A stretch of 63,606 bases of DNA, the filler included, from Globobulimina sp. (lineage: Eukaryota): NCBI GenBank assembly GCA_003354225.1. It is 54 parts of 54 records of this genome, joined end to end, with 100 filler letters (N's around TTAATTAATTAA, not from the genome) between each part and the next. Parts side by side here need not be neighbours in the genome. Positions count along the whole stretch, not along the records: positions 5,906 to 6,986 come from PIVH01024061.1; positions 7,087 to 8,167 come from PIVH01024062.1; 52 more parts are not named here. One strand, given 5' to 3'. The notes under the pieces are model-generated. The model saw only the letters and a list, made by a program, of their open reading frames with translations. It was not told the origin of the DNA and made no database searches. Positions within the stretch are counted from its first letter, which is position 1. Each line of letters starts with the position of its first letter. Shown piece after piece: positions 1 to 63,606 of this stretch. A program made the translations under genes and the position numbers.

Positions 1-1
1 T

Positions 2-1066
2 AAACATAATGAATTCCAAGAAACTGAAGAAAACGAAGAGAATTTGCCAGATAATAAACAGCAACAAAACGCAATTATTTTAGTGCCGGATTCTGATGGT
101 TCACAACAACAACAATACAATGATGATAATATTAATTTGAATAATGATGCTTTTATGTGCCGACCATTGCGATCACCACAAAAACCACTGAATCCATATA
201 AAACACCGCAAAATTCCCGATCAATTCCGATGATTAAAATATCAAAACGTAGCAAACGAAGCACAACAAAACGACAAACCACTGTCAAATGGAGAAAAAG
301 ACCGCCATTAACATTACAAAATGCGCAAAATAAAAATAAAAATAAAGATAAAGAGAATGGTTCTGATGATGATCTAATTAACGATGATTCTCATGATATA
401 CAAGAACATAATTTAAATGCTATGGACATTGACAATAACAACAATAATATTATGAATGTAAAGAAATCAAAACCAAAACCAAAAGCATTGCAAGAGATTG
501 CGGACAATGTCAACCAACAAAAAAAAATGAAATATAATCAATATGATAGAAAATCAAAAAAAAGAAAGGAATACGAGAATAGAGACGAGAATGGGATGAA
601 TATTGCCCCACAAAAGAAGAGGAGGCGGACAGTGGTGATGGAGGAGAAAGAGACGCAAACGGAGGGAGCCAAACATTTGGATATTAACAAGATTGCACAA
701 CAAATATCATCGCGATTTAAGGTACTTTTTGAGGGTTTATTTCGTGATAAATTGCAAGAATTAAAGATGGAAAATGATGCGTTTCGGCAATTTTTGAGGG
801 AAAAGGTATCCGAAACAAATGAGATCCAAAATGAATATAATACAAAAATGAAACAAGTTCAGAGTGAGATATTTAATAAATTTAGAAAAGATATTTTAAA
901 AAAATGGAAAGATGATGTGATGGATGTATGTGAACAGCTGGATGAACATGGCGCAAATATTAGAAATAACAATGCTGCGAATCAACAACAAAGAAATAAT
1001 GCAACAGCAACAGATGATATTGTTCGACAAATATCGTCTCTCCTTAACACTTATAATCAAAATTAA
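2..1066 (+). CDS. Low-complexity N/K/Q-rich hypothetical protein with C-terminal coiled coil, 5'-truncated
   Basis: Frame open from contig start for >350 codons; no recognised domain. Confidence 0.6.
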   Translation, partial: KHNEFQETEENEENLPDNKQQQNAIILVPDSDGSQQQQYNDDNINLNNDAFMCRPLRSPQKPLNPYKTPQNSRSIPMIKISKRSKRSTTKRQTTVKWRKRPPLTLQNAQNKNKNKDKENGSDDDLINDDSHDIQEHNLNAMDIDNNNNNIMNVKKSKPKPKALQEIADNVNQQKKMKYNQYDRKSKKRKEYENRDENGMNIAPQKKRRRTVVMEEKETQTEGAKHLDINKIAQQISSRFKVLFEGLFRDKLQELKMENDAFRQFLREKVSETNEIQNEYNTKMKQVQSEIFNKFRKDILKKWKDDVMDVCEQLDEHGANIRNNNAANQQQRNNATATDDIVRQISSLLNTYNQN

Positions 1067-1081
1067 ATCAAATTGTATTAT

Positions 1082-1181
1082 NNNNNNNNNNNNNNNNNNN
1101 NNNNNNNNNNNNNNNNNNNNNNNNNTTAATTAATTAANNNNNNNNNNNNNNNNNNNNNNNNNNNNNNNNNNNNNNNNNNNN
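1082..1181. other. Artificial contig linker N44-TTAATTAATTAA-N44 (first of 53, about every 1180 bp)
   Basis: Identical 100-bp spacer with six-frame stops between every ~1080-bp segment; segment lengths decrease monotonically. Confidence 0.99.
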
Positions 1182-1462
1182 CTGTGCATTTGGAATATGT
1201 GAAAGATAGACAGATACCAATTTGGTTTCAGAATTCCACGTTTTGATAAATATTCACAGATAATTGATGATAAATATTTGCTCTTAATTGAATATTTTGT
1301 AAACCATCCAGTTATCTAATCTCTCAATTAACATCGCCGGTTTTCGTAATCATAGCTGACGCTTTCTATAGCTGGCACTTTAATTTTCTATTTTTGTATA
1401 ATTATGAGGGTATTTTTGTTGTCATTATTAAACTTGGACTTCTTATCACTTCACTAGAAATC

Positions 1463-2262
1463 ATGTCAACTGGGTTGCTATTAAAATCTAAATCCGACGA
1501 ATCGAAACAAACAGAAGAACTAAAGAAACAAACAGAAGAAACAATAAAATGGTGCTCTGTAATGTATATATCGTATTTTGGAAACGTAGATTCAACGCAG
1601 CAATCCTTTGATGTGACAGCCAGATTTTCCTATTTTCGTCAATTAACACAAAATGAAAAAATAATATATCAGGACCCGTCCAAAACATTTAATCCAGAAT
1701 TTGGTTTACATTTATATCCATTGGGTGCAGTATCAATGGACCTCAATCAATGGAAATATTCTCCGGATGGTTCAGATGAGAGATTTTATTTTGTTTCAGA
1801 GGAAACTTCTAAAGGAGTAAAATTGGGCGGTTTGGGATTACAGAAAACGTGGACTTTAACAGCCACATTTATTGAATCCATGGAATTATATTCGTTTCCT
1901 TTTGATGTGCAACATTTTCAGATGACATATCGTTTTGAACCAACGGGATGGGATCGATACAAACGAAATAATCCTGGAAAACAGATTACATTTCAATTTT
2001 CGCAAAAACACTCTGAGTTTGCAGCGCGAACTACATTCTTTAATTTGTTGGGATGGACATTTGTTGGTATTGCGGTGAGTGGAGATACAGAAAAAAAAAC
2101 GGATGAGAATAACGAAGAAATTGTTCAAATTAAGAATTGGTGCTGGTATCAAATTATATTACGTCGAGATTGGATGTTTTATTTTTGGAGAGTCGTTTTT
2201 ATTTCGTCTATAATATCATTAATGTCTGTTGCTGTATTTTTATTTAATGATAATTCGGTTGG
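1463..2262 (+). CDS. Pentameric ligand-gated ion channel-like protein (Cys-less Pro-loop type), partial
   Basis: ESMELYSFPFDVQHF Pro-loop motif; VDSTQQSFDV beta strand; LRRDWMFYFWRV pre-M1 then hydrophobic M1. Confidence 0.8.
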
Positions 2263-2362
2263 NNNNNNNNNNNNNNNNNNNNNNNNNNNNNNNNNNNNNN
2301 NNNNNNTTAATTAATTAANNNNNNNNNNNNNNNNNNNNNNNNNNNNNNNNNNNNNNNNNNNN

Positions 2363-2575
2363 GGTAGTGATGAAACCCTTAAGATGACAGTTAGAATTGA
2401 TGGATCTATTAGGATACAAAATACAACTGCAACCGACTACGCAGGATCAGGTTCGCCAGAAGGGGCGCAATCTGCTGCGGTAGGTTCCGTATATCGACGA
2501 ACAGACGGTGGAGCAGGCACTAGCTTTTACGTCAAAGAATCTGGAACAGGTAACACTGGCTGGATCGCTAAATAG
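2363..2575 (+). CDS. Phage tail fibre/spike C-terminus, partial
   Basis: GSGSPEGAQSAAVGSVYRRTDGGAGTSFYVKESGTGNTGWIAK resembles a C-terminal motif common in phage tail proteins. Confidence 0.7.
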   Translation, partial: GSDETLKMTVRIDGSIRIQNTTATDYAGSGSPEGAQSAAVGSVYRRTDGGAGTSFYVKESGTGNTGWIAK

Positions 2576-2587
2576 GAATTAATTATT

Positions 2588-2632
2588 GATGCCCACTAGA
2601 ATACTGTCTGGCCTTTCGCAAAAGTGGCCATC
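2588..2632. terminator. Possible hairpin between convergent phage genes
   Basis: GATGCCCACT...AGTGGCCATC, 9/10 inverted repeat between two convergent stop codons; no clear U-tract. Confidence 0.3.
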
Positions 2633-3108
2633 TAAAATGGGTTTAATGATTCACCGTGTTCAGCGTGCCATTGTGAATGATGGGCAGAGCATAGCCAGCG
2701 GACTGAATAAGGTTTTGCATAGTCGTCATGATGACCGTTAATATTTGCGGTTGAATTGCATACTTCGCAAGGATCTTTAGCGATATCTCCACATAATATT
2801 GCATACCTCAATTTTCTATGAGCTTTGCATTTATTTGGGTATTTTTCTCTATATGATTTTGTTATTTCATATATCTTACCCTTGTTATTTGCTGCCCATT
2901 TCTTTTTAGCTCTATTTCCTGCAATCTTTCCATTTTCAGTTAACGAGTAAGCTTTTCTAGCCGCGACTCTGTCAGGATTATTAGCCCTAGCTTTATCATA
3001 ACTACTTTGGCAATCCTTACATTTTGCGGCTAACCCATCGATTGAAGCATTACGTTTATGGAAATTAGAATTATCGTTTAACGTGTTGCATGATTTGCAT
3101 AGTTTCAT
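2632..3108 (-). CDS. Phage HNH-like endonuclease
   Basis: N-terminal CxxC..CxxC; C-terminal CEVC...HHDDYAKPYSVRWLCSAHH; GAGG RBS upstream. Confidence 0.8.
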   Translation of the reverse strand: MKLCKSCNTLNDNSNFHKRNASIDGLAAKCKDCQSSYDKARANNPDRVAARKAYSLTENGKIAGNRAKKKWAANNKGKIYEITKSYREKYPNKCKAHRKLRYAILCGDIAKDPCEVCNSTANINGHHDDYAKPYSVRWLCSAHHSQWHAEHGESLNPF

Positions 3109-3155
3109 TTTTTCACCTCAAAATAATCATACTTCACTCTAAACAGTATGTCTAT

Positions 3156-3443
3156 TCAGAAGGGAATGTCGTCTGAGAAATCATCAAACCCGGGTGGTTC
3201 AGGTTGCACACCTATCTGACCCATACTTTCTTGCTTAGCTTGTTGCGGTGGTTGTTCTGGCTTAGACTCCGGCTTACCACCAATCAAATCCAATGATTGA
3301 ACGTTAACCACCGGCATCGCATGTTTAACGCCATCCTTTTCCCATTCATCCATTGAGAATTCACCCGATATAGCGACTTGCGTACCCTTCACCAGATAGC
3401 CCGGTAATGCGCCCTCTGCACGTTTACCCCAAAGGTTACACTT
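3156..3443 (-). CDS. ssb: Single-stranded DNA-binding protein, partial (phage/bacterial)
   Basis: CNLWGKRAE..LVKGTQVAISGE OB-fold and acidic DDFSDDIPF tail. Confidence 0.92.
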   Translation of the reverse strand, partial: KCNLWGKRAEGALPGYLVKGTQVAISGEFSMDEWEKDGVKHAMPVVNVQSLDLIGGKPESKPEQPPQQAKQESMGQIGVQPEPPGFDDFSDDIPF

Positions 3444-3545
3444 NNNNNNNNNNNNNNNNNNNNNNNNNNNNNNNNNNNNNNNNNNNNTTAATTAATTAAN
3501 NNNNNNNNNNNNNNNNNNNNNNNNNNNNNNNNNNNNNNNNNNNTT

Positions 3546-3851
3546 GCAAAACGTACCTTGAGAACTGGTGGTGGCATGGTGACATTTTTAGTGTGTGGTG
3601 GTTTGAAAGAATCGAGACAATTTTTAGAAAATCTAAAAATATTCAAGTTAGCAGAGAGTTTGGGTGCAGTTGAATCATTGGCTGAACATCCAGCTATTAT
3701 GACACATGCATCGGTCCCTGAAAAACAAAGAAAACAAATTGGCATTTTAGATAATTTGGTTAGATTAAGTGTGGGCATTGAAGATGTTGATGACATAGTA
3801 AATGACTTAAAATCTGCTTTGAATCATGTTGGCAATTCTAGCAAATTGTAA
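3546..3851 (+). CDS. Cystathionine gamma-lyase/synthase family, C-terminal part
   Basis: GGMVTF, LAESLGAVESLAEHPAIMTHAS, LVRLSVGIEDVDDI. Confidence 0.93.
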   Translation, partial: AKRTLRTGGGMVTFLVCGGLKESRQFLENLKIFKLAESLGAVESLAEHPAIMTHASVPEKQRKQIGILDNLVRLSVGIEDVDDIVNDLKSALNHVGNSSKL

Positions 3852-4724
3852 ATTGTCCGTATATTGCATGGTTCTTTTTTTTTGTATAGTAAATATTATT
3901 AATTTGTATCTATAATAATAAACTAACAGTGCCTAAATGGTCAACATCATATGTGGCAGATGTTTGCAATAACAGAGCTAAAATACTTTCCAATACATCA
4001 ATTCAATTGACATGGAACAGTTAAATGTAATGTCCTTGCACTCTCATAAGCAATGTCATAGAATTGCAAAATATCTCTTCAATTTTGTATATGTTTGATA
4101 GCTTCTTGATTAGGACGTAACCACTCTTCAAAATTCATTTTCAACGAATCAATTGAACAGCGGCTAATTTCGGAGATTAATAAGTCATCAATTTCAAATT
4201 CTTTACAACCACATCATCGTTGACTTCTGCAATACAAACATCCATTCCTTGTTTGGATATTGTTTGAACTCTGCCCAAATATACAGGTTCATTCCGTCTT
4301 TGTATACAAATAGGTGTATTATATATTGAATTAAATTCAATGTTCCCCTCAATATCTTAACATTAAAAATTAATGTATCGAATTCCTTACGCCACGAAAT
4401 TATTTTCATTTCTACAGGGAAAACAGGAATGTATTTTGGTACAATACGAATACCTCTCATACCATCTGGAAAATATCACATCATTTATTGTCATCTTTTT
4501 GCCAATGGAAGGAATGCATTTAAGTCAGAGGTTGAGAAGTTGAGAGGTTCAGAAGTTTATGCGTTGAGAGGTTGGGATGTTAGGAAGTTGGTGGATAAAA
4601 GTATTGTAGAATTGGCTTCTTGTTNNNNNNNNNNNNNNNNNNNNNNNNNNNNNNNNNNNNNNNNNNNNTTAATTAATTAANNNNNNNNNNNNNNNNNNNN
4701 NNNNNNNNNNNNNNNNNNNNNNNN

Positions 4725-5805
4725 CAACAACATCAAGCTTTTAAAATCCGGGGTAAAAAAATGTTCCATCTGACTGCATTTATATTAGCTTTAAACTTCA
4801 TTTTGCGACCAATATTAGTCGCATTCGCTGTGTTGGAATTGATCACAATGAGTTGGCTCTGGAGGTTTGTCCCCATTTATTTCCTTAATAAGGTACATGT
4901 TTAATACATGTTTGTCTCATTTAAAACAATAATAAGGTTAATCATAGATATCGCTCAAATGTCATTATATTCTGTTATCGAATTCAGGTACTTTCGGATT
5001 GCAACATCTGAAGTCTGAACATCACAAACCGCAAATTATAAATATACAGATGTTGGATGACATATTTTAATTTAAATTCGAGCACAGCGATGGTCGACAG
5101 ACAATGGAAAAAATATTTGAATGAAAGTGAAGAAACAAGCGATTTTTTCATTAAATATAAGAAGTATTTTGGAAACAGTTTATTTGTTGGGATATTAAGT
5201 AGTTTTGACGGCGTTTTATGTGTTATTATATGTGGATTAGTTGAAGAATATTATGCATTCTATCCAGATCGGATCATATGCCATTTCTTCGCAGCAAATG
5301 TGTTGTTATTTATGTTATTTATTCATAGAATGTATACCTTGTTATTTGGCATAAAACATACATATTCGCACGATATGCTATCAATCAATAAAGAATTAAA
5401 TACAATCACATTAATAATGGCGGTTACCGCAATTTGTGACTGTGCTTTAGGACTTTGGTATCATTCCATGTCCTCTTTATTTTATGTAATTTATCAAACA
5501 ATATTAATATCATTATTAGCAATCATCATATTCAAATTACCACAGTATACAATCACTAAACTACTTCAGATCGAAAAGAAAGTAAAACGAACGAATTTAG
5601 CAAAATTAAAACACGTTTTTACGGATAGTGATTTATATCACAGTTTAATTAGATTTATGATTCAAGAGTGGAGCGCGGAAAACCTATTATTTATATCCCA
5701 ATGGATGCAGTTACAACAAATTATTGTCGATTCCCAGATTAATGTCAAAGTAAATCAAACTTATTCGAGTGTGGAAGGACGACAAAGCAATTTATTAGCA
5801 ATCCC
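4725..5805 (+). CDS. Multi-pass membrane protein with C-terminal RGS domain (intron-containing, partial)
   Basis: Several TM helices then FMIQEWSAENLLF (RGS F..E.S.ENL.F); main exon 5057-5805. Confidence 0.75.
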
Positions 5806-5926
5806 NNNNNNNNNNNNNNNNNNNNNNNNNNNNNNNNNNNNNNNNNNNNTTAATTAATTAANNNNNNNNNNNNNNNNNNNNNNNNNNNNNNNNNNNNNNN
5901 NNNNNTCAAAATTTAGAAATCCATTA

Positions 5927-6541
5927 GGGGTCTCCGATATGTACTGAATTTTCATTCAGTTTGACAGAGTTTTTCATTTTTTTTAACAATCCTGTCGAAC
6001 AGGTCTTCGGTTGATATGCCCAGTTTATTCTGTCGAATCTATATCGGAGATCGAGAGACCTCGTCGGGTTCTCCGAGCCTATCTATTGAATCTGTGAAAT
6101 GATATCCATTGAGGACTGGAAACGTGCCACCATCTCCCACGGCTTGCTAATCGCGCACAGCCACAATGAGCGCGTGTTCAAAATCGTGCAAATGAGCAAC
6201 AATCCCTTCACTCAAAAAGAATTCCAACAATGGAAGCAAACCATGCGTGATGACGGCGTTGTACTGCCTACGAAAGACGAGCTGTCCACTGCTTATTTGA
6301 ACGCTATTAAACGGCACAAAAACTTCAAATACGACGCAAATTCCATCGCATTGATGCGGGAGAAGAAGAACAAGAATTTCAATGCGCGGCAGCTGGCCAA
6401 TCCGCATAAGGAAAAGCTGCGGATTACGACTATTATTTCAGGCCTGCAATACGATGATACCCCGCAGGTGGCACAGGAACGGATGCGGTATGAACGGTGT
6501 TTGACAGAGTTTTTTAAAATTCAGTACATATCGGAGACCCC
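5927..6541. mobile_element. Non-autonomous TIR element (615 bp) with TA target-site duplication carrying a host gene fragment
   Basis: Perfect 26-bp TIRs GGGGTCTCCGATATGTACTGAATTTT at 5927-5952 and 6516-6541; TA at 5925-5926 and 6542-6543. Confidence 0.88.
6099..6500 (+). pseudogene. RTF1: Captured RTF1 (Paf1 complex) Plus3-region fragment inside the TIR element
   Basis: GLLIAHSHNERVFKIVQMSNNPFTQKEFQQWKQTM...LPT...NFKY matches the Plus3 C-terminus and downstream region; ORF runs on into the right TIR. Confidence 0.75.
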
Positions 6542-7306
6542 TATTCATGCAGCACCGTTTGGCTAAGATTATCACAAATTCGTTTGATAAATTGTTGTAT
6601 AAAACTAAGATTCCTGTGGAAGAAAGCAGATATTTAACGGGGACCTACAACCCTTTGGATGTATTGAATGAAAATGAAGTATTCATTGTGTCAAATGTAC
6701 AAATTACAGGCCAGGCATTAATATCACGACATCTCTCGGCCATCCAGGTGATGTCAGAATATTTACTGCTGTGAATAACTCAGAGCTGCATAACTTCATT
6801 GGATATTACAGCCAAACGCGAGCGGTGGCGTGTTTTTTTCTGTTAAGGCGAGAGAGCCGCGGCTGATTTTTATACCAAATGGTGGTTACGATGGTGATCT
6901 GTATTGGGTGTGTTATGATAATGAGTTAATAAAATTATTTGACGGGAAACAGGCCATTGAAGCTGCACCTATTGATTTTCCAGATGNNNNNNNNNNNNNN
7001 NNNNNNNNNNNNNNNNNNNNNNNNNNNNNNTTAATTAATTAANNNNNNNNNNNNNNNNNNNNNNNNNNNNNNNNNNNNNNNNNNNNTTTTTCCTCTTCTA
7101 ACGCTTCATGATATTGTTGCGTCTCAGGATCTACACATCCCCAGGCTGTGTTACCCATTGTTAACTGCTACAAGTTTTAAGGTTTTTAGTCTAGTGATTC
7201 ACACTGATTCTTGCATTTTCATTCAAAAAAAAAACTCGCACTTTCTTTAGCTTTTTTTTCTCCTCACAGACTTTTTTTTCCTCCGTCCGTTTTCTTATTT
7301 TGTATT

Positions 7307-8167
7307 ATGGCCTCATTTTATAACCAAAGAGCCTGCAATAAAGAGACGATAAGGCTGCATTCAGATGTCATCGAGAATGGAAAGAATACGGAAGAAGACG
7401 AAAAAGAATTAATCTCAATCTTGGGCGGCATCGATAACATTTTAGCGCTTTTCTTATTAAACGGCGGCTTAACTGTCGAACAATTGACGCAAATCCAGAC
7501 CGTATTACAAACCAAAAGCTCCGTATTACGAACGCCATCCATCGAAGAAATGAGCCACATCTTCGACGAAATCGATACGTGTTCGCATGGCCAATCCCAA
7601 TCGCCCATCAACCTGATCTCCTGCACGCAAACTGGCAGCAACACGCAAATCATGACCGACAAAGCCGTGGCAATCAATCCATTGCAGTTCAACTACCCGG
7701 CAAAAGTCACGCATTGCACCATAGTCAACAACGGGCATACGGTTCAGGTCAACATTAACGCATTGAATAAATGCACGCTCTCCATTCATAACAAGACCTA
7801 CGAATTAAAGCAGTTCCATTTCCACACTCCTTCTGAGCATACCATCGATGCCAAGCAGTACGATATGGAGATGCATTTGGTGCATTTGAGCGAGAAGAAC
7901 GAGATTGCGGTGTTGGGCTTTTTATTCACCACACAGCAGAAATACGTGAAACCCAAATTGCAATTAACGCAAAGTAGGGCCCATTTGAAGTTAGCGGCGG
8001 GCGGCGGCGGTGGCGCTGATAGCATGTTGATGCGCAGCGAGAGTTCGTTGCAAACCATGCACGAATCGGGCGATGATATCGATGAAAGCGACGAGGATAT
8101 GAAGACTGACGACGAATGGGACGAAATGGACACTGAGAGCAAAGAGAAAATCCGGCGCAAAAAAGCG
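7307..8167 (+). CDS. Alpha-carbonic anhydrase, partial
   Basis: QSPINL, NNGHTVQV, QFHFHTPSEHTID, EMHLVH (Zn-binding His residues present). Confidence 0.95.
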
Positions 8168-8267
8168 NNNNNNNNNNNNNNNNNNNNNNNNNNNNNNNNN
8201 NNNNNNNNNNNTTAATTAATTAANNNNNNNNNNNNNNNNNNNNNNNNNNNNNNNNNNNNNNNNNNNN

Positions 8268-8716
8268 GGTATAACAAGTTTAGATTTGTCAAATGGCGAT
8301 ATTCATGAAAATGATATGAAAATATTTTGTAAAACAAAATGTGAGATTGAAGAATTATATTTTAATGATACAAATTTGAATGATAAATGTTTTGGCAGTT
8401 TAATGGATATGGTCATTTCGGGGAATTTGGCCAAATTGATGCATTTATCAATGCGTAATACAAGAATTACAAACAAAAGTTGCGATACAATCATTAAATA
8501 TTATGAAAATACTAAGATCCTAAATTGAGATGTATCGATATTCAAAATAATGAGCATATAGACAAGCATCACATTGTTAAATTATATAAACTTTGTGAAT
8601 TAATGGAGAAACCCGATGTTATATTTACTGAAATTCTGGTTAATGGATGCGATCAAAATACAGCTAAATGCAGTGCACCACACTGTTTTGTTAATCATTC
8701 GCCAGAAGTTGATTAA
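8268..8716 (+). CDS. RNI-like leucine-rich repeat fragment, frameshift near 8525
   Basis: LDLSNGDI, LYFNDTNL, LSMRNTRI, IDIQNN LRR patterns split over two frames. Confidence 0.55.
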
Positions 8717-9843
8717 ATTCTGTTTGTTGTATATAATTGACTTTTTAGGTTCACACTTTACTTCTTTTGTGATTGACTTATAAGTTTTCAACACAATTGT
8801 TTGATATATCTCATATGTCCTAGTCCTACATTGTTTTATTGCCATTAAATATCGCATTTGATTGGTTTGACACAGGCACATTGCTGTCGGTATGCGCTAT
8901 GACATTGGACGGCATATTCTTTCCATGCCAATGTGCTCCGGGCTGTGAATGCGATGCCGATAATTCCTGCAAACCACCCAAATTATCCACAATCTCCTTC
9001 AAGCCACCCGAGCACCCTTTAATTACGCCGTAATCCGAGACACTCCGCGAATGATAATGATTGTTATCATCTTTACTCCGGAACTTTATCTGCGTTTTCT
9101 TCTTTTTTATGCAAATGCTGTATCACATAAAACTCGTGATACTTAAATATATTCCCCTGCATTCGTCTACATTCGATCATATATTAATTCATAGTGTTTT
9201 CTATTTAATTATATCCATCAATTTGAGCGACATGACATTTATGCGAACTTAAGTAGTTTAATAAATTTGTGTAAAAAACAAACTGAAAACGTTCACAGAA
9301 AATGAACAATGCTGTCAGGAAAAGACGATCCCAATTATTAGTAAGTGGNNNNNNNNNNNNNNNNNNNNNNNNNNNNNNNNNNNNNNNNNNNNTTAATTAA
9401 TTAANNNNNNNNNNNNNNNNNNNNNNNNNNNNNNNNNNNNNNNNNNNNTTGATATTCAACATGGTTATTTTGAGCCAGTTTTAAAATTATTGTATAATAT
9501 CCCAAAATCATTAACTTCATTTACATTGTCAATGCCGCGCCAATATACAGCAGGATCTACTGAGAAACTTAAAATTAAAGAAACTGAGTCCACCAAATTG
9601 GCACAGAAATTATCTTTGATATTGGCGGAAAAAACTGATGCTACAAAATTGGAATTAATTGCTTTGGGAAATGTGGATTTATCTTTAAAAGCAAAGAATT
9701 TTCTGCGATTTTATTTTGGATTCAATAACAAGTTAATTCTTGCAGATAACAAATATTATTTTAAGTTTGTTTGATTTAAAATATACAAACTAATAAGCAA
9801 TTACAATGAAGGATCCCTACTCCATAGATGTATTCGCAAATTT

Positions 9844-10529
9844 TCACTTTGTAATATGCTGTGTTGTGATGTGTGATTGTCTCTTTTTACTCAAGACGGG
9901 TTTCATTTTTTTAGGACCATTTGGTGTCCAATAAATCATACAATATTCGTTATTTGAATCAATAGCAGCTTCGCATCTGTTCAGTTTATCCAACTGATGG
10001 TCTGCTTTTCGACCGGATTGGACCAAAGTAAAATATCCTCCATTATTTGCGGAATCATACGCGACTTTGCCTGGATAACAAGCGGCATTCACTGATACTA
10101 AACGAATTTGTGATGCATATTTATATAATTCTCGTGCCCAATTTCCTGAATAATCGCAGTCACAAAATATATCAAAACATTGCTGTCCCCATTCCTCAAT
10201 AACAACATTTATAATTTGGTGAAAATCAATGATTCCATCGCTTGCAACCCAATTCCCTGTATTTATCTCACTATGCCCTGTATAATATATCTGTACACCT
10301 CTTGCTTTACAATGTCTTGCATATTTGCATGTTTCTCGTATTTCGTTTAATATCGTCTGTGCTGTAATTGCATTGTTGCTACTTATTCCTGTATAAAAGT
10401 AATGGTGTTTTATATTGCGATTTATAAAGAATTCCATATTTGCAGTATCCAATGCCATCCCAGTCAGATAATTGTTGTTTTTAGAGCCTTTTTTCTTTGA
10501 TATTCGAATATTTGCATGTGTTTCTATGC
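9844..10529 (-). CDS. Caspase/metacaspase-fold (clan CD-like) protein
   Basis: IYYTGHS..TGNW and DIFCDCDYSGNW resemble the His and Cys motifs of metacaspases. Confidence 0.55.
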
Positions 10530-10631
10530 NNNNNNNNNNNNNNNNNNNNNNNNNNNNNNNNNNNNNNNNNNNNTTAATTAATTAANNNNNNNNNNNNNNN
10601 NNNNNNNNNNNNNNNNNNNNNNNNNNNNNAC

Positions 10632-36594: not shown

Positions 36595-37672
36595 ATAGTC
36601 GTGAGTTTGAATCGACAATTATGGAAAATGAGACGTGTCATCAAAATTACATCCCCGTTAATTAAATTTATTAATATGATTATGAACGGCGACATCCCTG
36701 AATTTATTAGTGAGTACTTCTGGGGCGTTCGGGAAATATTATTAAACAAACCCGTTAAAAAGGACTCGCCACCAAACACAAAACCCGACATTAGACCCAT
36801 TGGCATATCAGATATCTTTGCACGAATCGCAGAGTCCGAAGCAGTTAGTATTAATAAAATTGAATTGCATAAAAACATCGACAAATCGCAAATTGGTATT
36901 GGTGTAAGACATGGAGCCGAGGGAATGATTGAAATGCATCGCAGAGTTGGTTGGTTTATGCAGCATTCAGAGGGTTACGAATCAAGTGATTCTGACTCTA
37001 TTTCGGATGACGACGATTTAAAATCTGACCATACCTCGGATTTTTATAGTTTATTACAAACGGACATTGAAAATTGTTTTAATTCCTTAAACAACGAAGC
37101 GACGCTGAAATTGTATGCAAAATATGTCCCAAACCTATATCCATTGATGTTTAGTATGTATCACAAACCGTTTAATCTATTCCTTGCAGATTCTACAATC
37201 TATCAACATTGTAATGGCGGAGTACAAGGCAGAATCACTTCGGGTTACAGCCTCGCTTTGGTTCAGCGTGAAATTGAGGTTGAAGTCAAAAATCGCTGTA
37301 TTTCGATTTTAAAGGATTACAAAATCAATGGTCGATCATATTATATTGATGATAATGGCCAGATTGCCAAGAATTTATTTAATTTAATGTATTTAAGATG
37401 TTATAACAGTGTCGCTGTGATTTATGGGCTCAATTTGAAAGATAACAAAACGAATTTAATCATTGGTCAATCGTTGGAAGAATTATATGATTTATTAATG
37501 AGTGATATTTTATTTGTGAATGCGTTGGAGATTTCGGGCGCAGACACCATTGATTTCAGCAACTTAAAGATTTTGGAAAACAGCTCATTTGAATGCATGG
37601 GCGTAAGGTTTGGGAGCCGCAGCGATATCGACGATTTTATGTTCGAAAAAGTGACAAAGTGGTTAGAAAATA
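36595..37672 (+). mobile_element. Reverse transcriptase of CRE/SLACS-like non-LTR retrotransposon, partial
   Basis: IRPIGISDIFARIA, QIGIGVRHGAE, DIENCFNSL, GGVQG, YIDD, GLNLKDNKT. Confidence 0.85.
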
Positions 37673-37874
37673 NNNNNNNNNNNNNNNNNNNNNNNNNNNN
37701 NNNNNNNNNNNNNNNNTTAATTAATTAANNNNNNNNNNNNNNNNNNNNNNNNNNNNNNNNNNNNNNNNNNNNCAAATTGAATTAGAATTAACCGAATCTA
37801 AATTCTCTCTAAAAATTGATGACTGTTCAGCTGACAAAAACTGTCAGTTAGCAGACACAATTGCGGCAAGTTCA

Positions 37875-38708
37875 ATGTCTCTCTCTGCTTCTCACCAAAT
37901 AACAACAGATTCCATGCAAATTGGAGAGAAAACACCAGATAATATCATGCGCCATGCACCGTCATATTCTCTTCCATCTGCTGCGTTATTCAATAATTTG
38001 GCATTGCCAATGACTGTAAACTTACATGTCCAAATAGAACGACATTCAATGCGTAATATAGAGAATGATGTGGGTCATGATCGAGATGTACATGTTTTGA
38101 ATGCGATTGTTGTTCCCGCAGATATGCTTAAAACAGCTGGAGAGTTTTGGCAAAATTGTGTAGCTCCTTCATCCGCTTCAGAAACATTAGAGATTGGGCT
38201 GGCAATTTACCTTTCAATGTTTGCTAATGATCGTAGCATTAAACGCTTGTTTAAACAGCACACTTTCAGCCGTGGCAAAATAGAAACTCTGTCATTGAAA
38301 TTTCTGACGATGATCAAGTGGTTAATAGAGGCGCTGTGGGAGAGAGATACTAAAAAAATGTCTGTGAAATTAGCAAACTTAGGCAAATTACATCGAAAAT
38401 TAAAACTTACAGCAAATCATTTCAATACAATGTTAAGTGTACTTCATGAGACATTAAAATTTTATTTTCCGGTTCAATATCGATTGCAAGAACAATATTG
38501 TTTTGATTATATTTTTGCGCATTCTGCTGAAATTATGATGGATGCACAGTTGTCACCAAAGACAAAATGTAAAACGTATTTTAAAACATTAGAAATAAAG
38601 TTTTATGCAGAAAAAAAATTAAATGATTCAGTAAAACACAAAGATAATCAGAGACAGCTTGCACTGCGATATAATAATAATAATTCTTTGCCAATAATAA
38701 TAATATAA
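37875..38708 (+). CDS. Globin-domain protein
   Basis: Y..MF......KRLF; LANLGKLHRKLKL...HF..M...L (proximal His F8 pattern); 3' end probably spliced. Confidence 0.75.
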   Translation: MSLSASHQITTDSMQIGEKTPDNIMRHAPSYSLPSAALFNNLALPMTVNLHVQIERHSMRNIENDVGHDRDVHVLNAIVVPADMLKTAGEFWQNCVAPSSASETLEIGLAIYLSMFANDRSIKRLFKQHTFSRGKIETLSLKFLTMIKWLIEALWERDTKKMSVKLANLGKLHRKLKLTANHFNTMLSVLHETLKFYFPVQYRLQEQYCFDYIFAHSAEIMMDAQLSPKTKCKTYFKTLEIKFYAEKKLNDSVKHKDNQRQLALRYNNNNSLPIIII

Positions 38709-40913
38709 ACAGTTTTTGTTGCATACTATTTTTTGTTGTATTCATACTTGGTCGCAACTGAAGTAAAATTGTCAATCCTCAATCATCATTCATGGCAAAC
38801 CTTTTATGCAACTCACAAAATAGTCACAATCCAATCATAAGATATTTGCCATNNNNNNNNNNNNNNNNNNNNNNNNNNNNNNNNNNNNNNNNNNNNTTAA
38901 TTAATTAANNNNNNNNNNNNNNNNNNNNNNNNNNNNNNNNNNNNNNNNNNNNCAATGTTCTGTGCAAAAAATAATGAAAAGCCATTACAAAATCCGTATA
39001 TCAGTATCATAAACTAACAGATTTATACAATATCTGCAATCATACAAAATATTTTATTCAAACAACAAAGAAATTGCAGCTTTTATCGACACTCAACTAC
39101 AAATTAATGACATTATTATCAAACAACGAAATTGTAGTATATATACTGCAGGTTTATTACCATTAAAGTTATAAACAATATATAATTCACATATATATTT
39201 CCGACACAATAATATTGTAATAATATTTTTTCTATTCGGTGTGTTGTGTTTGTTAATAGTTCTTTTTTGTTCATCGAAAATAACACTACGTAGCTCACTT
39301 TGGTCCATAGAAAGTTAGAAACTGTCTGTCTGAAACAGTCAAAAAGACACCAGACACTTTGAATTACCGTGTTAACACATTTTTGGGTACACTGAATATG
39401 CGATGACTGAATATGATATTTTTTTTTTTTGTTTTTTACTTTGTGGACCGTACAGAATTAATTCGGATTTTTTCATAATTTCATAATTAGATATTTTATA
39501 ACATTTTTAGCTACATAATTTACCAAAATTTCTCAAGAACCAACAACCAACAACCAACCATATTTCTTTTTTATGGCTCAAATCTCAGCTAGTGAACTGT
39601 TACAATTTCGCGAAAATGTTAAATGTGGCATTTTTGATTTCGTTGAAAATGTTAAAGTTTGGGTACAAGGAAAAAGTCCAGAAATGGAGTCAACACTAAA
39701 CTTAGCACAAATGACCGTTAAAGAGACTTAGCACAGTATATTATCATTTTCCGGAAGACGAAGTCAGAAAACTCCGAACAGAAAATCCGAAACGAAGAAA
39801 GAGACTCAAAACCAATCGTGATAATACAAATAATCGTGAATCTTTTGGTATATATCATTCTTACAACTTATATGGCAGTGAAAGATTGGCTATGAAGGAA
39901 GCACTACAAAGATCCATGGAAACACATCCCACAGCAATTATTTCCATGGATCAAGTTGAAGATTCCCAAATATTAGGCAATGATGATGCTTTGAATATAT
40001 ATATAAATGACGATGATTGTAAATTATTGTCTNNNNNNNNNNNNNNNNNNNNNNNNNNNNNNNNNNNNNNNNNNNNTTAATTAATTAANNNNNNNNNNNN
40101 NNNNNNNNNNNNNNNNNNNNNNNNNNNNNNNNATTACGCGACAAAAAACAAACCTCATTTTTATTACAATTTTTAAAATCATTATCACCAAAAAACATTG
40201 AATGTATACCAAATTGTTTAGAAATTACATGTGGTCGACAAATAACTGAATTAGAAATTATTTCTATTAATAAAAAATTACAATCCACCATTACTAACAT
40301 GCCACAACTTAAACCATTGCGAAATTGTGAAATAATGTTAAAAGTTAAAACTATTCCTTTCATAAATATGCATTCCAACGTACCATAAATATGCATAGAT
40401 CACATTTGATTTATGTCGATTACTCGAAGGGGTACAATATGTTCGTAAAAAATCTAAAGATGGAAATGTATCACCATCACAAATCGATAATTATTTGCTT
40501 GAAATATCCCAACAAATAAAAAAAATATCACCAACCAACATCAAAAACGATTTATTCATAACCCAACCAACTCCGAAACAAATATTACAAAAAAATAAAA
40601 AACGAATTGCTACAAATGCACCAAAACTAAAAACTATAAAACAAATCCAATATCACGATTTAATGGAGAAAAAGCGATGCAAACAGCAGTTTTATACAAT
40701 CACAGAGCCCACATTAAAATATTTAGCCACACCGAAAAATAAAAAATATCCAATACAATTGTATACCAATGTAAATTATACAAATTTCCATACATATTTT
40801 CGGACTTTTTGCATGCTGCAAATTCTACACAATATCAAATGTATAAAAGTCCGTAAAAATATGCATGAAAACAACATGAACAGATAAGTCATAGTGACAG
40901 CACATCGAATATA

Positions 40914-41211
40914 ATGCGGTATGATTATAACACAAATAACAGTGCGTATGAGCCAATATACCCAAACGATATGATGTACGATGTTACGTTAAAAGATTTC
41001 ATTGATCGCAAATTTCATTTAAGCAATAATATTGTTAAAAAATGGGTGAATGACAGGGCATATTTGATGGAGAAATTAAAGGAAGACGAGGAGGAAAAGA
41101 ATAAAGAGGAGGATGATTCCATCAATGTGACCTATCGCAAATTTGTAATTATTGATGTGCGATGTGACGATTTTGTAGGTGGTAATATTCCCTATTGTTA
41201 TCATATACGTT
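40914..41211 (+). CDS. Rhodanese/Cdc25-like (Acr2/Ych1-type) protein N-terminus
   Basis: IIDVRCDDFVGGNIP. Confidence 0.7.
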
Positions 41212-41875
41212 NNNNNNNNNNNNNNNNNNNNNNNNNNNNNNNNNNNNNNNNNNNNTTAATTAATTAANNNNNNNNNNNNNNNNNNNNNNNNNNNNNNNNN
41301 NNNNNNNNNNNTGAAACCATCTTCGTCCATGTCTTAAGTTCTTATAAAGTTTGAGTAAAAACAAAGAGTTTTTTTAACATTTAAATCATCGTTTTTGTTG
41401 GTATTAATCGTTTTTACTGTCATTACGTATTAACAAAACTATATATAATGATAATTATCTATTATCACAATCGCACAGAGTCTATCGTGAAGCCAGACTT
41501 CCTGAATTTTAAAGAACATGTTGTACTTTTTGCCAAAATCTGTACCAACCAATTCGTGTATATTCTGTATCCCTGCAGCTGGGACCAGGAGAGACCTCTG
41601 GTACCACTCACATGTCCTGAAATAGGGTGGAAGTTTTACCTTTAGCTGCTCATAACCGTCAGGGGAAATTAAATATAATTTTCAGAAATATACAAAACTC
41701 CCGTGAGAAATGTACATGACCAAATAAATTGTAGTATCTTGGAGTTATACTTATAAAAACATTATGTACATATTCAAATTTCGAGCGACAACTCTCAAGT
41801 GAAATATGCTACAGAGAGTCATGTTTTGTATCATACGACACAATATGTATCAATTACGCCCTTTCTGAACTGCAG

Positions 41876-42390
41876 TTACTGACTTACTGTACATATGCAT
41901 GTTTTGCATCTACCGTTAACACTGCACCTCTTCCGTCGACAACAATATCTATTGCATGCTTTGCAAATTATTAAATTACTTCTCCAGACACCTTCACCTT
42001 TCAACTGCATACATTTTCTATGATCATTTGACATCTTTTTTACAATACAAGTTTTACATTCTCCCTTGTAACAACATTCTACTTTTTTACAACAAAACTC
42101 CTTACATTGTTTACAAACTTTATTTGTACACATTTTGCATTCCGAGCATGCCGCATGATCGCCACAAATTGCTTTACAATCAAAATTAATACATCTCGCC
42201 CGATTAGCTCCGTCTCTATATTTGCATAGTGTCACTAAACTGTTCCGCACACATTTTAAGCAAAATATCCTTAATGTCTTGCCATATATTAATGTTATTT
42301 CATTTGAGCTAAATAATTTGATGTGTTTCGGAGAATAATATATCATTTTCTTTTTTGATACATACTCAAATTCGAATTTATTATCCAACA
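41876..42390 (-). CDS. Cys-rich (CxxC repeat) hypothetical protein C-terminus
   Basis: Numerous CxxC pairs. Confidence 0.5.
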
Positions 42391-44274
42391 NNNNNNNNNN
42401 NNNNNNNNNNNNNNNNNNNNNNNNNNNNNNNNNNTTAATTAATTAANNNNNNNNNNNNNNNNNNNNNNNNNNNNNNNNNNNNNNNNNNNNATTTCACCAA
42501 TTTTAAAAATTATTTAAAGCTGCCGCTCCTTGTCGTGAAAGATGCTTAGGTTATATGCTGTAAATTAATGTATTACCGGTAACTCCTAACACATGCTCCA
42601 TGCTCCGACCATAAACCATGCTCCAAGCTGTCAAATAGTACAATTTTTCCTGCTGTCATATCGTCGTTTAATTTGACGCTCGGAAACAAATTAAATGGCG
42701 CTCAGAACAAAATAGAAGTAGAGAACATAATTTTAAGAGGATCGAAAAACAATTTTTATTTACTATCATGAAGTGAAACAACAGGCATAGTAGTACTATC
42801 AACTAATACATATCATGGAATGGAAGCAAAATAACAGACAAAATGCTACATTAAGTAATATACATAATTCAAAAATTCAAATAATATCACTGTTTGCATG
42901 TATGTTAAATGGAATGGATTTATAATAACAGACAAAATACTACTATTATTATCGAACATTTTAAATACATTGAAGTAATACCACTTTAGGTATTATATGA
43001 AATGACTAAAATTTAATATAATATCACCATAACATGGTTTTTGCTTAATCACTAACACCGGATATTATCACCATTTTAACATAAACAAGAGTATTGCACT
43101 TACATTTAAAAACAAGTTTAAAATACTTAAACATCAATATTTAACAATTAATTACATTATATCTACACCAAGTTGTTCCCATAACTGACGCTTGTGTTCG
43201 GCATTCAGTTGCTGACGGACTTCCTGAGCAATTTCCAGCAATTTAACATAAAAGTACGGGTATCTCTTTGTCAAACAACTATACCGTACATGGGTAAGTC
43301 GCACTTGCAAATTTTTTCGCGATGAATAACATTTTTGTCCGGGAAACCAGAATCTTTCTTCATGTGCTATAGCCATATCCTCTGGCGCCACAAAAGTGTC
43401 TTTGGGAAAGTAACCCTGCAACAATAAAAAATAAATACCTTTTAAACATACATAATGGTTTGCGTAACGGCGTACATGGGGGCGCAGTTGGCCTCCCCTC
43501 CAGGCCAATTTTAGTGAAAAATAATCCTTTTTTAGCAAAAAAATCCCATTTTTAACGATTTTTTTCAAANNNNNNNNNNNNNNNNNNNNNNNNNNNNNNN
43601 NNNNNNNNNNNNNTTAATTAATTAANNNNNNNNNNNNNNNNNNNNNNNNNNNNNNNNNNNNNNNNNNNNAAGATGAGGCCTGCTTGAGCATGTAAATTCT
43701 CCCCATACAGTCCTTCCTTGCATGTACAATGGAATCATGGTTGTTTGCCTCCTTGAGTCCCTCGAAGTAGGCCAGCCAATACCTGTTTCGATCGTTTATA
43801 TGTTTTACTACTTTCTACTTTATTGAGCCATACATCAGTTTTAACGGCTCCGATCCCCGTTTCATTTGATGAGCCGCCGCCAAAGGTGGCAGAGCGGTGC
43901 TCTTTTATATTTGTAGTAGTAGGGATATTTCGGTAACTTTACTTATATTTTTAGTCATGTCGACAACATTTTTATAAATTAATGTACAATACATCATCAA
44001 GATGTTACATATACGTAGGTTATTTAAGTTAACCCGCTAAATGTGCACTAAAATGCGGTATTTTTGCAAGGAAATATACTTTAGGAGTAAATTACTGGCA
44101 TGTACGAATTCATATGTGGCGCCATTGAGACATGTTGCCGCAAGACCAGCCTGACTGTCAAGTTGTAACTTTTTCCTGTAGTTGCGCGCTTTTGTTGCGG
44201 TTTCATTTTATTATTTGTTTGTCGTTCGTTTTTAGTCAAAAAAGTTGGTTTAAATTCTAGTCTGCCATTCAATT

Positions 44275-44748
44275 ATGGAACAAGAGAAAGTAACGGGAGA
44301 GGTGGAAGAACCTCCAGTCGAACGACGGAAAATAGAGAAGTCCATCCTTCTTAGATACACGGTAAGAATAATTATTTCGCAATAGCCATGTTGACGCCCT
44401 TCATTTATGAGTATGTTTATTATTTTTTCAACGAATTTGCAATTTCAGCAGCAGTACGACGACGACGTTTCCGATATCGAAGAGGGCGAATTTTCTGACG
44501 GCGAATATTCGGATTTCACGCCCAAGCCCCGTGATAAACTTCCATTGAATACTTCGGAAGTCGGTGGATTGGTAAGTTGACTGTTTTCGGTATATTGTTA
44601 TGTCGGCGAAAATATTAACTTCCTTCAGCCATGTATTGCATCCATTTAACGCCAATTATGTTATCTGTTTAATTTGTTGCGTTTACCGTTCGTTTGCGTC
44701 AACTCGTAACATTTGACAGTTTGGGATAATTATTGTCCTTTTTTTCAG
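44275..44748 (+). CDS. Spliced hypothetical gene: exons 44275-44361 and 44449-44571
   Basis: GTAAG donors and TTTCAG acceptors; spliced frame open (MEQEKVTGEVEEPP...QQYDDDVSDIEEGEFSD); not in ORF track. Confidence 0.6.
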
Positions 44749-44848
44749 NNNNNNNNNNNNNNNNNNNNNNNNNNNNNNNNNNNNNNNNNNNNTTAATTAA
44801 TTAANNNNNNNNNNNNNNNNNNNNNNNNNNNNNNNNNNNNNNNNNNNN

Positions 44849-45637
44849 GTTGACAGACAAAATGCATTGATTCAATTAAGAGCATTTGTTATTCCTTTTG
44901 AACGTTTCGAAGACGGTACAACATTCATGAATCATTCTGAAAATCCTTTCAAAGGCAACCAGAAAATTGCAGCTTACGCACACAATATGATAAAATATGC
45001 AGAAACGTTGTTTGTTGAGATTATGAATTGTTTTTTGAATGAAAATACTGTAAATACTGATATCGTGAATGTCAATGTGAATGATGAGGTATTTAAATTA
45101 ATGGGTAATAATCCATGTAAACATTTGCGATTTAATTACTATGATCCTTTGGTGGTTAAAGAGAATAAAAATTTATTAAATGGAGTTCATAAGCATCGTG
45201 ATTTTGGATTTCTAACATTTTTGAAGGCCTCGGCTCCAGGCTTTCAAGTTGAACATAATGGGAAATGGCATGACATTGCGTATGAAGAAAATAAATTTGT
45301 TGTAAATATGGGCAAAGCATTAGCCATTACAACATCGGATTGGATCAAGGCAGTGCCCCATCGAGTGCCTGTAGTTACGGATGAAGCTCGATTGTCCGTT
45401 GCGTTTTTTTATGATCCTGATGTTACAGCGAATTTAGTTGAATATCAAGCAAATGGAAAATTAAAATTTGTAAAGGATTTTAAACAATATTTTTATGGCG
45501 ATATGTTTTCAAAAGCTCGAAAGATTGATGAAACTGCCAACGCATTGCATGTCGATATGCCTGTAAATAGTATTATTACTGCAATTGATAAAGCTTTGCT
45601 ATTTTTAGCTCAAAGTGAGCGTGAGCTTGATATGTAG
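44849..45637 (+). CDS. 2-oxoglutarate/Fe(II) dioxygenase (IPNS-like), 5'-truncated
   Basis: HRDFGFLTFL (HxD), VNMG, HRV, RLSVAFF (RxS). Confidence 0.93.
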   Translation, partial: VDRQNALIQLRAFVIPFERFEDGTTFMNHSENPFKGNQKIAAYAHNMIKYAETLFVEIMNCFLNENTVNTDIVNVNVNDEVFKLMGNNPCKHLRFNYYDPLVVKENKNLLNGVHKHRDFGFLTFLKASAPGFQVEHNGKWHDIAYEENKFVVNMGKALAITTSDWIKAVPHRVPVVTDEARLSVAFFYDPDVTANLVEYQANGKLKFVKDFKQYFYGDMFSKARKIDETANALHVDMPVNSIITAIDKALLFLAQSERELDM

Positions 45638-47228
45638 AGATGAGCAACTTTTACGTGTATAAAGGGTGTTGCAAAAGTCTGTTGCAAAAGTCTGTGTACC
45701 CCATAATGGCTCCATAACTTGTCATATATGATATTTACAATATTGATTTTTTGTGTGATTGTTTATCTATGATACATGTTTGTTGTGTGTTAATATTAAT
45801 CCATTCTGATTGATATTGTTCAAACTAGGGCACATTCTTTATTTTGATGATTTTTGAAATTACAGAATTTGTACAAACTTTGACTTTGGATTAACATTTG
45901 GTTCTCAGATGGTTGAATTTGTGTACTNNNNNNNNNNNNNNNNNNNNNNNNNNNNNNNNNNNNNNNNNNNNTTAATTAATTAANNNNNNNNNNNNNNNNN
46001 NNNNNNNNNNNNNNNNNNNNNNNNNNNGGACTGGGCCATATTCATTGATAGGGTTTATAGCCATATTTATATTGCTCATACTCGGCATACTGCTGATGTT
46101 GTTCATACCGTTTGGAGTGTTGGCGTTCATATCATTGCCGCCACCATTACTCATTTTGGGTGAATCAAACGAAGCGTCACCGGCCAAGTCGTCTGAGGCG
46201 CCCATACCCATACCGCCGTCATTAACCATCAGGTCATTGGTGAGGGTGTTTGTGTTCGTGTTGTCGTCATCGGCCGCTATGGTGGTCCATGTGGGTGCAT
46301 TTGGTTTTGTATTGTCAAGAACATCAATCTCGTTCGGCGCTGAACCAATATCAAAACCTAGACTTGAGGTTAAAGCACCAAAAGGGTCGGGTTCTGCGGG
46401 TTTTTGTAATTGTTGTTGTGGCTGTGGCTGTTCTGGCTGTTGTAGCTGCGGTATTTGTTGGTGTGCTTTTTGGCTTTGTACCACTGGTTTTTTTATATGA
46501 GACGGATATTGCATTTGTGGAAGAGGAATTGGTGCATTTTGTGCAATATTTGGAAATTTGGGTGCTATTCCTCTTTGAGCCAACGATATTAATTTCATCG
46601 CATTTATAAATTTTGCTACTGTTAAACCTCCCGATTGTTTTTGGGTTGCTTCATCCCAAATGTCTCCAAGCGCTCCTTTATTTAATCCAGAAGATAAAAA
46701 AAATCCAAATACTTGACCTCCTTGAACTGTTCCAAAATTTTGTGAATCAAATGAACGAAATAATTGTTCATAAAATAGTGGCTCAGAATTGTTCGAACTG
46801 TTTGTTTTATCTTTTCGTACGCAAATAAGTAAAAAAACATAAACACAAAAAAATAAATATAAGTTAAACTTCCAAAAGGGTCCATGCTTTGTTTCAACTG
46901 GTTTTTATATTGCAACTCTCCAACATGGCAACACTTGACAGTGAAATGGGTCGCCTAATATTATTTTGTTTTGTTTTAGTGTACATTTTAGGCGGAACCA
47001 TATTTACCTTATGGACACTATATTTATTAAATGGCTTATCCGGTTTGGCTGTAATTCAGAAACGCTATTCGTTGATCACCACACTTGTCGTAATACTATC
47101 ATTGATNNNNNNNNNNNNNNNNNNNNNNNNNNNNNNNNNNNNNNNNNNNNTTAATTAATTAANNNNNNNNNNNNNNNNNNNNNNNNNNNNNNNNNNNNNN
47201 NNNNNNAAAATCAATAAATTCTATACAA

Positions 47229-47660
47229 ATGGATGTTTCTGTATTTATTTATATTGAAGCAATTTCAGATCGGACACAACAACAAAAGGCGTTTAATAAT
47301 TTAATATTTGACACAGTGAACGAAGTATTACGAGAATTAAAATGGAAATCAACAAATAAAAAGCCGCCAACACAAAAACAGATAATTAAAATGGTGCAAG
47401 AAAAAATAAATAAAATTACTATTTGTAACACTGAAGAAAAATTAAAAGAACATTTTATTGGTGAACAAACTATTGACAATCGGGTAAGAGCAATATCACA
47501 TGAATGGATACAAGAATTTGAACAGTCATATGAATGGGTGGCAGGCTTTGATACGTTAAAAAGTTCAATGAAATTTCAAATTGCGGATATGATATTTGAG
47601 CAATGTATAAATGACATCGTCAATGACCTAAACAAAATTGAAAGCAATAGACCTAATTAA
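47229..47660 (+). CDS. DUF4378-like C-terminal domain (CEP350-type)
   Basis: NLIFDTVNEVL ... W ... IADMIFEQCINDIVNDL. Confidence 0.7.
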   Translation: MDVSVFIYIEAISDRTQQQKAFNNLIFDTVNEVLRELKWKSTNKKPPTQKQIIKMVQEKINKITICNTEEKLKEHFIGEQTIDNRVRAISHEWIQEFEQSYEWVAGFDTLKSSMKFQIADMIFEQCINDIVNDLNKIESNRPN

Positions 47661-48385
47661 CTTGTTGTCACAGTGTTTTATCATATTTAAGAACGTTGAG
47701 ACTTGAGCTGTCACAACCTGATGACCAGCAAGTTTATATACAAAACCCCCAATTCAAATGAAATGAAAATACAAACACAAAAACGCTTATAAAGTTACAT
47801 TATGGAGTTATTACATTAGTTAATTATTATGGATGGACCAAACTTGAAAACTGTGTTTTCGGAAACACGTTATCCAAGCTACGAAATAATTGAATATATA
47901 TATACTAATCATTGTGACATAGAGGAAGAGAATAAGGTAAATAAAGTTCAAACAAATAAAATAAAATCAAAAAAATGGCATACAAATTACATGTAAATTC
48001 TAGCTAGTCTTTATTTTAAATAACAATATTTCCATTAACTCAATCAATCAATGCGGTATCAGACAATTTCCAACATAATTTTTGTAATCCATCAACCATT
48101 TGTGCAGATTTTTGAATATTTGCATCTTTATCCACGATCTTCTCCACTCGCGGCCATTCTGATCGGCTATTCTTTGAATTCATATCTCCCATAATCTGTG
48201 CTTTAATTTGTGCGATGGGAATCCATCTTTGATTGGAATTATTTTGATAATTTTTTAGTATACAAATTACGTCTTCCTTACTATCNNNNNNNNNNNNNNN
48301 NNNNNNNNNNNNNNNNNNNNNNNNNNNNNTTAATTAATTAANNNNNNNNNNNNNNNNNNNNNNNNNNNNNNNNNNNNNNNNNNNN

Positions 48386-48714
48386 ATAATTAATTGTTGT
48401 GTATATATCGTCAAAATAATAAAACAGAGACCAAAGAACATGTCAACCTTAACTTCATAAAATCTGCTGTTAATAAAAGTGATTGAAATTGCTTGAAGAG
48501 CTGTTTATATTATTTAAAACAGCGAAATATATTCTTTAATTCGCATAACAAACACAATAGAAACTTGGGATCAACTTTTCAAAAAAGTGAAAAGTTGATT
48601 ATTTCTAACTTTGTCAAATCGAAGAATTGAAGTCTTTCCTTTTAGAACCTATCTGATTGATACAATACAACACACAATACACAAACAAAAAAGCAAGCAA
48701 AATGACGACAGAGT
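48386..48714. repeat. Diverged copy of the inverted-repeat arm at 59732-60055
   Basis: Colinear similarity including a 52-bp identical core (48619-48670 = 59960-60011). Confidence 0.9.
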
Positions 48715-50027
48715 TTATTATTATTGTCTTTATTTTTGTCATAATATAATATTTGCCAGGGCCTGAAAAATTTTTCGGATTTTTTTAAATTTAAAATTGT
48801 CACAGTGAAAAAATATTTATTTAAATGGCAACGGTAGCGTCAATTTCAGGCTACATCCTTGCGACCCACAAATCCAACACATTGAACGCACTCAAAATGA
48901 CCCACAAATCCAACACATTATAACAAACAAACAAAGTGTATATTATCAAAAAATAGACACTTTAAGATGTAATTTGCCTTAATAATGTCGTCAGACAGTC
49001 AGACAGTCAGACACACCCATCACGACCACACCGGATCATCTCGGTGAATACATTTTAATTTAATACTCAACAAAATTAAGGAAACCAGTAAAAAATTAAC
49101 AAACAAAATTAAATGATCATTATCAAAAAGAAAAACGAAAAAAGCACGAAACTACAATTAAGATTACAATCTGTCAAAACATAAGGTATCTTCTTTAAAA
49201 TTTTCTGAATTTGTTGTGATATTTAATGATATTTTAAATTGTGTTTGATTTAATTGATTTAACTCTTTATTCATTAAAATATATTCATTATAAATCCAAC
49301 TACGATCTCCATGTCCATACCCTTTATGTGTTGCTTTTATTTGTATACTTTTCAATGATTTATGTTTAAACAAAATATCTCCCCAAAATAAACTAAAAAA
49401 TGATGATAATAAAAATGGAAATGTTGTAATACCACCATCACTAGTCGTGTAAAATAAGATTTTTNNNNNNNNNNNNNNNNNNNNNNNNNNNNNNNNNNNN
49501 NNNNNNNNTTAATTAATTAANNNNNNNNNNNNNNNNNNNNNNNNNNNNNNNNNNNNNNNNNNNNCAACCAATTTATTTTGATCTGTGATTTTGTTAGCGA
49601 TGGATTCAAACAATTCAATTTCAGTAACACCTTTGCCAAATTTGATGCGAATCTATAAAGCCATGATTAAAGAAATGACCAAAGAATAAAAAATAAAAAA
49701 GTAAAGCCGTACATTAGGTGAATAATTTTTTTGAATTTCAGACCGTGAATAGTCAGCGACAAATGGAGGTCTGCCACCTCGGCCCGGAAAACAACCGTGA
49801 GACATGATTAATTTTGAATAACAAACATTAGGTATTCGCACAGACAACAACATATAATCACCATTGAGAAAAGAACCAAAGCGAAGCACACCAGTGCATG
49901 ATAAGGCCACACAACCTGATGATTAATACAGTCAACATAGTGACAACGCATCAGTGTCAAACTTCAACTGTCACCCAAGCCATCTTATCAGTTTACATCT
50001 TTGTTTGCATGTGGCATATTCTTTCAT

Positions 50028-50505
50028 CATGGATTACGATTTCGAATTGAATACTAAACAATTTTTGAATTTTTTGAAATTTATGGGTAAACTATCGAAA
50101 GCAGAACAAACTTCTTTCATCGACAATGCCACCAACAAACATGTGAATATGTTGGTTACTTTCATTCGACTCTGTAGCACTGGAAAGGTTTTATGTCGAG
50201 ATCAGAAACTTTTCCAACAGTTGGCTAGTCAAACTGAAGTTTTCTTCAATCTAAAGAAATCTAAAGGTAAAACCACCGAAAAAGTGCTCAAATTCAAAGA
50301 AATACTCCATGATAAACATTTCCTCCTCAACCTTCTAGCTCCATATCTAGAACAAGCACTGTTCGAATATGATGTTAGTCGTCAAACTGGTATCAATCCC
50401 ATACCTTTGTTGCCAAAAATGTTTTCCAAAAAGCGTGAAAAGAGAAATCGCAAATCTACCATTTCTAAGGAGAAAAAAAGCACACTGGGAAAATCACAAC
50501 AATAA
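50028..50505 (+). CDS. Hypothetical protein resembling a small conserved Polinton/adintovirus protein
   Basis: Pattern L.KLSK....FI..AT...V..L......G.V......L......L.....FLL.LLAP by recall only. Confidence 0.35.
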
Positions 50506-50773
50506 CAGTGAATTGCAAGAAGATACAGAAGGTGCAAAAGAGCCAAACTGCTCAAGTTTCGCAACCATCAAAACCGAATAATGATTTTTTATCTTATCTT
50601 TTTTTGTATTCATTTTAGTGTGATTGTGCTCATTATCACTAATNNNNNNNNNNNNNNNNNNNNNNNNNNNNNNNNNNNNNNNNNNNNTTAATTAATTAAN
50701 NNNNNNNNNNNNNNNNNNNNNNNNNNNNNNNNNNNNNNNNNNNATCTGTCCATATGTTATCCCTCAAATTATA

Positions 50774-51822
50774 CTATGCAGCGCCAAATATTTGCGTATT
50801 TTGTTGGTCACAAATGCCAGTAATAATGGCCCATAATAATAAATCCTCAAACCAGTGCAGCCAAAATAACATATCAATGAACAACAAGTCCTCCTCCACA
50901 ATGACCCAAAGCCCAATGACGCAGCCCGCACAATGCGTGACCATATACATTATCTTTGTAAACCAGTCCACTTTCTTATAAGTACTGCTATTCCGATAGC
51001 CAACTCCTATGCTGATGTCTGGGATGATGAAGAACTTCGTCATCACATAATAGATTTCACCTAAATACCCTCGAAAATATAAATAAAAATGGTTCAACAG
51101 CAATATTAAAGAGACTATGAAAAACGGCCCAGAACCGAGAAATATCCACAAAAACGAGAGCCAGACCATACGAGATATAAATTGACAGCCTCGAAAGGCA
51201 AAACGTAGTCGAAAGCCCCGTTGAAACCACTCCTTACATTCAGAGGAAAAGGAGCGAATATCACACCACAATATGACATAAAATATGTTGATTAAACCAA
51301 ATAAGACTGATAATAAAATGCATACAAATACGGGAGAGCTGGTCGATAAGATATGGTTCCAACGGAGCAAAAATACAAATTGCAGAAACCATAAAGGAAT
51401 GGAACAGAAATATACATATTGTCTATGCATCCATTGTATAATCTGTGCAAGGATAAAACAGTATATTTATATTTTATTAATGTCGCAAATTCGCTGTATA
51501 CATAACTGGGTTTTTATTCTTCTGTGAGTGCGCTATAAACATTTCATATAAGTAATTGCAATCAAGCAAATGAAGAAATACTTGGAACCAGGAAAATATG
51601 TCAATGAGAATGAGATAGATGGCAGAGCACAGTTTGTAGCTTGCCCAGATTATGAAGGATAAAAGTAAAAGCATGCTAGGCTTTGCTTGGCTGGTTAATA
51701 ACTTCCAGTCACTCATATCTGTGCCATATCGGTCTTGACAGAGGCAATACATTGAGATTATTGCTGCTATGCTGGTGCCTTCGTCAATGGCGTGAAATGC
51801 AAATGAATGGTAATATTCTCTC
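50774..51822 (-). CDS. Multi-pass membrane protein (spliced or frameshifted)
   Basis: Hydrophobic ORFs 50774-51430 and 51477-51752 on the same strand. Confidence 0.5.
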
Positions 51823-53101
51823 NNNNNNNNNNNNNNNNNNNNNNNNNNNNNNNNNNNNNNNNNNNNTTAATTAATTAANNNNNNNNNNNNNNNNNNNNNN
51901 NNNNNNNNNNNNNNNNNNNNNNGCCGAAAAATCTAACCAACCATAATAATTATCACCCAAAATAACAAGAAAACTATAAATTTAAAGAAAGAATAAAATA
52001 TAACACATTAATAATACATTTTAAAAACAAAAGATGCTTTTATTTTGGGATCACATTCACAACACTGCATTGCCGATCTCGATATTTATGATTCGACCAA
52101 TCATTGTAATTCTCAAAGATTTTATTACAAGTTGTTTTGCCTTTTAATCTGATGCATTGAAACATATTTTTGCCATTCAGTGGATATGGTACATATTCCA
52201 CCCATTTTAGCTTCTTATTTTTGAGAGGTTGTCCAGTATTTTTATGCAAATCCAATTCGCCAAAAATTATCCTCTTCATTTCACGATTATTACGTATTTT
52301 CATTTTATTATTACAGATTGCAATTGTTGTACAATGATAATAATACAATGAGTCTCCTTTTTTATTTACTATCATTTGCCGTAACCTATTTATTGTAAAG
52401 GGCGATATTTTATCCGCATTGTCATGCATCAATATTTTACAGTATTGATACTTGTCATTTTTATTATTATTATTCACTCCAATTTTCCTTCTTTTATTTG
52501 GTGGTACTTCCAATGAATCCACGTCTGAATGAAAATCATTGCGTTTTCGTTTTCTATTTTTTTTTATTTGGATTTTTTTTATTTATATACAAAAATTAAG
52601 ATCAAACCTATTTTTATTTTGTGATTTCGTATTGGATCCGGATGCAGTATATTTCGCGGATTGTACTATATTATTTTGTGGCTTATTATTATCACTATCA
52701 ACAAAACATATACGTTCCACCGAATCTTGGTCGCTCGAAACACCATCATCCATATCATCCATATCAACAATGGCAATATTCTCATCTTATTATTATTTAT
52801 CACAGTATTTAGCGTAAAAACAAACGAACACAAATTTGCTTAACTATTTTTTCGATTTGCATTCATCATAATTGCAGTGGCACATTTTTGACATAAATCA
52901 TAACCATCCTCAATGCAATCACAATGATATATTTCCTCATATGATAGTTTTCCGGTTTCCTCCGTACATCCAACTCCGTCACATTCCCATCCTTTAAGCT
53001 TNNNNNNNNNNNNNNNNNNNNNNNNNNNNNNNNNNNNNNNNNNNNTTAATTAATTAANNNNNNNNNNNNNNNNNNNNNNNNNNNNNNNNNNNNNNNNNNN
53101 N

Positions 53102-53653
53102 AATATAATTTGCATAAAATGAAACATCTTCAACAATACTATGACCAACAATATTCTTCACATCTGTATCTTCAATTGTATATTTTCTTTCCCATAAAAC
53201 ATTATCAGCAAAATCTTCATGATCTTCTTGACCTATATAAGGAAGATAATAAGAATGAGATACTACATGTTTTTCATCAACCCAATACGTTAAAGGTAAT
53301 GTCTTAAACCATTCTCTATGTTCAAAAAATAAATCTTCATCAAATTTATCATAATGATCTTTATATGAATTGATTGTTTGAGTTGCTCCATTTCTTTCCC
53401 ACATCATATAAGTGATATACTCTTTTGTTCTATCATCATTAAAAGATTGAATAGCAAAATCCTCATGATTTCCCATAACACAATTATAATTGTTATTTTT
53501 AACAAAATCAACAACTTTTTTTGAATCTGGTCCACGATCAATTAAATCTCCTTCAAATACAACATGGTCATGAGGTAATTTATAAAATAATTTCATTAAT
53601 AAATCATACTCTCCGTGCACATCTCCAATCACTATCATTTTTCTAATCTCCAT
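53102..53653 (-). CDS. Phage metallophosphoesterase (NinI/PrpA-like Ser/Thr phosphatase)
   Basis: GDVHG, GDLIDRGPDS, GNHE, SH, GH motifs. Confidence 0.93.
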
Positions 53654-53949
53654 ATTTCTTCATACATTTCTTTAAGTGTATTATCATGATGATCTCTCAT
53701 AATTTTTTCATAACAACATGTTTTACGTTGATCATCACATAATCTTTCTAAATCGCTACATATATAACATTGACTTTTTAAATTTTTAATGTGAATCGGC
53801 GTTTTAAAATATTTATCCATATATAAATTTCGACCATCTCTACACGTTTTACATATAAAAGAATATTCTTTATCATCAAAATAAGCACAATTAATACATC
53901 CTGGATACTTTGATATAAGTTTATTATAAAGTTTTTTTATAATATTCAT
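53635..53949 (-). CDS. Phage hypothetical CxxC protein
   Basis: Tightly packed between neighbours; three CxxC pairs. Confidence 0.65.
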   Translation of the reverse strand: MNIIKKLYNKLISKYPGCINCAYFDDKEYSFICKTCRDGRNLYMDKYFKTPIHIKNLKSQCYICSDLERLCDDQRKTCCYEKIMRDHHDNTLKEMYEEIWRLEK

Positions 53950-54180
53950 TTATTCTTTCCTTGAACTTGGTAAATCTATCGGTTCAAAATCTGCTTTATC
54001 TTCTCTTTCAAAATCATCAAAATAAGTATCATTTTCAGAATCACATGAATTAATCCGCATCATCTCCTTTTTGTGGCCAAACCACTTGTAGTAATCAGTA
54101 GAAAATGTATCATAAATGCTTCTTGTAATTGTTGTATGAAAGAAACTATAAGCGGATGAATTTCTTGATAAATCAAATTT
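53950..54180 (-). CDS. Sigma-factor-like (T4 gp55-like) C-terminal fragment
   Basis: KFDLSRNSSAYSFFHTTITRS resembles FD.....F.YF..I region 2.3-2.4; acidic tail; not in ORF track. Confidence 0.5.
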   Translation of the reverse strand, partial: KFDLSRNSSAYSFFHTTITRSIYDTFSTDYYKWFGHKKEMMRINSCDSENDTYFDDFEREDKADFEPIDLPSSRKE

Positions 54181-54280
54181 NNNNNNNNNNNNNNNNNNNN
54201 NNNNNNNNNNNNNNNNNNNNNNNNTTAATTAATTAANNNNNNNNNNNNNNNNNNNNNNNNNNNNNNNNNNNNNNNNNNNN

Positions 54281-55357
54281 CATAATTGTGCCACAAATGG
54301 ATTCGAGGGCCGATCCGGTGATCACTCGATATTGCAGTGTATAAAGAATCAGCTGTTTGAAATTATGGTATTTAACTGGAGGAATACCAACAGTTTTCGT
54401 TTTTAAATCAAATAACACGCCATATATTACGGCGGATTGACACGTTCGGATAAAGCCGGATTCTTTCAACGAGACTTGAACATTAAGCTCTTGCATTAAC
54501 AGATCAAATCGTTTCTCCATTTCCATGCAGTCGGCTTCCTTAACCGCTGCCAAAACAAAATCGTCAATATGCACTAAGGACTTCCCTCGCCAATCTTGAT
54601 GGAATATTTTGTTATCCAAAATCCATATCAATATTTGGGCAAAGTATTGGGAATTTGCTGGGGCTGAGGCGACACCATAAGGCTGTTTGCGATCACGCCA
54701 AACTAACCCGAATAAAGAATAACAAATATAGTTACTGTCCTCCTCACAGAGTCCGATTTGGCGAAAGAAATCCGAGAGGTCACGGATTGCAAAAAAATTG
54801 CAGTCAATCAATGTTTTAATGTACTTTTTAAGATTAGGCAGGGAGGGTATTTTGCATTTGATTGGCCGGATTAACTCATTGATGGAAGAGGTTGATTTGG
54901 TTTTAAAGGAGCCATTGCGTATAACACGGAATTTAGTATATTTACCCTGGCCATCTTTCTTCGGAGTACAGAAAATCATTATCATATAACGAGGGGTACC
55001 GAAAAAAGGCTCAATTTGGCCGTGCTCCGCTTCAGCAATCATTTTATCCAAAATAGCCAGCGCTTCCTGCGGAGTATTGGCTATATTGGAGATTTTAGTG
55101 GATAACGGATTGGCAGTGTTTAATTGATTTGATTTTGCTTTAAAATGTGTTTTTAGCCACAGGGGGAAACCCACCGTGATCCATTTTACATCAGATTTAT
55201 ATTTCGGCTTTCCTTTTAAATATTTGGTAAATGCCGGGATGTTGAATTGGTTGCAATATTTAGACGGTTCATTATGAAGTTGTGTGAACCTCTCCAATCT
55301 TGGTTTAAGTTGAGCGGCAAACTGCGAGTCTAACTCTGAGTATTTAAAATAAAAAAC
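54281..55357 (-). mobile_element. Reverse transcriptase of DIRS/Ngaro-type retrotransposon, partial
   Basis: PKK..KFRVIRNGS..SINE, DLSDFFRQI, PYGVASAP, HIDDF, IYGVLFD, LESICG. Confidence 0.85.
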
Positions 55358-55728
55358 TGNNNNNNNNNNNNNNNNNNNNNNNNNNNNNNNNNNNNNNNNN
55401 NNNTTAATTAATTAANNNNNNNNNNNNNNNNNNNNNNNNNNNNNNNNNNNNNNNNNNNNACAGATTAATGCAATAAATGCCTATACATGTATTCCACGCA
55501 GGGCTGCCATGGCAGCGGCAAATACGCCGGCATCTTCACCCCCGGCGCCTTCATTCGATTCACATGATTGTGTTGATAACGGACCATGCCCAGATTTACC
55601 ATTTGCTACACATCCAAAAGCATCAATGATTCCAATGTCCAATAAATTTAGGGAAAGTTTAGTAATATATACATAATCAGATCACTTATCTGTGCACAAA
55701 ATAAATATTAGAGGGTGGGGATTACTTA

Positions 55729-56493
55729 ATGTTTCCACCAAAGAACGGTCCAATAGCAATAGCAAAGCGATTAGGAATACCAACTTCGCAGATACCAGAT
55801 TTTGATCCAAATGATGAGATCAGTGGAGTTGCAAAAATGGCATCCAATTTATTATTAAAATATGAAAAGGAGTTGCGTATGTTATCAATGATGGGATATA
55901 CAAATACTAATCTTAGTTTACGCCATTTATTACATTGCAATGGAGATGTTTCCGAAGTAATTGGTGCATATCTTACACCATCAGAGTATGAAGGCATATA
56001 TATCGCTGATCGTGTAATGAGAGGACCAGACTGGAAATGGGGTGATCAAGACGGTGGTGTTGGGTTAGAAGGCACAGTCCGTGCGTTGCGACAATGGCAT
56101 CCAACAGATGCAAAACATGAAGTTACTGAAGTTGTGGTGTTATGGGACCATGGATTATATGGAAATTATAGGTTTGGCTATAAATCAGCGTATGATATCA
56201 AAGTGATTCATAGATTGGAGATTGAAGATACAAACTTCCTATGTATTGGTCAAAAAGTAATGAGAAAACAAGCGAATTGGAGATGGGGTGCGCAAGACGG
56301 TGGATTGAAGGGAGTTGGTGCAGTCATTGCATTGCACGCAAGTCCAGCACCATTATGTTCAGGTATGCTCATTGGAGTATTATGGGATCATCAAAAGGAT
56401 AAATTTAAACAAATGGCAGAAACAAATATTAAAATACATCCAAATGGTGATAATGAATGGTGTGAACATCATGAAATTGATGAAAATGAGTGA
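55729..56493 (+). CDS. UBA plus tandem MIB/HERC2 domain protein (spliced, partial)
   Basis: LSMMGY..NGDV UBA; RVMRGPDWKWGDQDGG..GTV..V.WD.G..YR.G; second WRWGAQDGG repeat. Confidence 0.9.
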   Translation: MFPPKNGPIAIAKRLGIPTSQIPDFDPNDEISGVAKMASNLLLKYEKELRMLSMMGYTNTNLSLRHLLHCNGDVSEVIGAYLTPSEYEGIYIADRVMRGPDWKWGDQDGGVGLEGTVRALRQWHPTDAKHEVTEVVVLWDHGLYGNYRFGYKSAYDIKVIHRLEIEDTNFLCIGQKVMRKQANWRWGAQDGGLKGVGAVIALHASPAPLCSGMLIGVLWDHQKDKFKQMAETNIKIHPNGDNEWCEHHEIDENE

Positions 56494-56990
56494 AAACAAT
56501 CTGAAGTCTGTCAAAGCCAAACATATAATTTACAAACANNNNNNNNNNNNNNNNNNNNNNNNNNNNNNNNNNNNNNNNNNNNTTAATTAATTAANNNNNN
56601 NNNNNNNNNNNNNNNNNNNNNNNNNNNNNNNNNNNNNNTGGTCTTTACCCACTTGAAACTCCGAAAAACCTAAATGAGTTTGCTGCGCTGTGGCCGCTTC
56701 TTCGTCGTGTTGCTGATCCGTAATTTGTTTCTCCTTTTGTTGATACGCATGGATCTCCGAAATAAATTGCTTCCGTTTGCTTTCATACAATTCCAACTCT
56801 TGAATCACATTCAGCCGACTCGGGAGATACATGCGATGGATATATTTATACAAAACCTCCGGCGCTAAGCTCAATATCGTCGCCAAAACAATAATATCAG
56901 TGAATTCCACTAAATATGAATCCAAACAGAAACAAATCCAACAATTAACAGTTAAATTGATTATTTTAACAACATAGTTTTAATAAATTT

Positions 56991-57395
56991 ATGATACAAT
57001 ATTACAATACAAAGGGTATAGTGAATGAGCAAAAGGAATTACAAATAGAAAATGAAAAATTAAGAAACGAGGTTAAGGAATTAAAAATGAAATTTTTTGA
57101 CATATCATCGTATCATACCTGGAATACTCAAAAAGTCATATTTTGGATTTTATCATTGGAACATGGCCGCTTCTCAAAATATGAAAAGGTGTTAAATTCA
57201 AAATTATTTGAACAAGATATTAAAGGACAAGATTTAAAGGATGTCAATGTTTTGTTTATTAAAACGTGGGGTATTAAGGATTCAAAAGACAAGAAAAGTT
57301 TAGCAAATCATATTCGAATTTTATGCAATAATGAGGCACCGTCAATGTATTCTGACGATGTTGAGGGACATAATGTACTGGTTACTAATCAATAA
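56991..57395 (+). CDS. Coiled-coil plus SAM-domain protein
   Basis: WNTQKVIFWILSL..F.KY...EQDIKGQDL...WGIKD. Confidence 0.75.
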   Translation: MIQYYNTKGIVNEQKELQIENEKLRNEVKELKMKFFDISSYHTWNTQKVIFWILSLEHGRFSKYEKVLNSKLFEQDIKGQDLKDVNVLFIKTWGIKDSKDKKSLANHIRILCNNEAPSMYSDDVEGHNVLVTNQ

Positions 57396-58090
57396 ATTAC
57401 ACCACCGTGACAGTCACCGCACAGTATCAAATATAAATATTCTTCCAAATACTTATCATACGCATCTATGTAGTTCTTGTCAATTTGGCTAGTGTGTTAA
57501 TATTAGGATCGGATTAGTAAACTAAAAAACTTTTAAAAGTGTCAAATAATGATGACAGCAGCACTCCACACACTTTTTGTGTCATTTTTTCTTAACATAA
57601 ATATCTATCAAAATTCAATACTAGTCATTGACGGAAAACATTTGCCCCAAACAACCACTGCAGTCACAACTATTGAGCTAATTTTCATTCTGGTGATCTG
57701 ACTTCAACTTTTGGAGNNNNNNNNNNNNNNNNNNNNNNNNNNNNNNNNNNNNNNNNNNNNTTAATTAATTAANNNNNNNNNNNNNNNNNNNNNNNNNNNN
57801 NNNNNNNNNNNNNNNNTTAAGGAACATATTTCGTGAGGTATGCGTCTGAAATAATTGCGATATCGATATTTAAACAATATAATAATAAAAATATATTTTA
57901 AAAATACAAGTGGCACTAAGCCGCAAGTTAAAAAAAATTGGATGAAATCGAAGGTGGATTTTAGAAAAGATGAAAAGTTGAGGGTGGATTTTAGAAAAAT
58001 TTTGGACTAAAAATTTCATAATCTAAATTTTGAGAAAACGATGAACAAAAGCTGGATTTTAACTAATTGTGGCTCCAAAACGAGCAAAAA

Positions 58091-58894
58091 TCATATGTTG
58101 TATCTCAATTCTTCTTCTGAGAGACAAAAAGGTGTTGAAAATTTATTTGTTTTTCCTTTACGTACTCTAATTATTGATTTTCCTACATCCGGATATTTTT
58201 GTCGTTTCTTATTACGTTCGTTTTCCAATTTTAATGCTCCCTTTCCTTCATCCACTACATTATGGGCGAGTCCTGCTGCGATAGCATCTATATTTTTTTC
58301 CGATGATATAAAATGAGTCGCAATTGTTGTGAGTTCCAATACTGATTTATGGCCCCTTGGCCTTCCTACATTTTTCGCAGCAAAACGCCTAACAACACAC
58401 CCAACCGGTTCACAAAAAGCAGACGACGATAATATTTGCGCTTGAGCCAATTCAAAAAATATCAACCACTGTTTACATTCTGTTGCTTTATAATCCTTAC
58501 ATAAATTCTCCAATTCACATAATATTTCCGTATATTGTTTATAATCTGCATTATCAAAATATTTTACATATTGTTGTGCTAATAATTTCCCTTTAAAATC
58601 CTGATGCAAATACTCAAAATACCATGTTTTAATGATATAAGATTGTAATTTAAATTCATTCACAGATTGCTCGAATAAAAATGATGTATTTTCATCTGCA
58701 TTTAAGTCCTTATAACGCGTATACAATGCGCATAAGTCATCAATTCCATGATTAATAATTTCTTCTTTTTGATCGATATCATCCACATCACATTTACAAA
58801 TCGAATAAATAACAGTCGGCCAATGGTTATTTGACCATAATCCCTCATCAGTTAATTTCTGCGCTGCTCTTGGTTTCCTAATGACAAATAATGC
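58091..58894 (-). CDS. Hypothetical protein C-terminus, possibly hAT-like transposase dimerisation region
   Basis: SSSAFCEPVG loosely resembles S.A..ER.FS; basic C-terminus. Confidence 0.3.
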   Translation of the reverse strand, partial: ALFVIRKPRAAQKLTDEGLWSNNHWPTVIYSICKCDVDDIDQKEEIINHGIDDLCALYTRYKDLNADENTSFLFEQSVNEFKLQSYIIKTWYFEYLHQDFKGKLLAQQYVKYFDNADYKQYTEILCELENLCKDYKATECKQWLIFFELAQAQILSSSAFCEPVGCVVRRFAAKNVGRPRGHKSVLELTTIATHFISSEKNIDAIAAGLAHNVVDEGKGALKLENERNKKRQKYPDVGKSIIRVRKGKTNKFSTPFCLSEEELRYNI

Positions 58895-58994
58895 NNNNNN
58901 NNNNNNNNNNNNNNNNNNNNNNNNNNNNNNNNNNNNNNTTAATTAATTAANNNNNNNNNNNNNNNNNNNNNNNNNNNNNNNNNNNNNNNNNNNN

Positions 58995-60055
58995 TTTTGT
59001 TAAGCTTTTGACAAGTTAAGGAAGACATGATGTTTAGTCTCCGTTTTATCTTTGACGATATATACACACATTATTATTGTTATAAATAGAATGGATTATT
59101 CTGGTTATTAAAATAATTAAATATGTTTAATTTTGAAATTGTAACTATAAATACAATAATTTATAAAAGAAATAAAAATACAAAGCTATTGAATGTACAT
59201 CTCCATCATTGGTTGTCATTTTTCAAACCATTTCGTGCATAATTTAATTCGCGTGGTTTAAAAAACATTCCAGCCGCAAAGGCGCCTTTAATCAATATAA
59301 CCGCCTGTTGCGTGCGTATATTTTTCCCGGATGGCGGCAGCTTATCCCACGTCACCAGTCACGGAGTATATTTATGATGAAATGAATGATGCTCACAATA
59401 CGACCAATTATCTTCGGCTGCATCCCACAACCAACAATCATGTAAATATTCGGCCAAACATGGCACCAAAGAGCACAACATATGCGGCACAGATAATTGA
59501 TCCAATTTAGAATCCAACCAATTGGTTCAAACTGTTTTTACTTTCTTAAGATTCGCATTGAAACCAATTCACACCACAAAATATTTCATTTGTCCATTGC
59601 AGTCCTACACATAAAACCCATTGTAAATATTGATCACCATATTATGCATCATAACATAAAACATATTAATCACCATATCTATCATCATTATAATCAAATT
59701 TTTAACCAGAATAATCCATTCTATTTATAACAATAATAATGTGTGTATATATCGTCAAAGATAAAACGGAGACTAAACATCATGTCTTCCTTAACTTGTC
59801 AAAAGCTTAACAAAATAAAAGTTATTTAAACTGCTTTGCACAACTTGTTTTATTCCATACAGCAACCGAACATATTATTTTACCCCAAACAAACAAAATA
59901 GAATCATAGAATCAACTTTTTCAAAAAGTAAAAATTTGGCAATTTCTAACTTTGCCAATTCGAAGAATTGAAGTCTTTCCTTTTAGAACCTATCTGATTG
60001 ATACAATACAAACACAATACAACAACGCAGAAGTCAAGCAAAATGACGAAAGAGT
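58995..60055. mobile_element. Long inverted-repeat element enclosing a gene fragment (left arm cut by contig end)
   Basis: 58995-59107 is the exact reverse complement of 59703-59815 (113 bp); the right arm continues to ~60055 and recurs at 48386-48714. Confidence 0.75.
59206..59534 (-). pseudogene. RyR-domain fragment with in-frame stop and frameshift
   Basis: LSVPHMLCSLVPCLAEYLHDCWLWDAAEDNWSY...KYTP*LVTWDKLPPSGKNIRTQQAVILIK; stop at 59359-59361; not in ORF track. Confidence 0.7.
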
Positions 60056-60287
60056 CAGTGTGGTCATCCCTANNNNNNNNNNNNNNNNNNNNNNNNNNNN
60101 NNNNNNNNNNNNNNNNTTAATTAATTAANNNNNNNNNNNNNNNNNNNNNNNNNNNNNNNNNNNNNNNNNNNNTCCAGGAAAATATAACAGTTTTAAAATT
60201 CAAGAAATTTTTATAATATTTTTATAAAAATTCACCTAAAAACTTTAAATATCTGTAGATCACATTTCCTAATGTTATTTTCTGCTG

Positions 60288-60507
60288 CGGACTTGAATTT
60301 TACATCGAAAAATAAGCCAGATTCCATGTTTTTGTCGAAAATATTGGATTTTAAATTTTTTTGAAATTCTGTCTAAATTTTTTCAAAAAATTCTCACGAA
60401 AAATTGTTAATATCTGCTTAAGAAGTGCCGGGATGTAATTTTTAGCTCCGGATTTGAATTCTACGTAAAAAAATAGACCAGATTACATATTTTTGTCGAA
60501 AAATATT
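60288..60507. repeat. Imperfect direct repeat (~58 bp, 160-bp spacing) in a non-coding contig
   Basis: CGGA.TTGAATT.TAC...AAAA...CCAGATT.CAT.TTTTTGTCGAAAA at ~60289 and ~60449. Confidence 0.7.
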
Positions 60508-61391
60508 CAATTTCCGAAAATTATCCAAATTTTGGGTCCCGCAACGATACAGCTAAACGAAGCCGATGCCGTAGTTTTTGACAACTGTTTTTTATGAGTA
60601 TAAAACGTATCTACCTTCCACAGAAATTTCATCGCTCTCCGAGTTGTGGGCATCGAGAACGGCATGATTCAGTAAAAGAGGCCAGTTTTTAGGCATCAAG
60701 TTCGAACATTCGCCGTTCAGCCATACTTTACTCGATCGAGTCAATTCCTGCTGCATTAAATACAGAATTGTCCCAAATATAACTGTTTAAAATTTTGTGG
60801 GAATCGAGCCAGGGATGGTGAAATGGGAGAACGTTATCTGAAAAAATGGAGAAATTCAAGATTTTGAAAAATGCCACCTGACGACAATAAAACGCTTACT
60901 AAAATGACACGAGTAAGCGCCGAGCCTAACCCTTTTGGGTAAAAGTCTACTATTATATAATAGTTCGAATGGGGAAATTTTCATATGGGCAAAAAAAATT
61001 CCATGTGCCGCTGCCTGCACCGTTTTTTTTGTCAGACGCTCTTAATGTTATAGGCGATTTGTTGTAGGGAAGGTTGAATGTTGAAAAGCGATACTTTGGA
61101 AAAGGTAAACAAATAATAAAATGGTAACAATATTCTCAATTCAAGGTGCTCGCAAAAGACAAGTCCCTACAAACGGTGTTCCTAGGGTGAAATGTAGTGT
61201 TGTTATGAGTATACTCAATAATAGAGATGGCCCGCCCCGCGGCCCGCCCCNNNNNNNNNNNNNNNNNNNNNNNNNNNNNNNNNNNNNNNNNNNNTTAATT
61301 AATTAANNNNNNNNNNNNNNNNNNNNNNNNNNNNNNNNNNNNNNNNNNNNTCATTCTACCTCTCATCAATCGGGCATTGTAAAACTGAACC

Positions 61392-62267
61392 ATGAGATTT
61401 CATGAAATTCTGCGTAAATTCACGAGGTATGTGTATTATGTACACGTGCACATTCAAAAAATAAACAAATTTTCTACAATATCACACTACAGAAAAACAT
61501 ACAGATCATCCACCAACAACAGCTCCTTAAGCACCATACGTCAGCCTGCTTTATATAGATTTCAATCAAGCAAATTTTCATCCAACTGCGATAATAACAA
61601 AATAGCAACATCCCCACTATTAAAACTTCAACAATCCATTACACACAAATTCCACAACATAATGAATGATATATCCATATCATTTTGGTGGCTAACAGCA
61701 ACCAGCAAATCTCACGAAGAATGGCTTGATGAGTATAACAAACAAGTATACGTAGCAAGTGCTGCTCGAACAGGATATCTTAGCATTACGCGGATAAACG
61801 ATGCAATCTTAAGATACAAAATGCGTTCATTAAATCACAGAATAATGTGTTACGAAGAATTTATGATTGGGGCTATGAATTCTTTTCGCTCCATACAGGA
61901 AATAAATGAATCCGATACAATGCAAATATCAAAATGTTTTTCTTCAGGTTTGCGAGATGAAGTATCCACTCTAAAAAAGGCACTGTTTGAAGATCAACAG
62001 TATCAAATAAATGATATCGAAGCATTTGGCAGTACCCTCAAGTTTGTTAAACAAAAGAAGCATGGACTTAATCTGCCAGATCTTGAAATGACTTTTGTTG
62101 TGGGATACCACTATTCTTTGCAGAATAAAACCGATATTAAACGCAAATATGCCGAAGTTGAATGGATTGGGGCATTTGAACCACAACTTGCAAATAATAG
62201 GATTAAGGAATTTAGTATAAGTGACCAGGGATTTTGTATTAATAATCTCGAGGTTGATACTATTTAG
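61392..62267 (+). CDS. Hypothetical protein (possible mitochondrial-type targeting N-terminus)
   Basis: Complete 291-aa ORF; R/S/K-rich N-terminus. Confidence 0.6.
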   Translation: MRFHEILRKFTRYVYYVHVHIQKINKFSTISHYRKTYRSSTNNSSLSTIRQPALYRFQSSKFSSNCDNNKIATSPLLKLQQSITHKFHNIMNDISISFWWLTATSKSHEEWLDEYNKQVYVASAARTGYLSITRINDAILRYKMRSLNHRIMCYEEFMIGAMNSFRSIQEINESDTMQISKCFSSGLRDEVSTLKKALFEDQQYQINDIEAFGSTLKFVKQKKHGLNLPDLEMTFVVGYHYSLQNKTDIKRKYAEVEWIGAFEPQLANNRIKEFSISDQGFCINNLEVDTI

Positions 62268-62619
62268 CTATAGTTTTTTATGCATGCAAATGGGTATTTA
62301 TTATTTATAAAATATATAAATTGTTCAATGATATTTTTTATTTATTTTTTTTTTTCAACTTTTTTTTTTTGTGTTTTTTTTTTTGTTTTTTTTTTTTGTT
62401 TTTTTTTTTTTTTTTTTTTTTTTTTGGTNNNNNNNNNNNNNNNNNNNNNNNNNNNNNNNNNNNNNNNNNNNNTTAATTAATTAANNNNNNNNNNNNNNNN
62501 NNNNNNNNNNNNNNNNNNNNNNNNNNNNGAACCCCGCGCCCATCTCTAGTCGTGGCTTTAGCCTTCAGCCTAACGGACGAGTGAAGGGGGGCCTCCACAA
62601 TCCACATAGCCGAGAGCTA

Positions 62620-63506
62620 AGGGACTGTCGATAAATTAACGCGGCGCGGGGACATGGCTCCGGCGACGCGCTACATGGCGCGGTGCCGCGTTAAGCACGC
62701 GGCTCGGCGCCATGCTGTGACTGATGGCCCAGGTGTTAATTAGGTAATAAGTGGGAGAACGACCATATGTGAGGTCTGCTATTTGATACATAGAATAATA
62801 CTAAACGCCAGACACACCTTATGCCTTAACAGTTTTTAGCTGCAAACAAAACTCCTTGCTATATTAGTCAGTCGAGTCGATCGGTTGGTTTACTCCTAAA
62901 GCGTTTGTAGAAATGTTTAATGCTCAGGATGAGTTAGACTATTATTTGTGCGATAGACCTATTTGCCCTTCTATTAGTATGTTGTCTAAAATATCCTATT
63001 TTTAACATCCTACTTATACAAATTTATAATTTTTGACAAAAATTTCGTAAAATGGTTCAAATTATCGGTACCCACTTATAATAGCATACCATTTTCCCTA
63101 ATACTCTTATCGTGAGATACTAGCATACTGTACGTATTCTCTCAAATATGAGTGGAGTTATGAATATGAGAATACGTTATTTCTGTAAATGGTATAAAGG
63201 GAAGCGCTGGTAGTAAGGTACCTACTACTGTATTGGTATGCAGTTATATAAAAGTGATAATAGATATAGTATTCCTATAAAAATGAGATAATTGTTGAGT
63301 CCTATGTGATAGAGTATGCCAATTGCCAATAGAGCCGAATTATTAGGTAGCGCCTGGTCTGCTATTATACAATAGCTTTAACAAATAAAACAGCTGTTTA
63401 GTGACAAGTAGCGTGGCTCCGGAGCCACGATCGAACGTGGCGCGGTGCCGCGTTACGCGGCACCACGCTACATGGCGCCGCGCCGCGTAATTAATCGACA
63501 GTCCCT
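62620..63506. mobile_element. Non-autonomous TIR element (~887 bp) with GC-rich palindromic subterminal repeats
   Basis: AGGGACTGTCGATAAATTAACGCGGCGCGG / CCGCGCCGCGTAATTAATCGACAGTCCCT; TA on both flanks. Confidence 0.85.
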
Positions 63507-63606
63507 TAAATAATATCTGTTAATTTTTTTAGGTCAAGAATCATTTATGGTTGTTTGTCAATTGTTTGATTGTTAATCCGACGTTCGATTCACAAACAAA
63601 AGAAAA

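What the first reader, a model, noticed from the sequence alone, without database searches (positions are those of the whole stretch)
5925..6543. Gene-capturing TIR element (Pack-type) carrying an internally deleted RTF1 fragment
Seen: perfect 26-bp TIRs, TA duplication, no transposase, and a GC-richer interior ORF. By recognition it joins a Plus3 start-like segment (ISIEDWKRATIS) directly to the Plus3 end (HGLLIAHSHNERVFK), so the domain core looks deleted. A 16-bp direct repeat GTTTGACAGAGTTTTT lies just inside both TIRs (~5959, ~6499) and brackets the cargo, perhaps a scar of capture. Known: Pack-type capture is documented mainly for plant MULE/CACTA elements; TA duplication suggests Tc1/mariner-type mobilisation. 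I know of no such description in this kind of protist.
Basis: partly seen in the sequence, partly recalled or inferred. Interest (0 to 1): 0.8.

Follow-up and report, generated by a model that had tools for sequence, protein, structure and literature searches.

The report
Gene-capturing Harbinger-type transposon in a protist
This 617-base piece is one copy of a jumping-DNA family that has lost its own genes and instead carries broken pieces of host genes (here the transcription factor RTF1), a gene-shuffling habit known from plants and animals and seen here in what looks like a foraminiferan.

Summary
(1) The target duplication is 3-bp ATT with 27-bp TIRs starting AGGGG, not TA: 59 of 59 intact ends follow ANT-A, and 3 of 3 complete copies repeat the same triplet. 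(2) The partner is a two-gene PHIS (Harbinger-type, DDE_Tnp_4) transposon, not Tc1/mariner; its transposase starts about 90 bp inside the same left end. (3) The 16-bp repeat is a family-wide subterminal motif, not a capture scar. The cargo is an RTF1 Plus3 piece, 89% identical to a host copy, with only a 24-bp deletion, a frameshift and a stop. Four copies at different sites carry RTF1; sister copies carry four other gene pieces, one as an RTF1-helicase mosaic. No listed read contig bridges this copy's junctions, no complete autonomous copy was found, and Pangu membership is untested by phylogeny. The scan noted Pack-type elements in this genome before, on other DNA. Verdict: new member of a known kind (Pack-type).

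The parts
5923..5925 (+). left target-site duplication ATT
   Evidence: same triplet on both sides in 3 of 3 complete copies
5926..5952 (+). left TIR, 27 bp, starts AGGGG
   Evidence: 38 exact genome matches of its 22-nt core
5959..5974 (+). 16-bp subterminal motif of the family (contains a 9-bp motif, reverse strand)
   Evidence: present in left ends with unrelated interiors
5992..6000 (+). second copy of the 9-bp subterminal motif, inverted to the first
   Evidence: candidate binding site is inference
6016..6018 (+). ATG at the place of the transposase start codon, in frame with the RTF1 piece; TGCC shared with the host gene at the junction
6017..6498 (+). captured RTF1 fragment (C-terminal two thirds of Plus3 and following helices); 1-bp loss at 6073/6074, TGA at 6087-6089, 24-bp loss at 6126/6127
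   Evidence: 464/521 identity to G000:C5728; Pfam PF03126; human RTF1 E 1e-18 for the host copy
6496..6515 (+). remnant of the right subterminal region with the second 16-bp motif (6499-6514); joined to RTF1 at a 14/17 look-alike, about 606 bp of a longer copy missing
6516..6542 (-). right TIR, 27 bp
6543..6545 (+). right target-site duplication ATT
   Evidence: homology to the uninterrupted RdRP paralog starts here
6543..6986 (+). flank: broken eukaryotic RNA-dependent RNA polymerase (PF05183) copy, 91% identical to G000:C24570, four 1-bp gaps

Best explanation
A non-autonomous, Pack-type derivative of a two-gene PHIS (Harbinger-type) cut-and-paste transposon that duplicates ANT. Step 1 (shown by layout): the parent has a spliced DDE transposase starting about 90 bp inside the left TIR and a second, Cys-rich gene starting about 95 bp inside the right TIR, tail to tail. 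Step 2 (inferred): during repair of a broken or excised element the DNA synthesis switched template at a few shared bases, so host DNA replaced the interior; here the switch was at TGCC in the transposase start codon, onto an RTF1 gene. Step 3 (shown): the loaded element was moved in trans and multiplied; four RTF1-bearing copies lie at different sites and one also holds a helicase piece. Step 4 (shown as structure, mechanism inferred): this copy lost about 606 bp by a deletion between RTF1 and a look-alike stretch of the right end, plus small deletions and a stop. The cargo is now a decaying pseudogene fragment.
For: Family ends with many interiors. Exact or near-exact left end followed by transposase sequence in L050, L051, L052, L054, L057, L106, L130, L131, L134; exons 2 and 3 hit PF13359 at E about 1e-9. 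Right ends L042 and L045 begin the second gene, whose tail faces the transposase tail in G000:C5300. 59 of 59 intact ends follow ANT-A (58 AWT, 1 ACT); 3 of 3 complete copies have matching triplets. RTF1 in L001, L003, L004, L005 with incompatible flanks or deletions. Other cargos with long-frame donors lacking a TIR in the fetched DNA: Ski2-type PWI helicase (6 copies), a repeat protein of no family (9 copies with hits of 57 bp or more and over 80% identity), DUF4246-like (2 copies); a GH35 piece in 2 copies, donor not searched. Changes private to single RTF1 copies: 6 synonymous, 14 not, as neutral decay gives.
Against: No complete autonomous copy in this fragmented assembly. The empty-site test is one-sided: the RdRP paralog matches the right flank, the triplet and only 4 bases of the left flank; a wider left-flank alignment is not significant (96 of 1000 shuffles). 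Other repeated flanks were mostly uninformative. No listed contig of the 4 runs laid bridges either TIR junction or the RTF1-to-right-end joint of this copy (73 pieces were not shown). A 14/17 match between a 150-bp end and a 555-bp cargo arises in 17 of 200 shuffles, and TGCC is only 4 bases. The exact donor is not in hand: shared cargo changes against C5728 are 16 synonymous to 1 not.
Confidence: 0.85

Rival explanations
1. Tc1/mariner-type Pack element with a TA duplication and a preference for AWTAWT.
For: Every end is preceded by TA, and with only three complete copies the matching W could arise by chance once in eight.
Against: The transposase behind these ends is DDE_Tnp_4; the RdRP paralog reads CC-ATT-CA with no TA at the site, and run contigs X2 and X3 join the flank exactly at 6543.
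Confidence: 0.03
2. The family and its RTF1 cargo are real, but this short form is a chimera of amplification or assembly that joined RTF1 to the right end at the look-alike stretch.
For: The joint is seen in one contig only; no listed run contig bridges it; the assembly is fragmented (48,370 contigs).
Against: Matching ATT on both sides; the same left flank and end recur on a second contig, C26076; the 24-bp loss is spanned without differences by an 81-base contig of run X1, which may be the source sample; sister copies show similar deletions.
Confidence: 0.07
3. The in-frame join of the transposase start codon to RTF1 made a translated, selected fusion protein before the present copies decayed.
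For: The join is in frame in L001, L003 and L005; changes shared by the copies are 16 synonymous to 1 not, where 21% synonymous is neutral.
Against: The 3' RTF1 part shows only 1 and 1 shared changes against contig C28388, so the donor was probably another RTF1 allele or paralog than C5728; in frame by chance is one in three; all four copies are broken or partial.
Confidence: 0.05

Closest known systems
Pack-TYPE transposons of plants, in particular Pack-PIF of maize (PMC8903248, passages seen)
   Same: Non-autonomous TIR elements with TSD, conserved ends and host gene pieces inside; PIF/Harbinger superfamily can do it; mosaic cargo.
   Different: ANT instead of the TNA target of classic Harbinger (PMC12477816, passage); protist host; transposase lineage with few close relatives (14 of 410 hits at E 1e-30 or better for relative P0002).
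Multicopy Pack-TIRs of animals (PMC8277862, passages seen)
   Same: Short shared bases at breakpoints (190 of 281 there), capture followed by transposition, GC-richer cargo.
   Different: There mostly hAT and Tc1/mariner, mostly single-copy and rare; 'Harbinger' does not occur in that main text (its supplementary list was not seen). Here cargo is common among the copies examined.
Pangu / Harbinger2 group of PHIS (PMC4482050, passages and the Pangu section; PMC12730594, passages)
   Same: ANT duplication, TIR of 11-40 bp starting AG, two genes, transposase with a DDE domain only, second gene without a known domain.
   Different: The 15 host genomes listed include no rhizarian; gene capture is not mentioned in the section read; our transposase hits Plant_tran only weakly (E 0.002-0.05) and was not placed on a tree with Pangu references.

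Membership tests
Pack-type non-autonomous TIR element | TIRs and a target-site duplication | tested here: met
   27-bp perfect TIRs, ATT on both sides
Pack-type non-autonomous TIR element | interior derived from a host gene with a parental copy in the genome, no transposase | tested here: met
   89% to G000:C5728 over 521 columns; Pfam finds Plus-3 only above cut-off
Pack-type non-autonomous TIR element | ends shared with a transposase-bearing family; mobilised with its cargo | tested here: met
   four RTF1 copies at different sites
PHIS superfamily (PIF/Harbinger, ISL2EU, Spy and kin) | DDE_Tnp_4 (IS5-like) transposase | tested here: met
   PF13359 on exons 2 and 3 of L102, L105, L106, L108; 50 of 50 long relatives scanned hit PF13359
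PHIS superfamily (PIF/Harbinger, ISL2EU, Spy and kin) | second gene in the autonomous element | tested here: met
   pieced from L042, L045, L125 and C5300, not seen in one complete copy
Pangu / Harbinger2 | ANT target duplication | tested here: met
   59 of 59 intact ends, 3 of 3 complete copies; one-sided empty site
Pangu / Harbinger2 | TIR 11-40 bp starting AG or GG | tested here: met
   27 bp, AGGGG
Pangu / Harbinger2 | second gene without a known domain | tested here: inconclusive
   no Pfam family over cut-off on separate exons, no usable Atlas hit; a Cys/His pattern like a PHD finger is my recalled impression, untested
Pangu / Harbinger2 | transposase falls in the Pangu clade | not testable with these tools
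   no labelled Pangu proteins were available; relatives found are unnamed or foraminiferan
Tc1/mariner | TA duplication | tested here: not met
Tc1/mariner | IS630-Tc1-mariner transposase linked to the ends | tested here: not met
   the transposase behind the ends hits PF13359 only; Tc1 profiles were not searched in the genome
classic PIF/Harbinger | TNA target and Myb/SANT second protein | tested here: not met
   target is ANT; no Myb/SANT hit in second-gene pieces

The most novel reading that the evidence does not exclude
This ANT-type PHIS family captures host genes preferentially at its transposase start, so that host coding pieces come under the transposase promoter and start codon; the RTF1 capture made an in-frame, for a time selected, N-terminally cut RTF1 that could have interfered with host transcription-coupled silencing (the link of the PAF1 complex to small-RNA silencing is recalled, not from a call). 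If so, such elements would be a routine source of new fusion genes in foraminifera.
Probability: 0.07. Interest if true: 0.75.

Novelty: new member of a known kind. Interest (0 to 1): 0.42.

Why it matters
It ties Pack-type gene capture to a defined transposase family in a poorly studied protist group and shows it at family scale: five different gene pieces, one mosaic, in a few dozen copies. My searches listed no paper on such capture in foraminifera or Rhizaria, nor for the ANT-targeting PHIS group; subscription papers and Repbase are not covered. It offers one route to the many gene fragments and pseudogenes of such genomes and warns that they can be annotated as paralogs. The mechanism itself is known.

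Tried and rejected
TA/Tc1-mariner reading: rejected. 16-bp repeat as capture scar or as the duplication of a retrocopy inserted in a tiny element: rejected, since it is in both ends of copies with other interiors and has a counterpart in transposase-bearing ends, and there is no poly-A on the cargo's sense strand. Plus3 core deletion: rejected. Genome search with PF04827: 1 weak match of 5 candidates, on a contig with no similarity to the ends. Empty sites from repeated flanks: of 51 flanks, 1 informative (this copy), 1 suggestive (L021), the rest ambiguous or without partner. Left flank as RdRP: not significant. Second gene: no family in Pfam or Atlas. Placing the transposase in a PHIS subgroup: searches gave unnamed relatives only. 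Runs: no RNA holder listed; 4 of 5 listed runs were laid, all as contigs. A donor closer than C5728 for the 5' cargo: none among 3 of 3 candidates. Earlier-findings look-ups by sequence and by words gave nothing.

Full report
Context. The window is a chain of about 1.08-kb contigs joined by 53 artificial spacers. The finding lies on 5906-6986 (G000:C24061). The host is an AT-rich eukaryote; that it is a foraminiferan is inferred from the label of the closest named transposase relatives (Nonionella stella) and from earlier notes of the scan.

Observation. The inverted repeat (28 nt with the outer T/A), the 16-bp direct repeat and the Plus-3 frame are there. The 22-nt TIR core has 38 exact matches in the genome against 0 for the reversed control; a DNA search gave 79 matches with 40 of 82 candidates scored, so counts are lower bounds.

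Target site. Of 45 ends in 43 loci, 44 are preceded by AATA or ATTA; the exception is a broken end. Over all loci fetched, 59 distinct ends with an intact start (up to 7 mismatches in 26, first bases GG, GA or AG; this filter drops broken ends) are all preceded by ANT-A: 30 AAT, 28 ATT, 1 ACT. The three complete copies read ATT/ATT, ATT/ATT and AAT/AAT. An uninterrupted paralog of the flanking RdRP reads CC-ATT-CA at the site, without TA, and contigs of runs X2 and X3 join the flank exactly at 6543. So the element is 5926-6542 (617 bp), with 27-bp TIRs starting AGGGG and an ATT duplication. Limit: the left flank matches the paralog for only 4 bases beyond the triplet, and a wider alignment is not significant, so the empty site is one-sided.

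Family. Of 38 DDE_Tnp_4 matches in the genome, 30 loci were fetched; five (L102, L103, L106, L110, L111) carry related TIRs. In L106 a TIR with 1 mismatch in 27 is followed after about 90 bp by a spliced transposase; L130, L131 and L134 are alike, and copies with this subfamily's own left end (L050, L051, L052, L054, L057) keep the first transposase codons. Exons 2 and 3 hit PF13359. Right ends L042 and L045 start a second spliced, Cys-rich gene reading inward; its tail faces the transposase tail on C5300. No single complete autonomous copy was found. ANT target, AG-starting TIR and two genes match the description of Pangu (PMC4482050, Pangu section read; equal to Harbinger2 of Repbase per PMC12730594, passage; ANT-targeting tail-to-tail Harbingers also in a brown alga, PMC12477816, passage). 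The clade itself could not be tested: a relative of the transposase found 410 proteins at E 0.001, 14 at 1e-30, without useful names, and 50 of 50 long ones scanned are DDE_Tnp_4. I file it as PHIS, Pangu-like, not as Pangu.

The 16-bp repeat. It stands at the same place in left and right ends of copies with unrelated interiors. It holds a 9-bp motif that occurs twice, inverted, at each end of the complete copy L053, and in altered form in transposase-bearing ends. It is older than the capture. A role as binding site is inference.

Cargo. 6017-6498 matches an RTF1 gene on C5728 (464 of 521 columns), whose product aligns with human RTF1 (E 1e-18). The piece begins inside Plus3; the loss at KRA/TIS is 24 bp. 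There is also a 1-bp loss and a TGA. The left junction is at TGCC, shared by the transposase start and the host gene, and puts the transposase ATG in the RTF1 frame. L003, L004 and L005 carry RTF1 too and run on into its 3' part, which matches contig C28388 and the RTF1 contigs of runs X2-X4. In the window the RTF1 piece ends where the host sequence resembles the right end (14 of 17 bases, the best window in the 536-bp host stretch, next best 10), and about 606 bp of an L004-like copy are missing. Such a match exists by chance in 17 of 200 shuffles, so the mechanism is likely, not proven. The right-hand 16-mer thus marks a later deletion.

Other cargos. A PWI/Ski2-type helicase piece in L004, L006, L009, L014, L045, L049 (donor C7103); a repeat protein of no family in L011, L012, L016, L017, L020, L023, L025, L029, L055 (donor C12097, a 591-aa frame); DUF4246-like pieces in L007 and L053 (donor C24876; hits under Pfam's cut-off); GH35 pieces in L052 and L054 (donor not searched). 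L004 is a mosaic of RTF1, helicase and second-gene remnant. The RTF1 and repeat-protein cargos both start about 90 bp from the left end. Most copies are cut by contig ends; only L001, L053 and L055 show both TIRs.

Selection. Against C5728, changes shared by two or more RTF1 copies are 16 synonymous and 1 not; private changes 6 and 14 (neutral share 0.21). The 3' part has only 1 and 1 shared changes against C28388. The simplest reading is a donor allele or paralog other than C5728, then neutral decay; a selected fusion is the bolder rival.

Reads. 4 of 5 listed runs were laid, all contigs, two samples at most. In X1, depth is 680-1036 on the left end and about 670 on the right, against about 7 on the flank (no copy number). 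Ends with other flanks occur in all four runs, also in the second study. An 81-base X1 contig spans the 24-bp loss without differences, but X1 may be the source sample. No listed piece bridges the TIR junctions or the right joint; 73 pieces were not shown. The left junction recurs on a second assembly contig, C26076.

Known and new. Pack-PIF, -hAT, -Mariner and -CACTA are described in maize and rice (PMC8903248, passages), Pack-TIRs with microhomology in animals (PMC8277862, passages), and fungal transduplication appears in a search listing (PMC3538342, listing only). Five searches listed nothing on such capture in foraminifera or Rhizaria or for ANT-type PHIS; supplements of PMC4482050 and PMC8277862 were not opened and may bear on this. 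The scan itself noted other Pack-type elements and a similar second gene in this genome (unchecked notes). Verdict: real, a new member of a known kind; interest 0.42.

Noticed in passing
window 6543-6986; L083, L084, L085: The right flank is a frameshifted copy of a eukaryotic RdRP; the genome holds at least an open 91% paralog and a 72% paralog, so this RNA-silencing gene has several copies.
   Followed up: partly
L048:133-203, L052:652-722, L054:1774-1842: A tRNA-like piece with an incomplete anticodon sits just behind the transposase remnant in a subgroup of the family.
   Followed up: partly
L053:1726-1948: A different, abundant 220-bp palindromic MITE is nested in this complete copy.
   Followed up: no
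L056 (G000:C5728) 1-221: The RTF1 copy on this contig ends in a 3' tail unlike the cargo copies, C28388 and runs X2-X4: a truncated duplicate or an assembly join.
   Followed up: partly
run X1, record 1, window 6017-6109: An 802-base contig matches the cargo start with 2 differences and no gap but does not go on into the left end: perhaps another RTF1 copy nearer the donor.
   Followed up: no
L103:1-153: A right end of a sister family is inserted in the last transposase exon of a related element.
   Followed up: no
L127: A transposase copy that lacks the first intron seen in its sisters.
   Followed up: no
L047 (G000:C30212): A second, unrelated Plus3-domain gene in the genome.
   Followed up: no
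L020:162-605: An RCC1-repeat frame follows a left end; cargo or flank could not be told.
   Followed up: no
window 7307-8164 and 5042-5805: Neighbouring, unlinked contigs: an alpha carbonic anhydrase (PF00194) and a membrane protein of no family found.
   Followed up: no
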